Origin: a virus | Taxonomy: Duplodnaviria > Caudoviricetes | DNA: 64,000 nucleotides | Virus record (IMG/VR): IMGVR_UViG_3300009671_000009 | Location: 32,001 to 96,000 of that record | Direction: 5' to 3' (one strand) | Shown here: in pieces, positions 1-64,000 of the stretch | How the letters are laid out: the number at the start of each line of letters is the position of its first letter | Position numbering within the stretch: the first letter of the stretch is position 1 | Position numbers and translations under genes: made by a program | The notes under the pieces: model-generated | What the model saw: the letters and a program-made list of their open reading frames with translations, nothing else | Database searches by the model: none | What the model was told of the DNA's origin: nothing

Positions 1-288
1 CACGTAAGGCAAATGAGTTTCTGGGATGAACCCAGAATTATTTCATTATATGTGGGGTGGCTTTATGATCACTAAGATCAGGCAAGAAGCCTATGTTCCT
101 ATGCGTCGTGCATTTAATGACTTTAAAATAGTCGTTGATAAACACACTACTGCTAGGAACATCCAACTCTTCGCAGCCTATAAAGCAGTCAGAATTGATT
201 GCTACGAAGGATCGAAGACTAGGAACAAGAAAAAAACGGCATAATACGAGGGGTATTATTTGCCCCTCGCCCCACACAAATTTATGTA

Positions 289-317
289 TTGACAAAAGTA
301 ACAAAGCATGGTAGAAT
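289..317 (+). promoter_or_regulatory. sigmaA-type promoter driving the Y-RNA array
   Basis: TTGACA (289-294), 17-nt spacer, extended TG, TAGAAT (312-317); first RNA module starts about 8 nt downstream. Confidence 0.8.
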
Positions 318-324
318 AGGAAAT

Positions 325-390
325 GTGAGGCGTTTAAGAAGAGCTACTTCGATTTGGACGAAACACGGCTTTTCTAGCAATTTTCCTCAC
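325..390 (+). ncRNA. Y-RNA-like module A (minimal, small hairpin cargo)
   Basis: GTGAGG/CCTCAC terminal stem, GAGGCG..TACTTC motif, inner AGAAGAGC/GCTTTTCT stem; upstream of Ro60. Confidence 0.7.
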
Positions 391-408
391 GTATAATAAG
401 TATATAAG

Positions 409-552
409 ATCAAATGAGGCGTTTTGTGGCGATACTTCGACTTTTTTAGCTAAAGAGGGGTCTGGGTTCGAATCCCAGCTTACAGGGAAACCTGCATGTG
501 GTGTAACGGGAGCACGTAAAAGGACGCGTCACTACCTTTTTCCTCATTTGAT
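409..552 (+). ncRNA. Y-RNA (YrlA-like) module B with permuted tRNA-like domain
   Basis: ATCAAATGAGG/CCTCATTTGAT stem, TACTTC; T-arm CTGGG-TTCGAAT-CCCAG, then CAGG-GAAA-CCTG hairpin, then D-like arm. Confidence 0.75.
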
Positions 553-566
553 TTAAATAAGATTAC

Positions 567-709
567 AACTGAGGCGTTAGAAAGAGTTACTTCGCATTAG
601 GAGCGCGGCTGTGGAGGTTCAAGTCCTTCTCCCCTGACCAATTTTATATCAGGGGATAGCTTAACTGGCAGAGCACGTAAACGTTACTTTTTCGCTATTT
701 TCCTCAGTT
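567..709 (+). ncRNA. Y-RNA (YrlA-like) module C with permuted tRNA domain
   Basis: AACTGAGG/CCTCAGTT stem, TACTTC; T-arm GGAGG-TTCAAGT-CCTTC, acceptor TCCCCTG(ACCA)...CAGGGGA, D-arm TAGCTTAACTGGCAGAGC. Confidence 0.8.
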
Positions 710-718
710 AAGTTTAAC

Positions 719-813
719 AAATGGGGCGCTTGATTGGGATACTTCGAGGATTATCAAATCTTCACCAGGGCGGCAGCCGACATACATGCACCTAGCCTAT
801 ATTTACCCCATTT
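719..813 (+). ncRNA. Y-RNA-like module D
   Basis: AAATGGGG/CCCCATTT stem (compensatory variant of GAGG/CCTC), GGGGCG..TACTTC. Confidence 0.65.
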
Positions 814-827
814 AAATAAGCTCAATA

Positions 828-969
828 ACAGTGAGGCGTCAGATAGAGTTACTTCGTTGCAGCCAAAAATTGCGATATAGTTTAACACTGGTTAAAACAC
901 CAGGGAAACCTGGAGAATTCGGTTCAAGTCCGTCTTAATAGGAACTTTGTCGCCCATTTACCTCACTGT
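828..969 (+). ncRNA. Y-RNA-like module E with unpermuted tRNA-like domain (anticodon loop replaced by GAAA)
   Basis: ACAGTGAGG/CCTCACTGT stem, TACTTC; D-arm TAGTTTAACACTGGTTAAAAC, CCAGG-GAAA-CCTGG, T-arm CGG-TTCAAGT-CCG. Confidence 0.7.
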
Positions 970-976
970 AAATTTT

Positions 977-1108
977 AAACTTGGGTGTCGGTTACATACC
1001 GACAGGGAAACTAGATAGGGACGTGCCGCCCCTAATAACCTACCATTACCCGTTCTACTGCTTCTAGTGCTGTAGGTAGACGCTGTGAAAGTCAGCAAGC
1101 CCAAGTTT
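977..1108 (+). ncRNA. structured ncRNA of a different class embedded in the array
   Basis: AAACTTGGG/CCCAAGTTT terminal stem, internal hairpins (TGTCGG/CCGACA, TAGGG/CCCTA, GCTG/CAGC); lacks GAGGCG/TACTTC. Confidence 0.5.
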
Positions 1109-1124
1109 TTATAAAGTTTAATAG

Positions 1125-1340
1125 TAAGCGAAGCGCTTGAAGGGGTTACTTCTTAATTCTAAAAGATGAATTGGTTTAGAAGGAAACTTCTATCTCAAGC
1201 ACGACGGGCGGGTGCCACCCCGATATAACGGCATGGCTGCGTGAGCCAAGAGCGCTTTCACCCTAATGGCCTCCTTTCCCAAGTTAAGGCCCCTTTCGAG
1301 GATAATGGGTGGGTTCCCTCTTCACTAATTTCTTCGCTTA
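1125..1340 (+). ncRNA. Y-RNA-like module G with large multi-hairpin cargo
   Basis: TAAGCGAAG/CTTCGCTTA stem (compensatory), TGAAGGGG/CCTCTTCA inner stem, TACTTC, about 160-nt insert. Confidence 0.65.
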
Positions 1341-1386
1341 TTTAAGTTTCCCTTGATGGGTTTCCATTATAAGCATCACTCCTTCA

Positions 1387-1485
1387 TAACTAAACGAGGC
1401 GACAGTAAGGGATACTTCGCACAAGAACCTGGCCTAGAGCTTGGTAAAAAAACGAGCCTTTACAGCCATTTCCCTCGTTTAGTTA
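1387..1485 (+). ncRNA. Y-RNA-like module H
   Basis: TAACTAAACGAGG/CCTCGTTTAGTTA stem; GAGGCGACAGTAAGGGATACTTC identical to module K. Confidence 0.7.
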
Positions 1486-1548
1486 CGTAATCAAAGTGAG
1501 ATTTTACCTCGCTTTAAAATAAAAGTTTGTCCACTAAATTATACAACT

Positions 1549-1623
1549 AGAGAGGCGTCAGTCAGGGATACTTCGATAACTGTTAATTATCTAAAAAGGG
1601 CCTTGGCAAACTTTTTCCTCTCT
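1549..1623 (+). ncRNA. Y-RNA-like module I carrying an isolated anticodon-like stem-loop (GTT)
   Basis: AGAGAGG/CCTCTCT stem, TACTTC, cargo GATAA-CTGTTAA-TTATC. Confidence 0.7.
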
Positions 1624-1637
1624 CGATAAAGTTCAAC

Positions 1638-1780
1638 AATCGAGGCGACAGAGAGCGTTACTTCGCCTGTTAAGCCGTAGGTCGTAGGTTCGAATCCTCC
1701 CGCCCCCGTCAAATTATATGGGGGTGTAGCTCAGTGGATAGAGCAACGTAAACGTACGTTCTCGACCTTTTCCCTCGATT
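1638..1780 (+). ncRNA. Y-RNA (YrlA-like) module J, permuted tRNA-Asn-like domain
   Basis: AATCGAGG/CCTCGATT stem, TACTTC, CTGTTAA loop, T-arm GTAGG-TTCGAAT-CCTCC, CGCCCCC/GGGGGTG acceptor, D-arm TAGCTCAGTGGATAGAGC. Confidence 0.8.
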
Positions 1781-1790
1781 AAAAAAATTC

Positions 1791-1931
1791 AGATGAGGCG
1801 ACAGTAAGGGATACTTCAAAGGAAATCAGCGTGTCGTGGGTTCAAGTCCCACTCCCCTGACTAATCAGGGGGTAGCTCAGTTGGCAGAGCAACCGACAAT
1901 AAAGAGGCCTTTACAACCATTTTCCTCATCT
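1791..1931 (+). ncRNA. Y-RNA (YrlA-like) module K with permuted tRNA domain
   Basis: AGATGAGG/CCTCATCT stem, TACTTC, T-arm GTGGG-TTCAAGT-CCCAC, TCCCCTGA-CTAA-TCAGGGGG, D-arm TAGCTCAGTTGGCAGAGC. Confidence 0.8.
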
Positions 1932-1948
1932 AAATTTAAGCTAACTTT

Positions 1949-1990
1949 AACGGGAGTGGTCTATCTAAAGGTAGATTGCTCACGTTTTTT
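1949..1990 (+). terminator. intrinsic terminator-like hairpin between the RNA array and the Ro60 gene
   Basis: AACG-G-GAGTGGTCTATCT/AGGTAGATTGCTC-A-CGTT followed by a T-run. Confidence 0.55.
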
Positions 1991-2016
1991 ATTACTTCCA
2001 ATAAGGAGGCGTTCGA

Positions 2017-3519
2017 ATGGCAAGAGTAAAACAAATGTTTGGCACTCCGCAAATTCCTGTTGCGGACACCACGAATCGTGATGGGTATGATGCTTACACC
2101 CGAAGCATCTACGAGCAATTCGTTCAAACTCTGTTCTGCAATACACTGGGTAATACCTACTATGCAGACAGCAAAGAAATGCTCAAAGAAGCCAGCAAAG
2201 TGCACCAAGACATGCTGAAGGAAGACAAGTTCTTCTTTGCTGACGCGCTACCCGTAGCACGCCAAGAAGGGTGCATGAAACTTCAACCTGTCTATGCTCT
2301 GTCTTTGTTAGCTGCAACCGACCCAGGCTTGTTTGAAAAAACATTCCCTGGAGTGGTATTGATCCCATCCGATCTCCAAGACTTCATGACTATCCTTGAT
2401 AGTGCTGGTCGTGGACAAGGTGGCCGCGCTGTAAAGCGAACAGTTGCCAACTGGATGAATGAAAAGATGTCCGAATACTGGGCGATTAAATACGACGGTG
2501 ACGCTCGTGGCTATTCTCTCGGTGATTTGGTTCAGACCATTCATCCGAAACCTAAGAACAGCTTTGTCTCTGGTCTTTATGGTTACTTAATCGGCTCAGA
2601 AAAGGTTAATCTTGCAGAGTACAAGCAGTTAACTGCTTATCAGGCTCTGAAGAAGACGACCGATCCGAAGGAACAGATTCGTCTGGTGCGCGAAGGCAGA
2701 CTTCCCCACGAAGTCGTGACTGGCGTAACCAAAATGAGTCCCGACCTTTGGGACGCTCTTGTCCAAGATATGCCTGTCTTTGCTACCTTACGTAACCTGA
2801 ATGCCCTGGATAGGGTTGGTGTCCTCGACAAAAATCGTAAGATTATCGAAGAGAGACTCACCAATCCTGAAATACTGGCTAAGTCCAAGATTCTGCCGTT
2901 CAGGTTCCTAAATGCCTTCGACAACGTATCCAAGGCGTGGGTCAAAGATGCTCTACGGTCGGCGGTTGAAGCTACCTTCAATAACCTACCTGAGATCTCT
3001 GGCAAAACTGCGATCTTCTTGGACGTCTCTGGGTCGATGAGCGGAGAATATTTGAAGATCGGTTCGGTCTTCGCAATAGCTCTCTACAAAAAGACTCGTG
3101 GCAACGGTTTGTTCTGGTTGTTCGATACTCGTGTATTTGATGGACAACCTTCATTGCATGATTCGATCTTAACCCAAGCAAACAAAATCCACACCAGAGG
3201 CGGCACCAATACAGGTGCTCCGATGCGAAAATTATGGCAAGACCGTGAAAAAGTAGACAACATCATCATGATTACTGATGAACAGCAAAACACTGGGAAT
3301 CCGTTTTATGGTGAGTTAGCTGAATATCGGAGACACATTAACCCGAATGTAAAAACATTCATTATTGATATCTCTGGTTATCGGCAAGCCATGGTTCCTC
3401 AAGGCGATCCGAATACTTTCTACATCTACGGATGGTCGGATCAAGTCCTCAACTATATTTCAATGGCCTCCAAAGGCTTTGGAACTATCGTTGATGCGAT
3501 CAAAGCCAAAAGAAAGTAA
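2017..3519 (+). CDS. rsr: Ro60/TROVE-domain RNA-binding protein with C-terminal vWA domain
   Basis: 500 aa; TROVE-like features (N-terminal NRDGYDAY, MPVFATLRNL, ILPFRFLNA) and vWA MIDAS DVSGSM, GGT, ITDEQ; SD AAGGAGG. Confidence 0.9.
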   Translation: MARVKQMFGTPQIPVADTTNRDGYDAYTRSIYEQFVQTLFCNTLGNTYYADSKEMLKEASKVHQDMLKEDKFFFADALPVARQEGCMKLQPVYALSLLAATDPGLFEKTFPGVVLIPSDLQDFMTILDSAGRGQGGRAVKRTVANWMNEKMSEYWAIKYDGDARGYSLGDLVQTIHPKPKNSFVSGLYGYLIGSEKVNLAEYKQLTAYQALKKTTDPKEQIRLVREGRLPHEVVTGVTKMSPDLWDALVQDMPVFATLRNLNALDRVGVLDKNRKIIEERLTNPEILAKSKILPFRFLNAFDNVSKAWVKDALRSAVEATFNNLPEISGKTAIFLDVSGSMSGEYLKIGSVFAIALYKKTRGNGLFWLFDTRVFDGQPSLHDSILTQANKIHTRGGTNTGAPMRKLWQDREKVDNIIMITDEQQNTGNPFYGELAEYRRHINPNVKTFIIDISGYRQAMVPQGDPNTFYIYGWSDQVLNYISMASKGFGTIVDAIKAKRK

Positions 3520-3527
3520 CAATTAGG

Positions 3528-3555
3528 AGGCGATCAGAAATGATCGCCTTTTTTT
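3528..3555 (+). terminator. rho-independent terminator
   Basis: AGGCGATCA-GAAA-TGATCGCCT followed by a T-run. Confidence 0.8.
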
Positions 3556-3564
3556 GTTCCCGAG

Positions 3565-3894
3565 GTGAGAACATTGGATAGTAATTGGATATATGAAATG
3601 CAAAACAATCTAGTTCACAAGTGCTATCATTGTTATGAACAGCATAAAAGTGAAACTAAAATGACACTAAAATCGCAACATAAAGATAAAGTTATAGCCC
3701 AATGCTGTTATCTTACTTATCTGTGTAAACATTTTTACCACATTGATAATATAACTGATCAAGCTTTCTATGATGATTGTTTAGATCACAACAGGCTAGG
3801 AACGTGCACTGCGTTTGTTAAAAAGAAACCTCCTGTACCGTTTAAGATAAAGTTACTTCGATGGTGGAAAAGGAAATTTGGCAATGTTCACTAA
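3565..3894 (+). CDS. hypothetical Cys-rich protein
   Basis: 109 aa ORF overlapping the next start. Confidence 0.5.
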   Translation: MRTLDSNWIYEMQNNLVHKCYHCYEQHKSETKMTLKSQHKDKVIAQCCYLTYLCKHFYHIDNITDQAFYDDCLDHNRLGTCTAFVKKKPPVPFKIKLLRWWKRKFGNVH

Positions 3895-4687
3895 ACTTAT
3901 AGATAAATATCTCAACGACATCTTTACTCCAGAGCAGCAGAAGATAGACCATGTGTCAAAATTTGTAGACTTTATCTATAGGCAACCTCAAGGAAACGCC
4001 GAGGTGTCTAGAAAGGTTAAAGGAAGCCAATATAACCAAGCGCGTCTATCTGTTGGATTCTGCCACAATACTTTAGAAAGTCTATTTAGAGTAATCAAGT
4101 TTCTCTCGGGTATCGAGGGAGTAAACTTAGATCCTATGTTGGAATTTTTACTTCAATCAGATCAATCACAAATCCAACTGATAGTTTTTGGTCTAGAGCT
4201 GGGAGCCTCTGCCAGCAAGACACGATATAAAGTTCACATTCAGTATTACAAACATCCTCGAATCGTGGATGTTATATTGAACAATCCCTGCTCTAATCCT
4301 AAATCGTTTAATTTCTTACCGTTTGGAGAAGCCACTGTGGGATTTGATTTATTTCTGGATGGAAGAACAGAATATCGGGTATATGTTTCATTCGATACTC
4401 CGCAACGGTATAAACTTTTATTCGGAAGATTCTTTGAGCCACATATTGTAGATGCCCTATATCGTTCGGAAAACGCATGGCTTGCCTGGAAAAACAGCAA
4501 CTCTGAAACATTTGTTTATTTCCTGGATGATAAGTTAGATCCAATAATTGATAGTTTACAATTTGAGGATCTAGACCAGAATATGTTGGACTTTAATGGA
4601 ATTCGTCCTTATATTTTTGGTACAACTCTTTCTGACTTACAAACTAGGAAACTTAACGAATATAATATTTATTTTTCATTAGCTTAA
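3878..4687 (+). CDS. LynF/TruF/PagF-like (ABBA-fold) peptide prenyltransferase homolog
   Basis: motifs EVSRKV..QARLSVGF, VFGLEL...RYKVHI and VGFDLFLDGRTEYRVY resemble cyanobactin F-family proteins; likely start ATG 3884. Confidence 0.6.
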   Translation: MAMFTKLIDKYLNDIFTPEQQKIDHVSKFVDFIYRQPQGNAEVSRKVKGSQYNQARLSVGFCHNTLESLFRVIKFLSGIEGVNLDPMLEFLLQSDQSQIQLIVFGLELGASASKTRYKVHIQYYKHPRIVDVILNNPCSNPKSFNFLPFGEATVGFDLFLDGRTEYRVYVSFDTPQRYKLLFGRFFEPHIVDALYRSENAWLAWKNSNSETFVYFLDDKLDPIIDSLQFEDLDQNMLDFNGIRPYIFGTTLSDLQTRKLNEYNIYFSLA

Positions 4688-4708
4688 AAATGGTGGCGAA
4701 ACTAATTA

Positions 4709-5065
4709 ATGGCATATACTAATGAACAAAAGAAAGAATGGGCATCACAAAAACGGGCAACAAGAAGGCAATTTGCCTATAGCTATCTTGGTGGAAAGTG
4801 TGCCGTTTGTGGACTAGCAGAAGACTTAGAATTTGACCATATAGATCCTGCTACCAAAATATGTAACATAAGTTGCCTGTGGACTGCATCTGAGGAGAAG
4901 TTCATAGCATAACTGGATAAGTGTCAGTTATTATGCCCGACTCACCACAAAGAAAAAACAGCCAGAGAATGCGGCTATGTTCCTATTGATTATATATGTG
5001 AATTTTGTCATAAAATATTCTCATTAATGAAACACGATGCTTCTCATGGTCGTCGTTTTTTGTAG
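4709..5065 (+). pseudogene. HNH endonuclease with in-frame TAA
   Basis: LGGKCAVCG..LEFDHIDP; TAA at 4910-4912, then frame continues LDKCQLLCPTHHKEKT. Confidence 0.7.
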
Positions 5066-5096
5066 TAGGTATTGCTATCTAAAAAGTATAAAACAC

Positions 5097-5174
5097 GGTG
5101 ATGGTAGCTTAATTGGCTAGAGCCCCAGACTGTGAATCTGGAGAGTGCGAGTTCGAATCTCGTCCTTCACCCCA
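5097..5174 (+). tRNA. tRNA-His(GTG)
   Basis: G-1, cloverleaf, CCAGA-CTGTGAA-TCTGG, C73, CCA. Confidence 0.9.
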
Positions 5175-5198
5175 ACTTTAAATATCAAAGGAAGAAAT

Positions 5199-5615
5199 AT
5201 GGCATATCCATACAAACGCCTCAAAATAAAAGGTAAATGCATTGATAGGCATAGGCTAGTGATGGAAGAAAAACTAGGTCGAAAATTAGAATCATGGGAA
5301 ATAGTCCATCACAAAGACGAAGATAAATCCAATGATGAAGCAAACAATTTGGAACTAAGAACAAGATCGACCCATATAATTGATCATCTACCAAAACCTA
5401 TAGTTATGACTGAAGAAGTAAAACAGAAAATAAGTATTTCCAAACAAGGTTCCAAAAATCCAAGAGCAATTCTCACCGAAGAACAAGTCATTAGAATTAA
5501 AAAAGATCTTGGAGAAGGAATGGGCGTTAGATCATTAGCAAGAACGTTAAACATAGACCATAAAATAATTTCCGATATTAAAACAGGCAAAACATGGAAA
5601 CATGTTGTATTATGA
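5199..5615 (+). CDS. HNH homing endonuclease with C-terminal HTH
   Basis: HRLVME..LGRKL...EIVHHKDEDKSND; paralog of 47895..48302. Confidence 0.8.
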   Translation: MAYPYKRLKIKGKCIDRHRLVMEEKLGRKLESWEIVHHKDEDKSNDEANNLELRTRSTHIIDHLPKPIVMTEEVKQKISISKQGSKNPRAILTEEQVIRIKKDLGEGMGVRSLARTLNIDHKIISDIKTGKTWKHVVL

Positions 5616-5754
5616 TCTATTCAGAACGGGGAAACGTTTCGGGGTGGTGTCCGAAATAAGGTATAGACACACAGCCCTACAGTGACTCCCGCTGTGACAA
5701 GGGGCTAGAGGAGTGAGAGGACTACACCGCCTCTCTCCTCGCTCTGAGTGGATC
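5614..5754 (+). ncRNA. putative multi-branched structured RNA
   Basis: 12-bp closing stem GATCTATTCAGA/TCTGAGTGGATC enclosing 3-4 GC-rich hairpins in an intergenic region. Confidence 0.4.
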
Positions 5755-5780
5755 GTGTTAAATAACATTTTCATCCAGTG

Positions 5781-5809
5781 TTGCATTTTATTTCTCTCTG
5801 TGATATAAT
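5781..5809 (+). promoter_or_regulatory. sigmaA-type promoter
   Basis: TTGCAT-17-TATAAT with extended TG. Confidence 0.65.
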
Positions 5810-5892
5810 GAAATTGAGAGCAGGGAAGCTCCTGCTAAAACACTATATTATACAGAGGAAGTGTAGCAACATATGATTTTTTATTCAGATGG

Positions 5893-6399
5893 ATGTTAAC
5901 AGCAGAACAACTTTTTGAGAACAATGAGAAACTTGCTTATGATGTTGTACATAGAATGAAGATTTCAATACCAGGATTTGCACAAGAAGATTTATTTCAA
6001 ACGGCAAAGATGGGTCTCTGGCGAGCATGCCAGAAGTATGACGAAAAGCGAGGCAGGTTTTCTACATGGGCAGTAACATGCATTACAAATGAACTACTTA
6101 TGGCTTACCGAAAACATGCAGGCAAAGGCAGGAAAAAAGTAGAAGTTCTATCACTAGAAGGTTTGTGTGAGTCATGTGACGAAGGTCTCAACCCATACTA
6201 CTTCGCGCCACGCGTTGAATCTTTCGAAGATAGTCTGATAGGACTTATAGACACCGAAAACTTAGATCTTGAGACCGAAGAAAAAATAATTCTTGATATG
6301 AAGAAATATTTTACTGAATCCGAAGTCGAACAACTTCGTGATACTAGCAAGTGGAATCAACGAAAAATCCGTATGCGTGCCAGGGAACAAGCAGAATGA
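5893..6399 (+). CDS. sigma-70 family RNA polymerase sigma factor
   Basis: region 2 motif EDLFQTAKMGLWRACQKYDEKRGRFSTWAVTCITNE. Confidence 0.85.
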   Translation: MLTAEQLFENNEKLAYDVVHRMKISIPGFAQEDLFQTAKMGLWRACQKYDEKRGRFSTWAVTCITNELLMAYRKHAGKGRKKVEVLSLEGLCESCDEGLNPYYFAPRVESFEDSLIGLIDTENLDLETEEKIILDMKKYFTESEVEQLRDTSKWNQRKIRMRAREQAE

Positions 6400-6515
6400 C
6401 AGGCATCTATTATATCAAAAACAAAAATACTGGGAAGATCTATATCGGCAGTACTATAGACATAGAACATAGATGGTATCGTAATAGACTTAACCTACAA
6501 ATATGCATCAATTAA
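6396..6515 (+). pseudogene. truncated GIY-YIG endonuclease remnant
   Basis: MTGIYYIKNKNTGKIYIGSTIDIEHRW, then stop at 39 aa. Confidence 0.7.
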
Positions 6516-6554
6516 TCACAGGAAAACGCAGAAGTCACAAAGGGTGGACTTATA

Positions 6555-6884
6555 ATGAATAGTGGCATTAAGATTATTATCAACAAAGGCTTTTTAGGCT
6601 TGGGAAAAAAAGAATTGGATATCTTAGAGCTGGACGATGTCCAGTTTCTTTCTGTTATAGTAAATTCATTAAAAAGTTTCAATTGGAACAATGAAGGCGT
6701 TGGTCTAACCCTAATGGAAAAAGTTGTTACAACGTATCTAAAATTCATTTTTCACAATCCAGAAAAGAAAAACCAATGTCGAATAAGTGCGATCCTAACA
6801 CTTGAAGAGATGGGTAAACGATTCGTTAAAAACGAACATCAGTGGGAGGCCTGTCTTAAAGAGCTAGGATTAGCAAAGGATTAA
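6555..6884 (+). CDS. hypothetical protein
   Basis: 109 aa ORF followed by a terminator-like hairpin (6900-6922). Confidence 0.6.
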   Translation: MNSGIKIIINKGFLGLGKKELDILELDDVQFLSVIVNSLKSFNWNNEGVGLTLMEKVVTTYLKFIFHNPEKKNQCRISAILTLEEMGKRFVKNEHQWEACLKELGLAKD

Positions 6885-6931
6885 AAACTTAAGAAAATTG
6901 AGGGCCAATAGTGGCCCTCTTTCACTTTGTT

Positions 6932-7112
6932 ATAAAGACTGACTGCCAACGACAGTGAGGCGGAAAGCGTTCAGCACTTTGGGCATAGCATTTATGATAA
7001 ACCTGTCTTTGCTATGACAAGTGACTAGTTAGTAGATGCTGAAACAGAGTCTGGGTAGCTCCTGGACAGGAATAGGGACTCGGAAGGGGTAAAACCGAGA
7101 GTCAGTCTTTAT
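6932..7112 (+). ncRNA. putative ~180-nt structured ncRNA
   Basis: perfect 13-bp closing stem ATAAAGACTGACT/AGTCAGTCTTTAT; inner stems TTCAGCA/TGCTGAA, CATAGCA/TGCTATG, CTCGG/CCGAG. Confidence 0.55.
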
Positions 7113-7176
7113 CATATATAGGCTATTACGGCATGTGCCGTTAGCAATATAGTGTAAACTGTGAGGTGTAGTAGTA

Positions 7177-7632
7177 ATGAGTGACCAGAACTTGGCTGTT
7201 GAACGTCAAAAACAGGTCGATCCCCGATCTCTCGGATTGTGTAACATTGTGTTTGAACAACCGAGCAAAGATCAAAAAAGGGTTTTCCCGCACATCGCTG
7301 CCCAATTAAAATTCAGTCTCATTTTGAATGTGACTGATCCTGATGCCAAGACCGAAGACATGATCTTGGATGTTCAAGGATTCAAAATTACCCGCAGCAC
7401 CAAAGAAGAAACCTTTGGTCAGTTATTCTTGATTGGCCCAAACTTCCAATATGATAAAACTCGACCCCCGTTCTATCCGATCAACCGCCTTGGCGCACTT
7501 CAGACTGCATACTTACTTGAGAGATTTAAAGCTCAAGAGGCTTTGTGGAATGCGCAACCGACCTTGCCCGAAGACATGCCCTTAACTATTACTGTTAAGG
7601 ATAATGTTCCAGCGGGTGCTGCTTCTAATTAA
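7177..7632 (+). CDS. hypothetical protein, possibly SpoVG-like
   Basis: LDVQGFKI..GQLFLIGP..FYPIN loosely parallels the SpoVG IHDIKV..GLFIAMP..HPIN pattern. Confidence 0.45.
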   Translation: MSDQNLAVERQKQVDPRSLGLCNIVFEQPSKDQKRVFPHIAAQLKFSLILNVTDPDAKTEDMILDVQGFKITRSTKEETFGQLFLIGPNFQYDKTRPPFYPINRLGALQTAYLLERFKAQEALWNAQPTLPEDMPLTITVKDNVPAGAASN

Positions 7633-7647
7633 ATAGAAGCCCAACTC

Positions 7648-7679
7648 AAGGGACAAGTGAAATATCTTGTCCCTTTTTT
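7648..7679 (+). terminator. rho-independent terminator
   Basis: AAGGGACAAG/CTTGTCCCTT followed by a T-run. Confidence 0.75.
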
Positions 7680-7737
7680 AGTTGACAGAAGACTATCAAA
7701 GAAACAAGATAGCATAATATATTAAGGAGAGGATTAA

Positions 7738-7998
7738 ATGGATCCCATAACTCTATTGGTCATGGCAGGAGTTGCCTTTGGAGTCAACGTAGTATGTGAT
7801 AAGGTTGACTTTTTAAGGAATATTACTCACAGTCGAGTAATGAGTGCTTCCACCGAAGAGCTAATCAAACAACTCAAGGGAGTACAAACTAACCCCGAAT
7901 TATTTACAGCCATGGTAAGTAGCAAAGAAGGAAGAACACTAGATGAAACTACTTGTGGGTTTAACCCCCCAAAGGACAGCATTAACACTCAGCTTTGA
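7738..7998 (+). CDS. hypothetical membrane-anchored protein
   Basis: hydrophobic N-terminus, SD AAGGAG. Confidence 0.6.
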   Translation: MDPITLLVMAGVAFGVNVVCDKVDFLRNITHSRVMSASTEELIKQLKGVQTNPELFTAMVSSKEGRTLDETTCGFNPPKDSINTQL

Positions 7999-10900
7999 TT
8001 ACAATCCTGCCATCATTACTCGGCTCAAGAACCGAGTTTATGGGCGTGCATATGATGGAGATCTAAAATGCTGGGTGTTGCCATTAGCAAGCTTTGACGA
8101 TCTTGTTCAAGAGTTTGGAGCAATGATTGAATTAACTGTGCCATTTAAAGAAATAGTGGAGGCTATAGATAGTATTGCCCCAGTAGTTGGTACTGTTGAT
8201 ATGCAAGCAGCTCAAGTTTTAAAACTAAAACCCTATGACTATCAAATTATAGGAGGAGCGGCGTTTCTTCCTAATATTAAATGTGGAATACTGGCAGATG
8301 TGCCAGGGTTAGGTAAGTGCCTAACGCCTGACTCTCGCATTTACATGAATGGTGCTAATACTACACTTCAGCAAATATGGGATAGCTATGTACGAGAATT
8401 GTCTTTTGACGGAGAAGGATATTGGTCTTCTCCGTCAAAAGACCTGTATGTTCCATCGTTGGACAATGGCAAGTTAATATATTCTAAGGTTAAACGAATA
8501 TATCGACAATGGATAGATGCACCCATCAAAGTCATAAAACTCACAAATGGTTCTGTTTTGAGAGCAACATTAACTGAAAAATTATTCGATGGCTATAGCT
8601 GGAGCAATAATTTGCAACCTGGAGATTGTGTAGCTATTCCAAATGTATTGCCTGATTTCAAACACAATATTAATGCGCAGTCGCAAATCGTGAAACTAAT
8701 TGCATGGCAACTAGCTGAGGGACACGAAGCTTCCCATGGCCACAGTTTCAGGATATATCAAGATAATATTGATGTATTGAACCATATAGCAAGTTTATTA
8801 TCCTATTTGAATATTCAATTTGATATAAAGCATGAACCTGGGAAATGTCCATATATAAGAGGCCGTAGTAAAGAATATCATAATATAATGACTAGTTATG
8901 ACTACGCCTGGGGAGCCAAGTCTAAAGACAAAAGAATTCCTAGCTTTATTTTTAATTTGCCTGACAAACTGCTACGGACTTTTCTTTCGGTCTTTTTTGA
9001 CGCAGAATCAAATGTTAATGTGTCAACTAGCAACATGGAAATAACAAGTGCTTCTTCTGAAATAATATTTGGTATTAAACAACTCTTGCTTCGTTTTGGC
9101 ATTAAAATGAATACTGCAGAATACATGAAATGTGCCACTAACGGAACAAGAATTAAAAGAAAATATTACAGAGGATATGTCTCTGGAGAAGACCTTGTGA
9201 GATTTTATCATACTATAGGCTATTGCTACGAATATAAAATGTCTGCATTGTCAAAGGTAGCCAATAAAAAACATAATAGCAACATATATGTATATCCAAT
9301 TAAAAAAGCATTTGAGAACTTCACAGATTCTGTGAAGATTCCTCCAAGATATTTCAAGTACAGGAAAGATTACTTGACTACAAATAAACTACCTAGTATA
9401 GATGGCTTAAGAAAGATGTCAAAAGGTTTTGATTATGTATTGTCTGGAGAAGCTGAATCAGACTATAAGAAGCTAAAGCCTAGTAAATGGACAGTCAAGA
9501 CCTTGGAATCTTTCAAAAACGCAGATTACTTACAAATTGCCAACGTAAAAGATAAAATAAATCATTTTTTGCACAGTGACGTAGCATATGTACGAATAGA
9601 CTCAATAAGCTATGAACAATATTCTGGCTGGGTATATGATTTGGAAATAGAAAATACTCACAACTTTATTGCAGAAGGAATGTGTGTTCATAATACAATT
9701 CAGACATTTTTGGGCTTTGCTTCACTGTGTGAGCGAGGCTTAGCCCAAAAGTGCCTTGTCTTTTGCAAAGCAAACCTGAAATCGCAGTGGTTGTCAGAGT
9801 TAGAGAAATTTACTTCTTACAAAGGAATCAAAATCAAAGGAACACCAGAACAAAGGCTTGCTTTGTACGAGGAGGCAGCAAAACCTGAATATCAGTTTAT
9901 ATTTGTTAACTACGAATTCCTGATTCATGACAAAAAATATGTTAAAGAGTGCGAACGCAAGACCAAAGAAAATGAAAAGCTAAAAGCGGCAGGTAAGAAA
10001 ACTAAAAGAGCCGCGAAGGGCTTTGACGATTTCGAGAATCTAGAATATCTAATGAGGCAGTGTCAAGTCCTTGTAATGGACGAGGCCCAAAAAGTAAAGA
10101 ATGATTCATCTCAAATTCATAAGAATCTGTTTAAAATGGTATATGGCACGAAAACATATCCATCGATACCGCCAGAATACCGCTGGCTACTAACAGGAAC
10201 CCCAATTGAGAATGAACCTGAAGATATTTATAACTTATTTAAGTTTGTAAACCAGTCCGTACTTGGACATAATCCAAATACCTTCAAATACCGTTATTAT
10301 GAAGGAAGGTACCACGAAAAAGTAAGAAAAGACATGCTTAAAGACCTCAGTATGAGGATCGCACCGTATATGTTACGGAGAACCCAAGAAAATGTCAAAC
10401 GAGCGTTTCCTAAAGTCCGTATTGATGAAATGCTTCTAGACATGACAAATGATCAAATTATCTTACATGATATTCTTAAAGAAATTACTAGGGATCTTAT
10501 AGATGGTGTAAAACACCCTGAAATAGGAAACGATGATTATTCACCAATCGGGATATTTAGTTTGTTGCTAAGAGTTGCAGATAATCCTGATTTGCTATTT
10601 ACATCTGAAAGTGACCTGGCTAGAAGTCTAGCTAAGAAACATTTAAAAACTCCTGGGCATGAATGCCCTAAAATAGAATGGATATGCGATTACTTAGAAG
10701 CACGCAAACAATTTGAACCTGATGCAAAGACCATTATATTTACCAGAAGTGATGATATGGCACATCTTACACGCGAATCATTACTTCAAGGTACTTACAA
10801 AGACAACGATATCATCTTGTTTGTAGGAGGCATGTCCGAGAAACAGCGGGATACAGCAAAGGCAAGATTTTGGAAAGACGGAAAGATCTTTATATCAACT

Positions 10901-11182
10901 GATGCTGGTTCGGAAGGGCTTAACCTCCAATGTGCCAACGTGGAAATCAACATTGATCTTCCGCCTACTCCGTCAAGACTTGCACAGAGAATTGGCCGCA
11001 TTAAACGAGATCAATCTGAGTTTTCACATGTTAGGATTATTAATCTTATTTCAAAAGATTCTATAGATGAGCGAATCCTCAAAATAATCTATGATAAACA
11101 ATCTATTATTGACAGTGTCATTGAAGGTAATATTGCAGACATCAATCTTACGCAAAGCGTGCTTCTGGAACTACTGTCGTAA
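7943..11182 (+). CDS. SNF2-family helicase containing an intein
   Basis: ADVPGLGK|intein|TIQT, MDEAQ, LLTGTP, STDAGSEGLNLQ, QRIGRI. Confidence 0.9.
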   Translation: MKLLVGLTPQRTALTLSFDYNPAIITRLKNRVYGRAYDGDLKCWVLPLASFDDLVQEFGAMIELTVPFKEIVEAIDSIAPVVGTVDMQAAQVLKLKPYDYQIIGGAAFLPNIKCGILADVPGLGKCLTPDSRIYMNGANTTLQQIWDSYVRELSFDGEGYWSSPSKDLYVPSLDNGKLIYSKVKRIYRQWIDAPIKVIKLTNGSVLRATLTEKLFDGYSWSNNLQPGDCVAIPNVLPDFKHNINAQSQIVKLIAWQLAEGHEASHGHSFRIYQDNIDVLNHIASLLSYLNIQFDIKHEPGKCPYIRGRSKEYHNIMTSYDYAWGAKSKDKRIPSFIFNLPDKLLRTFLSVFFDAESNVNVSTSNMEITSASSEIIFGIKQLLLRFGIKMNTAEYMKCATNGTRIKRKYYRGYVSGEDLVRFYHTIGYCYEYKMSALSKVANKKHNSNIYVYPIKKAFENFTDSVKIPPRYFKYRKDYLTTNKLPSIDGLRKMSKGFDYVLSGEAESDYKKLKPSKWTVKTLESFKNADYLQIANVKDKINHFLHSDVAYVRIDSISYEQYSGWVYDLEIENTHNFIAEGMCVHNTIQTFLGFASLCERGLAQKCLVFCKANLKSQWLSELEKFTSYKGIKIKGTPEQRLALYEEAAKPEYQFIFVNYEFLIHDKKYVKECERKTKENEKLKAAGKKTKRAAKGFDDFENLEYLMRQCQVLVMDEAQKVKNDSSQIHKNLFKMVYGTKTYPSIPPEYRWLLTGTPIENEPEDIYNLFKFVNQSVLGHNPNTFKYRYYEGRYHEKVRKDMLKDLSMRIAPYMLRRTQENVKRAFPKVRIDEMLLDMTNDQIILHDILKEITRDLIDGVKHPEIGNDDYSPIGIFSLLLRVADNPDLLFTSESDLARSLAKKHLKTPGHECPKIEWICDYLEARKQFEPDAKTIIFTRSDDMAHLTRESLLQGTYKDNDIILFVGGMSEKQRDTAKARFWKDGKIFISTDAGSEGLNLQCANVEINIDLPPTPSRLAQRIGRIKRDQSEFSHVRIINLISKDSIDERILKIIYDKQSIIDSVIEGNIADINLTQSVLLELLS
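8318..9694 (+). mobile_element. intein (~459 aa) with LAGLIDADG-type endonuclease in helicase Walker A
   Basis: starts CLTPD, ends VYDLEIENTHNFIAEGMCVHN|T; internal WQLAEG and FFDAES blocks. Confidence 0.9.
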
Positions 11183-11319
11183 AAAGAGGCCAAAATTTGA
11201 AAAATTTTTGTAACAGATTTTCCGATTTTACAATTTCATCTGGAAATGAGGCTGAGGGCGATTGCTTTCAGCCTTCTTTGTTTTTGAAATCATTTATATT
11301 TCATAAGGAGGCGATTTAC

Positions 11320-11970
11320 TTGTTTAAGAAAGTGTATACAGCTATTGCAGTATTTATGCTAACCTTGTTGTTATCTATAGTCAGTTTTCATGGAAGTAAA
11401 CAACTATTTGTATGGCTTGCAGAAACGAACTGGATAATAGTAGGTTCTGCATTTATCGGAACAATTTTGCTTGCAATCTTATCTAATCTATGTTATAATT
11501 ATTTTGTAAAACACCGTGAGACAGTGACCGACGCGCTTGAAGGTTTTAAAAACGACATCTTAGTCGTATGGAATATAATTTCCAAATACTTCATGCCGCC
11601 TCAACTTAAAGGAACCTTAACTCATTTGTTTGTCTTTATAATTTTAGTAAACTTCTCTGTGGGTTCCGTGGTTGTAACCAAAAGCATTATCAATACTTGC
11701 GACATAGTAGCTAACTTTGACGCCAAACTAAAGACCATCGAGGATAGATATATTTCTCGACTGGATCGGCAGGAAGACGAGATTGAGTCTTTAAAGCAAT
11801 CCGACCATGACAAGGACATGGTAATTAATCAGATGAAAAAAGATATGGAAATTCTTAAGAGTGACAATCTTTCTCTGCTTAATACCGTCAAGAGAGCATT
11901 CAGCTCTGGTGATACAAAAAACTCCCCAAGCCGCCCCTATTTGGGCAAAACTCCCGTGGTGCTACAGTAA
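11320..11970 (+). CDS. membrane protein with coiled coil (0-frame product)
   Basis: SD AAGGAGG then TTG at 11320; 3 hydrophobic segments plus coiled coil. Confidence 0.7.
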   Translation: MFKKVYTAIAVFMLTLLLSIVSFHGSKQLFVWLAETNWIIVGSAFIGTILLAILSNLCYNYFVKHRETVTDALEGFKNDILVVWNIISKYFMPPQLKGTLTHLFVFIILVNFSVGSVVVTKSIINTCDIVANFDAKLKTIEDRYISRLDRQEDEIESLKQSDHDKDMVINQMKKDMEILKSDNLSLLNTVKRAFSSGDTKNSPSRPYLGKTPVVLQ

Positions 11971-12323
11971 GGTGGCGGCGTCCTGAGAATCTAATTGGCA
12001 GTTGTCATATAACTGCATACACTGTATGTGTAGAAGAATGTGGCAAAGACGATGGTATCACCTGGTCAGGCCGTAAAGGCGTACTCGCTATTAGTGGAGC
12101 GTTTGATGATACCTTCTGGGGTCAACATATCAAGCGCGGAGACTGGGTATATGTCGATGGGTTTGGATACATCCGCATGGACGACACAGGAGTAAAAGCT
12201 CCTTGGGGTGTCCAAGGCAGAAACAGGATAGACATACTTGTTGCCACTAAGCAACAAGCGTATCTGTTAACATCGATCCTGAAGAATGCTAAAGTGTGGT
12301 ATGTAGGCCAGAGAAATACATAA
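11916..12323 (+). CDS. 3D-domain (cell-wall-associated) extension in the -1 frame
   Basis: open -1 frame with ITAYTVCVEECGKDDGITWSG..MDDTG..RIDILV; no start codon before the domain; A-AAA-AAC at 11916-11922. Confidence 0.7.
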   Translation, partial: KKLPKPPLFGQNSRGATVRWRRPENLIGSCHITAYTVCVEECGKDDGITWSGRKGVLAISGAFDDTFWGQHIKRGDWVYVDGFGYIRMDDTGVKAPWGVQGRNRIDILVATKQQAYLLTSILKNAKVWYVGQRNT

Positions 12324-12328
12324 AAAGG

Positions 12329-12577
12329 ATGGTTATCATGGGTGCTCTAGTCGTTTTAGGTATTGTTTTACTTTTAGTTGCAAGGATAAGAGCCTGCAAC
12401 CATGGCGGTAGAGTAGCCAGGGCATTACATTCTTCTGATCCTGAGATCAAAGCTAAGGCGGAGAGATTTCTCACTTTTCTTGTAATTGTGGGAGCCCTCT
12501 GCCTAGTCTTCTATGTGTGGCCCCTGATACTTATCCTTGTGGCTGGCTATGTTATTTGGAAACTGTTAAGTGTGTAA
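12329..12577 (+). CDS. small membrane protein
   Basis: strongly hydrophobic segments. Confidence 0.6.
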   Translation: MVIMGALVVLGIVLLLVARIRACNHGGRVARALHSSDPEIKAKAERFLTFLVIVGALCLVFYVWPLILILVAGYVIWKLLSV

Positions 12578-12603
12578 ACTATCATGAAAGGAAAGATTTT
12601 TAA

Positions 12604-13611
12604 TTGAGTCTAAACATAGGTATTGACGTCGGATTTGGCAACGTCAAAGGAGAATCAGATCTTTGTAAGATCGATTTCTGCTCACAAATCGGAGAATTCT
12701 CTCCAGTTAAGTTTTCATCAGGAATGGAGGAAGCCACGGATCCAACGCTAAATATGGTAATAGAATACAATGGTAAGCGCTGGTTCGTAGGCCCGTCTGC
12801 TGTAAGACAGGCAGTTCCTCAGAATACAATCGAACATACACGTACCGTAACCGAGGAAGGTCAAATCCTAATGCTTTCTGCGCTAGGGATCTTAGCTGGA
12901 AATGAAACGCAAACTAATCTCGTTGTAGGATTGCCAGTCAAACAATATTCCGATCTCAAAGATCGGTACATAGTACAGGCATCTGGCACTCATGTATTTA
13001 GCTATCTCACTATGACTGGAGAGGTTAAAAGCAAGAAAGTTATTACTGTAAAAAACTTGAAGGTGCTACCACAGCCATTTGGAACCGTGTTTGATATTAT
13101 CTTAGATGAAAATGGCAAAGTTAAAGATCCTAAAGCAGCCACTGGCAAGATAGGCGTTGTTGATATTGGATATAATACCTTAGATTTGTTACGTGCTGAT
13201 TCATTACAGTATATTAACAAACGAAGTACATCCTTCTCTGACTATGGAATGTTTGCAGTTTATCGTGAACTGTCTTCGTTAATCCAAGACAGATACCATG
13301 TAGAGATTCCTCCAGAGAAACTCGAACAAATTGTTCAGCGTGGTACAGTTAATATTGCTGGAAGAACACAGCCTATTAATGATTTAAAACAACAAGCTTT
13401 TGAAACTGTAGCAAATGTAATTGCAAGCCGCATTCAATCTTACTGGCCTGATAACTGGGAGCTGGATAAGATTATTATCACTGGTGGCGGAGCAGTTCAT
13501 CTTGGTAGTTTCATATGTCCGTCGTTTGCACAAAGTGAAATCTCCAATGATCCCCTTTACTCCAACGTGAATGGCTACTACAAGTGTGCTCGTTTCACTT
13601 GGAGGGATTAA
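12604..13611 (+). CDS. parM: ParM/StbA-family actin-like ATPase
   Basis: IGIDVGFGNVK, VVGLP, VLPQP, VVDIGYNTLD, ITGGGA. Confidence 0.88.
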   Translation: MSLNIGIDVGFGNVKGESDLCKIDFCSQIGEFSPVKFSSGMEEATDPTLNMVIEYNGKRWFVGPSAVRQAVPQNTIEHTRTVTEEGQILMLSALGILAGNETQTNLVVGLPVKQYSDLKDRYIVQASGTHVFSYLTMTGEVKSKKVITVKNLKVLPQPFGTVFDIILDENGKVKDPKAATGKIGVVDIGYNTLDLLRADSLQYINKRSTSFSDYGMFAVYRELSSLIQDRYHVEIPPEKLEQIVQRGTVNIAGRTQPINDLKQQAFETVANVIASRIQSYWPDNWELDKIIITGGGAVHLGSFICPSFAQSEISNDPLYSNVNGYYKCARFTWRD

Positions 13612-13612
13612 T

Positions 13613-13972
13613 GTGGCAAAGCGCAAATGGCGTGAATCAGATCTAAAAATAGGATGTCGTCTACTTCCAGGTAGGGATGACGACATCCTAGAATACTTCT
13701 CTGAGGTTGGAAGAAACGAAAAGAGCTACAAGATCAGAGAGGCTTTAAGAATGTATACTAAGGTACAAATGGGATTAATGCCAATGCCAGGAGCACCACT
13801 CATAAGAGAACGGTGGCTACCACCAGTTAGCGATCCAAACAAAATGATATCAGTTGCTAATAACATTGTAGCAGCTAAGAATACTCCTATGATCACTGCT
13901 AATGAGGGAGAAGAATTGACTCCCGAACAAGTAGAAGCTAACCTATTTGGACTACTTAATTCATTTGAATAA
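13613..13972 (+). CDS. putative ParR-like DNA-binding adaptor
   Basis: directly after parM; RLLPGRDDDILEY..KSYKIREALRMY ribbon-helix-helix-like segment. Confidence 0.55.
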   Translation: MAKRKWRESDLKIGCRLLPGRDDDILEYFSEVGRNEKSYKIREALRMYTKVQMGLMPMPGAPLIRERWLPPVSDPNKMISVANNIVAAKNTPMITANEGEELTPEQVEANLFGLLNSFE

Positions 13973-14127
13973 GAAAGGGTGCCTTGACATGATATCGCTA
14001 GTACAGTTGCGTTTTCGTAATTGTATAATTATGATTGGTGTACTAGTAACTATCATCATGGGCACTCTTTTATTTTGCAAGGCATATTTGGTAATAAAAG
14101 AATATAAACAGGAGGTTGAACGACACT

Positions 14128-14582
14128 ATGATTCACTATCTAATTGGTGATACTACCCAACCCATTGGAGCTGAGCATAAATACATAGTACATATTGTCA
14201 ATGACATCGGCGCATGAGGCAAAGGTTTTGTTCTCGCCCTTTCAAAAAGATGGGCTAACCCAGAACAAGCCTACCGACGTGACTGGAAGTCGTATAGTCT
14301 CGGTCAAGTACAGCCTGTTTCTATTCCTGGTACTGATATAATTGTATGGAATATGTTTGCTCAGCACGGTATTTATACATACAAAGACCTACCACCAATT
14401 AGATATGTTGCCTTAGAAGCATGCCTAAATGTGGTCGTTTTCCAGATACAACAGTACATATGCCTCGTATCGGATGTGGGTTGGCTGGCGACGACTGGAA
14501 ACGTGTTGAAGAGATTATCAATAGCACTTTAGTAGCTAAGTGTATCGAGGTGTATGTGTATGACCTACCAAAAAAATATTAG
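14128..14582 (+). pseudogene. macro-domain (Poa1p/ADP-ribose phosphatase-like) pseudogene
   Basis: IHYLIGD..HIVNDIGA*GKGFV (TGA at the Trp position, 14215), then a frameshift before VHMPRIGCGLAG. Confidence 0.75.
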
Positions 14583-14732
14583 TAGAATCCTATACAAGAT
14601 TGCTCGTGGTACTAGAGCTGCAGAAGTCATCTCCACAGGCGATCCTAAAAAGATAGGAAAATACATTAAGAATGTTGCTCTTAGCAGCATAATTTGGAAC
14701 ATCATCAGAAGACTTAAGTAGGAGGAGACCTA

Positions 14733-15104
14733 ATGTATATTTTTCAGCAGCTACAGAAGTATGTTGAAGAACACGGATTAGAATTTACCGTAAGCCCAAA
14801 AGTTGCAGAGAAAAAAATCTTCGAAGAGATTGTTGTCGGAGGAAAAATAACAGACATAGTTCCAGACTTTTTACATATGGAACTAGGCCATAACTTTATT
14901 CAGATTGACGACGACATTTCCACAACAAGTCTTTATGTCATAAAGAGAATTTGTGATGAATACAGTGACATATTAGTTAAAGGCAACATTATTTTAGCAA
15001 AAGGGTATGTAATTGAAAAAAGAATTGAGGGAACCAAAACTGTTTCACGTCATGTTGCGGTTAACTCTATAGATGTGGTACGTGTAGTAAGTTCAACACA
15101 ATAA
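14733..15104 (+). CDS. hypothetical protein, possible OB-fold
   Basis: VVGGKITDI..GNIILAKGYV pattern; SD GGAGG. Confidence 0.5.
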   Translation: MYIFQQLQKYVEEHGLEFTVSPKVAEKKIFEEIVVGGKITDIVPDFLHMELGHNFIQIDDDISTTSLYVIKRICDEYSDILVKGNIILAKGYVIEKRIEGTKTVSRHVAVNSIDVVRVVSSTQ

Positions 15105-15121
15105 CAGTAGGAGGTGTGCAA

Positions 15122-15397
15122 ATGAGCAAAAAGAAAAATCAAGCTATAGTTACACTAGAACCTCATATAAGGTCTGCCGATGAGGTACTTGACGCTGCAA
15201 TTAAACGGTATAATATTGCTATTAATCATTTTAATTCTATTCCTAATGAACCTAAGCTAGTGGACTTGGCTTCATATGAACTTAATCAAGCCATTAATGA
15301 CATCCAGCTTGCTGTTGCCAAAGCAAAGGTCAGAGATGGTGACGAAGTAAAATCACGAATAATTAATTTCAATCAAAGCCATTTTCTGCCAACATAA
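15122..15397 (+). CDS. hypothetical helical protein
   Basis: ORF with SD GGAGGT. Confidence 0.55.
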   Translation: MSKKKNQAIVTLEPHIRSADEVLDAAIKRYNIAINHFNSIPNEPKLVDLASYELNQAINDIQLAVAKAKVRDGDEVKSRIINFNQSHFLPT

Positions 15398-15412
15398 AGG
15401 AGGGAATTACAC

Positions 15413-16138
15413 TTGGAAACTGAAAAAACTTTTCAAATAGTGGGCAAAGAATTTATCGTAGGTGGAGATATATTAAAAGTAAGGTTTTCGTTCTCCTATG
15501 GAGAAACGCCATATCTTAGAGTGCAAGTTATTAACATGGATGAAAACCTACGGGGAGCAGGAAGGTTACTTATGCACTCTGAACGTGATGAAACGTATTG
15601 TATTGCTTCTAATGCAAGTCCCGAGCTACGAGATAAAGAACTATTCTTGCCAGGTAGAAACAAAGAATGGGATGATAACTGTGTAAGCTTTACATATGCA
15701 AACATTGAAAAAAGGAATATTGCTCTCAATGCATTTGTTAATATGGTTAAAGCTATGAATGTCTGTGCGGCACCTATTGTTACTAAGATTAAAGACATGA
15801 CTACAGTTGAGGTCGGTGGCCCTAAACTAAGAGTTACATTTAGGTATTCCGACAACGACGAAATCTTAGTTGTTACTATCAATGAGCAAGATAATGATCT
15901 ACGGAATAATCTTGAAATAGAATACAATGGTTATCTATTAACTTCATGTAGCACTCCAGAAATTAATGGAGGAAATACACTATACGTCCGTGGTGACGAC
16001 AGAAGACGAGATCGAGATGAACCACGGTATCGTTATGGAAGTACGGAAAGAAGGCAAAACGCCGTTGACGCCTTCAAAAAATTAATTATGGAAGTCAATT
16101 ATCCATGGTTAAAGGCAGTTACCCTTGACAATCAATAA
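15413..16138 (+). CDS. hypothetical protein with two internal repeats
   Basis: repeated L(K/R)VxF..DxxLR..YxxxSxxxPE..L(F/Y)xxG units. Confidence 0.65.
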   Translation: METEKTFQIVGKEFIVGGDILKVRFSFSYGETPYLRVQVINMDENLRGAGRLLMHSERDETYCIASNASPELRDKELFLPGRNKEWDDNCVSFTYANIEKRNIALNAFVNMVKAMNVCAAPIVTKIKDMTTVEVGGPKLRVTFRYSDNDEILVVTINEQDNDLRNNLEIEYNGYLLTSCSTPEINGGNTLYVRGDDRRRDRDEPRYRYGSTERRQNAVDAFKKLIMEVNYPWLKAVTLDNQ

Positions 16139-16207
16139 GAGAGCTTAAAAAGAGAGCTTAACTAGCTCTCTTTTTATTTTCATTAAGATTTGGAGGTGTT
16201 GAATAGA

Positions 16208-17752
16208 ATGGATAAAAAGTACTGGGAATATGCAGCAGAACTCATTAGAGCAGCAACAGGATTGAGGAGCGTTGACAAGGCAGTCGACGAACTGAAAAAG
16301 CGGTGGAAATTAAACAAAGGATATCTTGAACCATTCTTTGATGACAACGGACAAAGAGTTGTTATCATGGAGGAGGGAGAAATATCCCCTCACTGTCTTG
16401 AACAAGCTATTAATGAGATGCAAAGGATCGCTGCAGTTATCGCTAACAATAATCCCAAGTACCAAGGAAAGATCTACAGCGATGGTCGCTGTATAGCCAA
16501 CTATCTTGCTACACTGCTTACCACTAATCAGATAAGCCCAAAAGAGTTTATGAAAAATACTCTTGGCTGTGGACACAGGATACCTGGGCAACCAAAGTAT
16601 TTCCAAGAAGGTACAAAAGTTACAAAATTCATAGCTGCTGACCTTGCATATAACGATAGCAAATACAATGGCTATGGCAGGCTAAGCCAATACAGCGTCA
16701 CGGATGCTGAATTACTCACGAGCTTTGCACTAGATGTTAGTTCCCAGATCATGGGGATTCTTCGGGTTGGCAACGATAGGGTCATCTTATCGATCAATCC
16801 TGTAGATTTTCTCATGACTAGCTTGCATAGCAGCTGGTCGAGTTGCCACAACCTCTACGATGGCGATTGGAGAACTGCTTCGTTCTCTTTCATTTGTGAT
16901 TCAGTATCAGCTATTGCGTATGCTACACAACAAGAGCCTTCTAGAGTAGACGACGTGAATTTCTTATGGCCCAAAAAGAATTGGCGTCAAATGGTCTACT
17001 TTGACAAAGATTTCATGGCTGCCTTCCAAGGAAAAGAATACCCAAACCGCATATGGGGTTACTCGGAAGCCATTCGTCCTGAGATCGCAGATGTGTTAGC
17101 TAAGATCTGCGGTGCTACCTCATCTGATTTCCATTTTATTAGTTACGACACTAGAAGGGATGGAAGCGATGAATTTGCATCTTATGGTGCGGAGAAAGAT
17201 GTAGACCGTAGCTATATCCGTGGAGTCGAAGGAACCGAATGGATGTCTTGTGATTCGCCATGTCTTATTTTAAGACTTAAAGATGGTGGACGATATCCGA
17301 CAAGGTATCTTGAAGTATCATCTAATGAAATACCTTGTGCAAAATGTGGGCAATCAAGATATGACTACGAATCACCAACGTTGGTTTGTGATGATTGTGA
17401 GGGCTATCATTGTTGTTGCTGTGATGACCGCATCGAGGATTGGTGCTTAGTAGATGGCAGATACTATTGTTCGTGCTGCTACGAAGATAAGTTTGCATCA
17501 TGCGAAGTCTGCGACACCACAGATATTGCGATAGACGAGCTTGATGAACTAACTGTGTACGATTGTGGCAGACGGTTAGGACTGTTAGTTTGCGAACACT
17601 GCAAGAAGCACGAGCTAACTAGATGTAACGACTGCGGTGACTATATCTACAAAAGCGACGTTAAATGCCTTGAGGGTAATGAATATTGTCCTGATTGTTT
17701 CCACGAGAAAATGTCAGAGCTAGAAGAGGAAGAAGAAGAAATTCCATTCTAA
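16208..17752 (+). CDS. large hypothetical protein with C-terminal tandem CxxC zinc ribbons (paralog of 24364..26055)
   Basis: SINPVDFL..WSSCH, WPKKNWRQM, EYPN, many CxxC pairs. Confidence 0.7.
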   Translation: MDKKYWEYAAELIRAATGLRSVDKAVDELKKRWKLNKGYLEPFFDDNGQRVVIMEEGEISPHCLEQAINEMQRIAAVIANNNPKYQGKIYSDGRCIANYLATLLTTNQISPKEFMKNTLGCGHRIPGQPKYFQEGTKVTKFIAADLAYNDSKYNGYGRLSQYSVTDAELLTSFALDVSSQIMGILRVGNDRVILSINPVDFLMTSLHSSWSSCHNLYDGDWRTASFSFICDSVSAIAYATQQEPSRVDDVNFLWPKKNWRQMVYFDKDFMAAFQGKEYPNRIWGYSEAIRPEIADVLAKICGATSSDFHFISYDTRRDGSDEFASYGAEKDVDRSYIRGVEGTEWMSCDSPCLILRLKDGGRYPTRYLEVSSNEIPCAKCGQSRYDYESPTLVCDDCEGYHCCCCDDRIEDWCLVDGRYYCSCCYEDKFASCEVCDTTDIAIDELDELTVYDCGRRLGLLVCEHCKKHELTRCNDCGDYIYKSDVKCLEGNEYCPDCFHEKMSELEEEEEEIPF

Positions 17753-17788
17753 AAGTATAGGCCCCCGTTATGGGGGTCTATATTGTTG

Positions 17789-17817
17789 TTGCAAAATTAT
17801 ACTAAATATGCTACGAT
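17789..17817 (+). promoter_or_regulatory. sigmaA-type promoter
   Basis: TTGCAA-17-TACGAT with extended TG. Confidence 0.55.
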
Positions 17818-17834
17818 AAGGGAGGAGGACACAA

Positions 17835-18869
17835 ATGAAATCAGCTACTGAAATTCTGAAGATAACAGAACCAGGAGAACTGTTCTCAAATCCTGATGAT
17901 ATTCGTAGTGAATATAGAGATTTAGCTAGATCATATCACCCAGATCTAAACAGCGGATCTAAAGAAGCTCAGGAAGTGATGACTCACATAAATAAACTCT
18001 ATCAAAAAGGGTTAACAATGATAGATTCTGGCAACTGGGTCACTCCTAATCTTATCAGAGTCCGTTGTAAAGATGGTAAGGTACGGGAGATTCATTACCA
18101 AGCATGCTATCCATTTGAACTCGGTATGATGTATATCTCTAACAGAATCGTTGCTTATTTTGTCGAGTCTAAGCATAAAAGCCTTTTTGATAATGCTAAG
18201 AAAATTATCAGTAATTTTAGATATGCTAACGACAAAATGAAACAAGAAGTGTCCAAATACTTACCTAGCATAATTGATTCCTTCGAAACTAATGAAGGAA
18301 AACTAGTAATGGTCATTGGAAAGACGGCAGATGTCTTACTGCTTAAAGATGTACTAAAATGGCATAAAGGACAGCTATCGGATAGACATGTAGCGTGGAT
18401 CCAAAGTACTTTACACAATCTAGCATGCTATATAGACTATGTAAAGCTATCACACAATGCAATATCTGCTGATACTTATTTTATTTCGCCTGAGCACCAT
18501 AGTGGATTACTGCTAGGTGGATGGTGGTATTGCGTACCACAGGGCAACAAAATGATTTCTGTTCCTTCGGCCACTTATGCTGTGATGCCGCCAAGTATTA
18601 AACGCGATAAAATTGGCAGTATCCAAACCGATATGGAACTTATCCGCGCACTAGGACGCGAGCTCCTTGGCGACCGTAATGGGACTCGCCTTTCAGATAT
18701 AAAAGCAGCACCAGAGCCTATGATAAACTGGTTAAGAGGGGCTACTTCAGACAAAGCTGTATCTGATTATACTACATGGCGCAAAGTACTTGATGACAGT
18801 TTCGGATCAAGGAAATTCGTTGAGATGAAACTAACAGCCGACATGCTATATACGAAAGGAGGTTGTTAA
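17835..18869 (+). CDS. J-domain protein with kinase-like C-terminal region
   Basis: YRDLARSYHPDLN (HPD); HNAIS..LLLGGWWY region. Confidence 0.7.
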   Translation: MKSATEILKITEPGELFSNPDDIRSEYRDLARSYHPDLNSGSKEAQEVMTHINKLYQKGLTMIDSGNWVTPNLIRVRCKDGKVREIHYQACYPFELGMMYISNRIVAYFVESKHKSLFDNAKKIISNFRYANDKMKQEVSKYLPSIIDSFETNEGKLVMVIGKTADVLLLKDVLKWHKGQLSDRHVAWIQSTLHNLACYIDYVKLSHNAISADTYFISPEHHSGLLLGGWWYCVPQGNKMISVPSATYAVMPPSIKRDKIGSIQTDMELIRALGRELLGDRNGTRLSDIKAAPEPMINWLRGATSDKAVSDYTTWRKVLDDSFGSRKFVEMKLTADMLYTKGGC

Positions 18870-18871
18870 GA

Positions 18872-19000
18872 ATGGGTTTAGGTGGAGATCAAGTTAATTG
18901 GGCTGATTACACAGCTGAGAACACTGCTACAAAGTCCGAGGAAGTTGTTGCTGAAGCTACTGAAACTGTTGAGGCAACTGAAGACAAAAAAGAAGGATAA
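18872..19000 (+). CDS. 42-aa acidic micropeptide
   Basis: SD AAAGGAGG; MGLGGDQVNWADYTAENT...EDKKEG. Confidence 0.55.
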   Translation: MGLGGDQVNWADYTAENTATKSEEVVAEATETVEATEDKKEG

Positions 19001-19012
19001 GGAGGGATTACT

Positions 19013-19939
19013 TTGGGTTCAGGACGATGGTCAGATTCAGACTGGGCCAGCTATTCAACTACACACGTTAAAAGCGCTAGAACGGTTGACGACATTTATA
19101 AATCACGTGGCCTTGCGACAGAACTAGATCCATCAGGTGTCAAGATTCGTGAATCTTGCGATTCAGAAGACAATCCAAATTCGAACGCAATCATTGTAGC
19201 TCTTGATGTAACTGGATCAATGGGTATGGTATTGGATACTGTAGCCCGTGAAGGCCTGTCAACTCTAGCTACTGAGATCTATGATCGTAAACCGATTACG
19301 GATCCGCACATTATGTTTATGGGCATTGGCGACTGCCACGCACACGACAGAGCTCCGCTTCAGATAACCCAATTTGAAGCAGATATTCGTATCGCCGAGC
19401 AGTTAACAAAACTATACTTGGAACGGGGCGGCGGGGGCAATGACTATGAGTCTTATGCGCTTGCTTGGTACTTTGCTGCAATGCATACACGGATTGACTG
19501 CTTTGAGAAACGTCAAAAGAAAGGTTATTTATTCACCATTGGTGATGAGGAACCGACGCCGTATCTGTCAGCTGCCGACATCGAGAGAGTCCTTGGCTAT
19601 AAACCACAGCAAGACAGGTTTTCAACTCAAGATCTATATACAATGGCGTCTCGATACTACAATGTTTACCACTTAATGGTCGAAGAAGGCAGCCATTTCA
19701 GAACTGATCCAGACGGTGTTGTCCGTGCTTGGACAGACGTCTTAGGTCAAAACGCTATCAGGCTTGCCGATCATACAAAAGTGGCCGAGGTTATTGTATC
19801 AATTATCCAGGTCGCAGAAGGAGCCGACAATAAAGATGTATCGGCCAGCTGGGACGGAAGCACTGGCCTTGTAGTAGCGAAAGCTATCAATGGTCTTGCT
19901 AAAACAGCTGTTGATGACAACGGAATAGTTGTATTATAA
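19013..19939 (+). CDS. vWA-domain protein
   Basis: ALDVTGSM MIDAS, GGGGNDYESY, FTIGDE. Confidence 0.85.
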   Translation: MGSGRWSDSDWASYSTTHVKSARTVDDIYKSRGLATELDPSGVKIRESCDSEDNPNSNAIIVALDVTGSMGMVLDTVAREGLSTLATEIYDRKPITDPHIMFMGIGDCHAHDRAPLQITQFEADIRIAEQLTKLYLERGGGGNDYESYALAWYFAAMHTRIDCFEKRQKKGYLFTIGDEEPTPYLSAADIERVLGYKPQQDRFSTQDLYTMASRYYNVYHLMVEEGSHFRTDPDGVVRAWTDVLGQNAIRLADHTKVAEVIVSIIQVAEGADNKDVSASWDGSTGLVVAKAINGLAKTAVDDNGIVVL

Positions 19940-19993
19940 TTTGAAGGGCGGCTAAACCCCGCCCTTATTTTGTGAAATAAAGGAGGGCACACC

Positions 19994-21202
19994 ATGAGTA
20001 TTAAAGTTGTAATCGGAGCAAACTTCGGTGACGAAGGAAAAGGTTTGATGACTGATTATTTTGCATCACGTACCAATAAAGGGATAGTCGTACGTTTCAA
20101 TGGTGGTGCCCAAGCAGGACACACTGTAGTATTGCCAGATGGACATCGACATGTCTTTGGACACTTTGGATCTGGAACCCTGCAGGGATTGCCTACCTAT
20201 CTTAGCAAACATTTTGTAGTTAATCCTATGATTTTTTGTAAGGAACTTGATAGGCTACAAACAAAGATGAGTGTGCTACCTAATGTCTATATTGATCTAA
20301 GGTCTGCAGTAACTACACCATATGACATAATGTTAAATCAAATGGTTGAAAAATTGCGCGGCAATAACAAACATGGTAGTTGTGGTCTCGGCTTTAATGA
20401 GACAATAGTCCGCCAGGACTGGGTTCCTTTAACAGTCAGAGATCTGTGCGACTTTAAAAATTTAGTACAAACACTGAACATAATAAGGAACCACTATTTA
20501 CCGATACGGCTACAACAATTAGGAATTAAGTCTATTCCGTCAGAGTTTGAAACACTTATCGGTAATGATAATGTAGCTATTCGCTACATTCAGGACATCG
20601 AAAGGATGTTTGAGTTCACCCAACTAGGAGACCAGGATATTCTTAAGAACTTTGACGATATAGTGTTCGAAGGAGCTCAAGGATTAATGCTTCATCAGAG
20701 ACATGGATTCTTCCCTTATGTTACAAGATCAAACACGGGAATTGAAAACGTAATAGAAGTTCTCGAAGAGGCAAGCTTAATCCAACCGATGGAGGTATGT
20801 TACGTTACACGTGCATATCTTACTCGGCATGGAGCTGGCCCATTTCTAACCGAAATTCCTGTCAAGCCATATAAAAGAATCATTGATCTAACCAATGTTC
20901 CAAATCCATATCAAGGCACTCTGAGATTCGGTCTATTAGATATTGATATCTTGGAACAAACAATTTCTAACGATTTGTTACTTGCAAGTGCATATAATAA
21001 TTTTATTAGTCCCAGTCTCGCAGTGACATGTGTAGATCAGCTTGATGATCGAGCTCATTTCTACTGGAATACTGAACTCAAGGACTATCATATTTATGAT
21101 TTTCTTGAAGTTTTATTCTCTATACCACGAATCAAAAATGGTTATATCAGTAAAGGTATGACCAGAGAAACTATCAGGTGCTCCAATTTACTATGGGGGT
21201 GA
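19994..21202 (+). CDS. purA: adenylosuccinate synthetase-family protein
   Basis: GANFGDEGKG, RFNGGAQAGHT, FEGAQG, YVTRS, YLTRHGAGPF. Confidence 0.85.
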   Translation: MSIKVVIGANFGDEGKGLMTDYFASRTNKGIVVRFNGGAQAGHTVVLPDGHRHVFGHFGSGTLQGLPTYLSKHFVVNPMIFCKELDRLQTKMSVLPNVYIDLRSAVTTPYDIMLNQMVEKLRGNNKHGSCGLGFNETIVRQDWVPLTVRDLCDFKNLVQTLNIIRNHYLPIRLQQLGIKSIPSEFETLIGNDNVAIRYIQDIERMFEFTQLGDQDILKNFDDIVFEGAQGLMLHQRHGFFPYVTRSNTGIENVIEVLEEASLIQPMEVCYVTRAYLTRHGAGPFLTEIPVKPYKRIIDLTNVPNPYQGTLRFGLLDIDILEQTISNDLLLASAYNNFISPSLAVTCVDQLDDRAHFYWNTELKDYHIYDFLEVLFSIPRIKNGYISKGMTRETIRCSNLLWG

Positions 21203-21207
21203 GACAC

Positions 21208-21567
21208 ATGACCAGAGAAGATTTTATTGGCAAGACTATCAAAGATATCAGAACCGACAATACTATAATTGGCGACAAATTTAGAGAGGGTTTTGATATA
21301 AACAAAGTGGATCTTTCTGATAACGAAAAAGGGCCATATGTGCGCTGGAAGCTAGAGGAAGAAGGAAGCTTTGCGATATTGTATAGTTGTGATACAGGAT
21401 TCGTTATTTGCTTCAAAGACGAAGAGCCAACTTTAATCTTCCATGTTTACGAGTTGCAATACATTAATTTGAATGCAAAACGTGGACGAGTAACAGCGTC
21501 AGGTCATGAAACTACACATGAATACTGGTTCGATGACAACGAATACTCACGGAGCTATACTAGGTAG
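21208..21567 (+). CDS. hypothetical protein
   Basis: ORF with GGGGTG SD. Confidence 0.55.
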   Translation: MTREDFIGKTIKDIRTDNTIIGDKFREGFDINKVDLSDNEKGPYVRWKLEEEGSFAILYSCDTGFVICFKDEEPTLIFHVYELQYINLNAKRGRVTASGHETTHEYWFDDNEYSRSYTR

Positions 21568-21576
21568 GAGGAACAG

Positions 21577-21810
21577 ATGAAAATAGATACCCCACATACA
21601 TTTGAAGATGGCGATCTTCAAGGCAAATATTTAATCTGTATCTCCGACAAATACGGAAATTTCACCAAGGGACGCGAATATCCCGTGATGACTCCGTACA
21701 TACGTATCTCTGATAATAAACCTGCGGAGTATAGGATACCAGATAACGACTGGGATTACTATACTATAGGAAAATGGGATATAGGAACCCTGTTTGAATT
21801 GCGGGTGTAG
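21577..21810 (+). CDS. hypothetical protein (stop lies inside tRNA-Gly)
   Basis: SD GGAGG. Confidence 0.55.
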   Translation: MKIDTPHTFEDGDLQGKYLICISDKYGNFTKGREYPVMTPYIRISDNKPAEYRIPDNDWDYYTIGKWDIGTLFELRV

Positions 21811-21878
21811 CTCAACTGGACTAGAGTGCTGCCTTGCCAAGGCAGAAGTTGTGGGTTCAAGCCCCATTACCCGCTCCA
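21801..21878 (+). tRNA. tRNA-Gly(GCC)
   Basis: CTGCC-TTGCCAA-GGCAG, U73, CCA. Confidence 0.9.
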
Positions 21879-21904
21879 AAATATATAATAATGAGGTGAC
21901 TCAG

Positions 21905-22366
21905 GTGCCAACAATATTACTTGAGAAATTAAAATCTGATTGGATTGAGGCCAGGAAAGCTGGCGCAGCAGGCTGTTCTCTTTCTCTGCGCAAGGGAATT
22001 ATTTTAGGTGGAATTATTTCTGATATTAACTTATCTGCAAAAAATTCAAAACAGGAAGCCTCTGATGAAGACGTACTTAAAGTAGTCAAACAAAGCTACC
22101 GAGGAGTCACAGAAGCTAAGGAGAAAGCAACTCAAGCCAATGCAACGCCCGAGCAGATTGATAGTTATGACTTTACTTTATCTTGCCTAAAACCATACAT
22201 GCCTGCTGAGATCTCCAGGGAAACTACAGAGAGTTCTGTTATGGCAGCTATCAACGGAGGAGCAAAGAACGTTGGAGACATAATGAAATACATCAAGGCC
22301 AACAATCTTCCTGCTGATATGAAAACGGCTAGTCAGATAGCTAAAGAAGTTCTAACATATTTATAA
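21905..22366 (+). CDS. YqeY/GatB-domain protein
   Basis: LLEKLKSDWIEARKA..SDEDVLKVV..YMP..VGDIMK..ADMK. Confidence 0.75.
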   Translation: MPTILLEKLKSDWIEARKAGAAGCSLSLRKGIILGGIISDINLSAKNSKQEASDEDVLKVVKQSYRGVTEAKEKATQANATPEQIDSYDFTLSCLKPYMPAEISRETTESSVMAAINGGAKNVGDIMKYIKANNLPADMKTASQIAKEVLTYL

Positions 22367-22382
22367 ATAAGGGCGTGAGAAA

Positions 22383-22667
22383 ATGGGCTGGTTGACATTT
22401 TGTCTCAACTTAATAATTATGTATCTCGGTATTGCAACCACCAGCCTTCTCAACACCAAGCCTTTTGTTAGTACAATTATAGGTTTTCTCTACGGAGTAG
22501 TTTTTTGTCTTACGGATAATTTAATAACCAAACATATCCAAAGAACAGGAAGACCTATACTGAGACGGAAGAGCTGTGCCAATTGTAAGTTATTATGGAA
22601 GCCTTGCAAAGGTTGCACTGCTAGATTTGAGAACTGGAAAATGAATAAGGATAAGTATTACGCTTAG
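22383..22667 (+). CDS. hypothetical membrane protein
   Basis: two hydrophobic segments plus CxxC. Confidence 0.5.
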   Translation: MGWLTFCLNLIIMYLGIATTSLLNTKPFVSTIIGFLYGVVFCLTDNLITKHIQRTGRPILRRKSCANCKLLWKPCKGCTARFENWKMNKDKYYA

Positions 22668-22678
22668 CTCCATCTTAA

Positions 22679-22754
22679 GCTGGTGTAGCTCAACAGGCAG
22701 AGCAGCGGTATTGTAAACCGACGGTTGAGGGTTCGATTCCTTTCACCAGCTCCA
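22679..22754 (+). tRNA. tRNA-Thr(TGT)
   Basis: CGGT-ATTGTAA-ACCG, acceptor GCTGGTG/CACCAGC, CCA. Confidence 0.85.
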
Positions 22755-22776
22755 CTATATTTCTGGAGGGATAATA

Positions 22777-22971
22777 ATGGGACAAACCAGGATCGCACAC
22801 GATAAATGTAATGCATGCCATTTGTGCTCATTAATGTTTCCGAAAACATTCAAGTGGGAAAACGATACTCTAATATTAGCTAAGCCTGAAGAACAGCTTA
22901 CAAGGGAAGACGACGACGCCATTGGATATATGATAGAGTATTGCCCTCGCGGAGCACTTTCTTGGAATTAA
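22777..22971 (+). CDS. ferredoxin
   Basis: CNACHLC...CPRGAL. Confidence 0.75.
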   Translation: MGQTRIAHDKCNACHLCSLMFPKTFKWENDTLILAKPEEQLTREDDDAIGYMIEYCPRGALSWN

Positions 22972-22977
22972 ATTAAC

Positions 22978-23071
22978 TGGGGAGTCGCCAAGCTGGCAAG
23001 GCATCGGACTTTGACCCCGACAAGTGTTGCGATAAGCTTCCACGGAGGTTCGAATCCTCCCTCCCCAGCCA
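22978..23071 (+). tRNA. tRNA-Gln(TTG) with unusually long variable arm
   Basis: TGGGGAG/CTCCCCA, G73, CTTTGAC loop, ~22-nt variable region. Confidence 0.8.
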
Positions 23072-23089
23072 ATAAATAAGGAGTTTGAC

Positions 23090-23308
23090 ATGTTTGTACA
23101 ATGCAATCTGCAGAAAGGGAATGTTACAGAAGTAAGCTGGATTCCCGAACGATACGCAGTAATAGGAAAATTTCTTAAAATTAAAAATAGCAAAGATGAG
23201 TGGGAAGATGGATGGCAAGTAACAGCAACATTCGGTAAAAGATTAGAGACGGAAGTTATAGCTGCCAGCCAATTCTATCGCCATCATAGAGAAGCAACTG
23301 ATATTTAA
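23090..23308 (+). CDS. hypothetical protein
   Basis: SD AAGGAG. Confidence 0.6.
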   Translation: MFVQCNLQKGNVTEVSWIPERYAVIGKFLKIKNSKDEWEDGWQVTATFGKRLETEVIAASQFYRHHREATDI

Positions 23309-23322
23309 GGAGAATTAAATTA

Positions 23323-23532
23323 ATGACATACATCTACGATTGTGAAAAGTGTGGCAAGTTTGAAGCTCATCAAAGCATTAAAGATCCAGCTTTCTCTGTG
23401 TGTCCAGTGTGCGGATCACCAGTCAGGCGCATTATCACAGGTGGAACAGGAGTAATCTATAAGTGCGGAGGATTCTATAGCAAGCCTTTACACTTTAATA
23501 CTGACAACGTAAGTGAACCCAAGAGTATTTAA
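23323..23532 (+). CDS. FmdB-family zinc-ribbon protein
   Basis: YIYDCEKCG..CPVCG..RRII..GVIYKCGGFY. Confidence 0.8.
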   Translation: MTYIYDCEKCGKFEAHQSIKDPAFSVCPVCGSPVRRIITGGTGVIYKCGGFYSKPLHFNTDNVSEPKSI

Positions 23533-23789
23533 ATTTACCCTCCCCATGGAGGGTTTTAAATTTATAGGAGGTGTTGACATGAAAACTATGGAAGTGTTAC
23601 AGAAAGAAGCAGCAGACGCTCACAAACTACTCGACAATCTAGGAATATCAAAAAAAGATAAAGCTGACCAAGAGTATGCTTTAAGTTTTCGCATACATCT
23701 TCTGATACACAAAATTAAACAAAGCTCACTGAGCTGATCTACGGCCAAGATAAATTCTTGGCTGTTTTTGTGATCTTATGGAGGTGATT

Positions 23790-24290
23790 ATGATGGCTGA
23801 AACCAAAGAAATGGAAGACGGAGTTTTACAGACATTAGGCGAAACAGATATCGACTCAGCTATCCATGTCAAGATGGATCTTAGTCTTATATTCGACGGC
23901 ATAGGCCCAATCGGTCTTCGCCATATCGCTAACAAGATAGCGGAACTAATATTAAAGCATGCCGACGATCATCTAATACCAAAGTATAATCGGTCTGAAA
24001 TCATAGGAGTTAAGGTATGTTTTAATAAGAACGATGCTTACGGCGAGGAACCAAAAGATACCCCCGTTGTACCATCAAAATACTCTATTAGTTTTGATAC
24101 TGTTAATTGGGATCAATACACCGCCAACCATACTACCTATGTTCCGAATCCTGATATAAGACGCGTGTTCGAGGCTTATTTCGGAGATCATTTGATCGGA
24201 AGAGCCGCAGCACCAGTATTCAATCATCTAGATATAGCAGAAGTAGTACCGCCAAACGTTCTTGAAACAGAGGATGAAAATTCATTTTAA
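23790..24290 (+). CDS. hypothetical protein
   Basis: SD GGAGGTG. Confidence 0.6.
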   Translation: MMAETKEMEDGVLQTLGETDIDSAIHVKMDLSLIFDGIGPIGLRHIANKIAELILKHADDHLIPKYNRSEIIGVKVCFNKNDAYGEEPKDTPVVPSKYSISFDTVNWDQYTANHTTYVPNPDIRRVFEAYFGDHLIGRAAAPVFNHLDIAEVVPPNVLETEDENSF

Positions 24291-24291
24291 G

Positions 24292-24320
24292 TTGCAATTA
24301 CTTTCTAGTTATGATATAAT
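24292..24320 (+). promoter_or_regulatory. sigmaA-type promoter
   Basis: TTGCAA-17-TATAAT with extended TG. Confidence 0.7.
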
Positions 24321-24363
24321 ATTCAATGTTATACAATGTTTTCTAAAGGGGGTTTAAAGCATT

Positions 24364-26055
24364 ATGGAACAAATTTGGGATCTTGCAACCAAAATTCTTC
24401 GCAAGGCAGAGCCCAATATACGCAACACTGACAAAGGAATACAAGCATTGCGAGACCTCTGGTTTAATAACAAGAACTGGATGTTTCCATATCTCGATAG
24501 CAATTATCGAATGACTATTGATATTCAGGGCAGCTTCAATAAAGAAGATTTAGAATCTGCAATGTCAGAAGCAATGCGCATGGCCTACAGATTGTCACAA
24601 AAAGAGCGGTATTATACTGTATTATTACAAGACCATGGCGAGAACGCAGTAAGATTTTTAAGACACTTCTTAAATGAAAGGCTTAGTCAAGACGAAGTGC
24701 TTGATAACAAGCTCATCGATAAGAAAGACGATCCCAATCGCGAAGGCAAGTTCTTACCAGCTGGCACCAAAGTATCGAAGTATCTTGCTTCGTACATAGT
24801 TAATACTCCCAAACTGTTTAATCGAGGAGAAATACTCTCGATATATGGAATCGCCAATGCTGGAATAGTGATCGATTTTATGGTAGATCTTTATTCCCAG
24901 GTTATTTCTATCCTGCGCAAGGGCAATGACACTGTGGCTATTTCAGCTAACCCTGTAGATATTATTCTTGCTAGCAGTCATACTCACAACTGGAGAAGTT
25001 GCCATAGAATATTCGGCGGTGAGTATCGTACAGGCCCGCTTGCATATCTTTGTGACGAGGTATCGCTTATTGCTTTTGCGTATCGCACAATTGATAAAAT
25101 AGATTGTCTTGATGCTGTATGGCCACGCAAATTGTGGAGACAAATGATATTCCTAGACAAGATAGGACTTAGTGCCTTCTTTAGCAGAGAATATCCTAAC
25201 GCTAGTGGAGCCTATGCCCGCGCCGTTAGAGGCCTTGGTGCAATGTTGCTATCCAAACATGGCAACACCGAATATAAATGGAAATACAAATGTATAGGAA
25301 GAGACGATTGTGATTTTGATGATCCTAACGATAGCGGTATGCACGACATGTGGCTTGGAGAAAGCCCATGGCACTATCGAGATAGACCCACAAGCGCTAT
25401 TAGGATGTTGCCAGATGGAAAATACCCCAGAGTACAGCCAGGCATAGAAGAACTGCCCTGCTGTGCTTGTGGATTGATCCGCGATGAAACAGTTACAAGC
25501 GAATTAGTTTGTGAAGATTGTAATCCAAGATTACATTGCTATTACTGCGGAGAGCCAGTTGACGAATCAGATTGTCGCTCCGATAACGAAGGTCTATACT
25601 ACTGCATGGACTGTTGGGATAGACATTTTTTCCAATGTAGCTGTTGCGGTCAGTACCGTCGCAAAGACGAATCAATTCACATCACAGATAGATCAGAAAA
25701 TGTATGTCTATCTTGTGTTGCCAAGTTCTTCACACAATGTGACTGTTGCGGAGATTACTATCGGAATTCCGACGTAGCAACATTAGTAAACGGATACAAG
25801 TATTGTGAGCATTGTATTGATAAACATGCGTTCTACTGTGAAGTCTGTAACGAATATTATCCTGAGACTGAACAGAAAAATGTTACATCCGATTGCTACA
25901 CCTACTGCTCATCTTGTGAATCGAGAATTTCCAAATGTAGTGAGTGCAACCTGGCATTCCGTTATGACTATGCAATGATTGACGGAATGTGTGGGGTGTG
26001 TATCACAGAGAAAGCAAATAAAGAAGAGATAGGTGTGATTACAATTGAAGTTTAG
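24364..26055 (+). CDS. large hypothetical protein with tandem CxxC zinc ribbons (paralog of 16208..17752)
   Basis: SANPVDII..WRSCH, WPRKLWRQM, EYPN, many CxxC pairs. Confidence 0.7.
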   Translation: MEQIWDLATKILRKAEPNIRNTDKGIQALRDLWFNNKNWMFPYLDSNYRMTIDIQGSFNKEDLESAMSEAMRMAYRLSQKERYYTVLLQDHGENAVRFLRHFLNERLSQDEVLDNKLIDKKDDPNREGKFLPAGTKVSKYLASYIVNTPKLFNRGEILSIYGIANAGIVIDFMVDLYSQVISILRKGNDTVAISANPVDIILASSHTHNWRSCHRIFGGEYRTGPLAYLCDEVSLIAFAYRTIDKIDCLDAVWPRKLWRQMIFLDKIGLSAFFSREYPNASGAYARAVRGLGAMLLSKHGNTEYKWKYKCIGRDDCDFDDPNDSGMHDMWLGESPWHYRDRPTSAIRMLPDGKYPRVQPGIEELPCCACGLIRDETVTSELVCEDCNPRLHCYYCGEPVDESDCRSDNEGLYYCMDCWDRHFFQCSCCGQYRRKDESIHITDRSENVCLSCVAKFFTQCDCCGDYYRNSDVATLVNGYKYCEHCIDKHAFYCEVCNEYYPETEQKNVTSDCYTYCSSCESRISKCSECNLAFRYDYAMIDGMCGVCITEKANKEEIGVITIEV

Positions 26056-27388
26056 GTATATGAATATTTTCCGCGAGACAGCAGAGAATCTTCTATACTT
26101 GACACTACCACTACATCTGATGGAGCTGGGATATAAGATACACGAGGGGCAGACATATTTGTATGCCCCTGGTGAAATTCCAGTATGTCTACTAGCTCAT
26201 GTCGATGTAGTGCATAAACGTGTCGAGCCAGAGATTTTCTTTGATAGTAAGAAAGGAGTTCTATGGAGCCCTGACGGCATAGGAGGAGACGACCGAGCAG
26301 GAGTAGCAGGGATTATGGAGCTACTTAATCGAGGCTATAAACCTCACGTACTGTTCTTGGACTATGAGGAAACTGGTTGCGTCGGAGCTATGGACGCAGC
26401 TAAAGAACTAAAGGCTCCCGAAGTAAACTGCTTAATTGAACTTGACAGAAAAGGTCATGTTGATGCTTGCTTCTACGATCTCGATAATAAAAAATTTGAA
26501 AAGTATGTTGAGAGTTTTGGATTCAAGTACGAATGGGGCATCTACACGGACATTTGCGAGATCTGTCCGACCTGGGGTATTGCAGGTGTTAATCTATCTA
26601 TTGGATATTACAACCCTCATACTAATGAGGAGTTTGTGCGACTCAATGAATGGTTGGATACTGTAAACAAGGTAGAAAAAATCTTAAAGAGACCACCGCA
26701 GCATGTTTATAAGTATACTGCAAAACGCTGGGGCAAATACGATTACGACTATGGTTATAACAACTATGGTTACTGGCAGAATGGTCAGTTTCATAGATAT
26801 AACGATTACTATGATGATCACTATAGTCATTGCCAACCAATTACTACTGCCAATACTCAGTTCAATAAGTCTAACCCACAAACGTATGGATCTTCTGGGT
26901 TAAGCAGTGCAGACCGAGAGAAGCTCTTGAGAGCGTGTGGTGAATACGCAGTAAAGCCTAAGACCGAGGCAACAGCAAGTGGAGGAAAATCTACTGCTCT
27001 TGCGAAGGCTGGGCCAGTGCCGAAGTACAAGTATAACAACGATCCAGACAGTCCCCACTACGGCTGTAGAGAATACTATGAAGACAATTTCATTGATCTA
27101 CCAGAAGAACCCGAATTAGAAGTTGAAGGTTCTAGAGTATATAGCGGATCTGTTTCTAAGTACGGACACAATGGATATGTTGAAAAAGAATTTACACTCA
27201 TAGTAACCCTTGCTGCTTCTCATCTAACATCAATATATGGTGGATCAACACTGAAGTGGGCTGAGTGGCTTACTAACAGAATAAGAAGAATTGAAACCAC
27301 AACCCAAGACAAAGTGTTTTCGATCATAGATGAAATGATCATGGAAGATTACAACTACGTATTTACAAATATAATTACAGTGAAATAA
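26045..27388 (+). CDS. M20/M28-like zinc peptidase with low-complexity C-terminus
   Basis: LAHVDVVH, GGDDRAG, EETG, ELDR, TDI, GYYNPHT. Confidence 0.8.
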   Translation: MKFRYMNIFRETAENLLYLTLPLHLMELGYKIHEGQTYLYAPGEIPVCLLAHVDVVHKRVEPEIFFDSKKGVLWSPDGIGGDDRAGVAGIMELLNRGYKPHVLFLDYEETGCVGAMDAAKELKAPEVNCLIELDRKGHVDACFYDLDNKKFEKYVESFGFKYEWGIYTDICEICPTWGIAGVNLSIGYYNPHTNEEFVRLNEWLDTVNKVEKILKRPPQHVYKYTAKRWGKYDYDYGYNNYGYWQNGQFHRYNDYYDDHYSHCQPITTANTQFNKSNPQTYGSSGLSSADREKLLRACGEYAVKPKTEATASGGKSTALAKAGPVPKYKYNNDPDSPHYGCREYYEDNFIDLPEEPELEVEGSRVYSGSVSKYGHNGYVEKEFTLIVTLAASHLTSIYGGSTLKWAEWLTNRIRRIETTTQDKVFSIIDEMIMEDYNYVFTNIITVK

Positions 27389-27407
27389 ATCCACGGAGGT
27401 GGCCTTG

Positions 27408-27878
27408 GTGCCTAAGCCAAAGAAATTCAGATACGAACGCAAAGAAATATACACCGTTGAAGCTGTATTGAGTAAAGTTTTATTTAAATCTAAGCTTCCC
27501 AAGGGTGCAAGCACCAAGGTTAACTTCGATGGCGACCTTGTAAGAATGACATCGACGATGTACCAGAACTTTCTTGTTCATGGTACTAAATGTGTTCGAT
27601 GTGGAGTAGAAGGAAAATTCTTTGCCAAAGAGCGTAGTCCTAGAGACAAATCATATCACTTCAACCTCTACGGCTTTGACGAAAATGGCAGAGAATTAAT
27701 GATGACTCGGGATCACATAATTCCAAGATCCCGAGGCGGCAGCGATCATCTTTCAAACCTACAACCTATGTGCGAAAGATGTAACTCCGCCAAAGGAAAT
27801 GTGTTGGAGGAGGAGATACTAAGTGTCACAGCTTATTGTGGAGATCTGCAAGATTCAGAATCTCTCGAAGCATCCTAA
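27408..27878 (+). CDS. HNH endonuclease
   Basis: CVRCG..TRDHIIPRSRGGSDHLSNLQPMCERCNSAK. Confidence 0.85.
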   Translation: MPKPKKFRYERKEIYTVEAVLSKVLFKSKLPKGASTKVNFDGDLVRMTSTMYQNFLVHGTKCVRCGVEGKFFAKERSPRDKSYHFNLYGFDENGRELMMTRDHIIPRSRGGSDHLSNLQPMCERCNSAKGNVLEEEILSVTAYCGDLQDSESLEAS

Positions 27879-27943
27879 TTTCTTTTAACTAGTCTGCAAT
27901 CGGTTGTTGTGTACCTAATATAATAGTATTAGGTGATACAACA

Positions 27944-28468
27944 ATGTATGATAAAGATGATTTTATTATTAGAGAATTCCCAGGTAGCAAAAGAAAACTC
28001 TACAGAGTTATATGTGATATATGTGGAGAAAAACAAGGATATTCATATCCAAGTTCAAAATTTAACTATTGCAAGAAGTGTCAATATGCAAAACTTTCTC
28101 AACAGTTTTCACGAGAAAAAATAGTAGGATTCTGTGAAGTATGCGGCACTAAAATAGAAAGATCTAAAAGCCAATGGGATCGTGCCAAACACCATGTATG
28201 TAGTAACAGTTGTCTAGGTATTTTTAGGCGAAAAGACATAACACAAGTTTCTAGAAGTCATTTAAGAATAAAAATGCTCCAATCAGGAATCCAACCTGCA
28301 TGTGTTATTTGCGGACATGATCATATATGGAATCTACAAGTACACCATAAGCAATTTGTTTGCATGGAAGGTGCTAATAAATTAGATAACCTTCAGTGGA
28401 TGTGTAAAAATTGCCACGGGGATTTGCATTATATGGAAGGAGAAGATACTGAAGAATGTCAAAACTAA
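27944..28468 (+). CDS. HNH endonuclease with zinc fingers
   Basis: CVICG..LQVHH..NKLDNLQWMCKNCH. Confidence 0.8.
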   Translation: MYDKDDFIIREFPGSKRKLYRVICDICGEKQGYSYPSSKFNYCKKCQYAKLSQQFSREKIVGFCEVCGTKIERSKSQWDRAKHHVCSNSCLGIFRRKDITQVSRSHLRIKMLQSGIQPACVICGHDHIWNLQVHHKQFVCMEGANKLDNLQWMCKNCHGDLHYMEGEDTEECQN

Positions 28469-29577
28469 TTGTTGAAATTGTCAGAATGAAATCTATGGAA
28501 AAGATTCCTACTGCTGATACTCTTTTAATTACTCAAGTAAAAGGCTGGTATTGTATCCTCAAAGATGATGGTACAATTAAGGATGGGGATCTTGCAGTAT
28601 ACATACCTATCGATTCAATCGTCCCTAACGAATTAGCTGACAAGTACAATCTCGAATACCTTAAAAATGGCAGTCGAGTTCGTACAGTCAAGCTCAGAGG
28701 CTACATAAGTCAGGGACTTGTTCTTCCTATTGATTGTCTCCCCGATGGAGACTGGAAAGAGGGCGACGATGTAGCTGAAGTTCTTGGTATTAAGAAATGG
28801 GAACCACCCAGTGCTGCTTGGCAACAGCCAGCAGCTAAGGGTAAGCGCACACGGAGCATGAAGAACAATCCCAATCCAGACTTTCGTAAATACACAGATA
28901 TTGACAATATCAAAAACTATCCAGGTATTTTCAATGAAGGTGACGAAGTTGTAGTCACAGAAAAGATACACGGTACGAATTTCAGAGTAGCGTACATAAA
29001 AAGATATACCAAAGGGGTATGGAGCAAGATTATATCTTGGCTCCTAGGAAAATACCAATTCCTAGTAGGTTCACACAATGTTCAGATCGGAGAAGGTCGT
29101 GAATGTGCATTTTATGGCGCTGACGTGTATAGCAAAATTGCTAAGCGGTATAAGCTGTACGACGTCATGAAAGAAAACCCTGGCTGTGAACTCTTCGGTG
29201 AAATCTACGGAGTTGACAGCGATACAGGGGCTAAGATCCAAGACCTTACATACGGAAAACCCGAACTTGACGTTGTATTTTTTGATCTTATCAAGGATGG
29301 ACAGTATGTGCCATTCGATGAGTTCATGAACTTCTGCAATCGATACAGCTTACCCACTGTGCCACTGCTATTCAGAGGGATTTTGACCCAAGGTATCATA
29401 GAAGCCTGTACTGCAGGCGAATCAGTGCTGGCCAACATTAATGGCGCTAAACAAATTCGTGAGGGAGCTGTTGTTAAGGATCCACTGGAGACCAGTCATC
29501 CAAGACTGGGTCGTAAGATACTTAAATCAATTAGCGAAGATTACCTATTACGTAAAGACGGTACTGAAAATCACTGA
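28456..29577 (+). CDS. RNA ligase, DRB0094 family
   Basis: N-terminal OB domain (RTVKLRGYISQGL), EKIHGTN, FGEIYG, FFDL, REGAVVK, LKSISEDYL. Confidence 0.88.
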   Translation: MSKLIVEIVRMKSMEKIPTADTLLITQVKGWYCILKDDGTIKDGDLAVYIPIDSIVPNELADKYNLEYLKNGSRVRTVKLRGYISQGLVLPIDCLPDGDWKEGDDVAEVLGIKKWEPPSAAWQQPAAKGKRTRSMKNNPNPDFRKYTDIDNIKNYPGIFNEGDEVVVTEKIHGTNFRVAYIKRYTKGVWSKIISWLLGKYQFLVGSHNVQIGEGRECAFYGADVYSKIAKRYKLYDVMKENPGCELFGEIYGVDSDTGAKIQDLTYGKPELDVVFFDLIKDGQYVPFDEFMNFCNRYSLPTVPLLFRGILTQGIIEACTAGESVLANINGAKQIREGAVVKDPLETSHPRLGRKILKSISEDYLLRKDGTENH

Positions 29578-29588
29578 GGTGTTTATAG

Positions 29589-30482
29589 TTGGAATCAATT
29601 TTAAAGCCGATGTTGGCTGATAAACTAACCAAGGATGGCGTTATCTTATGGAACGCCATCCGTTATCCTTTACTGGCAACTCCAAAACTTGACGGCATTA
29701 GATGTTTAAAAATTAACGGACGATGTGTATCGCGTAAGTTTAAACCTATTCCTAATGTCTATGTAAGAAAGTTCATAGAACAATACTACCCAGATAATGT
29801 AGATGGCGAGCTAATGGTGCATGGTGCAACATTTAGCCAAACTTCATCTGCCATCATGAGTCGTGATGGTCAACCAGATTTCTATTTCTGTGTGTTTGAT
29901 TGGGTTAGAGACTCTCTAAAAAAGCCCTATAGCCAACGTATGGAAGATCTACAGACTTTATCAGAGTTGCCAAAAATAAGCTTGCTCTTGCCAACGTTGA
30001 TCGAAAACGAAACTCAGCTTCTTGAATACGAAGAGCGTTGTTTGGATGTGGGATATGAAGGAGTTATGCTTCGTGATCCATATGGGCCATACAAATGCGG
30101 GCGTAGCACAGTAAAACAATTCTATCTTGTTAAACTCAAAAGATTTGAAGACAGCGAAGCAGAAATCATCGGCTTTGAAGAAAAGATGCACAATCTAAAC
30201 GAAGCTAAAGTCGATGAACTTGGTCATACCAAACGAAGCTCCCACAAAGAAAACTTGGTTCCTGCTGGTACATTAGGCAAACTAATAGTCCGCGATATAC
30301 ACCATCCAGAATGGGTACTAGGCATTGGAACAGGTTTTGATGCAAAGCTTGCCAAAGAAATTTGGGATCATCGAGATGAGTGGTCACATCAGATAATCAA
30401 ATATTCATATCAGCTGGCAGGGATGAAAGACCTGCCAAGATTCCCTTCATTTGAAGGAAAGAGAAGTAAGGATGATATGTAA
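29589..30482 (+). CDS. ATP-dependent DNA ligase
   Basis: PMLA, PKLDGIR, DGEL, GYEGVMLR, LVKLK, IGTGF, PRFPSF. Confidence 0.9.
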   Translation: MESILKPMLADKLTKDGVILWNAIRYPLLATPKLDGIRCLKINGRCVSRKFKPIPNVYVRKFIEQYYPDNVDGELMVHGATFSQTSSAIMSRDGQPDFYFCVFDWVRDSLKKPYSQRMEDLQTLSELPKISLLLPTLIENETQLLEYEERCLDVGYEGVMLRDPYGPYKCGRSTVKQFYLVKLKRFEDSEAEIIGFEEKMHNLNEAKVDELGHTKRSSHKENLVPAGTLGKLIVRDIHHPEWVLGIGTGFDAKLAKEIWDHRDEWSHQIIKYSYQLAGMKDLPRFPSFEGKRSKDDM

Positions 30483-30685
30483 TGGATAAAACATTAGTTA
30501 AGTTTTTAAAAATGTTATTTAACATTTCCATAGCCATATTTGTACTATTCGCTACACCCCTGGCCTTCGAATCAATTATATGTATATTATCGGATAATGT
30601 ACTGACTGGAATCGGAGCAGCGTTAGGAATATTAGCTGACGCACTTGCCTTAGTTTGGTTTGTTACAATGGGTCAAACCCATTGA
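30482..30685 (+). CDS. small membrane protein
   Basis: two hydrophobic segments. Confidence 0.55.
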   Translation: MDKTLVKFLKMLFNISIAIFVLFATPLAFESIICILSDNVLTGIGAALGILADALALVWFVTMGQTH

Positions 30686-30710
30686 CATTTTCACCATGAT
30701 TTGTTATAAT
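30682..30710 (+). promoter_or_regulatory. consensus sigmaA promoter
   Basis: TTGACA-17-TATAAT with extended TG. Confidence 0.8.
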
Positions 30711-30734
30711 GTATAATACATGGAGGAAGTAAAC

Positions 30735-30809
30735 AGGAGGGTCGTCTAGCGGCTAGGATAAGGGTCTCCAAAGCCTTTGACTTCGGTTCGAGTCCGAACT
30801 CTCCTGCCA
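30735..30809 (+). tRNA. tRNA-Trp(CCA)
   Basis: AGGGT-CTCCAAA-GCCTT, G73, CCA. Confidence 0.88.
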
Positions 30810-31034
30810 TATAGAAAGAAAGAAGGATCCAATATTCAGTACATATTATACATCCTAAGATGGGCACTGTTGGCATATCCTGGAGCTAAGCTTATTGAGT
30901 TCCTAGATACCAAATGGAAATGGCTTAGTAAACAGTCATTCAAAGTTAAGATGATTGTAACACAGGCAATACTTGGTGCTCTTGTGTATTGGGTAGACCT
31001 AGTTATATTTTCATATATCTAGAGGTGATCTTCA

Positions 31035-31634
31035 ATGAAAGTAGTAGCCATAGCAGGCGGGATATCCTCTGGCAAATCCATGGTGTGCAGCACTATCGAA
31101 CAACTAGGCGGCTATTTCGTTGGTGTTGATGGGTTGTCCAAAAATCTTATGGATCCCCATTCGAGTCCTTCTTGTTTTGATCAAGTGGTCAAAGAATTCG
31201 GCAAAGAGATTCTAAATAATAACAAGATAGACAAATGCCGATTAGGCCAAGTGCTTTTTAAAACAAACGGCTTTAATAGAATTAAGAGGATAATAATGCC
31301 GAGTTTGTTTGAGATCGTATCCAATGAAATAGAACAATGCCGTTCACGCAATTATCAATACGTGTTTGTGGAAGTTCCACTTACGTATCTGACAGAACTC
31401 AGTTCACTATTTGACGAGATAGTACTGGTTGTAACAACAAGACAGGTCGAGAGAGTTATGAAAGACGAGAAGATATCAGAGAAAGAAGCAATCGCGATAG
31501 TTAACTCTCTAGGAGTTGCTGAAGATTATTTAAACCTTGCAACAAGGACTATAACCAACGAAAATGGGATAGACGATCTCAAGGATCAAGTCAATGAATT
31601 ACTTAAACAATTAGGGTGGTCAGATGTTTATTAA
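31035..31634 (+). CDS. coaE: dephospho-CoA kinase-like protein
   Basis: AIAGGISSGKS, VVKEFGKEIL..IDKCRLG, VEVPL. Confidence 0.75.
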   Translation: MKVVAIAGGISSGKSMVCSTIEQLGGYFVGVDGLSKNLMDPHSSPSCFDQVVKEFGKEILNNNKIDKCRLGQVLFKTNGFNRIKRIIMPSLFEIVSNEIEQCRSRNYQYVFVEVPLTYLTELSSLFDEIVLVVTTRQVERVMKDEKISEKEAIAIVNSLGVAEDYLNLATRTITNENGIDDLKDQVNELLKQLGWSDVY

Positions 31635-34600
31635 CCTGCATAACCACAGTGCCCAAGGAAGTTTATTAGATGGATTAAGCCGTGTTAAAGAACTGGCAAG
31701 CCGAGCTAAAGAGCTTGGTCAACCAGCTGTCGCGCTGACAGAACATGGAAGTTTATATAGCATGCTTAAGTTTTACAAGGCATGCAAAGAAACAGAAATC
31801 AAACCTATCCTGGGTTGTGAAGTATATGTCTGTGAAGACAGAACATATAAAGAAAGAGATGTTCTTAACCAGTACTTTCATTTGGTACTACTGGCCAAGA
31901 ACGAAAAAGGATTAGAGAACTTAATAAAAATCGTATCAGATGCAAGTCTGACAGGGTTCTACCAGAAACCTAGAACTGATTTCGCTTTCATGAAACAGCA
32001 CGCAGAAGGAATAATTGCTCTGTCAGCCTGTAGATCTGGCGAAATACCTGTAGCACTAGAAGAAGGAAGATGGAATGACGCAGTTCTATTAACGTATAAC
32101 TACTCTAGAGCATTTGATGAATTTTATCTAGAAGTTGAAGCGTCGGATACCCCAGAGCAACTTAGTCTTAACAAATCAATTGTAGCTCTATCCGAGACTA
32201 CGGGAATTCCAATCGTAGCAACTAATGATTCGCACTATCTTACAAAAGATGATGCTGAGATTCATGAAGTTTTATTAGCTATCCAGACCAACGGTAAAAT
32301 GAGCGACCCTAATAGATTTAAGCTAGATAGCGATTGCTATTGGTTTAAAAGCGAAGAAGAAACTCGTGCATATCTTGCAATGTCGATGAAGGAAAATGAT
32401 ATTGATACAGCGATAGCTAATACTCTCAAGATAGCAGAACAGTGCAATGTTGAACTAAATCTTGGTACTCCATTGTTCCCGAAAGTCGATATTCCAGAGG
32501 GCTTCACTTACGAAGAATATTTAAAACTAGAATCAATTGCTGGTCTTGAAGACAAGATAGCCGAATTCGGGTTAGATCGTGACACGTATGAGGCAAGGCT
32601 AAACTACGAACTTGACGTTGTATTAAACGCAGGCCTATCAAGCTACTTCCTAATGGTTCAGGATATTTATCGCCATGCTAAGGAAACTAATATTCCTTAT
32701 GGGCCAGGTCGTGGTTCAGCTGCTGGATGCTTAATCTCATATTGTATTGGGATTACTTCTGTTGATCCGATCAAACATAACCTTTCATTCGAAAGGTTCT
32801 GGTGTCCTGGTCGGGTAGGATTACCCGATATCGACTGTGACTTTGCACCAGACCGCAGGAAAGATTTGTTTCAGTATATTATAGATAAATACGGTATTGA
32901 TCGCTGCGCCCATATAGCTACTTTTGGAACGCTGCATCCAAGAATGTTAGTGCGTGACATCTGTAGAGCTTTGGAGATCTCTCTAGAAGAAGCAGACGCA
33001 ATTGCCAAATCTATTCCAGAGATGATAACCGACAGTGATACTGGAGACAAAATCAACATCACTATTGATAATGCTCTCGAGGAGTCTGAAGAACTAGCTG
33101 CTTGGGCAGATAAATATCCATACTTATTTACAGTAGCTCGCAAACTTGAAAGGCTGCCTAGACATACGTCGGTACACGCCGCAGGCATCATCATAGCCCC
33201 TATCCAGTTGTTTGGTGTAATGCCTCTTATGAGAAACAAGGCAGCCGATGATCCGCTTCCTGTGTCGATGTTCGACATGGGAGATGTAGAGGAACTCGGA
33301 TTCGTAAAGATGGATTTACTTGGTGTTGACGCCTTACGAGTTATCTGGGACACAGTAATGGATGTTAAGTCCAATCACGGAACAAGCATCGATCTTACTA
33401 AGATAGACCTTGAGGATCCAAAAGTCTATCGAAATATATGCGAGCTTAAAAACTTTGGGGTATTCCAGATATCAACAAACGTTGGTAAAGGAATGGTCTC
33501 GCAAGTTCAGCCGTCCAACTTTAATGAGCTAGTTGACATTTTAGCACTAGCTCGCCCAGGCCCAATGAAATCAGGGCAGGACAGAGATTACGTTATGAGA
33601 AAGATAGGGATCCAAGAGGTTGCATATATCAATCCTCTACTTGAGCCTATCTTGAAGAAAAGTTATGGGGTTATGCTTTACCAAGAGCAACTCATGTCAA
33701 TTACCCGTGCGATGGCGGGATTCGATCATATGGGTGCAGACAAATATAGAAAAGCAGTAGCCAAGAAAAAAGCTGATTTAATGATCCCTTTGAAGGAAAA
33801 GTTTCTCCATGGTTGCGATGAACTTAAAACGCTCAGTACTGAGGTCGCAGAAGAACTATGGAACCAAATGGAACGTTATGGCGGCTATTGCTTTAATGAG
33901 TCCCACTCTGTCTCATATGCTTATATAACGTACTGGACTGCATGGTTAAAAACGTATTATCCAGTAGAATTTATGGCTGCTACTTTGACAAATGAGTTCC
34001 GAGGTAGCGGCAACGATAGAGAAGAAAAGATTTTGGAAGCAATGTTTGAATGTAGAAATATGGATATCAAAGTGCTTCCTCCAAACATAAACGAATCCAA
34101 GGATCGATTCCTGACCGTTGATAACAAAACGATTAGGTTCCCTCTCAATGGAGCCAAAGGAGTAGGCGAGTCTGCTATGGTTGCAATAATGGAAAACGCT
34201 CCATATGACTCGTTTGACGACTTCTTTGCAAGGGTTCCAAAGCGAAACTGCAACAAAAAAGTAGTACAGATTATGGTATTAGCGGGAGCATTCGATTCTT
34301 TGTTTCCAGATAGAGTAAAGCTCATGGAGCACTTCTTTGAACTTCGTAAAGAGGATTTCGATCCTGTAGTCAAGGTAGACCGAAACACTCAACTCAGAGT
34401 TCCTAAAGAGTACAACTTCACTGAGCGACTTGAATGGGAAAGGGTTATCCTAGGTGCTTATATCTCTGGTCATCCCCTCGATTGTTTGCAACTAGACAGC
34501 TGGAAATATAAGATGAAAGGAGCAACGGTTACTGTGGCTGGTAAAATCTATAGCCACCGCAAGGTCGAAATCAAGAAAGGCAAAAGCATTGGTAGAGAAA

Positions 34601-34827
34601 TGGCTATTGTCAATATCGATACCAAGGAGGGCCAGCTGACTATTGTGTTGTTTCCAGACCAGTTTGAAAAGTTTAAGGGAAAAATCCGTAAGAACTATAT
34701 CATTAAAGTTAAAGGCAAACTAGATGAGAGGAATGGCGAGAGACAAGTAATCGCCTCTGAGGTAACCTTACCAAGGATCCCTGGATTCGAAAAACCAAAA
34801 CAAATCTACGATAAAAATGTGGGGTAA
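31624..34827 (+). CDS. dnaE: DNA polymerase III alpha subunit
   Basis: PHP HNHS..SLLDG, GPGRGSAAG, PDIDCDF, HAAG, KMDLLG, YCFNESH. Confidence 0.95.
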   Translation: MFINLHNHSAQGSLLDGLSRVKELASRAKELGQPAVALTEHGSLYSMLKFYKACKETEIKPILGCEVYVCEDRTYKERDVLNQYFHLVLLAKNEKGLENLIKIVSDASLTGFYQKPRTDFAFMKQHAEGIIALSACRSGEIPVALEEGRWNDAVLLTYNYSRAFDEFYLEVEASDTPEQLSLNKSIVALSETTGIPIVATNDSHYLTKDDAEIHEVLLAIQTNGKMSDPNRFKLDSDCYWFKSEEETRAYLAMSMKENDIDTAIANTLKIAEQCNVELNLGTPLFPKVDIPEGFTYEEYLKLESIAGLEDKIAEFGLDRDTYEARLNYELDVVLNAGLSSYFLMVQDIYRHAKETNIPYGPGRGSAAGCLISYCIGITSVDPIKHNLSFERFWCPGRVGLPDIDCDFAPDRRKDLFQYIIDKYGIDRCAHIATFGTLHPRMLVRDICRALEISLEEADAIAKSIPEMITDSDTGDKINITIDNALEESEELAAWADKYPYLFTVARKLERLPRHTSVHAAGIIIAPIQLFGVMPLMRNKAADDPLPVSMFDMGDVEELGFVKMDLLGVDALRVIWDTVMDVKSNHGTSIDLTKIDLEDPKVYRNICELKNFGVFQISTNVGKGMVSQVQPSNFNELVDILALARPGPMKSGQDRDYVMRKIGIQEVAYINPLLEPILKKSYGVMLYQEQLMSITRAMAGFDHMGADKYRKAVAKKKADLMIPLKEKFLHGCDELKTLSTEVAEELWNQMERYGGYCFNESHSVSYAYITYWTAWLKTYYPVEFMAATLTNEFRGSGNDREEKILEAMFECRNMDIKVLPPNINESKDRFLTVDNKTIRFPLNGAKGVGESAMVAIMENAPYDSFDDFFARVPKRNCNKKVVQIMVLAGAFDSLFPDRVKLMEHFFELRKEDFDPVVKVDRNTQLRVPKEYNFTERLEWERVILGAYISGHPLDCLQLDSWKYKMKGATVTVAGKIYSHRKVEIKKGKSIGREMAIVNIDTKEGQLTIVLFPDQFEKFKGKIRKNYIIKVKGKLDERNGERQVIASEVTLPRIPGFEKPKQIYDKNVG

Positions 34828-34835
34828 CTATTTAA

Positions 34836-37800
34836 TTGAACAGTGTGTTAACTGAAAACGCTCTTGATCTGCTTCGCAAGCGTTACTTTAGGAAGGATCT
34901 TAATGAAACAACATGGTGTCAGCTTGCTGATAGAGTAGCAACTGCCGTCGCCGATGCGGAAACAGATGAACAACTTAAGAAATATTGGAGCGAAAAATTC
35001 TACAACATGATTTACAACCTGGAGTTCCTGCCCAGTACTCCATGTCTGATGAACGCCTATAAAGAATCTCCAGGGCAGTTAAGTTCATGCTTTATCTTGG
35101 ATGTCAAAGATAATATTGAAAGTATCTACGCCGTTAAAGGCGAGTGCGCCAAGATATTCCAAAAGAATGGCGGAGCAGGCCTAAACATGTCAGCGCTCCG
35201 ACCGTCTGGTTCGCAGGTTGAAACCTCTAAAGGTTATAGCTGTGGAGTAGTAGGATTCATGGAAGAATATGATCTTACAGCAGACATTGTAACCAGGAAC
35301 AATACCCGCAAGGGTGCAATGAAAGTTGATCTAAACGACTGGCACCCTGATATCTATGAGTTCATTCATGCTAAGGATGATATTACTAAGTTTAAATGCA
35401 TGAATATCTCAGTAAGCTTATCTGATAAATTCATGCAAGCAGTCCTTGGTAATCAAACCTGGGATCTCAAGTTCCCTGACTACTCCTGGAATAAAGAGAT
35501 TTATGATAACGAATGGTGCGGCGACCTTGATCTTTGGGAAGCCAAAGGATACCCTGTCAGGGTATACAAAACCGTTCTAGCTCGCAATCTCTATTTGGAG
35601 ATCATGGAAAGCGCTTGGAAAACTGGGGAACCAGGGGTTTCTTTTAGAGATGCCATGGATAGGGATAATCCAAACCCACATCTTGGCAAAATAAAAGGTA
35701 CTAATCCTTGTGCTGAATTTACATCTCAGCCCTACAATAGCTGTAACTTGGGAAGTATCAACTTATCCAAAGCTGGCAAGACCAAGGACGAAGTACTTGC
35801 ATGGCTTAAGGTAATGGTGCCGCAAGCTGTAAGATTTTTAGACAACATGATTACAGTTAATAAACTTCCGCTTGCAAAGATCGACAAGTTTACCAAGAGT
35901 GTACGAAGTGTAGGCATGGGGGTTATGGGATTTGCTCACCTGTTGTACAATCTAGGAATTCCGTATAACTCCAAAGAAGGATACGAATTTGCCGACAGAC
36001 TATTTGGATACATTCAAGATTTAGCAACACAGACATCTATTAAACTTGCAGAAGAAAAAGGCGTCTACGACGCATGGACTGGCAGCAATTATGACAAGAG
36101 CGGGATTAAAATCCGTAACAGTAATAGACTCTCGATTGCCCCAACTGGTAGCATCAGTTTTATTGTGAATACCAGTGGAGCAATGGAACCTGTTTTTAGT
36201 TTGGTTATGACCAGACGTACCAATGAAGGATATCTATATCACCAGGTTGACCCAGTGTTGGAATCAGAATTGAAGAAACGTGGACTATATTCTGAATCTC
36301 TACTGCAGAAGATAGCAGACAACTATGGCAGATGTACAGGAATTGCAGAGATACCTGAAGACATACAGAAAGTATTTGTAACAGCCTATGATGTGTCTCC
36401 AGCAGAGCACGTTAAGATGTTGTCTGTGATTCAGAAACACGTAGACTTGTCTGCTTCTAAGTGCGTTGCCAAAGGAACATTAATCCAAACGAACAAAGGA
36501 GTTTTCCCAATTGAAAAGCTTGGCGCTGCTCAAGGAGAAGATGTTTTTGGTGAAGCTCTTTCAGATCTAATGGTTCGAGATCAAAATGGCGATTGGAAAA
36601 AAGTATTAAACCATTATTCTGGTGGCATTAAACCAACCAAGAAAGTTTATCTCGATAACGGACAGGTGTTAGAAGGAACTCATGTTCACAGGATCATGAC
36701 TCGTTCTGGATGGAAGAAACTTTCCGATCTAGCCCAGGGAGATTTGATCAAATGTCGTTTTGCTGATTATAGTCTCGGCGATAGAAAAGGAAGCTTATTA
36801 ATTCAGTTTGAACATGAACTAAACACTAGTGCTAAAGATATAAAGTTCCCAACTGCAATGAGTGAATCTTTAGCGTTGTGGCTGGGAATGTTGGCAGCAG
36901 ACGGTTCGAGTACCGAAAGTTCTGGAGCAGTAGTTCTTACTTGTGCTAATGATGAGGTAGAAAAGCTCTTTTCGTCATTAACATATAAATTATTTGGGCA
37001 ACTGACAAGTGTCGAGTATGATCGGAGAACTGATACAACAAGAGCTTGTAAGTTAACTTCTAGAAATCTTGTAAGATTTGTTCAATCTTTGATAGGAAAA
37101 GGTTGCCGCGATAAGCATATACCAGAGCAGATTTTAAATGGATCTGTGGCCGAGCAAAAAGCTTTCTTGAGAGGACTAACACTTGACGGATACGTTGCGA
37201 AGAGATCTCACAGAAATGAACTTGTAATATACGAGGGATATTCTGAAATCTTATGCGACCAAGCCTTATCGCTATGCTATTTATTAGGAATGGCTCCATA
37301 TAAAAGTACCAAAAAAGTTCCTAGTGGTAGATTGAGCAAGAAAACTTTTGGCTTACATGTTGATTGTAGCTTAATTGAACCACTTGAGACTCATAAACAA
37401 TGTAGATGTGAACCGAAAGACCGAATCGTTGATATTCCAGAGAAACTTAAGATAATTAAGGTATCTGCCAAACATCCAAAATATAATACTTTAAGAACTC
37501 TTAGGCGCAGAAGTTTCACTACAACTGTGGATTCTGTTCTTAATGATTTTGAAGTCGCATACGATATAGATGCTTACTATGTAACTGTCAAATCGGTTGA
37601 AGATGGAGTAGCCGAGGTATATGATATCGAGGTAGAAGATACTCATTCTTACTTGGTTAATGGGATCGTATCTCATAATACAGTCAATCTTCCTAACTCA
37701 GCTACTGTTCAGGACGTAATGGATGTTTACATCGACGCCTGGAAGCAAGGCATTAAAGGAATTACAATCTACCGTGATGGTTGCCGTGACAACCAAGTCC

Positions 37801-38411
37801 TCACCGTAGGAAGTAAGAAGCAAGAGGAAGATCAAAAGGTAACACTAACAACAGATGGTTATGTAGGTGTTGAACCAGCAATGGAAGTAGCCTACGGCAA
37901 GCGCATCAAAGTCAAAACAGGATGTGGACATCTCTGGTTGTTCTTCTTCGTAGATGCAAAACATAACCTAGCTGAGATCTGGTCTCAGGTATCTGGAGGA
38001 GGGTGTAAGGCTAACATTGAAAGCATGAGCAGACTCGTAAGCCTTGCGTTCAGAGCAGGCATAGATCCGAAACATATCCTTGATCAGTTGTCAAGTGCAT
38101 TTTGTAAAACATCAATGGATAATGTAGGATCGAAATCATGTGGACATGTAATAGCCAAACAGATTAGAGAGTTCCTAGATAGCAATGAAACGATCATTCC
38201 TGTTGATAAAAATTTAGTTGATGTAGTAGAAAATCTATTGTATGACATACATCCAGATCCAGAAATTGAAGAGTCTGTGGTGTTCTTCAATGATGAAGAG
38301 CTAGCAGTTGCAGCCTGTTCTACTCAACTAGATCAAGAGGAATGCGACCACGTGTTTGACGGTCAAGGTTGTCAAACGTGTATAAAATGTGGTTATAATA
38401 AGTGTAGTTAA
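34836..38411 (+). CDS. nrdJ: class II (B12-dependent) ribonucleotide reductase with intein
   Basis: LPSTP, LSSCF, TNPCAE, CNLGS, IAPTGSIS, SK|intein|TVN, KGITIYRDG, C-terminal TSCPD-like domain. Confidence 0.92.
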   Translation: MNSVLTENALDLLRKRYFRKDLNETTWCQLADRVATAVADAETDEQLKKYWSEKFYNMIYNLEFLPSTPCLMNAYKESPGQLSSCFILDVKDNIESIYAVKGECAKIFQKNGGAGLNMSALRPSGSQVETSKGYSCGVVGFMEEYDLTADIVTRNNTRKGAMKVDLNDWHPDIYEFIHAKDDITKFKCMNISVSLSDKFMQAVLGNQTWDLKFPDYSWNKEIYDNEWCGDLDLWEAKGYPVRVYKTVLARNLYLEIMESAWKTGEPGVSFRDAMDRDNPNPHLGKIKGTNPCAEFTSQPYNSCNLGSINLSKAGKTKDEVLAWLKVMVPQAVRFLDNMITVNKLPLAKIDKFTKSVRSVGMGVMGFAHLLYNLGIPYNSKEGYEFADRLFGYIQDLATQTSIKLAEEKGVYDAWTGSNYDKSGIKIRNSNRLSIAPTGSISFIVNTSGAMEPVFSLVMTRRTNEGYLYHQVDPVLESELKKRGLYSESLLQKIADNYGRCTGIAEIPEDIQKVFVTAYDVSPAEHVKMLSVIQKHVDLSASKCVAKGTLIQTNKGVFPIEKLGAAQGEDVFGEALSDLMVRDQNGDWKKVLNHYSGGIKPTKKVYLDNGQVLEGTHVHRIMTRSGWKKLSDLAQGDLIKCRFADYSLGDRKGSLLIQFEHELNTSAKDIKFPTAMSESLALWLGMLAADGSSTESSGAVVLTCANDEVEKLFSSLTYKLFGQLTSVEYDRRTDTTRACKLTSRNLVRFVQSLIGKGCRDKHIPEQILNGSVAEQKAFLRGLTLDGYVAKRSHRNELVIYEGYSEILCDQALSLCYLLGMAPYKSTKKVPSGRLSKKTFGLHVDCSLIEPLETHKQCRCEPKDRIVDIPEKLKIIKVSAKHPKYNTLRTLRRRSFTTTVDSVLNDFEVAYDIDAYYVTVKSVEDGVAEVYDIEVEDTHSYLVNGIVSHNTVNLPNSATVQDVMDVYIDAWKQGIKGITIYRDGCRDNQVLTVGSKKQEEDQKVTLTTDGYVGVEPAMEVAYGKRIKVKTGCGHLWLFFFVDAKHNLAEIWSQVSGGGCKANIESMSRLVSLAFRAGIDPKHILDQLSSAFCKTSMDNVGSKSCGHVIAKQIREFLDSNETIIPVDKNLVDVVENLLYDIHPDPEIEESVVFFNDEELAVAACSTQLDQEECDHVFDGQGCQTCIKCGYNKCS
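36462..37679 (+). mobile_element. intein (~406 aa) with LAGLIDADG endonuclease
   Basis: CVAKGT...VYDIEVEDTHSYLVNGIVSHN|T; LGMLAADG and LRGLTLDG blocks. Confidence 0.9.
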
Positions 38412-38434
38412 TAAGAGGGGGAGAAATCTCCCTC

Positions 38435-38463
38435 TTGACTTTTGTAACAAATAATGATAGAAT
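38435..38463 (+). promoter_or_regulatory. sigmaA-type promoter
   Basis: TTGACT-17-TAGAAT with extended TG. Confidence 0.65.
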
Positions 38464-38500
38464 TAATAAGAGATGGAAATCTATCCAAGGAGAAGTAAAT

Positions 38501-38893
38501 ATGAATAATAACAATTTCATTGGTAGAGTTGCCAACGATCCTATATTCGGCAAAACTAAAACAGGAACTAGCTTCTTGAAATTCAGTCTTGCCGTTGACC
38601 GTCCCGAGAATAGAGACGTCACAGACTTTATGGACGTTATCTTATGGGCAGGCCTCGCAGACTCTGCACAAAAGTACCTACGGAAAGGCCGACTTATCTA
38701 TGTTGGAGGAAGATGGCTCTCTGATAAGTACGAGAAAGATGGAATTACCAGGAAAACCTGGACTCTACACGGACGTGATCTGCAGTACTTAGACAAAGGA
38801 GGAGCAGTAAAGGAAAGTAATATGGAGCCAGCAATGGCAAACAGCTCTCCTGAAACTGACGTAGATCCGTTCAGTCCGTGGGCAGACAACTAA
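38501..38893 (+). CDS. ssb: single-stranded DNA-binding protein
   Basis: NFIGRVANDP..FSLAVDR..TDF..YLRKGRLIYVGGR, acidic tail. Confidence 0.9.
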   Translation: MNNNNFIGRVANDPIFGKTKTGTSFLKFSLAVDRPENRDVTDFMDVILWAGLADSAQKYLRKGRLIYVGGRWLSDKYEKDGITRKTWTLHGRDLQYLDKGGAVKESNMEPAMANSSPETDVDPFSPWADN

Positions 38894-39447
38894 GCAAGGA
38901 GGACAGCATGCTTTTAGAAGATCATGAGTACCTTGGAGTCTACTATGATTCAGAGAAAAGAAAAATCTTATTAGTGGGAGATTTCAACGACCGCAACACT
39001 AAGGAAATTGTTTGGGCCTTGCAAGAAATGGAATCTATCGAAAAACGAGATCCGATTGACATGTACATAAACAGCAACGGTGGCAACGTCGATAGCTTCC
39101 TGGCAATCTACGATACAATGCAGGATCTTGAATGCGATGTCAATACTATAGGTATAGGTAAGGTTTACTCAGCAGGGGCGTATTTATTATTATCAGGAAC
39201 AGGTAAGCGTTGTGCTTACACAAACGCACTTATAATGTTACATGAATTATCCGACGTCAACTGTGGTAAAGTTACCGACATGCGTATCTATCAAAACTTC
39301 AATGATAGAGTTCAAGAGAAACTTAATCTAATCGTAGCCAGCCACACAGGTCAGTCGCCAGAAAAAGTAGCAGCTGATATAAAAAGGGATTTATGGCTAA
39401 TGGCCGAAGAAGCAAAAGATTACGGAATTATTGATGAAATTATTTAA
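38878..39447 (+). CDS. clpP: ClpP-family protease (copy 1)
   Basis: YINSNGG, YSAGA, IMLHE, RDLWLMAEEAKDYGIID. Confidence 0.85.
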   Translation: MGRQLSKEDSMLLEDHEYLGVYYDSEKRKILLVGDFNDRNTKEIVWALQEMESIEKRDPIDMYINSNGGNVDSFLAIYDTMQDLECDVNTIGIGKVYSAGAYLLLSGTGKRCAYTNALIMLHELSDVNCGKVTDMRIYQNFNDRVQEKLNLIVASHTGQSPEKVAADIKRDLWLMAEEAKDYGIIDEII

Positions 39448-39477
39448 TTCAGGAAACAATAACAAGGGTGGTTAAAT

Positions 39478-39696
39478 TTGGATGAAGTAGAAGAAATTAT
39501 AAGCGAATTTCGTAAGCTGATTATTAGCCTATATTTTGTTCATCCAGACTCGGACGATATCGCAGCTAAAAAAAGGATTATCGACACCTTACTTGACTTA
39601 ATTAAAGATGAACTAGTAGACAGTTTCAGCTATGAAGAAGGAACTCTAATACTTAAGAACTATATTGTGGATAAGGTGGAAGAACTATTTGGCTAA
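39478..39696 (+). CDS. hypothetical protein
   Basis: 72 aa acidic ORF. Confidence 0.5.
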   Translation: MDEVEEIISEFRKLIISLYFVHPDSDDIAAKKRIIDTLLDLIKDELVDSFSYEEGTLILKNYIVDKVEELFG

Positions 39697-40780
39697 AAAG
39701 TCACCAGCAAAAACAAATACTGCCATAAATGGCAATGATAAACTTAAAGCTGCACTCAAGGAGCTAGAATCGAAATACGGAGTAGGAGCAGTTCGTAGAT
39801 ATGGGGATTGCCCAACACAAATTGAACGTACCTCCTCGGGCATTCTCTCTTTAGACCTAGCTTTAGGTGGAGGTTATCCCAGAGGTAGTATTGTAGAAAT
39901 ATTTGGCCCACAAATGGGAGGAAAAACCGTAATAGGTACTTATGGATGTATTGAAATCCAGAAGACAGGTAAGATGGTAGGTCTTTGTGATTTAGAAAAC
40001 ACATTCAATCCTCCAGTGGCAGCAAGAAACGGAATGGATATTGACAATCTGTTTATTGCAAACCCAGAGACAGGAGAACAAGCATTTTCAATCACAGAAG
40101 CATTAGCAAATTCTGGTTCATTTGGCGGCATACTCTTTGATAGTGTAGCTGCAGCTGAACCTGCGCAGGATGCAGCTGGAGAAATGGGTGCCCCCTCTAT
40201 GGGATTACAAGCAAGAATGATGAGCCAGTGTTTGCGACGGCTAAATCCTGTGCTGGCTAAGAATAAATGCACTACATTCTTCATCAACCAAATTCGTGAA
40301 AAGATTGTTATGATGGGGAATCCCGAGATAACTGCAGGAGGAAGAGCATTGCCTTTCTATTCAGCAGTTAGACTCAGTGTTAGAGTTGCGTCATATATCA
40401 ACGCCCTTGGGGTTGAGATTAAAACCCAAGAAGGGGCAATTGGTCACAGAATAAAAGTAAGAGTGATCAAGAACAAGTACTCTCCGCCATTCAAAGAAGC
40501 TGAGTTCAATCTGATCTACGGAGTAGGGATTGACCTTGATGCAGATCTACTCAATGTAGCTACACAGCTAGGAGTAATCAACAGAGCTGGAGGATGGTAC
40601 TCTTACGGGAAACTTAAAGAACAAGGAATTACTAAAATCGTTGACGCAATATACCGCGAAAACTTGTTTGAAGAAATTAAAGAGCAAACTCTTGCCACAA
40701 TTAAAGATATTGGAGGCAGCCAGATTGAATCAGACGAAACGGTGGCTGATGATTCAGAGTTTGATTCAGAAGAGACTTGA
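39689..40780 (+). CDS. recA: RecA recombinase
   Basis: SLDLALGGGYPRG, EIFGPQMGGKT, DSVAA, QARMMSQ, FINQIREK, KNK. Confidence 0.93.
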   Translation: MAKKSPAKTNTAINGNDKLKAALKELESKYGVGAVRRYGDCPTQIERTSSGILSLDLALGGGYPRGSIVEIFGPQMGGKTVIGTYGCIEIQKTGKMVGLCDLENTFNPPVAARNGMDIDNLFIANPETGEQAFSITEALANSGSFGGILFDSVAAAEPAQDAAGEMGAPSMGLQARMMSQCLRRLNPVLAKNKCTTFFINQIREKIVMMGNPEITAGGRALPFYSAVRLSVRVASYINALGVEIKTQEGAIGHRIKVRVIKNKYSPPFKEAEFNLIYGVGIDLDADLLNVATQLGVINRAGGWYSYGKLKEQGITKIVDAIYRENLFEEIKEQTLATIKDIGGSQIESDETVADDSEFDSEET

Positions 40781-41144
40781 GTTTTTAGAAAAAACAGCAG
40801 GATATCTTCCCTCTAACTTTGGCAGAATGATACGAAATCCTTTGTTAAAAGGGCAAGATATTTCTGCTGTTATTAAATTCTCAATAGGCTACGTAGAAAG
40901 ATCTTGGATAATGTGGCAGGAAGCCGCAAAAAGATCAAAAGCAACCAATCGGGAAAAAGCTCTCTTCCGCGCTGCTACTGTATACGTGTTGGATATGGTA
41001 ACCGATGCTATGGACGCCGAAGACAATAGTCCATCAGATATGTGTTACGCAATTCTTCTGAAGCAGTGCCTACTAGATATTCTATCTGTAATAGATAGCC
41101 TAGACCTTTCTAAAACGGAGAGTAAAGATGACGCAGAATCTTAA
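40748..41144 (+). CDS. hypothetical protein
   Basis: ORF bridging recA and the helicase; start uncertain. Confidence 0.5.
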
Positions 41145-42495
41145 TTCAACACAAGAAGCAGCTGTTAACATAAAAGAAGGGCCAGTGCTAGTATCGGCAC
41201 CTCCAGGGTCAGGAAAATCAAGAATTATAGTACACAGAGTAGCGAGACTAATAGAATCAGATTCAGATCCAGAGAAAATAATGGTGGCTACCTTTACCAG
41301 AAAGGCAGCTACAGAACTTAAAGAGAGAGTAAGCAAAATGGTAGGTTCCGACTTGAAAAAAATGTCTTGCGGAACCTTTCATAGTATATGCTTGAATCTA
41401 CTTAAAAACTTTTCAGACCGCGACTGGCAAGTAATTACTGAAGCCAAGGCGCGAGATGCCGTGTCCATAGGATTAGCACAAGAATGCTTAGACGTTAAGA
41501 CACGAGATATCTTGTTAGATATTTCATATCTGAAGGCTTGGATGATAAGTCCATACGAGGCAATGCTTAGAGCAAAAACCCCTGTGGAAAAGAAGCTTGC
41601 CAAGGTTTATCTAAATTACGAAAATATTCTACAGGAAAACAACTATTTAGATTTTGACAATATTATTATAGAGACTCTTCGGTTGTTTAACAATTATAAA
41701 AACCGCAAGCAAGTCCAAGGAATGTTTGAACATGTAATGGTAGATGAATATCAAGATGTTAATAAGCTACAAGGGGTATTGCTCAGTACTATATCTGAAA
41801 AAAGTAAAAGCGTATTCGCTGTTGGTGATGCATCTCAGGCAATCTACGGATTTATGGGGGCTAACCTAAATGAATTCAGAACATTTCCAACCAGGTATAG
41901 TGGCTGTAAACCAGTATTCCTTGATCTCAACTACCGCTCAAACAAAAATATAGTAGATGTATCTAATTCATTAGTGGTTGGAAGAACATCTAGTTTAATG
42001 AAATCTTTCAATGAGGATGCAGGAGAAAGAATAAAGGTATGCATTGCTGACTCTGTTGAAGACGAGGCATACAAACTAGGAAAGATTATCCCACAGTTAA
42101 GCGGCATCACAGCTATACTTGTCAGAGCAGCTTGGCAACTTCCTCCAATCTTATCAGTACTAGATAAAGCTAAAATAAGATATCGGGTCTTAAGCGATAG
42201 TTCCAGATCAGTTGAGGAAGATGCAGAAAACTATGGAGTCAATGTCTATGTATTGACAATGCATGCCGCAAAAGGACTAGAATTCGATAACGTTATTGTA
42301 GTTGGCCTTGAGGAAGATGTGCTTCCGTATAAAGACGCACTAGACATTGAGGAAGAAAGAAGACTTTTTTATGTTGCAATGACGAGGGCAAAACATAATC
42401 TTTTCATATTTGCATGTGTCAACAGAAATGGAAGAATTTCAAGATTGTCTAGATTTCTTTACGAACTTCCTCGTAATTTAATCGAAAAGATATAG
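41128..42495 (+). CDS. UvrD/PcrA-like SF1 helicase
   Basis: APPGSGKS, TFTRKAA, VDEYQD, VGDASQAIYGF, NYRS, TMHAAKGLEF, EERRLFYVAMTRA. Confidence 0.92.
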   Translation: MTQNLNSTQEAAVNIKEGPVLVSAPPGSGKSRIIVHRVARLIESDSDPEKIMVATFTRKAATELKERVSKMVGSDLKKMSCGTFHSICLNLLKNFSDRDWQVITEAKARDAVSIGLAQECLDVKTRDILLDISYLKAWMISPYEAMLRAKTPVEKKLAKVYLNYENILQENNYLDFDNIIIETLRLFNNYKNRKQVQGMFEHVMVDEYQDVNKLQGVLLSTISEKSKSVFAVGDASQAIYGFMGANLNEFRTFPTRYSGCKPVFLDLNYRSNKNIVDVSNSLVVGRTSSLMKSFNEDAGERIKVCIADSVEDEAYKLGKIIPQLSGITAILVRAAWQLPPILSVLDKAKIRYRVLSDSSRSVEEDAENYGVNVYVLTMHAAKGLEFDNVIVVGLEEDVLPYKDALDIEEERRLFYVAMTRAKHNLFIFACVNRNGRISRLSRFLYELPRNLIEKI

Positions 42496-42504
42496 GAGGT
42501 CATA

Positions 42505-42927
42505 ATGTTCTATACCAAGAAGAAAGAAGCCGCGTTAAATGCCAAGCTGTCAAATCTAACTCTGAGTGTTCAAAAGATAGAAAGTATGGTTAGGAATTCA
42601 TTTAACGCGATAGCAGAAGAATCGAAACTTAATAATACATACCTTAAAGAGCTAGCTAAAGTTGTTTTAGATATTAATACGATTCTTACAAATGTTAAAG
42701 AGACCGTTTCTTGTATCAAGACAGATGTAGAAGATACATTCAACAGACTTGATGATACGTCTAAGTCTATTACAGATCTAACAGCAGTAATTAATGTCCA
42801 AAGGATGATCGACATGGCTAAGTTTGCTAATGAACTTGAAAGACTTATCAAGGTTGTTGATATTCTTAATGATACAATTCATGAGAATATCCTAGATGGA
42901 GCTACAAGTCTCGGTGATATTACATGA
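42505..42927 (+). CDS. coiled-coil hypothetical protein
   Basis: heptad pattern, SD GGAGG. Confidence 0.6.
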   Translation: MFYTKKKEAALNAKLSNLTLSVQKIESMVRNSFNAIAEESKLNNTYLKELAKVVLDINTILTNVKETVSCIKTDVEDTFNRLDDTSKSITDLTAVINVQRMIDMAKFANELERLIKVVDILNDTIHENILDGATSLGDIT

Positions 42928-43022
42928 AAAACAAGAAGTGCGGATTGACTGGAAAGCCATGTATAGATGAGAAGTTATCTTGCATGGCTTGTCCTATCAA
43001 TATAAGAACGTAGTGTGGTGGT

Positions 43023-43781
43023 GTGATGATAAATTACAACTGTGCCTTACAATATGCAAGACGCGGATGGTCTGTGTTCCCTCTACAGGGAAAGCTGCCA
43101 CTCAAAGGAAGTCGCGGACTGCTGGATGCATCTCTTGACCCTCACCAGATAAGAGAATGGTTTTACAGTAATCCACACTATAATGTCGGTATCAGAACTG
43201 GCCCAGAAAGCAATATTACAGTCGTAGATATCGATAGCCATGGAGAAACTTCAGGCTTTGATTCCTTAAAGAGATTAGAACTAGAGCATGGCAAAATTGT
43301 TACACGGTCTGTAAAGACAGCTGGCGGGGGCCGCCATCTCTATTTTAAATATCTCGAAGGTTCTACTAATCGAGCAGGAATTCTCCCTGGCATAGACGTT
43401 AGAAGTGCAGGAGGTTATGTGGTCGCGCCCTTCAGCTGCAATCCTGAAGGAAGGATGTATCTGTGGGAAAATAACTTCGCTATCATTGCCGCTCCTAACT
43501 GGCTAGCCAATCTTATCTTAAGGCCCGATGTACTGTACCAACCAGGAGCAGACGCATCTGACGAGCTTGACTACATCCCCATAGGCAAGCGAAACACTTT
43601 GCTCTTTAAAATGCTGTGCGGTCTCCGTTACCACGGCATTCCTATCAAGACTGCCAGGAAGATCGCAAGAACATTTGCTGAAGACTGTGAGGGAGGGTTG
43701 CCAGAGGATGAGATTCAGGCAACTGTCGATAATGTTTATGAACGCTACCAAGTGGGAGTGTTTAAAAAACGCGACAGTTAG
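43023..43781 (+). CDS. bifunctional DNA primase/polymerase (Prim-Pol) with PriCT-like C-terminus
   Basis: GWSVFPL, NVGIRTG, VVDID, TAGGGRHLYF, GIDVR..GGYVVAP, GKRN. Confidence 0.88.
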   Translation: MMINYNCALQYARRGWSVFPLQGKLPLKGSRGLLDASLDPHQIREWFYSNPHYNVGIRTGPESNITVVDIDSHGETSGFDSLKRLELEHGKIVTRSVKTAGGGRHLYFKYLEGSTNRAGILPGIDVRSAGGYVVAPFSCNPEGRMYLWENNFAIIAAPNWLANLILRPDVLYQPGADASDELDYIPIGKRNTLLFKMLCGLRYHGIPIKTARKIARTFAEDCEGGLPEDEIQATVDNVYERYQVGVFKKRDS

Positions 43782-43784
43782 ATA

Positions 43785-43813
43785 TTGACACGATATCCAA
43801 AACATGCTATACT
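43785..43813 (+). promoter_or_regulatory. sigmaA promoter
   Basis: TTGACA-17-TATACT with extended TG. Confidence 0.75.
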
Positions 43814-43819
43814 GAAGTG

Positions 43820-44130
43820 AGGAACAGGGGGCTTTGCGATGGGGATGCTCATCGATAGCCAACGTGTCCCTAAGTACAATAATCTCGGTTAGCGAACGAT
43901 TAGTTGGTGTCTGCGTGAGCCTCCACAACTTACGTATCAACAGTCGTTTACTACAACTTAATACGTGCAATAGCAGTTCAAAAACGGGTTCTGGTACTCC
44001 AGGCCGAAATGACGATTACCCGAGAGATTCGCAAGGCTTCTCTTTAAGGTTCTGCTAAGTGCATTAGTAACACAGAGGAGTGACTCATTTGTCAGCCAGA
44101 GAATAAAAACTTCTAAGTTCATTCTGATTT
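43820..44130 (+). ncRNA. putative ~300-nt structured ncRNA
   Basis: follows a strong promoter, no credible ORF or SD; hairpins CGATG/CATCG, AACGAT-TAGTTGGTG/TATCAAC-AGTCGTT and others. Confidence 0.4.
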
Positions 44131-44192
44131 AATTAGGATGTAGCTCAGATTTTAAATATTGTTCAATCTGAGCTACACAATTCTTTCTATAT

Positions 44193-44267
44193 TGGGACAT
44201 AAGTAAATGGTGATACTAGGGGCCTTATAAGCCCTTATTACAGGTTCGATTCCTGTTGTCCCAACCA
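44193..44267 (+). tRNA. tRNA-Ile(TAT)
   Basis: GGGGC-CTTATAA-GCCCT, acceptor TGGGACA/TGTCCCA, A73, CCA. Confidence 0.8.
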
Positions 44268-44277
44268 ATAATATATA

Positions 44278-44451
44278 ATGGAAAATGTAAACAAAATCTT
44301 AGCAAACGTTAAAGCCTCGATGGCTGTCGAGGGAATAAAACCAAGTGCTTTTGCAGAAAAACTTGGGCGACAACTTTTGATGAATACAATAAGTATTAAA
44401 GAAGCTATCGAAAAAGTTAGGAGACATTACAATATCAATAATGTGGTGTAG
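44278..44451 (+). CDS. VbhA-like (Fic) antitoxin
   Basis: 57 aa MENVNKILANVKASMAVEG... containing the SxxxEG motif. Confidence 0.6.
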   Translation: MENVNKILANVKASMAVEGIKPSAFAEKLGRQLLMNTISIKEAIEKVRRHYNINNVV

Positions 44452-44526
44452 CTCAGAAAGAGATTGTAGATGTGACATTATGTGTGCTAGTTGTCACAAA
44501 TAGTTCACTATGAAAACGAAATTAAT

Positions 44527-44605
44527 CGGGTACTCGCCTAACTTGGTCATGGCATCTGCTTTGGGAGCAGAAATAATGGCGGTTCAAATCCGTCGTACCC
44601 GACCA
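44527..44605 (+). tRNA. tRNA-Pro(TGG)
   Basis: TCTGC-TTTGGGA-GCAGA, C1-G72, CCA. Confidence 0.9.
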
Positions 44606-44651
44606 TATAAATTTACAAATAATTAGTGGGTTTACAATAGGGGGGAAACCG

Positions 44652-45794
44652 ATGTTCACTAATATTAAAGCAAAACTATTCGTGCCCCTTTGCAGCGCTC
44701 TCTTGCTGCTGTTCTATACACCTATAGCATTTGCTTGCGATGGGTCCATCGCAAGTATGTGGTCAAGAGGTAGCAAAGTAAGAGAGATTCAGTATTATTT
44801 ACATAAGTTAAACTACTTAAAAGAACAACCAGACGGAATTTACGGCAATATCACTACAGGCGCAGTTAAAACTTTCCAACTAGAAAGCAATCTGGAAGCC
44901 ACTGGCAAGGTAGGACAAATGACCTTCGATGCATTACATCTTGCAAGCGAAGGATCTATTGCTAAAATGGGTTCTAGAGGCAAAACTGTCGCCAAGATAC
45001 AAGACTATCTACAAAAGTTGAATTACATGAAAGATAGCCCCGATGGAATCTATGGTAAAATTACATTGGGGGCGGTTAAATCTTTCCAATTGGAGCACGG
45101 TCTCAAAGCAACTGGAGAAGTAGAGCAAATAACTTTTAATGCATTAAAGGAATCATTCGATAATCAAAATAATTATACCGAATACTTGGTTCAGGCGAAC
45201 GAGACACTGCTTGACATTGCCGAAAATTTCAATTCTTCTGTTGCTGCAATTATGGTACGAAATGATCTTCATAGTAATGAAATAAAAGAAGGTCAAGTGT
45301 TACAAATTCCAATCGGTATCAGATACCGTCACAGGATTACTTCTCGTAGTCGGAATAAATCTCAACCACAAGCTATACCCTGGTCTATAGTAGATAAATT
45401 ATGGAAGCCTGGCGAAAATGCTACGTTAACCGATCTAGATACAGGAGAGAGTTTTACCGTAAAACGTCTAGGTGGTCGTTACCATGCGGATGCTGAGCCA
45501 CTCACGTCTCTTGATGCAAAGACTATGTATAAAATTCTTGGCAATCGCTGGAGCTGGGATCGTCGTGCAATTATAGTTAATCTTTGTACTCTTCAAATTG
45601 CAGCTTCTATGAATGGTATGCCCCACGGCGTACAAAATATATATGGCAACTGGTTTGATGGGCACTTTTGCATTCATTTCTTAGGTAGCAGAGTCCATGT
45701 TAGTTATTCAGTAGACGATCAACATCTATCAAAGATAGAAGAAGCAGAAAATACTTTTGAAATCGACGAAGAAGAAATTATGTCCGTCCTGTAA
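44652..45794 (+). CDS. secreted peptidoglycan-binding (2x PG_binding_1 + LysM) cell-wall enzyme
   Basis: signal peptide, two DGIYG..T..AVK.FQ repeats, LysM, C-terminal GHFCIHF. Confidence 0.8.
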   Translation: MFTNIKAKLFVPLCSALLLLFYTPIAFACDGSIASMWSRGSKVREIQYYLHKLNYLKEQPDGIYGNITTGAVKTFQLESNLEATGKVGQMTFDALHLASEGSIAKMGSRGKTVAKIQDYLQKLNYMKDSPDGIYGKITLGAVKSFQLEHGLKATGEVEQITFNALKESFDNQNNYTEYLVQANETLLDIAENFNSSVAAIMVRNDLHSNEIKEGQVLQIPIGIRYRHRITSRSRNKSQPQAIPWSIVDKLWKPGENATLTDLDTGESFTVKRLGGRYHADAEPLTSLDAKTMYKILGNRWSWDRRAIIVNLCTLQIAASMNGMPHGVQNIYGNWFDGHFCIHFLGSRVHVSYSVDDQHLSKIEEAENTFEIDEEEIMSVL

Positions 45795-45817
45795 TAAGAT
45801 CAGGCATAAAGAATAAT

Positions 45818-45893
45818 GGAGGCTTAGTATATCGGTTCATTATACTGGACTGTCGATCCAGAGAGACGGGTTCGACTCCCGTAGTCTCCGCCA
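45818..45893 (+). tRNA. tRNA-Asp(GTC)
   Basis: CTGGA-CTGTCGA-TCCAG, G73, CCA. Confidence 0.9.
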
Positions 45894-45916
45894 TAATAAA
45901 TTTTAAGGAAGAAGAA

Positions 45917-46654
45917 ATGATATTCGTTACAGGAGATATGCATGGTGAGCTAGGTATCAGAAAGTTCGCTACAGAATTTTTCCCAGAAGGAAAAGATCTA
46001 ACGAAAAGTGACTACGTAATTATCTGTGGAGACTTTGGTCTGGTCTGGTATCCACCAGAACATCCAGAGTTTAAGAGCCAACAGTATTGGCTTAACTGGT
46101 TAGAATCTAAGCCATGGACTACCTTATTTGTAGACGGAAATCATGAAAATTTCGATATACTTAAAGAAATGCCTGAACAAGAAATGTTCGGTGCCCCAGT
46201 AGGAGTTATCTCCGACTCAATCTTCCATCTTAAGCGTGGCTATATTTATACAATACAAGGCAAAGAATTCTTTACCTTTGGTGGAGGACATTCCATAGAT
46301 AAGGCATGGCGTACGCCAGGTAAATCCTGGTGGGCAGAAGAATTACCCACCAACGACGAATACTTAAGAGGAAGTCAATCTCTCAAGGAAAACGATAGTC
46401 TGGTTGACTTTGTAATAACCCATGCTTGCCCTGGCAAACTAGTTTCCCTTCTCTACGAGAGAAGGGAAAGGTTTGATCCAGAAGACGAAGAAGAACTTCG
46501 CAATTATTTTGATAATATATCAAACACAGTTAATTTTTCACAGTGGTTCTTTGGCCACTACCACACAGATAGACAGATAGATAGTAAGCATTATGCTTTA
46601 TATGATAGTATTGTTGAAATTGGAAGGCAGGACAACGGTGTCGAGCGGTCTTGA
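45917..46654 (+). CDS. calcineurin-like metallophosphoesterase
   Basis: GDMHG, GDFG, DGNHEN, THA, FGHYH. Confidence 0.88.
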   Translation: MIFVTGDMHGELGIRKFATEFFPEGKDLTKSDYVIICGDFGLVWYPPEHPEFKSQQYWLNWLESKPWTTLFVDGNHENFDILKEMPEQEMFGAPVGVISDSIFHLKRGYIYTIQGKEFFTFGGGHSIDKAWRTPGKSWWAEELPTNDEYLRGSQSLKENDSLVDFVITHACPGKLVSLLYERRERFDPEDEEELRNYFDNISNTVNFSQWFFGHYHTDRQIDSKHYALYDSIVEIGRQDNGVERS

Positions 46655-46711
46655 AAACCATCGTGTCGGCGAGGAGTCGGCTACAGAGTTCGATTCTCTG
46701 GCCTTCCGCCA
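46622..46711 (+). tRNA. tRNA-Ser(TGA)
   Basis: CTTGAAA loop, long variable arm, G73, CCA; compact D-arm. Confidence 0.8.
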
Positions 46712-46734
46712 TATGAATATAAAGGAGCAAAATC

Positions 46735-47037
46735 ATGAAACTTTCATGTATGTTAGGACTCCATGACTGGGAAAGATCAAGTATTACATATCATGGCAAT
46801 GTTATTGTAGGAATCTATGGCCAAGTCAAAAGAGTTCCAGGACAAACCTATACTGAAAAATGCACTAAGTGCGGAGCAGAACGAGGAGTCGTTGCTACGC
46901 TTTCTGAAAGGCAATACTTTTCTGCTGACTTTATTAAAAGTCAGATAGCTGATTATGAAGAGACCCAAGATAGTAGCAAACCTATGAAACTTGGAAAGAA
47001 AAATTTAAGCGAAGTAATGAGCAAAATTAAATCTTAA
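46735..47037 (+). CDS. hypothetical zinc-ribbon protein
   Basis: CMLGLHDW...CTKCG. Confidence 0.6.
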   Translation: MKLSCMLGLHDWERSSITYHGNVIVGIYGQVKRVPGQTYTEKCTKCGAERGVVATLSERQYFSADFIKSQIADYEETQDSSKPMKLGKKNLSEVMSKIKS

Positions 47038-47053
47038 GAGGAAGGTTGCCAGA

Positions 47054-47659
47054 GTGAAAGAACGATTACCAAAACCTTATTTGATACTAATATTTGTATG
47101 TGTCCTTGTTGCAATACTTGGCATTCATAGACTGTGCGACTCCACTTTCAGAGACGAATTGTCTACCTTTGCTGAGCCTACAACAATTCATAATTATGAA
47201 TATAAGATGTACTCATGTAAGCGATTGTTACATTGGTGGTCTAGAAGGCTGTCCTCTGAACAGATTGCAAACATTAAAACACAACTATCCTTATTAAGAG
47301 AACAATATATCACCAATAAGATAGACGAAATCAATTCAGAACTTGCAAAAACCGACAGAAGTGATTACTCTATTGACTATGACCTTGAACAGCTCAAAGA
47401 ATTCTTAGTGGAAAACAATGTTCGAGACAGTAGAGTCAATTCTCTGGAAAACAAAATTTTATCTGTACGAAAAGAAGAACGTAGCAATGAGGGAGTTAGA
47501 ATCGGCATGACTAAGGAAGAGGTGCTGATGTCTAACTGGGGCATACCCTACGATATAAATAAAACCGTAACGAGATACGGCGTACATGAACAATGGTGCT
47601 ATCGCGGGTATAATTATTTATACTTTGAAAATGGAATCCTTGTTACTGTACAAAATTAA
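47054..47659 (+). CDS. membrane-anchored protein with SmpA/OmlA-like C-terminal domain
   Basis: IGMTKEEVL..WGIP..EQWCY..YLYFENGIL. Confidence 0.65.
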   Translation: MKERLPKPYLILIFVCVLVAILGIHRLCDSTFRDELSTFAEPTTIHNYEYKMYSCKRLLHWWSRRLSSEQIANIKTQLSLLREQYITNKIDEINSELAKTDRSDYSIDYDLEQLKEFLVENNVRDSRVNSLENKILSVRKEERSNEGVRIGMTKEEVLMSNWGIPYDINKTVTRYGVHEQWCYRGYNYLYFENGILVTVQN

Positions 47660-47662
47660 TAT

Positions 47663-47757
47663 GGAGCAGTGACCGAGTTCGGCTGAAGGTAACAGTTTGC
47701 TAAGCTGTAGGGTGAAATTAAGTAGCTCCGTAGGTTCGAATCCTACCTGCTCCGCCA
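47663..47757 (+). tRNA. tRNA-Ser(GCT)
   Basis: ACAGT-TTGCTAA-GCTGT, long variable arm, CCA. Confidence 0.88.
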
Positions 47758-47796
47758 CTATATAAAAGATGAAGTTTGACATAGAGCGTGAATATA

Positions 47797-47870
47797 AGAC
47801 GTGGAGCCAGTAGGACGGGCGTTAGTCTGCAAAACTAATTAAATGGGATCGTTACCCATCACGTCTTCCA
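47797..47870 (+). tRNA. tRNA-Cys(GCA)
   Basis: TTAGT-CTGCAAA-ACTAA, U73, CCA; atypical T-loop. Confidence 0.8.
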
Positions 47871-47894
47871 AAATTAAGAATAAGGTGGTAATCC

Positions 47895-48302
47895 TTGTCG
47901 TATAAGTATAAAAAGATAAGCGTTAATGGACGTAAGGTTGATGAGCATTGTTATGTAATGGAACAGAAGCTCGGAAGAAAGCTAGAGCGCTGGGAAATTG
48001 TACACCACAAGGACGAAGACAAGCTCAACAACGATCCAGATAATCTGGAGATAAAAATTAAACACACCAAATTTCATTACGATAAGGGCGATTTGCATAG
48101 ACTCACCAAAGAAGACAGGGCGAAAGCAAATGATCCAAAAGGATCAGAAAAATGCAATGCCAAGCTAAGCGAGCAACAAGTTGCATACATTAAACGAAGA
48201 ATAAGCAACGGAGAAGGAGTTCGAGCCTTGGCAAGAGAATATAACGTACACCATACACTTATATCTCAAATTAAAAGGGGCATACTTTATAAACATGTCT
48301 AA
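47895..48302 (+). CDS. HNH endonuclease (paralog of 5199..5615)
   Basis: VMEQKLGRKLERWEIVHHKDEDKLNND. Confidence 0.8.
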   Translation: MSYKYKKISVNGRKVDEHCYVMEQKLGRKLERWEIVHHKDEDKLNNDPDNLEIKIKHTKFHYDKGDLHRLTKEDRAKANDPKGSEKCNAKLSEQQVAYIKRRISNGEGVRALAREYNVHHTLISQIKRGILYKHV

Positions 48303-48655
48303 AAGAAGGTGATTGCTATAGGTATTCATCGTAATTGCAAGCAATGCCAAATAGAATTCCTGTTTCGGGCTGCAGAACAAGCTCTAAATAATAATCAGCA
48401 AGATATGTATGCCTTCGCAATGAAGATGATTTATAAAATTGAAGGCAAGCTCGCAGAGTGGGACAAAGGAAGTGACTGCTGTGAGAACAGCAATCCAATA
48501 CATTAAAGAGAATAACATAGAGAGTATCGATGTTACTGATCCTCAAACTATGGCAATATGTTCAAGGTGTGGACGGTTTTCTGCCCTACACCAAACTTTT
48601 GTAGACAACCAAGGAACTTTCTATTGCTCCATATGCGCAAAGGAGGTTAATTCAA

Positions 48656-49045
48656 ATGTCAAGACTACCGCTTAATTGCTTAGACGTAATTGATAGAGAG
48701 TTGCGCTTACTAAAGCCTGTAACTATGCTCGAAGGTACTAAACTTTATGTAGAATTAATCAATGGGTTTGAGCTATTCAACACAACCCACTATCATAATT
48801 ATGAAACATTCTCAGATGGATGGAGAATCACAGACGGTAAAATTGCGGCTGAAGGAGAAGATCTGCTAGACGCAGTTAGGGCATTCCGCGAAAAGTTTCT
48901 AAAAGAAAAAGACAATCCTCCAGTGTTGGTATCTGTTACAATAGGAGACACTACCATCAAAGATATGGAGATAGAAGAAGCAAGATTGCTGGCAAGAATC
49001 TTGCGGAAGAACAATATTCAGTGCGAATTCGGAAAGCAGCAGTAA
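48656..49045 (+). CDS. hypothetical protein
   Basis: SD AAGGAGGT. Confidence 0.6.
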   Translation: MSRLPLNCLDVIDRELRLLKPVTMLEGTKLYVELINGFELFNTTHYHNYETFSDGWRITDGKIAAEGEDLLDAVRAFREKFLKEKDNPPVLVSVTIGDTTIKDMEIEEARLLARILRKNNIQCEFGKQQ

Positions 49046-49046
49046 C

Positions 49047-49304
49047 ATGATATTCGACTTTAATCAATTAGATACTGAGATGTGCATAATCAGTTTGCAG
49101 ATTGGCAACACAATAACACAACAAATAGAAATGCCTACAGTGTTTGCCCAATCACATTTTATGCAGCTTATTGTGCAACTCAGACAGGATCCAAGACCAA
49201 TGAAAGTGGTGTGTACCAAAGAAGAGTACACAAGAAATGGGAGAAGGTTAATAAATAGCCTAGCATTTGAGAACAAGGCATTTGTAGATTCGAACGGGAA
49301 GTGA
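49047..49304 (+). CDS. hypothetical protein
   Basis: tightly packed ORF. Confidence 0.55.
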   Translation: MIFDFNQLDTEMCIISLQIGNTITQQIEMPTVFAQSHFMQLIVQLRQDPRPMKVVCTKEEYTRNGRRLINSLAFENKAFVDSNGK

Positions 49305-49660
49305 TTAAGATGTTCAAAGCATGGGTTGACGATTGCAGACTAGCACCATTTGGGTGGATACATCTACCTAATTACAATATGACTATAAAGTTTATGATGA
49401 GAACTAAAGGCAATGTATCAGTCTTATCTCTTGATCACGATCTGGGCGAAAAGAAAACAGGCTATGACATTTTGTTATGGATGATCGATAATAATTGGTG
49501 GCCTGCCGATGAGATTAGGATACATACTGCTAACCCTGTTGGAAGAGACAACATGACCTATGCAATTAACAGGCACAGTCCATTTGTTATGAAAAGATTT
49601 GTTGAGTTCGATGAACACGGTAACGCGTTTTGGCGTTCCGTTAGAAAGGAAGCGGTCTAA
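49301..49660 (+). CDS. cyclic-phosphate-processing receiver-like domain protein
   Basis: WVDDCRLAP..SLDHDLG..TGYD..IHTANPVG. Confidence 0.7.
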   Translation: MIKMFKAWVDDCRLAPFGWIHLPNYNMTIKFMMRTKGNVSVLSLDHDLGEKKTGYDILLWMIDNNWWPADEIRIHTANPVGRDNMTYAINRHSPFVMKRFVEFDEHGNAFWRSVRKEAV

Positions 49661-50007
49661 TGGCCAAGCTTGCAAGAATAGAATACAGAGATGATACTTT
49701 TGTAAATGCTACATATCTACTGGATATTCCAAAAGATATTCCGTGGAAACTTGTAGCAACAATCGTTAATCCTATTTATGATTTTGATACACTTCCAAGA
49801 AAACTCAATGGAATGGTAAACGAACATGAGCTATCGTGGTTTGTGAATGATATCCGACGAGTGTATGTAGGGGTGTCTAACATAACAGAAGAAGGAGCTA
49901 GGCTTCCAACCACAGCCTTAACACTACAGAGAATATTCGACACTATCTGTGATAAGTTTTCTGAATTTCACAAACTGTATTTGGTTTGTGAGAAAGCATT
50001 CAAATAA
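49660..50007 (+). CDS. hypothetical protein
   Basis: overlapping TAATG stop/start. Confidence 0.55.
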   Translation: MAKLARIEYRDDTFVNATYLLDIPKDIPWKLVATIVNPIYDFDTLPRKLNGMVNEHELSWFVNDIRRVYVGVSNITEEGARLPTTALTLQRIFDTICDKFSEFHKLYLVCEKAFK

Positions 50008-50008
50008 T

Positions 50009-50135
50009 GGGGTAGATCTAGGATTCGATGGGGTTCGGTGACTGCGTGTAGATGAAAAATGCCCTTGGAGAAAACATCGATAGTAGCCATGTAGCTGGAC
50101 TTTAGACTGGGGTTCGACTCCCCACTACTCCACCA
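50009..50135 (+). ncRNA. ssrA: miniature tmRNA-like RNA (tRNA-Ala-like domain, ~40-nt internal loop)
   Basis: 5' GGGGTAGATCTAGGATTCGATGGGG, 3' AGACTGGGGTTCGACTCCCCACTACTCCACCA; G3:U70 pair, A73, helix-2 pairing. Confidence 0.75.
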
Positions 50136-50152
50136 AATAATAGGAGTTCAAT

Positions 50153-50365
50153 ATGTACGAATATACTATAACTATATCTTTAACTCTCACTCTTCCAGAC
50201 AACCCCACATTTGAAGACATCAGTAGAGCAGTTGAAGGCGATCCAGATAATGCCAGATATAAAATTTTTGAAAACTCAACGGAGAATACAAAGGTTGGAA
50301 GAGCAGAAACTCCAAACCCTTATTATAGGAACAAATCGGAATGTAGCCCAACGGCAGAGGCATAG
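50153..50365 (+). CDS. hypothetical protein (runs into tRNA-Leu)
   Basis: SD AGGAG. Confidence 0.45.
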   Translation: MYEYTITISLTLTLPDNPTFEDISRAVEGDPDNARYKIFENSTENTKVGRAETPNPYYRNKSECSPTAEA

Positions 50366-50412
50366 AGCTTAAGCCTCTAAAAGTGTGAGTTCGAATCTCA
50401 CTATTCCGACCA
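50337..50412 (+). tRNA. tRNA-Leu(TAA), short variable loop
   Basis: TAGAG-CTTAAGC-CTCTA, A73, CCA. Confidence 0.75.
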
Positions 50413-50420
50413 TAATATTT

Positions 50421-50456
50421 AGGCAAGCGTGAGTTCAAATCTCACTCCGCCTACCA
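50421..50456 (+). pseudogene. tRNA 3'-half remnant (T-arm + acceptor + CCA)
   Basis: GTGAG-TTCAAAT-CTCAC-TCCGCCT-ACCA with no D or anticodon arm. Confidence 0.55.
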
Positions 50457-50457
50457 T

Positions 50458-50532
50458 GGGCCGATAGCTGAGATGGATTAGCGCCTGCCTGAAGAGCAGG
50501 AGAGGTCGGTTCAATTCCGACTTGGCCCACCA
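50458..50532 (+). tRNA. tRNA-Phe(GAA)
   Basis: CCTGC-CTGAAGA-GCAGG, CCA. Confidence 0.9.
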
Positions 50533-50627
50533 TCTATGGAGATGATTTATTATTATTTGTGCAATTTGATTTTCGTTTTGACCATTGGTACGATGGTTCT
50601 AAATGTCCTGGATTTAAGGAGAAAAAA

Positions 50628-51023
50628 ATGCCAACAAAACAAGTTATTGTTATTAGAAAAGATTTAAATATGCGTAAGGGCAAAATCGCATCTCAGGCAG
50701 CACATGCTTCTATCAAAGTTTTCTTTGATAGAATGGAAAAAGCTCCTTGGGTTTTTCCCGAGCCTTGCTATCTAACAGTAGTTACCGAAGCAATGGCAGA
50801 ATGGATAAATGGATTATTCACTAAGATTTGCGTTTATGTAGAATCAGAAGAAGAACTATTGAATCTTTATAACAAAGCCAAAGAATCAGGAATTCCTTGT
50901 TCTTTAATTCAAGACGCAGGTCTTACCGAATTTGGAGGAGTTCCTACTTATACTTGTATCGCAGTAGGCCCAGACTATAATGAACGAGTAGATGAAATAA
51001 CAGGAGGTTTACCGCTCTTATGA
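50628..51023 (+). CDS. pth2: peptidyl-tRNA hydrolase Pth2
   Basis: [52 protein letters not shown]. Confidence 0.92.
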
Positions 51024-51628
51024 ACTTAGTCCCGATGGTAGTTGAACAGAAAGGTCAAGGAGAACGTGCCTATGATATCTTCTCCAGGTTATTAAAAGAT
51101 CGAATTGTATTTATTAACGGCCCAATCTCTATCCAAATGAGCGACTTAATTGTAGCTCAGTTATTATTTCTTGATTCGGAAGAACAAGGGAAGCCTATTA
51201 ATGTATACATTAACTCCCCAGGCGGGGAGATTGTAGGTGGCATGGCGATTCATGACACAATGAAACTGGTAAAGTCGCCAGTTCATACAACCTGCCTAGG
51301 ACTAGCTGCATCCATGGGCGCATTTCTTTTAGCTTCAGGCGACAAAAGATTTGCAACTCCCAATGCAGAAATAATGATACATCAACCAAGTGGTGGCGCT
51401 GAGGGCCAAGCATCTGACATTCTCATTTCAGCCAAGCACATTCTTCAAAACAAAGAAAAGCTGAACAAACTATTATCAGATTATACAAATCAACCACTTG
51501 GACAAATAGAGCGCGACGTTGAGAGAGACTACTGGTTAACACCAGAGGAAGCAAAAGAGTACGGAATTATCGATGAAATTTTAATTCCTCAACCGAAGAT
51601 AGATTATAGAAAGTTTCAAATAAAATAA
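51020..51628 (+). CDS. clpP: ClpP protease (copy 2)
   Basis: [30 protein letters not shown]. Confidence 0.93.
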
Positions 51629-51629
51629 T

Positions 51630-51706
51630 GGGAGCGTAGCCCAGAGGCAGGAGGCAAATGTCTTAGAAGCATTTCAGGGTGAGTTCGAATCTCGCCGCTC
51701 CCACCA
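51630..51706 (+). tRNA. tRNA-Leu(TAG), short variable loop
   Basis: AATGT-CTTAGAA-GCATT, A73, CCA. Confidence 0.8.
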
Positions 51707-51721
51707 TTATATCATCTAAAG

Positions 51722-52200
51722 GTGATTACAACGAGAATAAAATATACAAAAGATATATTAGATAGACTAGCAGCTGAATGTACGTCTATGAGACAACTAT
51801 TAACAAAACTAGGTCTTGCATTCACTGGTGGAAACTACTCTCATCTTAAAAAGAGATTAGCCCATTTCAATGTAGATATATCACATTTTAAAGGACAGTC
51901 TTGGGCTAAAGGATTGCCTGGTAAGAAGGGTAAACCTTCTGATTATTTAATTTACGGTAAGGAAGTAAAGTCATCCAGGATTAAATAATATCTTATAAGA
52001 GACGGATTGAAAGAACACAAATGCGAGTCTTGCAACTTGTCTGATTGGTTAGGCAAACCTATACCTCTAGAACTTCACCACATTGATGGAGATAGAAAAA
52101 ATAATTGTATTGATAATTTACAACTTCTTTGCTTGAATTACCACGGACTGACAAACAATTATTCTGGAAAAGCCAATAAAAAGCCAGTTAAACATTGGGA
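51722..52200 (+). pseudogene. HNH endonuclease interrupted by in-frame TAA
   Basis: TAA at 51986-51988; frame continues YLIRDGLKEHKCESC..LELHHIDGDRKNN. Confidence 0.65.
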
Positions 52201-52413
52201 GATTGTTATGACCAACCTGGAAACTATCATGCAAAATAAAGGACTCGTAGAGACCGCAGTATTTAAGTATCTTGAAACAGAATACTGTCCTAAAGATTTT
52301 GGACTCATGGGAAACCCGAGTACATGTATGGGAAAATGTATTCCGTGTTGGCTAAAAGCTTTAGAATTAAAAGAATACCCCGAGGATAATTATAAACCAA
52401 AGAGGTGACAATC

Positions 52414-52701
52414 ATGCAAGAGCTGAATATAATCATAAGAAATGAGTTCACACCACAAGAAATGGATCTTATACATCATTTGTTTGGCGATGAGCCCGTG
52501 GTTTTTCTTGATGAGAAAGCTGATATGTATGATTGTTTAATCATGCTAGGGGTCTTCCCGTCTAAAGGCGAAGCGCGGAAGAACTGGAAACGTACTGGGA
52601 AAGAAATAACTCCAGGCTACAATGAGTTCCGTGGCATAGGCAAATCAAAGAAGGCCCTCTTTATATGGAATCCAGTAGATACACGAGGTGTGGCGCAATG
52701 A
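52414..52701 (+). CDS. hypothetical protein
   Basis: ORF with GAGGTG SD. Confidence 0.55.
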   Translation: MQELNIIIRNEFTPQEMDLIHHLFGDEPVVFLDEKADMYDCLIMLGVFPSKGEARKNWKRTGKEITPGYNEFRGIGKSKKALFIWNPVDTRGVAQ

Positions 52702-53231
52702 GCACAAAACGTTATAATTGCTGGGACAATCCCGATAACAGACAAACAAAAGTATTGGAAATCTTATCCAAACGTACAGGAGTAGACACTACGACTGTAC
52801 ATAAAGTACTACGAGCTCACCATGACTACTATATGGATGAGATTGAAAGAGTTCTTGGTAATAACAACTACGGAGACGTACATGAAAACAATTGATGTTT
52901 TGCATATCACACCAGAAGAATATCAAAAATATCTTCAAGTAGAGAAAGAACGTGCCGAATATAAATTCTGGCACGATCAACTAAAATATCAGGACGATCA
53001 GTTTATAATTGCGCTTAAGAAAATACACTCCTATGATGGCGACAGTGAAGATGCTCTAAAACTAAAAGAAATTGCCGCAAAAGTTCTGTGGGATACTATA
53101 TGGGGTTTATACTAAGGAGAATGCGATAATGTTCTGGATAGGTTTAGTTATAGGAATTATAGTCGCTCTGTTGGCAGTTGCAATTGTCATTGTTAAGGCA
53201 TTCAGTGGCAGTATAAGATGGTAACATATAT

Positions 53232-53280
53232 GGGAGTATAGCAGAACGGCATATGCGCCAGCTTGAGATGCCCTGGACTA
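53232..53280 (+). pseudogene. degenerate tRNA 5'-half (Leu-like)
   Basis: GGGAGTATAGCAGAACGGCATATGCGCCAGCTTGAGATG; no T-arm. Confidence 0.4.
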
Positions 53281-53483
53281 CTTCGGTCTACTTACAGAAG
53301 AAGATAGGCATTCGGCTTTGAATGATGTTGTGGCCACCGCAAATCTCTATTCTAAACTAATAGATCTAAGCTTAGGAGAAACATGAGTATAGCATTATTA
53401 AAAATAATAGGTATATCAACTATGACACTTGGAGTCATACTATTAGTAATCGGCGCAATAAAATTAAGCAAGGTGTAATAAGA

Positions 53484-53570
53484 CGGGTAGTGGTGGAATT
53501 GGCAGACTCGCAGCGTTGAGGGCGCTGTGTTCGCAAGGACGTGTGGGTTCAAGTCCCACCTACCCGACCA
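53484..53570 (+). tRNA. tRNA-Leu(GAG)
   Basis: CAGCG-TTGAGGG-CGCTG, long variable arm, CCA. Confidence 0.9.
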
Positions 53571-53605
53571 TATAAAAGTTTAGGAGCAAACTCCTAATTA
53601 AATCA

Positions 53606-53726
53606 GAGGAGGAGAATGCCATGAAATTGTAGATTGGCTATACTTAGGTATGTAGACCACCTCCCTAGTGATTTTAATTTGCTGTGTTAAACAAAAAATT
53701 AAAACTAAAGGGAGAAATGAATTATG
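53606..53726 (+). promoter_or_regulatory. candidate translational attenuator: leader ORF MKL*IGYT*VCRPPP** overlapping an SD-sequestering hairpin
   Basis: SD GAGGAGGAG, ATG 53621, in-frame TAG at 53630, 53645, 53666; CTCCCT/AGGGAG and TTTTAATTT/AAATTAAAA pairing covers the SD of ATG 53724. Confidence 0.55.
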
Positions 53727-54065
53727 TCTATAAAGAAAGAATTCAAAAACTACGTATCTGAACAAATTAAGTCAAACAATTCCTGGTTCGTTAGAGCCAA
53801 TGCTGCCCGCATCGAATCGATGTGTCGGGCTGCGATCAATAGATCATCCTATGGATTTCATTGTGATGACAAACAAGGTCAACCTTCAAACTATCTTGTA
53901 AAAGAAGGCAAGGTTATCTTCATTGAACAAAAGCCAAACACAGAGATTGGTGATGGATGCTGCCACCCGCTCTATCGCTCAATCTTCAACAGAGCTAATG
54001 ACATCATTACTGATGCCAAGAAAAGCTTTGTACCTTCTATGGCTTCGGAGGTAATCAACCAATGA
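53724..54065 (+). CDS. hypothetical protein
   Basis: 113 aa, translationally coupled (ATGA) to the next gene. Confidence 0.6.
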   Translation: MSIKKEFKNYVSEQIKSNNSWFVRANAARIESMCRAAINRSSYGFHCDDKQGQPSNYLVKEGKVIFIEQKPNTEIGDGCCHPLYRSIFNRANDIITDAKKSFVPSMASEVINQ

Positions 54066-54343
54066 AGTTATATGTACTAATCGATGAGCAGTATGATGCC
54101 AGCTATCGTGCAGTACAGGGTGCCCATGCGGTTGCGGAGTATTTGCTCCGCAATCCTGGGTCTTCCTGGCAAAATCACACACTGGTTTTTCTAAAGACTC
54201 CGTGTCTTGAAAGATGGACAGATCGTCTTCGTGAAAGCGATAAAGATTTTACATCGTTTGTAGAGCCAGATGTTGGTTACAAAATTACCGCCATCGCTTG
54301 TCTTGATGACGGGTAGATTTTTAGAAAGGTAAAACTAAATTAA
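54062..54343 (+). CDS. small Pth2-like protein (TAG at 54314 just before an expected C-terminal motif)
   Basis: KLYVLI..AVQGAHAVAE..F.EPD...ITAIA; after TAG the frame reads IFRKVKLN. Confidence 0.6.
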
Positions 54344-54512
54344 TGTCAGGACACTGGATAACATTAAGAAAACATCATAAAACATATCTAAGTAGCGAAA
54401 AAGATTATATATCTCCATTAATAGGAGTGATATTTGTAGCACTTATCTTGATCTTGCCATTCGTCATGGCAACATTTTTAGGTAAGTAACACGATTAATG
54501 TGATACAGTTTA

Positions 54513-54712
54513 TGGCGGCGGCGTGGATTGGACACGCAAGGAGAACAGCCCGAATTCCCCTGTGGTCAAGACTGTCAACTCCTAAAAGACGATGGCTACC
54601 TAGCCCGTAAGGGGGCTGCAATCAGCTTAATAGCGTTGATCACTACGTAATGTGGGCAAACTCGTCAATAAAAGGTTGGAATCCCTTAGCCAGAATCGAA
54701 GCTGACCCGCCA
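54513..54712 (+). ncRNA. 200-nt tRNA-like structured RNA
   Basis: TGGCGG/CCGCCA closing stem, D-like GCGTG-GATTGGA-CACGC, internal hairpins, T-loop-like motifs. Confidence 0.5.
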
Positions 54713-54737
54713 ATATTTATATTATGGAGGAAAGTAA

Positions 54738-54989
54738 ATGGTTATCTTAGGAAGTAAAGTGAAAGACACACTAACTGGATTCTCTGGTATTGCAACAGCA
54801 AGAACAGAGTGGCTCTATGGGTGTGCTAGAATTTCAATCGAGCCGACTGAGCTAAAAGACGGTAAACCCATCGAAGCCCAATGGTTTGATGAACAGCGCG
54901 TTGAGGTAATTAAAGAATTGGCTCCGACTGTCAGCAAAGATAGTAGCGCTACCAGTGGTGGGCCACAAAGAGATCCTCATTACCGATAA
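54738..54989 (+). CDS. hypothetical phage protein
   Basis: LGSKVKD..TGFSGIATAR..WFDE; SD GGAGG. Confidence 0.65.
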   Translation: MVILGSKVKDTLTGFSGIATARTEWLYGCARISIEPTELKDGKPIEAQWFDEQRVEVIKELAPTVSKDSSATSGGPQRDPHYR

Positions 54990-55007
54990 CAAAAAGGAGT
55001 GATTGAA

Positions 55008-55598
55008 ATGGGCGAGATGGCTGATTATTATTTATCAAGTGAAGATGAAAGTATCTACGATGAGCCTCCATATGCTGGTTCGTCAGGCCCTTGCCCAAGA
55101 GATCCCTCGCGGTCATTCCCTTTCTCTACCAGAGAAGAGCCTAGTCGTGCAAAACCAGATCCTCTGGCGCTGTTAAAACAATTAAGACCTATTGTTGTAG
55201 AATCTATAGACTACGCCCAACGTGAGGGTGGCAGTACAGCATACGAAGAGATGTTGTTAAAACAAATAGATACACTGATTCCAAGAAAGGAAGAAACCTT
55301 TCACTGTCCATGTGATTTCACAAAGAGGACAAAGCCCACTGGGGTAAGTGACAAGCAACGGTACGCCATCGAGGTAATTGAAGAGATTACTGGAGATGAA
55401 TTTGAAGGCACTACAAGCAAGGAAGCATGGCTCTTTATTAAAAAACACGAAGGAGCCTATACAGCATATAAAAAGAATAAGAAGTCACCAAGCTGTCGTC
55501 TGAATCGAGTGAGCACATTCGATATTGCAGAAGATCCTAGTGACGATGGTTGTTTTAATGATTACAACGATGATTATCATTTTGATGATATCTTTTAA
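55008..55598 (+). CDS. hypothetical protein
   Basis: SD AAGGAG; MGEMADYY. Confidence 0.6.
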   Translation: MGEMADYYLSSEDESIYDEPPYAGSSGPCPRDPSRSFPFSTREEPSRAKPDPLALLKQLRPIVVESIDYAQREGGSTAYEEMLLKQIDTLIPRKEETFHCPCDFTKRTKPTGVSDKQRYAIEVIEEITGDEFEGTTSKEAWLFIKKHEGAYTAYKKNKKSPSCRLNRVSTFDIAEDPSDDGCFNDYNDDYHFDDIF

Positions 55599-55673
55599 GG
55601 TCAAGTAGTTCAGTGGTAGAACGGAAGCCTCTAAAACTTCATGTCGTGGGTTCAATCCCCACCTTGACCACCA
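55599..55673 (+). tRNA. tRNA with CTA anticodon (amber suppressor-type)
   Basis: acceptor GGTCAAG/CTTGACC, D-arm, GAAGC-CTCTAAA-ACTTC, T-arm GTGGG-TTCAATC-CCCAC, A73, CCA. Confidence 0.8.
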
Positions 55674-55679
55674 AAACAT

Positions 55680-55713
55680 GTCAGAGTAGCTCAGTCGGTA
55701 AGAGCGGCAGACT
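55680..55713 (+). pseudogene. tRNA 5'-half truncated at the anticodon by the reverse-strand HNH gene
   Basis: GTCAGAGTAGCTCAGTCGGTAAGAGCGGCAGACT abuts the stop of the minus-strand ORF. Confidence 0.55.
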
Positions 55714-56311
55714 AGTTCAGTTGAAATATTCCATTGTCGTATTCCCAGTGACAATTAGGACATAGTGCCATTAAATTGTTTATATCGTTTATTTCAACAA
55801 TTAGAGCATCGTTACTGAATAAAGATACAGGTTTAATATGACATACTTCAGCGAAATGTGAGTAGCCGCATCTTATACACACTAAAGGCTTGCCGCTTGC
55901 TTTATATATTCTATATGCATGTGCTCTAATTATCTTTCTAGCCCGTTCGTATTTGTGTTTATTTAGCATATCGCCTTTTGTTCTATACGGCATTGTGCTA
56001 TGCAACAAACAATCGTCACACTTTTTGTATTTATATGTTCCAGAGTATTGTATTTCTTTACTACAAGTACTACAATATTTTTTAACTTTGTTTCTTGATA
56101 CCCCAGCGTTATTAAAAGACGCAGCACAACTCTGAGAACAAAAATTTTTTCTCTTTACTGCAGCAAGTTTTTGACCTTCCTTTGGTATCATAGGTTTACC
56201 ACAGTTTTTACACAATTTGGGATTTTGCAGGTAAGCGTCTCTTATCTTCTTTGCTTTAGCTTTACCTCCAAAATGCCCACTTTTAGATTTTCCTATTAAC
56301 ATTATAACCAC
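55712..56311 (-). CDS. HNH endonuclease with zinc fingers (only substantial minus-strand gene)
   Basis: CIRCG..EVCHIKP..NDINNLMALCPNCHWEYD. Confidence 0.85.
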   Translation of the reverse strand: MVIMLIGKSKSGHFGGKAKAKKIRDAYLQNPKLCKNCGKPMIPKEGQKLAAVKRKNFCSQSCAASFNNAGVSRNKVKKYCSTCSKEIQYSGTYKYKKCDDCLLHSTMPYRTKGDMLNKHKYERARKIIRAHAYRIYKASGKPLVCIRCGYSHFAEVCHIKPVSLFSNDALIVEINDINNLMALCPNCHWEYDNGIFQLN

Positions 56312-56399
56312 CTCACTGTTATTATATGGTGGTTACTTGAACATGATAGTCAAAATATCAAATAATGTTTCAAGACGATGTTCTATTAAATAGTTAAAT

Positions 56400-56656
56400 A
56401 GCTTGGGTGGCGGAATAAATAGCTAGGCGCATGCGTGCAAATAGCTAGGCTTGTAATGCCAGTAGACGCTTAAACGGTAGACAGGATAGGGGAAGTTGCC
56501 CTCTAATTAGGTGGGAGCGTGGTGCAAGCTCCATAATTGCCGAGAAACGATAACCGTGCGCTTTTGAGTACCACACACTCCTCGCAAGAGTAGCAGCATA
56601 GTAGCTTGCACGGTTGAAATGCCTGTCATGTGAGGTGAAAATCCTCACCCCAAGCT
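56400..56656 (+). ncRNA. ~255-nt expanded tRNA-like RNA
   Basis: AGCTTGGG/CCCAAGCT stem, Leu-type D-arm GGCGGAAT..GTAGACGC with insert, GACAGG/CCTGTC-closed multi-hairpin, T-arm GTGAGG-TGAAAAT-CCTCAC. Confidence 0.55.
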
Positions 56657-56774
56657 TATAATTTTGCTGGCAAAACACACAAAGGGAGCGGTTAGCTATA
56701 GTAGACCACAAAGTGCCGCGGTGATGATGGAACCCTAAAGAGCAAGCCGTGGGCCAGCATTTCTTTTTTTAAAG

Positions 56775-57035
56775 GTGATTTATTTGAATCTTAAACCAGA
56801 CATAAACTTTCTGTTTGATGTAGATGATGTGGAATCGCTTAGAAATCTGTATGATGATCTTGTAGATGATCTTAGCAATCTATATCGTCCTATAGGAAGT
56901 GACTGGGCTAAAGACAAAAATAAAAGGCTATGGGATATCATTCATCCCTACTTGGTGATTCGTGGATACAAATATTCAATAGAAAACAAGGTGTGCCAAA
57001 TATACAAGAAGTTATACGAAACTAACTCTATATAA
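56775..57035 (+). CDS. hypothetical protein
   Basis: 86 aa ORF. Confidence 0.5.
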   Translation: MIYLNLKPDINFLFDVDDVESLRNLYDDLVDDLSNLYRPIGSDWAKDKNKRLWDIIHPYLVIRGYKYSIENKVCQIYKKLYETNSI

Positions 57036-57175
57036 AGAGAGGGTATTACAATGAACGAACTTATAAATACAGTAGTAGCAAGCGTTCTAGGAGGACTTTG
57101 TTTTGTAATACTATTAAAGCTTATCGATTGGGCTGAAGTTTTTGTATGCTGGGCTCGTCATAAGTTACATAAAGA

Positions 57176-58411
57176 TTGAGGGTGATTAAAATTCCTGGTG
57201 TAAGCGTAAAAGATTTTTTAATTGATATTCCTGCTGTTCAAGCAACTACCAAAAGAAGAGCCGCTCCGAAGAAAGATCCAGAGTACTCGTTAGTGCTGCA
57301 GAACAACACTGACTTTGTAATAAATAGAAAAACCAAAACAACCGATAGAACCTTAGCTTACTTAATAAGCCAAGGCTTATTTTATGTCCGAGATAATAAA
57401 ACTCAGAAGGTAGAACCGTTATCGCTGAGGAACTATAAAATGTTCTTCGCTCCTGTATATGATCATCAGTTAAGTTATCTAACAGAAGTTAAGTGGTGGA
57501 GTCACTCGCCCCGCCGAATGGAGTCCAAAGCAATAAAGATCATCGGCGATCAATCTATGCAGAAGATGTACCAGCACGGGCTATACGTTGAAAGCCATCA
57601 AGCAGCTAATTGGAAAGAAAACTTTGAGAACAACACAAAACTGTTTCAATATTGTTACGATGTATGTAATAAGTCTGATGTTAACAGATTCGAATTTGAG
57701 AACATTATGGCTTTTGCAACCAAGATTGAACAGAAAATCAACTTCAATAATGCAAAGCATTTTATAGATTCAGTAGGAGAATCCTCAATTAGGTTTAGCC
57801 TAGGAACTGTATACTACCGTGACGACCAGAAGAACTTAATTGGAGCCATAGATACATATAACCTTGACTTCAGCAGATGTATTGAATATTTACTCTTTGA
57901 TCTGTACACTCAAGGTATCTTGATACTGAACACTGCTGTTCTCAATGACTACATTGATTATCTGAGGATGCAAAACAACATGTACGGCAAGATTAAAGAT
58001 AAGTATCCAGCCTATCTTAAGACCGAACATGATATTATGGCCCTAAAGATATCGACGTATGAGAAACATAAGAAGGATTTGTTGGTGTTTAACAATTCAG
58101 ATCTATTCAAGAACCTTGAATACAAGAAGGGCGACTATTGCATTTTACTTCCAAAAACATCTGCTGACATAGTCGATGAAGGAGTAAACCAAAGTCATTG
58201 TGTTGCTTCATATGTTGATAAAGTGGCCCGCGGTGAAACTCTAATTGTTTTCTTGAGAAATAAAGAGACACCAGATAAATCGTTAGTTACCATTGAGGTC
58301 AAGGATGACGGGATCACACAAGCCCGAGGGTTTGCAAATCGTGGGGTTAACGAAGAAGAGGATAAATTCATTACAGAGTGGGCGAAAGAGAAGTCTCTAG
58401 CCTACAAGTAG
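57176..58411 (+). CDS. PcfJ-domain protein
   Basis: DYIDYLRM..YP..LKTEHD..EGVNQSHCVASY..IVFLR..TIEV..QARG..N. Confidence 0.8.
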   Translation: MRVIKIPGVSVKDFLIDIPAVQATTKRRAAPKKDPEYSLVLQNNTDFVINRKTKTTDRTLAYLISQGLFYVRDNKTQKVEPLSLRNYKMFFAPVYDHQLSYLTEVKWWSHSPRRMESKAIKIIGDQSMQKMYQHGLYVESHQAANWKENFENNTKLFQYCYDVCNKSDVNRFEFENIMAFATKIEQKINFNNAKHFIDSVGESSIRFSLGTVYYRDDQKNLIGAIDTYNLDFSRCIEYLLFDLYTQGILILNTAVLNDYIDYLRMQNNMYGKIKDKYPAYLKTEHDIMALKISTYEKHKKDLLVFNNSDLFKNLEYKKGDYCILLPKTSADIVDEGVNQSHCVASYVDKVARGETLIVFLRNKETPDKSLVTIEVKDDGITQARGFANRGVNEEEDKFITEWAKEKSLAYK

Positions 58412-58640
58412 GAGGTCTTGTTGTTGTATAAAGTAAACACAATCATTATTGACTCATCAGCCGACGTGCGTGGGCTAGCTGAGCTACACCTTGACACTCT
58501 TCCAGAGTTAAATGCCCAATTATTCTTGTGGTGCTTTCCTCAGTTCAGGGGATTTGTACCAGAAGAAACAGAATACGTAACAGCAATTGCGATAGTTGAG
58601 TTGACACCAACAGCGGCTATCATGCTAGTTTTGGTATAAA

Positions 58641-58715
58641 GCGCTATAGCCTAGCGGAACAGGCACTGGTTTACGGAACCAGCAACGGCGGGTTCGAATC
58701 CTCCTAGGCGCTCCA
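58641..58715 (+). tRNA. tRNA-Arg(ACG), acceptor 5' strand apparently 1 nt short
   Basis: CTGGT-TTACGGA-ACCAG; GCGCTA vs TAGGCGC. Confidence 0.7.
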
Positions 58716-58734
58716 TTATATAAGGAGAAAATAC

Positions 58735-59400
58735 ATGCCAAAGAAAAAGAAAACGCTTCCGACTGAACACGTTGTCATTATCTTAGACAAGAGTGGCTCA
58801 ATGGGAACAGTTCGTGACGTAACAATTAGTGGCTTCAATGAACAAATCCAAACTCTGAAATCAGCAGCAGAAGAAAAGAATATCTTGCTTACAATGTACG
58901 CTTTCAATCATGCTGTAACAAAACTCTTTGAAGAGAAACCTATTGGCGAAGTCGAAGAGTTAACCCGAGATGATTATGTTCCTGCAGGGATGACAGCAAT
59001 GCTTGATGCAGTAGGCCTTGCCATTGACAACATGAAATCATATCTCGATGGTAACACCGAAGACTGTGTTTTGTTTGTCATCATGAGTGACGGCGAAGAG
59101 AACAACTCTAAAGTTCAGACATGGACTTCAGTTGCCGAGAGAATCCAAGAGCGACAAGGAACCAAAAAGTGGACATTCACTTATATGGGGTCTAACCAAG
59201 ACTTATCCAAGATTAGGGAAACCTTCCATCTGCCGAAAGATAATGTCCGTTCCTATGTTAGCGATGCCGCAGGAACAAAGAGTGCTCACACAATCATGTG
59301 TCACGGATTAAGTTCCTACATGTATCGTGGTCATGCTAGCGCATCAGCTAGTTTCTATGATGGCAACACAAAATCGGTAGACGACGAAGAAAACAAGTAA
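58735..59400 (+). CDS. vWA-domain protein
   Basis: ILDKSGSM, GMTAMLDAVG, MSDGEENNS. Confidence 0.85.
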   Translation: MPKKKKTLPTEHVVIILDKSGSMGTVRDVTISGFNEQIQTLKSAAEEKNILLTMYAFNHAVTKLFEEKPIGEVEELTRDDYVPAGMTAMLDAVGLAIDNMKSYLDGNTEDCVLFVIMSDGEENNSKVQTWTSVAERIQERQGTKKWTFTYMGSNQDLSKIRETFHLPKDNVRSYVSDAAGTKSAHTIMCHGLSSYMYRGHASASASFYDGNTKSVDDEENK

Positions 59401-59409
59401 AAATTATAC

Positions 59410-59670
59410 AGGAGTACAGTGTTCGTAGTGGAAGCGGATGATTGCGGGTAAGAGGTTATAGGCGTAAGGCCATTCTCGCCGTTAATAGAGCTACGAAAGG
59501 GAGACCGAAGAGACTCAACCCGATACATCGGTCTGACAGGTAGGGTAGGCCTGTCAAAAAATAGCTGATCCACCATGTGTGGAAGCAGTCACGGTTACGT
59601 CTCTTATTGACAAGAGGCGCATCCAGCCAGGAGGCTACAGTAGCTCTAGACAACGCTGTAGCCTTTCTGT
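59410..59670 (+). ncRNA. putative ~260-nt structured RNA
   Basis: stems TTCGTAGT/GCTACGAA, GACCGA/TCGGTC, TGACAGG/CCTGTCA, AGGCTACAG/CTGTAGCCT in an intergenic region. Confidence 0.45.
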
Positions 59671-59685
59671 ATTTGGGAGGTACAT

Positions 59686-60210
59686 ATGAAAGCACTTGTT
59701 TTAACCCGAGGAGTACCTGGTTGTGGAAAGTCAACATGGTTAAAAGATAATAACCTGATGCCGTTTGTGGTATCATCTGATACAATCCGTTTGATGTATC
59801 ATTCACCCATCATGACTACAGATGGAAGCCTTGCTATTAGTCAAGAGTTTGATTCAGTAGTATGGAGAACACTTGAAAATGTTGTCTCCTTTAGGATGAT
59901 GAATGATTGTTTCACCATTATTGACGCATGTCATTCTAAACCAAGCGACTTTACTAAGCACTATACTGCTGTAAAGTTTTATAACTATAAGATCTACTGT
60001 CTTGACTTTACTGACGTACCTCTTGAGGTCGCCAAAACCAGGAATAGTAATCGACTTCTAACTCCAGAGGAATCTTTCCGATACGTACCAGAAAAAGTAA
60101 TAGAAAAATTCTACGAAAGAATGAATACTCCACCACCATTAGAAGTAGAAGTAATCAAGCCTGAGAACTTTTGGGATTTATTCATTAACTTCAAAAATCT
60201 TTTAAGGTAG
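59686..60210 (+). CDS. P-loop polynucleotide-kinase-like protein
   Basis: RGVPGCGKSTW, SSDTIR, IIDA, RNSNR..VPEKVI. Confidence 0.8.
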   Translation: MKALVLTRGVPGCGKSTWLKDNNLMPFVVSSDTIRLMYHSPIMTTDGSLAISQEFDSVVWRTLENVVSFRMMNDCFTIIDACHSKPSDFTKHYTAVKFYNYKIYCLDFTDVPLEVAKTRNSNRLLTPEESFRYVPEKVIEKFYERMNTPPPLEVEVIKPENFWDLFINFKNLLR

Positions 60211-60212
60211 TA

Positions 60213-60241
60213 TTGCATTTGGCTATCATATATGTTATAAT
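60213..60241 (+). promoter_or_regulatory. sigmaA-type promoter
   Basis: TTGCAT-17-TATAAT with extended TG. Confidence 0.7.
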
Positions 60242-60277
60242 ATAGATAGAATCTCACATAAAGGAGAAATGATTTAG

Positions 60278-60898
60278 TTGAACGAAAATCTGTACAAGAA
60301 ACTGGCCCTGGTGAAGAAAAAGCTAGGCGATGTTCCTAAAACAGGCTGGAATGATTTCCAGAATTACGCTTATCACACAGAATCTGACGTTCTTAGCGCA
60401 TTAAAACCGCTATTAGATGAAGTTGGTCTGGACATTATCCCGAGTCTTGATTGGGATCACAGCGATAAGTTGCCTCCGATTTACCGTGAGGGAGATATCA
60501 CCACTGTGTTAACGAAGTACACTATCGTTGACAGCGATACTGGTGAAAACTTTGTCTGCTATTGGGCAGGCCAAGGACAAGACAAAGCCGACAAAGGCGG
60601 CAACAAAGCCTTTACTTCAGCTGGTAAGTATTTCTTAATCAAGCTGTTCAGAATCGCAACCGATGAAGATGCAGATAAAGAAGGTGCTGTTAATACCCCA
60701 CCTGCCAGGACTTCTACTGTAGCTGCACAAAATGCCCGTGGACATGCATCCGCTGCTGCTCCATTTAGTCCTGTTACAAGTGGAGATACATGTAAATCCT
60801 GTGGTAAATCAGTGCCACCTGGAGTTGCAAGCTTCTCTAAAAACAAACATGGCGATATCTACTGCATGGATTGCCAAAAGAAAGTCGCAAAAGGTTAA
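60278..60898 (+). CDS. ERF-family single-strand annealing protein
   Basis: KTGWNDFQNYAY, GQGQDKADKGGNKAFTSAGKYFL..F.I...D.D, C-terminal zinc finger. Confidence 0.82.
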   Translation: MNENLYKKLALVKKKLGDVPKTGWNDFQNYAYHTESDVLSALKPLLDEVGLDIIPSLDWDHSDKLPPIYREGDITTVLTKYTIVDSDTGENFVCYWAGQGQDKADKGGNKAFTSAGKYFLIKLFRIATDEDADKEGAVNTPPARTSTVAAQNARGHASAAAPFSPVTSGDTCKSCGKSVPPGVASFSKNKHGDIYCMDCQKKVAKG

Positions 60899-61124
60899 CT
60901 CCTTTTTCAGCCTGGGTGAAATATCCCAGGCTTTTTATTTATAAGGTGAACACAATGAACTATGACGATAGCACTGAACAAGAGATTAATATGCAGAATG
61001 TGGTAGAGTTGCTTAGAGAGCTAAGTCCTGACGACAGACTGAAAGTATTTAGATATTTCTGTACCAGATGCGGTAGTACTGATTCATATTGCCAATGCTG
61101 GAATGACGAGTAGGAGGCGACGCT

Positions 61125-61778
61125 TTGATTAAGATACTTAATAAACCTTTATCGGAATTTGAAACAGATTTCTTAGCTATAAGCCTACAATGGTATCCAG
61201 GATTGATTAAACTTCCGTCGCCATTTGTAGCAGGCGGTTTTATGAGAGAAATAGTTTCTGGAGGGAAACCGTCAGATATGGATTTGTTCTTTAGGAACGA
61301 GGACTGCTTCAATACTTCAGCAAAGATTGTTCAGGCAGATCCAAGCTATTTTATGTCATGCGAATCCGAAGTAGCTCTTACATTCGACCGAAGAGAAACT
61401 CCCGAAAATCGCGTTCAACTAATACGCAGTAATTTTGGCGGCCCAGAAAAAATTCTAAAAGACTTTGATTTCAAGATGTGTATGATAGGTCTCGATTACG
61501 TAACCAGATCTGTATATTACTTTGATAATGTTCTTGAGCACATCGAAAAGAAGATCATGGCTTTTAATTCAGATTCCAAAACTGAGTTCAATGTATCGTC
61601 ACTCAAGAGATTGGTGAAGTTTGCCTCCAGAGGATATACTATATCCAATGAAGATTTAAAATCATTTGCTGAAGCTATAGCAAAACTAGGAGTAGACGGA
61701 ATCCGCAGAAAGAAAAAAATCACGGTACGAGATGAGAACGGTAACGAGATTGAAGATGCAGTACCTGATTATACATAA
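61125..61778 (+). CDS. nucleotidyltransferase (CCA/poly(A) polymerase head-like)
   Basis: FVAGGFMRE..SDMDLF, FDF..C, RLVKF..RGY. Confidence 0.7.
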   Translation: MIKILNKPLSEFETDFLAISLQWYPGLIKLPSPFVAGGFMREIVSGGKPSDMDLFFRNEDCFNTSAKIVQADPSYFMSCESEVALTFDRRETPENRVQLIRSNFGGPEKILKDFDFKMCMIGLDYVTRSVYYFDNVLEHIEKKIMAFNSDSKTEFNVSSLKRLVKFASRGYTISNEDLKSFAEAIAKLGVDGIRRKKKITVRDENGNEIEDAVPDYT

Positions 61779-61789
61779 GAGGTGAGAAG

Positions 61790-62071
61790 ATGCCCTGGAA
61801 AAGAGAATGGTTTGATAACGAACTCTATATGGAGTACAATGGTGTTAAAGTATATCATGCCTATAAAGGAGATGAGCATAGCGATCCATTCACATTTTGG
61901 TTTTGTCTAGATCCTGCCAGTGATCAATATTCAGAAGATGTATTTGACATCAGATCAATAGCAAAAGCCCTTATAATTGTAGGGTACGAAAACATTGACG
62001 ATATTGTTCGCAAAGGTATCGATGCAGGTATTATTACCCAGGATAAGATTATCTTGCCAAATGAAACGTAA
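61790..62071 (+). CDS. hypothetical protein
   Basis: SD GAGGTG. Confidence 0.6.
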   Translation: MPWKREWFDNELYMEYNGVKVYHAYKGDEHSDPFTFWFCLDPASDQYSEDVFDIRSIAKALIIVGYENIDDIVRKGIDAGIITQDKIILPNET

Positions 62072-62099
62072 TATGTTATAATGACTAAGAGGTGGTAAT

Positions 62100-63248
62100 G
62101 TGAAGATTCTTTGTGCACCAGACCTTCATTGTTGGTGGACTACATACGAAAAATATCCTGGTAACAAAATGCCAGCTCGTCTTCAGGAATGGCGAGATGT
62201 TTCAAGCTATATGGTATATCTTGCAGAGCTTCATGGATGCGAACTAGCTTTGTTTCCTGGCGATTACTTTATAGAATCTACTCCTTTGCCGCAAGCTATG
62301 GATGAAGTGATAGACTTATTCTCTGCTTTTGAAGCCAAAGGTATCAAAGTAGTAGGAATTAAAGGTAATCACGACGACATTGGAGTAGACCAGACATCAT
62401 TCGTTGATGTTATTGCTAAGATGAATTCGACATGGGGAATAACAAAGCCCACATTTGTTGAGTTCGAAGACGTTGCCATTGTTTGTTTGCCATTTATGAA
62501 AAACTCCGAAATATTGTCTGGTGGTTCAGTTAGAAATTGTTCAGAAGCTTTGATAGAAGAAGTAAGAGAGCTAAAGATTGCTAGCGAATATGATAAAGTA
62601 ATTTTACTGGCTCACTATGGAACTGACATTTCTGTATTCGCAAATGGATGGGTTCCTAAAAAACAAGTAGAACCTGTATTGTCAATCGAGTATCTTGCCC
62701 ACATGGGATTTAAAGCTTGCGTTCTAGGGCACATACATAAGCCACAAGATTTGTGGGCGAATCCACCTATTTTCCATACTGGAGTTCTAACGTATGGCAA
62801 GTCCGACGAGGGACTGTATCAATCTTGTGTCACGATACTTGATACTGACACGTGGACGAAATTCGAGGAACCGCTACCTGTTACACCTATTACAAATGTT
62901 GTGCTTTCGAAAGAATCCATGGAGGACTTCGAGAGTTGTATGTGGATGGAAGAGATTCCCGAAATAAACGGCCACATTGTTACTGTTAATTATCCGATTT
63001 CAGAAGAACGTCTAAGGTTTGTGAACAATCAACAGATCGTAGATGCCTTACAGTTAGCAGGAGCCGACTTCATAGAAGGAATTCACCCGCATATTATTAA
63101 GCACAATAGACAACGCAACATCGAAATAAACGAACAAACAGATGAGGTTGAATCATTTAAGCGATGGTATGACGAAATAGGCGAAGCACCAGAACTCAAA
63201 GACCAGGTCTCAGCTTTATTCAAAGAGATCCTAGAGGAAGCGAGGTAG
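62100..63248 (+). CDS. sbcD: SbcD/Mre11-family nuclease
   Basis: DLH, GDYF, GNHD, AH, LGHIH. Confidence 0.85.
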   Translation: MKILCAPDLHCWWTTYEKYPGNKMPARLQEWRDVSSYMVYLAELHGCELALFPGDYFIESTPLPQAMDEVIDLFSAFEAKGIKVVGIKGNHDDIGVDQTSFVDVIAKMNSTWGITKPTFVEFEDVAIVCLPFMKNSEILSGGSVRNCSEALIEEVRELKIASEYDKVILLAHYGTDISVFANGWVPKKQVEPVLSIEYLAHMGFKACVLGHIHKPQDLWANPPIFHTGVLTYGKSDEGLYQSCVTILDTDTWTKFEEPLPVTPITNVVLSKESMEDFESCMWMEEIPEINGHIVTVNYPISEERLRFVNNQQIVDALQLAGADFIEGIHPHIIKHNRQRNIEINEQTDEVESFKRWYDEIGEAPELKDQVSALFKEILEEAR

Positions 63249-63253
63249 AGGTA

Positions 63254-63673
63254 TTGTCTAAGAAAAAAGAGGGCAAGACAAACGAAAAGGCCAAGGCACC
63301 TAAACCACTAAAGGAAGAAAAGAAGGCTAGAGCTCCTAGGAAACCAAAGACTCCGCCTGTCCCGAAAGTGGCAGAGTACAACGCTGAAGGAAAAGAGATC
63401 TGCCCTGCTTGTAAAGAAAGAAAGTTTAAAGTCCAAGACTGTGACTCAGCAGGAGACGGCAACATAAAGTTCACAGTAAAGTGCCCATGTGGGCACGTGT
63501 TTTCATATTTAAGAAATGTTAAGACTATGTATGTATCAAAGCCTGGAGGGATAGATAGTGGATCTGCTGAAGTTGCAGCTACAAAACTTCGCGAGCTACC
63601 AGAACGAGGAAATAGATCTGCAAGGAATACACGTAGCAGGTCTGCTGGGGCCAAACGGAAGCGGAAAAAGTAG
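63254..63673 (+). CDS. basic zinc-ribbon hypothetical protein
   Basis: CPAC..CPCG, Lys-rich. Confidence 0.55.
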   Translation: MSKKKEGKTNEKAKAPKPLKEEKKARAPRKPKTPPVPKVAEYNAEGKEICPACKERKFKVQDCDSAGDGNIKFTVKCPCGHVFSYLRNVKTMYVSKPGGIDSGSAEVAATKLRELPERGNRSARNTRSRSAGAKRKRKK

Positions 63674-64000
63674 CTTTATAGAATCTATATTGTGGTCACT
63701 TTATGGTGAGAGTCCAAAAGGTAGCAAACGAGATGCAGATAATTTTGTCCGCACAGGAACAGACGAGTGTACTGTTGTTGTTGATTTTTCTATTGGCAGA
63801 CATGTGTATCGGGTTCTACGAAGCTGGAACAAAAAAGAGCGCAAAGGTAGACTTGGTTTCTTTGTTTATCAAGAAGACTGGGAGCCCCGCGGCAAAAATG
63901 CTAAAGAATCTCAAGCAGAGATAGAAAAGGTTCTGCGGATGGACTATAAGACATTCGTAGCAACCGTAATTCAAGTTCAAGATAAGAAGACAGAATCGTT
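63558..64000 (+). CDS. sbcC: SbcC/Rad50 ATPase (5' part, runs off the window)
   Basis: SD GGAGG, GTG 63558: LQLQNFASY..GPNGSGKSSFIESILWSLYG. Confidence 0.85.
   Translation, partial: MDLLKLQLQNFASYQNEEIDLQGIHVAGLLGPNGSGKSSFIESILWSLYGESPKGSKRDADNFVRTGTDECTVVVDFSIGRHVYRVLRSWNKKERKGRLGFFVYQEDWEPRGKNAKESQAEIEKVLRMDYKTFVATVIQVQDKKTES

What the first reader, a model, noticed from the sequence alone, without database searches (positions are those of the whole stretch)
289..3555. Ro60 gene preceded by a tandem array of ten Y-RNA-like modules with interchangeable cargo domains
Seen: from one sigmaA promoter, ten units (325, 409, 567, 719, 828, 1125, 1387, 1549, 1638, 1791) share a scaffold of terminal stem + GAGGCG, inner stem, TACTTC, cargo, inner stem', pyrimidine run and CCTC. 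They are separated by short AT-rich spacers and are followed directly by a TROVE+vWA gene. The terminal stem covaries (GAGG/CCTC, GGGG/CCCC, GAAG/CTTC), supporting a real RNA structure. Cargo ranges from about 20 to 160 nt. Established: bacterial Ro60 (Rsr) binds Y RNAs whose second module, often tRNA-like (YrlA), tethers effectors; characterised loci have few Y RNAs. Inference: this is a phage cassette library in which one Ro60 is loaded with many RNA adaptors or decoys, possibly to counter host tRNA-targeting defences or to recruit different RNA-processing enzymes.
Basis: partly seen in the sequence, partly recalled or inferred. Interest (0 to 1): 0.9.

Follow-up and report, generated by a model that had tools for sequence, protein, structure and literature searches.

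The report
Ten-gene Y RNA array, phage Ro60
A 224-kb uncultured phage carries ten small RNA genes in a row in front of its gene for the ring-shaped RNA-binding protein Ro60. All ten share the protein's presumed docking stem but carry different second parts, which is the largest and most varied set of such partner ("Y") RNAs I could find.

Summary
Ten + strand units (323-1931) share one scaffold: a 7-12 bp terminal stem ending GAGG/CCTC, GGCG, a 7-bp inner stem with an invariant G.U, and UACUUC. They lie between a strong sigma-70-type promoter (289-317) and a true Ro60 gene (2017-3519, TROVE plus vWA).

A covariance model built only from RNAs of other genomes finds nine units (E 2e-7 to 2e-11) and nothing else in the 64 kb. 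Both stems covary (0 of 500 shuffles).

The same scaffold sits 1-4 times upstream of the Ro60 genes of Paenibacillus, Cohnella, Brevibacillus and Thermoanaerobacterium, whose proteins are 52-62% identical to the phage's. The phage array is therefore an expansion of a host-type Y RNA locus. A second viral contig has at least seven units.

- Four cargos are YrlA-type tRNA mimics (T arm, acceptor-like stem, D arm).
- One has the opposite arm order (D arm, GAAA-capped stem, T arm).
- Five have no tRNA-like part (20-166 nt).

The function is inferred: processed adaptors that dock different partners onto Ro60. I found no published array of this size (published: 2-4). Earlier notes of this scan report similar arrays beside Ro60-like genes in other phages; I did not check them. 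Verdict: a new variant of a known kind.

The parts
289..317 (+). Sigma-70-type promoter, TTGACA-17 nt-TAGAAT with an extended -10 TG. The predicted start, near 323, coincides with the first base of unit 1.
   Evidence: 11 of 12 matches, TG present; sequence.
323..392 (+). Unit 1: minimal Y RNA with an 8-bp terminal stem, GGCG, inner stem, UACUUCG and a 20-nt single-hairpin cargo.
   Evidence: model R1 42 bits, E 8.5e-9.
408..553 (+). Unit 2: YrlA-type. 12-bp terminal stem; cargo is a V hairpin, T arm, GAAA-capped acceptor-like stem and a divergent D arm.
   Evidence: R1 45.8 bits; R2 60.4 bits, E 1.3e-13, full length.
567..709 (+). Unit 3: YrlA-type (T arm, 8-bp acceptor-like stem-loop, D arm).
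   Evidence: R1 45.7 bits; R2 82.6 bits, E 2e-19; Rfam YrlA 18.6 bits.
719..813 (+). Unit 4: GGGG/CCCC variant of the terminal stem, with a 45-nt two-hairpin cargo that is not tRNA-like.
   Evidence: R1 36.4 bits, E 2e-7.
828..969 (+). Unit 5: tRNA-like cargo in the opposite order (hairpin, D arm, 5-bp stem capped by GAAA in place of an anticodon loop, T arm). This is the topology published for Deinococcus Yrn1.
   Evidence: R1 42.7 bits; Rfam tRNA model positions 7-64, 21.4 bits; R2 matches the scaffold only.
977..1117 (+). Module X: a structured RNA closed by a 9-10 bp terminal stem (AAACUUGGG/CCCAAGUUU) but lacking the GGCG...UACUUC scaffold. Its nature is unknown.
   Evidence: Fold at -44 kcal/mol, z -2.5; no + strand R1 match over 977-1117 with filters off; no Rfam hit; no homologue found.
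1123..1342 (+). Unit 6: GAAG/CUUC variant with an 11-bp terminal stem and a 7/7 inner stem. Its 166-nt multi-helix cargo includes a GAAA-capped hairpin and has no known relative.
   Evidence: R1 finds only its 5' half (E 0.07), so it is assigned by direct reading.
1388..1484 (+). Unit 7: short Y RNA with a 12-bp terminal stem. Its inner scaffold is nearly identical to that of unit 10, but the cargo is only 40 nt.
   Evidence: R1 51.9 bits, E 2.4e-11; scaffold similarity 0.89 to unit 10; alignment.
1493..1515 (+). Remnant: an 8-bp stem (AAAGUGAG/CUCGCUUU) that resembles a terminal stem without inner scaffold or cargo. Probably a collapsed unit.
   Evidence: Fold; R1 9.9 bits, E 0.04. Weak.
1549..1623 (+). 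Unit 8: minimal Y RNA with a 7-bp terminal stem and a 27-nt hairpin cargo.
   Evidence: R1 45.3 bits, E 1.2e-9.
1638..1780 (+). Unit 9: YrlA-type and the best match to the bacterial class (T arm, 7-bp acceptor-like stem, canonical D arm).
   Evidence: R2 107.8 bits, E 6e-26; Rfam YrlA 32.6 bits.
1791..1931 (+). Unit 10: YrlA-type.
   Evidence: R2 99.1 bits, E 1e-23; Rfam YrlA 34.1 bits over the full model. blastn hits an unannotated stretch about 0.5 kb upstream of the Ro60 gene of Streptomyces phage BRock.
1954..1990 (+). Terminator-like hairpin (12 pairs, only 4 G-C) followed by T6, between the array and the Ro60 start. Probably a leaky terminator that sets an excess of RNA over protein.
   Evidence: fold at -17.7 kcal/mol, z -3.8.
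2017..3519 (+). Ro60 (Rsr) gene, 500 aa: TROVE ring plus vWA domain with an intact MIDAS motif (DxSxS, T, D). AAGGAGG ribosome-binding site at 2004-2010.
   Evidence: Pfam TROVE 61.7 bits, vWA_Ro60 25.1 bits; PDB 1yvp E 5e-21, 2nvo, 9kop; 52-62% identical to Bacillota TROVE proteins; invariant D336/S338/S340/T397/D421.
3525..3558 (+). Strong intrinsic terminator that ends the operon.
   Evidence: 12 pairs, T-run.

Best explanation
This is a phage operon of ten Y RNA genes plus the gene of their partner protein Ro60.

**Shown.**
- The ten RNAs share a two-helix 'handle': a terminal stem ending GAGG/CCUC, then GGCG, an inner stem with an invariant G.U, then UACUUC.
- This handle is homologous to the handle of RNAs found directly upstream of Ro60 genes throughout Bacillota.
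- It corresponds to the published Ro60-binding stem of YrlA (the GNCG part of the GNCGAA motif).
- The second module differs from unit to unit: four YrlA-type tRNA mimics, one tRNA mimic with the opposite arm order, three single hairpins, one double hairpin and one 166-nt multi-helix domain.

**Inferred.**
- The strong promoter at 289-317 makes one roughly 1.65-kb precursor that starts at the first base of unit 1.
- Host RNases cut the 5-15 nt AU-rich spacers and release monomers.
- Most transcripts stop at the leaky hairpin at 1954-1990. A minority read through into rsr, so the RNAs outnumber the protein.
- Each RNA docks by its handle on the outer face of the Ro60 ring. Its own cargo then tethers a different partner: PNPase or another exoribonuclease, as in the Deinococcus, Salmonella and Thermus-phage complexes, or enzymes that recognise the tRNA elbow. 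Alternatively the cargo gates the ring's cavity.
- Because the handle is the host-type one, the phage RNAs could also load onto, or compete for, a host Ro60.
For: **The array is real.**
- The motif is exclusive to this place and strand.
- Model R1, built only from RNAs of other genomes, finds 9 of 10 units full length with E 2e-7 to 2e-11. It finds nothing else in 64 kb and nothing in 669 kb of unrelated viral DNA.
- Both helices covary among the phage units.

**It belongs to a Ro60-linked family.**
- R1 gives 207 hits in 80 bacterial Ro60 loci, all on the strand of the TROVE gene; nearly all lie within about 1 kb upstream of it and the rest 2-5 kb upstream.
- The bacterial YrlA-like class covaries strongly: 97.6% of cells paired and 21 of 32 pairs with double changes. 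It has the same invariant G.U.
- R2, again built from other genomes, scores units 9, 10, 3 and 2 at 108, 99, 83 and 60 bits.

**The protein is a true Ro60**.

**Transcription signals** are.

**Processing is plausible.** In related contigs (L083, L099, L102) the same units are interleaved with tRNA genes and, in L083 and L099, a tmRNA gene, which must be cut out of precursors.

**Published analogues.**
- Y RNAs tether Ro60 to PNPase (PMC4201824).
- Thermus phage phiLo Ro60 binds two upstream Y-like RNAs and forms a complex with host PNPase (PMC12135203).
- Three very abundant RNAs lie upstream of an Rsr-like gene in a Listeria phage (PMC12282133).
Against: - There are no expression, processing or binding data for this uncultured phage.
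- Rfam's YrlA model stays below its threshold (34 against 69 bits).
- The 'AA' of the published GNCGAA motif is not conserved here.
- Unit 6 is not recovered whole by the model.
- Five cargos have no relative anywhere I could search, so their folds rest on single-sequence prediction (unit 6 z only -1.45).
- Module X shows that not everything in the transcript is a Ro60-handle RNA.
- No partner enzyme is encoded next to the array. There is no RtcB in the genome, and the neighbouring genes are not conserved with Ro60.
Confidence: 0.6

Rival explanations
1. The 1.65-kb transcript is not cut into monomers. It acts as one multivalent RNA, either a string of up to ten Ro60 docking sites that gathers or sequesters phage or host Ro60 rings, or a long structured leader that lets Ro60 regulate its own synthesis.
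For: - There is a single strong promoter, and internal promoter-like sites do not exceed the shuffled expectation.
- Spacers are as short as 5 nt.
- The only terminator-like site lies after unit 10.
- The gene depends on read-through of the array.
Against: - Characterised bacterial Y RNAs are discrete small RNAs, 80-130 nt in all characterised cases (PMC4201824).
- In related contigs the units alternate with tRNA genes that must be excised.
- Each unit closes on itself with its own covarying terminal stem, as independent molecules do.
Confidence: 0.15
2. The tRNA-like units work mainly as decoys or competitors for host factors that recognise the tRNA elbow or body, such as RNase P, modification enzymes, T-box leaders or tRNA-directed defence nucleases. 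Ro60 serves only to stabilise them.
For: - Five units keep the T-loop and D-loop nucleotides that form a tRNA elbow.
- The array lies inside the phage's tRNA region: 24 tRNA genes, a CCA-adding enzyme 4.6 kb upstream, an RNA ligase and a mini-tmRNA.
- YrlA is a substrate of tRNA enzymes (PMC4201824).
Against: - None of the five has an anticodon loop, so anticodon nucleases, the best-known tRNA-directed defences, would not be decoyed.
- Five of the ten units have no tRNA-like part yet keep the handle equally well.
- The conserved element is the Ro60 handle, not the cargo.
Confidence: 0.12
3. The array is largely evolutionary debris. Repeated tandem duplication of one or two functional Y RNAs was followed by deletions in the cargo, so most units have no function of their own.
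For: - Units 7 and 10 are recent duplicates, and unit 7 looks like a unit that lost its tRNA-like part.
- A collapsed remnant stem lies at 1493-1515.
- Short units 1, 7 and 8 carry only a hairpin.
Against: - All ten keep both helices through compensatory changes (93.8% paired) and the invariant motifs. Decaying copies would lose them, as the remnant did.
- Short, non-tRNA-like units with the same handle are conserved across many Bacillota genera (class B).
- A second, unrelated phage has the same mixture of types.
Confidence: 0.08

Closest known systems
Bacterial Rsr (Ro60) with YrlA/YrlB Y RNAs (Salmonella, Mycobacterium smegmatis; Rfam RF02553; Chen et al. 2014, PMC4201824)
   Same: - The RNAs are encoded next to the Ro60 gene and on its strand.
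- The 5' and 3' ends pair into a stem that carries the Ro60 site (GNCG...).
- The second module mimics tRNA with T arm, acceptor-like stem and D arm in that order. Four phage units match this architecture.
- A shorter companion RNA (YrlB) exists.
   Different: - Ten units instead of two.
- The handle has GGCG-NN rather than GNCGAA.
- Rfam scores are 19-34 bits against a threshold of 69.
- Half of the cargos are not tRNA-like.
- The locus is viral and is not linked to rtcBA.
   Same: - The handle is identical, including the invariant G.U and UACUUC.
- The position directly upstream of the TROVE gene is the same.
- The mixture of unit types is the same: about 132 nt YrlA-like, about 95 nt without a tRNA part, about 112 nt with a T arm only.
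- The proteins are 52-62% identical.
   Different: - At most 4 units per locus in 80 genomes, against 10 here.
- No terminator-like hairpin is evident in the 25-70 nt between the last unit and the gene (not scanned).
- None of the 5 viral and 31 metagenome loci beyond L083 has more than 4 units.
Thermus phage phiLo Ro60 with Yrl1 and Yrl2 (PMC12135203; PDB 9KOP, 9L5Y)
   Same: - A phage-encoded Ro60 with Y-like RNAs upstream of the gene.
- Binding, and a ternary complex with host PNPase, were shown there. This supports the proposed mode of action.
   Different: - Two RNAs, both simple stem-bulge-stem types.
- The protein is only distantly related (E 6e-17).
- There is no tRNA-like diversity.
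Deinococcus radiodurans Rsr with Yrn1/Yrn2 and RNAs a-d upstream of rsr; the Ro60-Y RNA-PNPase machine (cited in PMC4201824)
   Same: - Several RNAs lie upstream of rsr.
- Yrn1 has its D and T arms in the order seen in phage unit 5.
- The Y RNA works as a tether between Ro60 and an exoribonuclease.
   Different: - Four RNAs at most, of which one is the main partner.
- There is no shared, sharply conserved handle across all of them.
Listeria phage CKA15 (P100-like): three highly transcribed non-coding regions within 2 kb upstream of an Rsr-like gene (PMC12282133)
   Same: - A phage of a Bacillota host.
- Abundant non-coding RNAs lie upstream of, and on the same strand as, a Ro60-like gene.
   Different: - Three regions, not analysed structurally.
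- Their identity as Y RNAs was only suggested.

Membership tests
Y RNA, bacterial YrlA type (Rfam RF02553) | Encoded within about 4 kb of a Ro60 (TROVE) gene, on the same strand | tested here: met
   Units at 323-1931 and gene at 2017-3519, all on the + strand.
Y RNA, bacterial YrlA type (Rfam RF02553) | The 5' and 3' ends pair into a long stem carrying the conserved Ro60-binding motif (GNCGAA N0-1 G) | tested here: inconclusive
   The stem is present and covaries in all ten units. GGCG (GNCG) is present in nine units, and AGCG with a compensating U in unit 6. The following AA is not conserved: TT, AC, TC or CT.
Y RNA, bacterial YrlA type (Rfam RF02553) | tRNA-like module with T arm, acceptor-like stem-loop and D arm | tested here: met
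   Met by units 2, 3, 9 and 10 (R2 60-108 bits; Rfam partial matches). Unit 5 has the arms in the reverse order. Units 1, 4, 6, 7 and 8 lack the module, so they resemble YrlB-like companions rather than YrlA.
Y RNA, bacterial YrlA type (Rfam RF02553) | Score at or above Rfam's gathering threshold (69 bits) | tested here: not met
   Best scores are 34.1, 32.6 and 18.6 bits. The related Bacillota-type units in L082, L083, L099, L102 and L103 also stay below threshold at 33-47 bits, so the Rfam model under-represents this lineage.
Y RNA, bacterial YrlA type (Rfam RF02553) | Physical association with Ro60 | not testable with these tools
   This needs RIP-seq or gel-shift assays.
Bacillota Ro60-linked handle RNAs (model R1, defined here) | Full-length match to a covariance model built from members in other genomes | tested here: met
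   Nine of ten units match at E 2e-7 to 2e-11 over model positions 1-98. Unit 6 matches only in part. The negative control gave 0 hits in 669 kb.
Ro60 / Rsr protein (TROVE ring plus vWA) | TROVE domain above Pfam's cut-off and homology to solved Ro60 structures | tested here: met
   TROVE 61.7 bits against a cut-off of 23. PDB 1yvp E 5e-21, 2nvo E 5e-18, 9kop E 6e-17.
Ro60 / Rsr protein (TROVE ring plus vWA) | C-terminal vWA domain with a MIDAS motif | tested here: met
   vWA_Ro60 scores 25.1 bits, just under the cut-off of 27.7. The precomputed Pfam column lists PF25045 for this protein's own cluster and most relatives. D336-x-S338-x-S340, T397 and D421 are invariant in the alignment.

The most novel reading that the evidence does not exclude
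One phage Ro60 ring is programmed by ten different adaptor RNAs. This would be a multiplexed ribonucleoprotein hub in which a constant handle docks on Ro60 and each exchangeable cargo brings a different host enzyme or RNA target. The phage could then redirect several branches of host RNA decay, repair or tRNA metabolism from a single small operon. Such expanded arrays would have arisen independently in distinct phage lineages.
Probability: 0.3. Interest if true: 0.85.

Novelty: new variant of a known kind. Interest (0 to 1): 0.68.

Why it matters
**An open question becomes testable.** Y RNAs are thought to be modular, with one part binding Ro60 and the other choosing what Ro60 does. Only a few natural second modules are known, and their partners are mostly unidentified. 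This operon offers ten natural variants on one handle, including a recent pair (units 7 and 10) with nearly the same inner handle and different cargo. That is a ready-made panel for pull-downs, binding assays and structures.

**The family gets a sharp definition.** The survey defines a Bacillota-wide Ro60 handle: GGCG, an invariant G.U, and UACUUC. Rfam's YrlA model misses it at threshold. These bacteria usually carry three to four distinct Y RNAs, not one or two.

**Phage biology.** Ro60 and its Y RNAs join the tRNA genes, the CCA-adding enzyme, the RNA ligase and the mini-tmRNA as part of a large RNA-maintenance or takeover region. A second, unrelated phage with at least seven units suggests that expansion is selected in viruses.

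Tried and rejected
**Database searches that gave little.**
- Rfam at gathering thresholds found no Y RNA in the window. Only sub-threshold YrlA hits appear.
Conservation of the orphan cargos could therefore not be tested.
- The metagenome scan returned no close relative with upstream sequence.
None of the 80 loci listed and fetched (of 120 matching stretches) matched model R1, so the scan served only as a negative control.

**Searches for kin of the phage.**
- A search with a 1191-aa protein found none.
- Bacillus phage G, reported to have Ro60 and Y-like RNA, has only a very divergent TROVE gene and no R1-type unit.

**Context and cargo.**
- The neighbouring genes (109-aa ORF, DUF5838 protein, 72-aa ORF, 67-aa ORF) have no counterpart in any related Ro60 locus.
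- There is no RtcB in the genome.
- Short-word blastn of the five non-tRNA cargos and of module X against all fetched loci and the whole phage genome found only themselves.
- MAFFT plus RNAalifold recovered only the terminal stem in the mixed alignment, because the 3' linker length jitters. The inner stem was supplied by hand and then confirmed on the model-based alignment.

**Papers.** The 2020 Annual Review and the 2018 Microbiology Spectrum review on bacterial Y RNAs are not held, and the supplementary tables of Chen et al. 2014 are not held either. The published maximum number of units per locus therefore rests on main texts.

**Rejected readings.** These are not protein-coding genes, because no ORF fits. 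They are not ordinary tRNA genes: ARAGORN finds none in the array and the arm order is permuted. They are not on the minus strand, because the D-arm orientation and both models fit only the + strand.

Full report
**Setting.** The window is bases 32001-96000 of a complete 224,466-bp virus record with direct terminal repeats. The genome has 24 tRNA genes, all on the + strand between 24.4 and 90.7 kb. The finding lies inside this tRNA-rich region.

The pattern [AG]GCG-N11/12-TACTTC occurs ten times between 320 and 1820, always on the + strand. It occurs nowhere else in proper form in the window or in the whole genome. For each 5' motif there is a 3' partner that gives 8-9 of 9 terminal pairs and 6-7 of 7 inner pairs.

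The unit limits are:

| Unit | Coordinates |
|---|---|
| U1 | 323-392 |
| U2 | 408-553 |
| U3 | 567-709 |
| U4 | 719-813 |
| U5 | 828-969 |
| U6 | 1123-1342 |
| U7 | 1388-1484 |
| U8 | 1549-1623 |
| U9 | 1638-1780 |
| U10 | 1791-1931 |

The terminal stems (7-12 bp) differ in sequence from unit to unit but each fits its own partner. Over the five variable positions, 44 of 50 cognate pairs form, against a mean of 2.7 of 5 for non-cognate partners. None of 100,000 permutations reaches the observed value. No ORF of 50 codons or more lies between 315 and 1835.

**An independent test.** I built a covariance model (R1) from 29 units taken only from other genomes.
- It finds nine of the ten window units full length, E 2e-7 to 2e-11. 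It finds nothing else on either strand of the 64 kb.
- It finds nothing in 669 kb of unrelated viral DNA that contains chance matches to the 5' motif.
- On the nine units aligned by the model, 93.8% of cells pair and 10 of 16 pairs change on both sides. No shuffle of 500 reaches this, and slid controls pair 40-48%.
- One inner-stem pair is G.U in all nine units.
- Unit 6, with a 166-nt cargo, is recovered only in part. I accept it from direct reading: an 11-bp terminal stem with the compensated GAAG/CUUC variant, and a 7/7 inner stem.

**What the scaffold is.** The downstream ORF (2017-3519) is a true Ro60.
- Pfam TROVE scores 61.7 bits and the Ro60 vWA domain 25.1 bits.
- It is homologous to Xenopus Ro60 (1yvp, E 5e-21), human RO60 (9nen, E 9.5e-20), Deinococcus Rsr (2nvo) and Thermus phage phiLo Ro60 (9kop).
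- The MIDAS residues are intact.
- Its nearest named relatives are TROVE proteins of Bacillota at 52-62% identity.

In 80 Bacillota genome loci the same scaffold lies upstream of the TROVE gene. R1 gives 207 hits there, every one on the gene's strand, with at most four per locus.

These bacterial RNAs fall into recurring classes:
- about 132 nt, YrlA-like, with T arm, acceptor-like stem and D arm;
- about 95 nt, with no tRNA-like part;
- about 112 nt, with a T arm only;
- sometimes a fourth unit about 2 kb upstream.

The YrlA-like class covaries strongly: 97.6% of cells pair, 21 of 32 pairs change on both sides, and the same G.U is invariant in 31 of 31 sequences.

Compared with the Rfam YrlA consensus, GGCG corresponds to the GNCG of the published Ro60-binding motif GNCGAA (PMC4201824). 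The following AA is not kept in this lineage. Rfam's model stays below threshold both here and in the related loci.

So the ten phage units are members of a Ro60-linked RNA family of Bacillota. The phage locus is an expansion of the host-type arrangement.

**The cargos.** A second model (R2), again built only from other genomes, scores units 9, 10, 3 and 2 at 108, 99, 83 and 60 bits over its full length. These four are YrlA-type tRNA mimics.
- Unit 5 matches R2 only in the scaffold. It carries a D arm, a 5-bp stem capped by GAAA, and a T arm in normal tRNA order. This is the topology described for Deinococcus Yrn1 (PMC4201824).
- All five tRNA-like cargos keep the D-loop GG and the T-loop UUC that form a tRNA elbow. 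None has an anticodon loop.
- Units 1, 7 and 8 carry a single hairpin, unit 4 two hairpins, and unit 6 a 166-nt multi-helix domain.
- These five cargos have no relative in any fetched locus or elsewhere in the genome.
- Units 7 and 10 share an almost identical inner scaffold but differ in terminal stem and cargo. This shows directly that cargo changes on a constant handle, possibly by deletion.

**Extra elements.**
- Between units 5 and 6 lies a 141-nt structured module (977-1117). It is closed by its own 9-10 bp stem but lacks the handle.
- At 1493-1515 a bare 8-bp stem looks like a collapsed unit.

**Transcription.**
- The only strong promoter-like site is TTGACA-17-TAGAAT with an extended -10 TG at 289-317. 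It places the start at about 323, the first base of unit 1.
- Spacers are mostly 5-15 nt and 64-100% A+T, with recurrent AAUAAG and AAGUU words.
- After unit 10 comes a hairpin of 12 pairs, only four of them G-C, followed by T6 (1954-1990). Then come AAGGAGG and the Ro60 start codon. A strong terminator follows the gene.
- I infer one precursor, frequent termination before rsr, and processing into monomers.
- Processing is supported only indirectly. In related contigs the same units alternate with tRNA genes and, in two of them, a tmRNA gene.

**Other phages.** Viral contig L083 (128.9 kb, G+C-rich, Ro60 47% identical) has six R1 hits. It also has one more unit, read by eye, with UUCUUC in place of UACUUC (L083:1078-1207). 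These follow a promoter-like site and precede a tmRNA, tRNAs and the TROVE gene. Types are mixed as in the window. Metagenome contigs L099, L102 and L103 have three to four units with tRNA genes interspersed or nearby. The window's ten is the largest array among the roughly 120 loci examined.

**Context.**
- A CCA-adding enzyme (PolyA_pol plus HD) lies 4.6 kb upstream.
- An RNA ligase lies at window 28456-29577.
- There is no RtcB.
- The immediate neighbours are an HNH endonuclease, a sigma factor, an intein-bearing SNF2 helicase and an actin-like partition protein. They are unrelated to RNA metabolism and are not conserved with Ro60 elsewhere.

**Mechanism.** By analogy with three published systems, I propose that each processed unit docks on Ro60 through the handle and uses its cargo to tether a different partner or to gate the ring. 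The systems are:
- the Deinococcus and Salmonella Ro60-Y RNA-PNPase complexes (PMC4201824);
- phage phiLo Ro60, which binds two upstream Y-like RNAs and host PNPase (PMC12135203);
- the abundant RNAs upstream of an Rsr-like gene in a Listeria phage (PMC12282133).

Because the handle is the host-type one, cross-talk with a host Ro60 is possible. The identity of the array is well supported, at about 0.9. Processing and Ro60 binding are likely. Cargo-specific recruitment is conjecture. I put overall confidence at 0.6.

**Rivals.**
- An uncut multivalent transcript.
- Ro60-independent tRNA-elbow decoys.
- Largely decayed duplicates.

**Novelty.** Papers I could search describe 2-4 Y RNAs per locus. 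Chen et al. 2014 report 355 YrlA candidates in 276 genomes. I found no description of a ten-unit, mixed-cargo array. Two reviews and the supplementary tables were not available.

Earlier notes of this scan report arrays of 3-11 handle-sharing RNAs next to Ro60-like (mostly DUF2828) genes in crAss-like, freshwater and mycobacterial phages. I did not test those notes, and they concern a different protein family and handle.

I class this finding as a new variant of a known kind.

Noticed in passing
window 977-1117: A 141-nt structured RNA module sits inside the array. It is closed by its own 9-10 bp stem but lacks the Ro60 handle, has no Rfam match and has no homologue. It may be a partner of a different protein or a very diverged unit.
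   Followed up: partly
L002-L081 (for example L025:4551-4931, L034:2210-4935): Bacillota Ro60 genes are typically preceded by three tandem Y RNAs of distinct, conserved classes (about 132, 95 and 112 nt) that share one handle, with a fourth sometimes about 2 kb upstream. Rfam's YrlA model misses the family at its threshold. One G.U pair in the inner stem is invariant in 31 of 31 bacterial and 9 of 9 phage units.
   Followed up: partly
L083:427-2383: A second viral contig (128.9 kb, G+C-rich) has at least seven handle units behind a promoter-like site, followed directly by a full-length tmRNA (159 bits) and tRNAs. L083:630-1075 looks like a tRNA 5' half and a T arm separated by about 370 nt, possibly an intron-containing tRNA.
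   Followed up: no
window 7943-11182: An SNF2-family helicase gene is interrupted by an intein with a LAGLIDADG homing-endonuclease domain (Pfam Intein_splicing, LAGLIDADG_3).
   Followed up: no
genome 26227-27654 (5.7 kb before the window start): The phage encodes a CCA-adding tRNA nucleotidyltransferase with an HD domain, amid eight tRNA genes. ARAGORN also calls an odd tRNA with a two-base 'ct' anticodon at genome 29274-29350.
   Followed up: no
window 3878-4687: The gene after Ro60 and a 109-aa ORF encodes a DUF5838 protein (40 bits). It has no counterpart in any related Ro60 locus, so a link to Ro60 is not indicated.
   Followed up: partly
window 1388-1484 and 1791-1931: Units 7 and 10 have 21 of 21 identical bases in the 5' core and 14 of 16 in the 3' core, yet different terminal stems and cargos. 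This is a recent duplication followed by cargo loss or exchange.
   Followed up: yes

Follow-up and report, generated by a model that had tools for sequence, protein, structure and literature searches.

Sequence analysis of a 127-nt miniature tmRNA gene without pseudoknots in a tRNA-rich phage and of its recurrent short relatives

The 127-nt element at 50009-50135 of the DNA studied here is, judged by its sequence and base pairing, a real miniature tmRNA that has no pseudoknots, and comparison with other short genes places it in a recurrent family of mini-tmRNAs whose stems covary. The window, by which we mean the whole 64,000-nt stretch that was analysed, spans bases 32001-96000 of an IMG/VR phage record; the record is 224,466 bp long, carries direct terminal repeats and has a G+C content of 40.4%. 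The contigs carrying this phage come from bioreactor and sludge samples. No further copy of the mini-tmRNA was found elsewhere in the whole phage, which makes 50009-50135 the sole element of this kind.

Structure of the miniature tmRNA

The Rfam tmRNA model RF00023 matches 50009-50135 on the + strand over model positions 1-374 with 60.6 bits (E 3e-21 in the window), above the gathering score of 47 bits, and the match has exactly the coordinates of the tmRNA gene that an earlier note had proposed. The acceptor stem, the GGATTCGA loop, helix 2a, helix 2b, the T arm and the ACCA end all align to the RF00023 consensus, and 39 nt stand in for 286 model positions, those with the four pseudoknots and the message, in agreement with the loop of about 40 nt without pseudoknots that had been described earlier. 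The elements are arranged as follows.

50009-50135, + strand: mini-tmRNA gene, 127 nt, with tRNA-like domain, helix 2 and a 39-nt inner region
50009-50015, + strand: 5' strand of the acceptor stem, 7 pairs; G3 (50011) pairs with U (50129), the alanine identity pair
50021-50028, + strand: GGATTCGA, analogue of the D-loop without a D stem (RNA 13-20), an exact match to the Rfam consensus
50030-50038, + strand: 5' strand of helix 2a (RNA 22-30 with 87-95), partner 50095-50103
50042-50048, + strand: 5' strand of helix 2b (RNA 34-40 with 80-86), partner 50088-50094
50108-50124, + strand: T arm, with a 5-bp stem (RNA 100-104 with 112-116) and the loop TTCGACT
50125-50135, + strand: 3' strand of the acceptor stem, discriminator A and encoded CCA (RF00023 alignment and pair check)

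All stem pairs were verified directly against the sequence. The acceptor stem is formed by G1-C123, G2-C122, G3-U121, G4-C120, U5-A119, A6-U118 and G7-C117, followed by A124-C-C-A, and the G3:U alanine determinant, the D-loop region, the T arm and the ACCA end claimed in the earlier note hold up, with every pair found in the sequence. Helix 2a consists of nine pairs, five of which are G-U, and fits the + strand only. Helix 2b has 7 bp, and its 3' strand (50088-50094) contains the CATGTAG typical of tmRNAs. Both parts of helix 2 are therefore present as had been described, but not with their full pairing, because G86 pairs with either U31 or C34 and cannot serve the two alike, so that one of the two helices is one pair shorter than claimed. 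Only 39 nt separate the strands of helix 2b, the pseudoknots PK1-PK4 being missing in the alignment to RF00023, and the TAGTAG reported from this loop is located at RNA 73-78.

ARAGORN makes no call for the mini-tmRNA in the window, nor for that of locus L071, so that of the two programs suggested as a check Rfam recognises the gene and ARAGORN does not. The minimum free energy of the mini-tmRNA is no better than that of shuffles (z = 0.70), and because of this the support for the structure comes from the covariance model and the relatives, not from stability.

Inner region and candidate tag frame

The inner region contains a hairpin and a candidate reading frame:

50051-50078, + strand: inner hairpin GATG/CATC with a 20-nt loop carrying AAAAA-T-GCC-C (minimum free energy fold; GCC at 50061-50063)
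50061-50105, + strand: candidate tag frame GCC...TAG, 14 codons, product ALGENIDSSHVAGL, stop UAG at 50103-50105

The hairpin is located at the position where pseudoknot 1 begins in full-length tmRNA. Comparable hairpins, with a covarying stem of 3-4 bp and a loop holding an A-run and GCC, GCG or GCA, were observed in several other mini-tmRNAs (L071, L429, L483, L460, L332, L453, L507, L557 and the 122-127-nt MAG group), in which the GATG/CATC stem of the window is represented by AAGC/GCTT, AGAC/GTCT, CCC/GGG, GAGC/GCTC or GGC/GCC. In many of these loops the A-run comes first, then GCC, GCG or GCA, usually with C as the next nucleotide. By its sequence, the arrangement resembles what tmRNAs have at their resume site, an A-rich run and an alanine codon, and a comparable A-run/GCN context is present in the full-length phage tmRNAs found in this analysis. 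A PK1-like pairing between the GCCC/GCGC motif and upstream G-rich segments was also considered; segments complementary to the motif exist in most mini-tmRNAs, but the partner shifts its place from copy to copy and overlaps helix 2, so that the pairing is no more than a possibility.

The candidate frame starts with GCC 12 nt past helix 2b and traverses both 3' strands of helix 2. Comparison with the other mini-tmRNAs indicates that this 14-codon frame is probably fortuitous. A stop inside 15 codons is the chance expectation; in the 107-110-nt group, the common motif does not keep to one frame from copy to copy, and what looks like a stop is UAG in some members and GAG in others. With GCN taken as the resume codon, 13 of 20 mini-tmRNAs read to the 3' end without a stop and the other seven have an in-frame stop. 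As far as these alignments reach, there is no conserved tag message in the mini-tmRNA family. The TAGTAG lies in a frame different from that of the GCC, and the possible start of its frame is only 2 nt past helix 2b. UAG closes all three frames of the inner region.

Recurrence and covariation of the short form

A pattern scan that required both halves of the tRNA-like domain within a short distance of each other, combined with a covariance model (R1) built from five of the mini-tmRNAs caught by the scan, yielded about 25 further mini-tmRNAs of 98-127 nt in IMG/VR viral contigs, and others were found in metagenome contigs. R1 matches the window gene from end to end (42.6 bits, E 1e-7). In the resulting alignment, which is fitted to the model and hence favours structure, though the margin is large, 96.7% of the pair cells are canonical; shuffles give 64.3%, and sliding the partners gives 44-57%. 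Changes on both sides were observed at 20 of the 25 pairs, and 28 of the 29 distinct sequences in the alignment have the G3:U pair. All nine pairs of helix 2a changed on both sides across the mini-tmRNAs, with 95% of cells paired, and the T arm shows 99% of cells paired and compensatory changes at three of its five pairs. GG.TTCGA is invariant. MAFFT alignments of mini-tmRNAs of differing length were structurally inconsistent.

The window copy is about 50% identical to other mini-tmRNAs overall and 32-47% in the inner part, and its helix 2b abuts helix 2a directly on the 3' side, unlike in the others. By conserved pairing, it is a member of a recurrent, covarying mini-tmRNA family. The search for homologs of the same length thus found the short form in many unrelated contigs. 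The form recurs and covaries, and a one-off loss from a full-length gene, which the earlier note had named as evidence against itself, does not explain the window gene.

Several candidates were excluded from the family. L376:1501-1630, an alanine-type element of 130 nt with G3:U, a D arm and a long insert, located in a 343-kb phage, was ruled out as a tRNA-like sequence with an insert. The elements L128, L174, L188 and L228 from soil metagenome contigs, 125-136 nt in length, are closed by a long stem, GGAG.../...CTCCACCA, and contain GGATTCGAAC as well as GGTTCGA.TCC, which is T-arm-like; they lack G3:U and are a different tRNA-like RNA, caught accidentally by the pattern.

Copies in bacterial genomes

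When one genome per species was scanned with the pattern, 63 stretches were obtained, 18 of which match the mini-tmRNA model at about the mini-tmRNA length. L546 was rejected as part of a full-length tmRNA, leaving 17. Many bacterial mini-tmRNAs are 122-127 nt long and lie in Anaerolineae/Chloroflexota MAGs (contigs L581, L531, L522, L523, L579, L553, L536, L580, L541 and L532). With L546 set aside, a genuine mini-tmRNA is present in 14 searched genomes, and 11 of these carry a normal tmRNA of ~370-430 nt on another contig. Three MAG loci have ordinary cellular neighbours (a ribosome hibernation factor; RtcB; a histidine kinase and UvrA). In the Anaerolineae MAG contig L581 (2536-3810), the gene of an RtcB RNA ligase ends 40 nt before a 123-nt mini-tmRNA.

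Of 101 genomes sampled from this class, 90 have a full-length tmRNA, and a second, short tmRNA match at the strict threshold used occurs in the starting genome only. The short form is thus sporadic in bacteria, which is what one would expect of an accessory gene that is mobile. With only ~50% identity to any bacterial mini-tmRNA, the window RNA points to no particular donor or host.

Phage relatives and gene neighbourhood

The gene is stable within its own lineage. Over 6,348 compared nt, a second 224-kb assembly of the same phage shows no difference; a contig of 1115 nt from another sample differs at a single position in all, and its copy of the 127 nt is unaltered. Among the capsid relatives, those with 87, 66 and 60% identity are represented by short fragments that do not contain the mini-tmRNA region, and no tmRNA-like gene was found in 35 others at ~40% identity, of which six are genomes at least 90% complete (233-248 kb). 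Because these relatives are without such a gene, the mini-tmRNA is an accessory of this lineage's tRNA island. ARAGORN counts 24 tRNA genes in the whole genome, 16 of them in the window, and none of the 24 is for alanine. The genes around the mini-tmRNA are as follows.

49301-49660: cREC_REC protein (cyclic-phosphate processing receiver), second gene upstream of the mini-tmRNA
49660-50007, + strand: upstream ORF, 115 aa, no family; a single nucleotide separates its stop codon from the mini-tmRNA
50153-50365: 70-codon ORF downstream of the mini-tmRNA, good ribosome-binding site, no family
50337-50412 and 51630-51706: tRNA-Leu genes
50559-51023, + strand: pth2 (Pfam PTH2, 1.1e-33)
51020-51628, + strand: clpP (Pfam CLP_protease, 4.5e-73), overlapping pth2 (operon 50559-51628)

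The upstream 115-aa ORF has no relatives in IMG/VR or in a set of 5.8 billion proteins beyond the same phage. On the 3' side, the mini-tmRNA is followed by the 70-codon ORF, tRNA-Leu, tRNA-Phe and pth2-clpP, so that 424 nt, with the 70-codon ORF and two tRNA genes, separate its end from the start of pth2, and clpP lies 0.9 kb downstream. The 70-codon ORF overlaps the start of tRNA-Leu (50337) by 29 nt. HNH endonuclease genes (52007-52408 and 47895-48302) are scattered among the tRNA genes of the island, and an intact tRNA with the anticodon CUA, an amber reader, is located at 55599-55673. Wholesale recoding of TAG, which this tRNA(CUA) had raised, was ruled out; TAG terminates 20 of 123 long ORFs of the phage and is a normal stop.

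The earlier note had pointed out that the gene lies just upstream of pth2-clpP, a hint that did not survive comparison. PTH2 occurs in three of 24 records bearing mini-tmRNAs and in seven of 50 tRNA-rich control records, the controls being tRNA-cluster phages caught by the same pattern and without a mini-tmRNA; hence PTH2 is not enriched with mini-tmRNAs. Four complete phage genomes bear a mini-tmRNA and no PTH2, PTH2 lies within 3.5-4.5 kb of the mini-tmRNA in L507 and L483, and ClpP comes next after PTH2 in none of 80 related loci. A specific link to RtcB likewise found no support, RtcB being near a mini-tmRNA in only two of ~45 loci. The gene neighbourhood of the mini-tmRNA is an instance of how genes related to translation generally cluster in tRNA-rich phages.

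Phages with a related PTH2 carry a tmRNA above the Rfam cut-off in nine of the 74 records searched, with lengths of 349-404 nt (full length), 278 nt and 109 nt, and an intermediate of 221 nt is also present among the PTH2-bearing large phages. One complete 115-kb phage (L372:1501-1581, L359) has a 349-nt tmRNA and, more than 80 kb away, an 81-nt gene that consists of the tRNA-like domain only (55 bits). In the PTH2-bearing phage L334 (1501-1537), a 37-nt acceptor/T-arm minihelix with G3:U matches the Rfam tmRNA model, and an identical 45-nt 3' part ending in CCACCA was observed in three large phage records (L338, L339 and L341). Such matches of 37-45 nt may represent tmRNAs reduced to the extreme, pieces of longer genes that went unrecognised, or attachment sites.

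Expression

Contigs of three bioreactor metatranscriptome studies cover the gene with 100% identity (50018-50284 and nearby) and bridge the mini-tmRNA into the 70-codon ORF; being assembled contigs, they indicate presence in RNA libraries only, with DNA carry-over possible, and give no ends, strand or level. In the metatranscriptome and soil coverage, the tRNA-Leu genes lie in no contig, and the soil DNA run is without the mini-tmRNA gene. Promoter-like sites are at chance level (13 vs 12.9), and neither a dedicated promoter nor a terminator was found for the mini-tmRNA. Because promoter-like sites are at chance and no terminator lies 3' of the gene, the mini-tmRNA is probably released by processing of a longer transcript, as phage tRNAs are.

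Comparison with known tmRNAs

Full-length copies of tmRNA are carried by phages of the Bxz1 group and by phage G. With the canonical one-piece tmRNA (RF00023), the window RNA shares the G3:U acceptor stem, the GGATTCGA loop, the T arm, the CCA end, helices 2a and 2b with CATGTAG, and the A-rich run before a GCN codon. However, it is without pseudoknots 1-4 and the message of helix 5, and its family has no conserved frame or stop. Other phage mini-tmRNAs (for example, L071, L332, L453 and L505) have the same architecture, with the restart-like motif in many copies.

The 'TLD only' tmRNA of phage DS6A (JN698994, 28478-28560) is similar in being phage-borne, in having an alanine-type tRNA-like domain without pseudoknots, and in lacking both a conserved tag message and a phage SmpB; both RNAs probably act via host SmpB. 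The DS6A RNA is 83 nt long and scores 43 bits, below the Rfam cut-off, whereas the window RNA has 127 nt and 60.6 bits. It has a short stalk and a ~20-nt loop, and no A-run and GCC motif was seen in it, in contrast to the window RNA with its helices 2a and 2b and its 28-nt restart-like hairpin module. The alignment of the two showed no homology past the tRNA-like domain. In organelles, the CDS-less tmRNAs of jakobid mitochondria (RF02544) and the plastid forms of ~65 bp (PMC11915505) likewise have a tRNA-like part and no tag frame, and rely on an SmpB encoded elsewhere, but are mostly permuted two-piece genes without helix 2b and the hairpin module. A permissive Rfam search of 49900-50250 gave no match to the organellar tmRNA models.

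Phage tmRNAs detected by ARAGORN were found in 2.3% of phage genomes (PMC9004378), and huge phages also carry tmRNAs found by this program (PMC7162821); both surveys depend on ARAGORN, which does not call the window's gene. Within the literature searched, DS6A provides the one published message-less phage tmRNA (PMC4131195, PMC11915505); message-less tmRNAs of mitochondria and plastids are known as well (PMC11915505). No description of stalk-plus-hairpin mini-tmRNAs of 100-127 nt, which ARAGORN misses, was found in that literature. The sequence comparisons show that many phages unrelated to one another carry mini-tmRNAs of 100-127 nt in which a stalk is combined with a restart-like hairpin, and that in some bacterial genomes they form a second tmRNA-like gene.

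Possible function

RNAs with a G3:U70 pair and A73 are substrates of AlaRS, and the part of tmRNA that binds SmpB is the tRNA-like domain with helix 2a. No SmpB gene was found in this phage, nor in the 24 other viral records with mini-tmRNAs that were searched, so any SmpB involved would be that of the host. By analogy, we infer that the mini-tmRNA would be excised from a longer transcript by the tRNA-processing enzymes of the host, charged with alanine by host AlaRS through its G3:U, A73 and CCA, and bound by host SmpB. It would then compete with the full-length host tmRNA for SmpB, EF-Tu and stalled ribosomes, and degradation tagging of nascent chains on stalled ribosomes would become less frequent. 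That the phage RNA acts as such a competitor, lowering tagging during infection, has in our judgement somewhat better than an even chance of being right. In the only published experiment on such an RNA, the 'TLD only' RNA of DS6A is described as a strong inhibitor of E. coli tmRNA, perhaps via titration of SmpB (Mao et al. 2009, as cited in PMC4131195 and PMC11915505). That experiment was done in E. coli with a shorter RNA, one without the restart-like hairpin. The resume-like motif retained in the mini-tmRNAs suggests more than passive titration, and because a pure sponge would not need a conserved restart-like hairpin, more active readings stay alive. Of the functions put forward in the earlier note, the decoy fits the DS6A result and the lack of a phage SmpB, so far as the analogy goes; the short tag fares worse, its frame and stop being unconserved.

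Such a short tag would make the RNA a working minimal tmRNA, with translation resuming, once the alanine has been transferred, at GCC (50061), continuing through ALGENIDSSHVAGL and ending at the UAG stop; proteins would thereby receive a phage-specific tag, possibly for the neighbouring ClpP. The A-run, U and GCC at their distance from helix 2b are akin to those of full-length phage tmRNAs, the frame is closed by UAG, a working stop in this phage, and clpP lies nearby. Nevertheless, we regard this as quite improbable: the motif occurs in differing frames, most mini-tmRNAs are stopless to the 3' end, the 'stop' position of the 107-110-nt group varies and a stop at this distance is expected by chance; reading would also cross both 3' strands of helix 2, the end of the tag (..AGL) matches no known degron, and ClpP does not accompany PTH2 in related loci. 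A release without any tag was also considered, in which the alanine-charged mini-tmRNA and host SmpB take over the chain and the peptidyl-RNA is cleaved by a Pth-type enzyme, e.g., the phage PTH2, so that the ribosome and the protein would be freed, the protein with one extra alanine only. A tmRNA trimmed to its tRNA-like domain is reported to remain able to accept the growing peptide in vitro (Shimizu and Ueda 2006, as cited in PMC3895274), and CDS-less mitochondrial tmRNAs are presumed to assist where mRNAs are incomplete (PMC11915505). The position of pth2 0.4 kb downstream, the PTH2 genes near the mini-tmRNAs in L507 and L483, and the conserved resume-like motif, which suggests a deeper entry into the ribosome than a sponge requires, point the same way. 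This explanation is quite unlikely in our view, given that PTH2 is not enriched and that complete phage genomes with a mini-tmRNA do without it. A wider proposal would see, instead of a passive SmpB sponge, a widespread and essentially undescribed family of tag-free rescue RNAs in phages and, sporadically, in bacterial chromosomes that have a normal tmRNA too, charged with alanine, entering stalled ribosomes with host SmpB and an A-run/GCC restart-like signal and ending in untagged release; we consider it unlikely.

A decaying, functionless remnant of a full-length phage tmRNA gene is very improbable. The tmRNAs of 349-404 nt and the intermediates of 278 and 221 nt in PTH2-bearing phages suggest a reduction series, and the capsid relatives are entirely without a tmRNA, but the tRNA-like domain has kept every feature (G3:U, the discriminator A and the encoded CCA among them), the gene is unchanged across three assemblies, and the short architecture is maintained in dozens of unrelated contigs with compensatory changes. 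There is also very little chance, in our estimate, that a tRNA-shaped RNA here has another job, as a decoy for a host defence or a nuclease recognising tRNA or tmRNA, as an alanine donor or as an attachment site. The gene does lie in a tRNA island with RNA-repair-type genes (cREC_REC at 49301-49660), and RtcB stands beside a mini-tmRNA in one MAG; against this, RtcB is rarely near mini-tmRNAs, an attachment site would contain only the 3' part of the gene, and the features that are retained are those of the tRNA-like domain of tmRNA.

Biological significance

Trans-translation settles the fate of the proteins on stalled ribosomes, and phages both need it and suffer from it. The value of the window's copy, as one more member, is mainly at the family level. 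If the mini-tmRNAs block or bypass tagging, they would be a common viral handle on the protein quality control of the host, and would also offer a natural minimal system for studying which parts of tmRNA serve entry, frame setting and release. Should the reading as a tag-free rescue family prove true, they would represent a distinct route of ribosome rescue.

What the first reader, a model, noticed from the sequence alone, without database searches (positions are those of the whole stretch)
53606..54343. Candidate stop-codon-readthrough sensor: amber-studded leader peptide gating a Pth2-like operon
Seen: a strong SD and ATG (53621) open the frame ATG AAA TTG TAG ATT GGC TAT ACT TAG GTA TGT AGA CCA CCT CCC TAG TGA (MKL*IGYT*VCRPPP**), with three in-frame ambers in 16 codons. 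The CCT CCC TAG codons form the 5' arm of a long hairpin whose 3' arm contains the SD (AGGGAG, 53709-53714) of the next gene. Established: polyproline and R-x-P-P-type motifs stall ribosomes, and leader stalling can unmask a downstream SD. Inference: normal termination at the first TAG keeps the operon off. Only when UAG is read through (phage CUA tRNA 2 kb downstream, or RF1 failure) does the ribosome reach RPPP, melt the hairpin and switch on the unknown gene plus the Pth2-like hydrolase.
Basis: partly seen in the sequence, partly recalled or inferred. Interest (0 to 1): 0.8.

Follow-up and report, generated by a model that had tools for sequence, protein, structure and literature searches.

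The report
Stop-codon-readthrough-gated phage leader switch
A 224-kb phage that uses the normal genetic code has a tiny leader gene with two built-in UAG stops. The two genes behind it are probably translated only when the phage's own UAG-reading tRNA overrides those stops, which would give such "orphan" phage suppressor tRNAs a natural target.

Summary
On its own it is not beyond chance: SD+ATG followed by two or more TAGs within 16 codons occurs 14 times in this genome, against 13 for TAA. Comparison makes it real.

- **Close relatives.** Four diverged lineages keep the SD, the ATG, the in-frame TAGs, an R-x-P-P end and a non-amber final stop. All four keep a hairpin, with different stem sequences, that pairs the Pro codons (CCUCC) with the SD of the next gene.
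- **Proof of readthrough.** The second gene has a Pth2 fold (pLDDT 97). In all four lineages it carries a conserved in-frame TAG at codon 85, followed by 8 codons with a clear coding signature that match the family's C-terminus. So UAG is decoded in these phages.
- **Wider class.** In 80 phage loci with this Pth2-like gene, 70 have a tRNA-CUA nearby. 48 have an ATG…TAG…PP-stop leader at the same place, against 0-1 in each of eight controls. 25 of 28 distinct leaders are followed by an RBS-hiding hairpin. The one locus with a tRNA-UCA has a TGA leader.

Best reading (about 0.7): a translational attenuator gated by amber readthrough. No experiment exists. I found no published natural example. 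Other agents of this scan noted the same design on other phage DNA.

The parts
53484..53570 (+). tRNA-Leu(GAG) directly upstream. This neighbour is conserved in three of the four lineages.
53606..53615 (+). Shine-Dalgarno sequence of the leader (AGAGGAGGAG). A GGAG core is kept in all lineages.
53621..53671 (+). Leader ORF. It reads M K L TAG I G Y T TAG V C R P P P TAG TGA.
53630..53632 (+). First sensor amber codon, followed by A. It is TGG in lineage L004/L005.
53645..53647 (+). Second sensor amber codon, followed by G. It is invariant in all four lineages.
53654..53665 (+). R-P-P-P codons (an R-x-P-P arrest-type motif). CCUCC within them is the anti-SD.
53666..53671 (+). Tandem final stop TAG-TGA. 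Relatives have TAA here. In the wider class the final stop is never TAG alone.
53661..53714 (+). SD-sequestering hairpin. Stem sequences differ between lineages but pairing is kept.
53709..53714 (+). SD (AGGGAG) of gene 1, paired in the hairpin.
53724..54065 (+). Gene 1, 113 aa. It has no family and no fold match. Its stop overlaps the start of gene 2 (ATGA).
54062..54343 (+). Gene 2, a Pth2-fold protein of 93 codons. It has an in-frame TAG at codon 85 (54314-54316) and a conserved 8-codon tail.
55599..55673 (+). tRNA with anticodon CUA (amber suppressor). ARAGORN's label 'Pyl' comes from the anticodon only.

Best explanation
This is a leader-peptide translational attenuator whose input is readthrough of UAG.

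**Off state.** The mRNA folds so that the Pro codons at the end of the leader (CCUCC) pair with the SD of gene 1. A ribosome that starts on the leader normally meets RF1 at UAG codon 4, or at UAG codon 9. It leaves before it touches the hairpin, so gene 1 stays shut. Gene 2 is translationally coupled to gene 1 through the ATGA overlap and stays shut with it.

**On state.** When the phage's tRNA-CUA is made and charged, it outcompetes RF1 at both ambers. Both sit in a purine-after-stop context that favours suppression. The ribosome then reaches R-P-P-P followed by a stop that cannot be suppressed (TAG-TGA here, TAA in relatives). R-x-P-P and Pro-Pro-stop are slow for peptide-bond formation and for release, so the ribosome lingers on the 5' arm of the hairpin. 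The SD of gene 1 is freed and the two genes are translated.

**Second gate.** Gene 2 needs UAG readthrough at codon 85 to obtain its conserved C-terminal tail.

**Shown and inferred.** Shown by sequence comparison: the translated frame through TAG, the hairpin, the link to tRNA-CUA, and readthrough in gene 2. Inferred: the stall, the direction of the switch, and the roles of the proteins.
For: **Four lineages.** They keep SD, ATG, frame, TAG2 (4 of 4), TAG1 (3 of 4) and R-x-P-P (RPPP, or RLPP in L004). The two indels are both 3 nt. Four synonymous third-position changes occur. Leader nucleotide identity is 80-89%, against 58-73% for the hairpin and spacer.

**Hairpin.** It refolds in all four lineages with different stems, at -17.3 to -25.9 kcal/mol and z = -2.1 to -5.4.

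**Footprint model.** The hairpin is intact with a ribosome at the start, TAG1 or TAG2. It is lost with a ribosome at R-x-P|P.

**Readthrough in gene 2.** A TAG follows 'LDDG' in all four lineages. Behind it come IFRKVKLN, IFRKLKLN, MFRKLQLS or IFKRLKLN, then a stop. Synonymous multi-base changes are present (Arg AGA/CGC; Leu CTA/TTG/CTT). The tail matches the family's C-terminus ...DDG(R/K)xFKKLKL. The 93-aa readthrough form folds with pLDDT 97 and matches Pth2 structures at TM 0.73-0.80.

**tRNA-CUA.** It is kept, with compensatory stem changes, 320 nt behind gene 2 in L002.

**Wider class, my own test on 80 IMG/VR loci with the Pth2-like gene.**
- 70 have a tRNA-CUA.
- 48 have an ATG…TAG…PP-stop leader 350-600 nt upstream. 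TGA and TAA versions, the opposite strand and the downstream region give 0-1 each.
- The 28 distinct leader DNAs contain 32 internal TAGs. All 32 are followed by a purine. Final stops are TAA 25, TGA 3, TAG 0.
- 25 of 28 have a hairpin joining the leader's end to the RBS region of gene 1.
- TAG leaders occur in 47 of 69 loci with a tRNA-CUA and in 1 of 11 without.
- The single tRNA-UCA locus has a TGA leader. The cross-table reads CUA&TAG 32, UCA&TGA 1, mismatched 0.

**Uniqueness.** This is the only SD-preceded short ORF ending in R-x-P-P in the whole genome.

**Literature.** RxPP with x = Gly, Ala, Ser or Pro is reported as arrest-inducing (PMC12992588).

**RNA libraries.** Contigs from four bioreactor RNA libraries cover the leader, gene 1 and part of gene 2 (ending at 53877-54184) at depth 18-85. 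Flanking contigs have depth 2-8.
Against: - No experiment exists. Stalling, suppression efficiency and the on/off direction are all inferred.
- Only four close lineages exist, so statistics on the leader alone are weak. Roughly 4 synonymous against 5 non-synonymous changes were counted.
- TAG1 is TGG in one lineage. There the motif is RLPP, with x = Leu, which is not among the reported arrest-competent variants.
- CCUCC is needed as the anti-SD. The Pro-Pro codons could therefore be a by-product of RNA pairing rather than a stalling device.
- TAG is an ordinary stop for 52 of 284 predicted genes, with no context bias. Suppression would extend many phage proteins, and how that is tolerated is unexplained.
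- The stop-anticodon match rests on one TGA/UCA locus.
- 32 of the 80 related loci had no leader that fits my pattern.
- RNA contigs cannot show transcript ends or translation.
Confidence: 0.7

Rival explanations
1. The leader is a plain tiny upstream ORF (MKL-stop) and UAG is never read through in it. The SD-hiding hairpin is opened by something else, such as a protein, a small RNA, temperature or RNA processing. The conserved bases behind the first TAG would then be an RNA-level site.
For: In a single sequence the TAG pattern is no more than chance. The substitution counts in the leader are too small to prove coding. CCUCC must be conserved for pairing in any case.
Against: This does not explain why ATG, TAG and PP-stop stay in one frame in 28 distinct leaders of other phages, against 0-1 in controls. 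It does not explain why the final stop is never TAG, or why every internal TAG is followed by a purine. It does not explain why the leader's stop type follows the suppressor's anticodon. Readthrough of UAG is shown for gene 2 of the same operon. No Rfam family or conserved structure was found in the leader's coding part.
Confidence: 0.1
2. Readthrough happens, but the logic is inverted or different. One version has the ribosome stalled at R-x-P-P-stop recruiting cleavage or rescue (the phage carries a tmRNA-like gene), so the message is destroyed and the operon falls when suppression is high. Another version has the element reporting host RF1 activity rather than the phage tRNA.
For: Stalled ribosomes are known targets of mRNA cleavage (for example Rae1 at SPP motifs, abstract of PMC12407103). 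A tmRNA-like gene lies at 50009-50135. Competition between RF1 and the tRNA sets readthrough, so either partner could be the variable one. No release-factor gene is present in the phage.
Against: Gene 2 needs readthrough to be completed. Switching the operon off when readthrough is high would therefore defeat its own product. The stalled ribosome would lie about 40 nt upstream of the SD and would not block it, and the folding model frees the SD. The tight linkage with a tRNA-CUA (70 of 80 loci) points to the tRNA as the variable.
Confidence: 0.12
3. After termination at the first TAG the ribosome restarts at the TTG one base downstream (53634). It then translates a frame-2 peptide (MAILRYVDHL...) across the hairpin. 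This would be a stop-restart coupling device that needs no suppressor.
For: Frame 2 is open from that TTG through the anti-SD in all four lineages (my reading of the sequences).
Against: No SD precedes the TTG. The frame-2 substitutions are mostly radical (Leu/Pro, Pro/Arg, His/Tyr), while frame 1 gives synonymous or conservative changes. In L004 the first TAG is TGG, so the stop-restart junction is lost. The class-wide signal lies in the ATG frame.
Confidence: 0.04

Closest known systems
RAPP-like regulatory arrest peptides (ApdA, ApdP, ApcA; SecM with RAGP) upstream of sec/yidC genes (PMC7897499, PMC10951233, PMC12992588)
   Same: A small upstream ORF ends in Arg-x-Pro-Pro close to its stop. 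The next gene's ribosome-binding site is hidden in a hairpin that a stalled ribosome would open. RxPP with x = Pro is reported as arrest-inducing.
   Different: Those peptides are long secretory or membrane 'monitoring substrates', released by the pulling force of the export machinery. This leader has 15 codons, no signal sequence and two in-frame UAG stops before the motif. The input is whether the ribosome can arrive at the motif, not whether it is pulled off it. Arrest has not been tested here.
ermC/cat-type translational attenuation and trp/his-type leader peptides
   Same: The position of a ribosome on a short leader decides between alternative mRNA pairings, and so the expression of the downstream gene. 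As in trpL or hisL, the leader carries several copies of the codon whose decoding capacity is being read.
   Different: The diagnostic codon is a stop codon read by a phage suppressor tRNA in competition with RF1. Failure means release, not pausing. No antibiotic or amino-acid signal is involved. No terminator with a U-run follows the hairpin, so control is translational.
prfB (RF2) autoregulation by an in-frame UGA
   Same: An in-frame stop codon early in a message reports the cell's termination capacity at that codon and sets the output.
   Different: prfB uses +1 frameshifting at CUU UGA C within the gene itself. Here no frameshift is needed, the stop is UAG, it lies in a separate leader, and the output goes through an SD-hiding hairpin.
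Stop-codon-recoded phages (TAG read as Gln, 'code 15') and their suppressor-tRNA 'code change' modules (bioRxiv 10.1101/2021.08.26.457843)
   Same: A phage-encoded suppressor tRNA is proposed to time the expression of genes that carry in-frame stops.
   Different: This genome is not recoded. Open-frame coverage is full under the standard code, and TAG ends 52 of 284 predicted genes. The in-frame TAGs found are confined to a leader and to one codon of a Pth2-like gene. The leader passes suppression on to a gene (gene 1) that carries no in-frame stop.
Engineered amber-codon leader switches (unnatural-amino-acid 'transcriptional switch', reviewed in PMC6412442)
   Same: A TAG placed in a leader peptide makes downstream expression depend on a suppressor tRNA.
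   Different: That device is man-made, built on tna/trp leaders, and acts on transcription termination. This one is natural and acts on translation initiation.

Membership tests
RAPP-like arrest-peptide regulators | Small ORF directly upstream of the regulated gene with a C-terminal Arg-(Ala/Gly/Ser/Pro)-Pro-Pro motif | tested here: met
   The leader ends in CRPPP followed by a stop. R-x-P-P is kept in all four lineages. x = Pro is listed as arrest-inducing. x = Leu in L004 is not listed.
RAPP-like arrest-peptide regulators | Demonstrated ribosome arrest at the motif | not testable with these tools
   This needs toeprinting, profiling or a peptidyl-tRNA assay.
RAPP-like arrest-peptide regulators | N-terminal export signal, with arrest released by the Sec/YidC machinery | tested here: not met
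   The leader has 15 codons and is interrupted by two UAGs. It has no room for a signal peptide.
Leader-peptide translational attenuators (ermC type) | A hairpin sequesters the SD of the downstream gene, and its 5' arm overlaps the end of the leader ORF | tested here: met
   CUCCCU at 53661-53666 pairs with AGGGAG at 53709-53714. The hairpin is kept with changed stems in four lineages and in 25 of 28 distinct loci of the wider class. A footprint model supports the switch.
prfB-type in-frame stop autoregulation | Programmed +1 frameshift site at the in-frame stop | tested here: not met
   The conserved downstream peptide lies in the zero frame of the ATG, and frame 2 fits worse.
Peptidyl-tRNA hydrolase 2 (PF01981, PTH2) | Sequence match above Pfam's threshold | tested here: not met
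   The window protein has no Pfam hit. 15 of 45 family members match PTH2, best E 2e-6. A family profile against the PDB finds peptidyl-tRNA hydrolases at E 3.8e-4 and 2.8e-3.
Peptidyl-tRNA hydrolase 2 (PF01981, PTH2) | Pth2 fold | tested here: met
   The model of the 93-aa readthrough form has pLDDT 97. Foldseek matches MJ0051, human Bit1 and S. solfataricus Pth2 at probability 1.00 and TM 0.73-0.80.
Peptidyl-tRNA hydrolase 2 (PF01981, PTH2) | Catalytic residues and hydrolase activity | not tested
   Q19, H22, N38, E68, P69 and T76 are invariant in the family. Their equivalence to Pth2 catalytic residues was not established. A regular PTH2 gene lies at window 50637-51020.
TAG-recoded phages (code 15) | Many genes with in-frame TAG, and loss of TAG as a stop | tested here: not met
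   The standard code gives full open-frame coverage. TAG ends 52 of 284 genes. Long TAG extensions carry no domains.
T-box or other known tRNA-sensing RNA | Match to an Rfam model | tested here: not met
   No family other than tRNA and tmRNA reached its gathering score in 50000-59000; below it there were only weak hits (YrlA, Plastid-ycf2), none on the leader.

The most novel reading that the evidence does not exclude
Phage amber-suppressor tRNAs in standard-code phages belong to a self-contained, widespread module of leader, gene 1, Pth2-like gene and tRNA-CUA. In this module the leader is a natural sensor of the cell's 'genetic-code state'. It turns on a dedicated Pth2-fold partner of the suppressor only once UAG is being read. 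The module, not recoded structural genes, is the primary conserved target of these tRNAs.
Probability: 0.5. Interest if true: 0.9.

Novelty: new variant of a known kind. Interest (0 to 1): 0.8.

Why it matters
Many large phages that use the normal code carry amber-suppressor tRNAs for which no target genes are known. For jumbo phage XacN1 the authors state that they could not identify genes targeted by its two CUA tRNAs (PMC5852040).

This element offers a concrete, conserved target and a testable circuit. A leader converts the efficiency of stop-codon suppression into translation of an ordinary gene, with a second amber gate inside the Pth2-like gene.

It would be the first natural counterpart of the amber-codon leader switches that synthetic biologists built by hand. 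It links arrest-type R-x-P-P leaders to a new kind of input. It also points to a Pth2-fold protein as a functional partner of suppressor tRNAs. The parts are small enough to test in a few weeks with reporters in a laboratory strain.

Tried and rejected
**Searches that found no further relatives**
- DNA similarity to known phages gave only tRNA hits.
- Protein-based locus searches with gene 1, with gene 2 alone, and with the gene 1 alignment found nothing in IMG/VR.
- Exact-pattern scans for the conserved leader core in viral and metagenome contigs returned only chance matches inside unrelated coding sequence.
- The contig of P0005 had no DNA on file.

**Gene 1**
- The fold model was poor (pLDDT 64) and had no PDB match.
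- The gene 1 proteins of the other phages form a family of their own. It is not detectably related to this 113-aa protein (phmmer found nothing, hhalign probability 0.8%).

**Structure tools**
- RNAalifold on a MAFFT alignment recovered only the base of the hairpin, because the stems do not align by sequence. Each lineage was therefore folded on its own.

**Other ideas tested**
- Genome-wide recoding was rejected.
- The long open extensions behind the TAG stops of the UvrD-like helicase and the PcfJ-like gene carry no domains.
- TAG-ending genes show no bias in the base after the stop and no shortened extensions.
- The sigma-70 promoter scan was uninformative.
- The terminator-like hairpin at 54296-54314 lies inside the readthrough tail of gene 2 and is probably incidental.
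- A TRAP-like reading of the repeated UAGs, a small hairpin within the leader's coding part, and a start-stop ATG-TAG at 53650 were considered from the sequence. They were dropped for lack of spacing, covariation or an SD.
- The tRNA-CUAs of the class are of many different types (48 distinct). The inserted amino acid could not be inferred. Resemblance of this one to a Lys(CUU) tRNA is only suggestive.
- RNA-library contigs cannot give transcript ends. Their uneven depth is reported only as a hint.

Full report
**Setting.** The window is bases 32001-96000 of a 224,466-bp virus record with direct terminal repeats. The phage uses the standard code. Open frames of at least 100 codons cover 58-100% of each 8-kb bin without any reassignment, and essentially 100% from about 136 to 208 kb. 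A simple gene call gives 284 genes that end in TAA 161, TGA 71 and TAG 52 times. The finding lies in a stretch rich in translation parts:
- 16 tRNA genes
- a short tmRNA-like gene
- a regular PTH2 gene at 50637-51020
- a tRNA with anticodon CUA at 55599-55673
- no release-factor gene

**The observation.**
- The SD is at 53606-53615 and the ATG at 53621.
- TAGs are at 53630, 53645 and 53666, and TGA at 53669.
- R-P-P-P is at 53654-53665.
- CUCCCU (53661-53666) pairs with AGGGAG (53709-53714), the SD of the gene that starts at 53724. An inner A/U stem makes a 54-nt hairpin of -17.3 kcal/mol.

Taken alone, the amber-studded frame is not special. An SD plus ATG followed by two or more TAGs within 16 codons occurs 14 times in this genome, about as often as the same pattern with TAA (13).

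**Close relatives.** Gene 1 (113 aa) has only four homologues in 5.8 billion proteins. Their contigs gave five loci that fall into three further lineages, with 87, 70 and 65% protein identity. All keep the pair of genes and the element in front of it. With x for TAG, the leaders read:

| Lineage | Leader peptide |
|---|---|
| window (and L006) | MKLxIGYTxVCRPPPx-stop |
| L003 | MKxIGYTxICRPPP-stop |
| L002 | MKxIATYTxICRPPP-stop |
| L004 (and L005) | MKWIGHTxVCRLPPWIVx... |

- The two indels are both 3 nt.
- Four changes are synonymous third-position changes (AAA/AAG, GGC/GGT, ACT/ACC, CCC/CCG/CCT).
- The rest are conservative (V/I, Y/H, G/A) or fall on the free position of R-x-P-P.
- Frame 2 is also open but takes radical changes, and frame 3 has a fixed stop.
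- Leader identity is 80-89%, gene 1 identity 70-90%, and the hairpin and spacer only 58-73%.
- Every lineage nevertheless folds into a hairpin that pairs CCUC(C) with the GGAG of gene 1. Stems differ and energies run from -17.3 to -25.9 kcal/mol.
- The one relative with a long contig (L002) has a tRNA-CUA 320 nt behind gene 2. Its anticodon arm is identical and its acceptor and T stems carry compensatory changes. L002 also uses TAG as an ordinary stop, for 4 of 21 genes.

**Independent proof that UAG is decoded.** Gene 2 was called as 84 aa ending in TAG. In all four lineages the TAG sits after 'LDDG' and is followed, in frame, by eight codons and a TAA or TGA. The tails read IFRKVKLN, IFRKLKLN, MFRKLQLS and IFKRLKLN. 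The DNA differs by synonymous multi-base changes (Arg AGA/CGC, Leu CTA/TTG/CTT, Lys AAG/AAA, Asn AAT/AAC). In 56 of 64 distinct homologues from other phages the same tail...DDG(R/K)xFKKLKL..., is part of an uninterrupted ORF.
- The 93-aa readthrough form folds with pLDDT 97.
- It matches archaeal and human Pth2 structures at TM 0.73-0.80 and probability 1.00.
- By sequence it is only a distant relative. The window protein has no Pfam hit. A family profile against the PDB gives E 3.8e-4. 15 of 45 family members match PF01981.

So 'Pth2-like' is right as a fold. The gene is itself gated by an amber codon followed by A, the same context as in the leader.

**The wider class, tested here.** An alignment of the Pth2-like protein retrieved 80 IMG/VR loci from many different large phages.
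- 70 have a tRNA-CUA, nearly always within a few hundred bases behind the gene. One has a tRNA-UCA at that place.
- I scanned the 1.5 kb upstream on the coding strand. The pattern was an ATG, an in-frame stop of one kind within nine codons, and Pro-Pro at or one residue before the real stop, in at most 32 codons. This found 48 loci for TAG and none for TGA or TAA. The opposite strand and the downstream region gave 0-1 each.
- The 28 distinct leader DNAs are very different peptides, for example MRxITYKPP, MTxIQIPPxIRGPP, MLxKRFNGLxIIRGPP and MWxVKTSPPxGNSRSPP.
- All 32 internal TAGs are followed by a purine, and 28 of them by a Val or Ile codon.
- The final stop is TAA 25 times, TGA 3 times and never TAG.
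- The layout is always leader, then 10-170 nt (mostly about 45-90), then a gene of 73-203 aa (mostly 100-170), then the Pth2-like gene, then the tRNA.
- In 25 of 28 the sequence at and just after the leader's end pairs with the 12 nt before the start codon of gene 1.
- TAG leaders are found in 47 of 69 loci with a tRNA-CUA and in 1 of 11 without.
- The locus with the tRNA-UCA has the leader MKRIxTRNRGPDNV with x = TGA. Its own stop lies in the 5' arm of an RBS-hiding hairpin.
- In a second set of 58 loci the cross-table is CUA&TAG 32, UCA&TGA 1, mismatched 0.
- Loci that my pattern missed show variants by eye, with RAPP, RGPP, RSPG or RSPD motifs, or a TAG at codon 4 of the gene itself.

**Mechanism.** A thermodynamic model with a 27-nt ribosome footprint gives the same result in all four lineages. 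The SD-hiding hairpin survives a ribosome at the leader's start, at TAG1 and at TAG2. It is lost when the ribosome sits with the Pro codons in its P and A sites. The SD is then free in the window and in L004. It is left only in weak alternative pairings in L003 and L002.

R-x-P-P with x = Pro is among the arrest-inducing sequences reported from random-library screens and mutagenesis (PMC12992588). From my own knowledge, Pro-Pro before a stop slows release. Two ambers in series make the response steep. The purine after each amber favours suppression, also from my own knowledge of context effects. The non-amber final stop holds the ribosome even when suppression is on.

The result would be a feed-forward switch. 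Once the suppressor works, gene 1 and the Pth2-like gene are translated, and the latter is also completed. What the two proteins do is unknown. The tight linkage suggests that the Pth2-fold protein works on or with the suppressor tRNA, or on the products of readthrough.

**Expression.** Four bioreactor RNA libraries hold contigs covering the leader, gene 1 and part of gene 2 (ending at 53877-54184). Two of them begin at 53591 and 53619. Their depth is 18-85, against 2-8 for flanking contigs. Contigs cannot show ends, strand or translation, so this is only a hint that the region is abundant as RNA.

**Novelty.** Full-text searches found no natural leader of this kind.
- A synthetic analogue exists: TAG placed in tna/trp leaders (PMC6412442).
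- Suppressor-timed expression of recoded late genes has been proposed for recoded phages.
- For a standard-code jumbo phage the targets of its CUA tRNAs were explicitly reported as unknown (PMC5852040).
- Notes of this scan show that other agents met the same design in at least 40 other genomes and also found no publication. I treated those notes as leads and re-derived the class-level evidence myself.

**Verdict.** Stalling, the direction of the switch and the functions of the proteins remain inferred. This lineage differs from the class in four ways:
- It has a terminal TAG backed by TGA.
- Its gene 1 is unrelated to the usual one.
- It has an amber codon inside the Pth2-like gene.
- Its suppressor tRNA lies 1.3 kb rather than a few hundred bases downstream.

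Noticed in passing
window 50009-50135: A short tmRNA-like gene of 127 nt matches both ends of the Rfam tmRNA model at 60.6 bits (gathering score 47). It may bear on how the phage handles ribosomes that read through stops.
   Followed up: no
window 50637-51020: A regular PTH2 peptidyl-tRNA hydrolase (PF01981, E 1.4e-34) lies 3 kb upstream. The amber-gated Pth2-like gene is therefore a second, divergent paralogue. L002 also has both.
   Followed up: partly
window 55680-55740: Directly after the tRNA-CUA lies what looks like the 5' half of another tRNA (acceptor, D arm and start of an anticodon arm) with no 3' half. There is a weak Rfam YrlA (Y RNA-like) hit at 55620-55738 (26 bits, below threshold).
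   Followed up: no
window 54500-54740: A 240-nt gap without an ORF has higher G+C. RNA-library contigs of three runs begin at 54518-54523. There is no Rfam family and no folding signal (z = +0.5).
   Followed up: partly
window 54125-54165: The high-depth RNA contigs of three runs end at 54122-54184, inside gene 2. This is next to a G+C-rich stem-loop (TTGCGGAG...CTCCGCAA). It may be an RNA 3' end or an assembly break.
   Followed up: no
window 41128-42924 and 57176-58636: The UvrD-like helicase (455 aa) and a PcfJ-like gene (411 aa) both end in TAG and stay open for 143 and 75 more codons. No domain was found in the extensions.
   Followed up: partly
L097:3283-4029: In one related phage the amber sits at codon 4 of a long ORF (MEHxV...) instead of in a separate leader. 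This is a direct-gating variant of the same idea.
   Followed up: no
L063, L065, L068, L074, L079, L062 (Pth2-like genes): Several other lineages also have one or two in-frame TAGs inside the Pth2-like ORF, at positions different from the one in this window.
   Followed up: partly
L035-L114, gene between leader and Pth2-like gene: The 'gene 1' proteins of most other phages form a family of their own, with the conserved core ...RHxHIAYxxLRGR..EQIE.P. It has no detectable relation to this window's 113-aa protein. In three loci gene 1 is fused to the Pth2-like domain (188-203 aa).
   Followed up: partly
window 52007-52408: An HNH endonuclease gene lies among the tRNA genes (PF13392, phrog_14736).
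   Followed up: no
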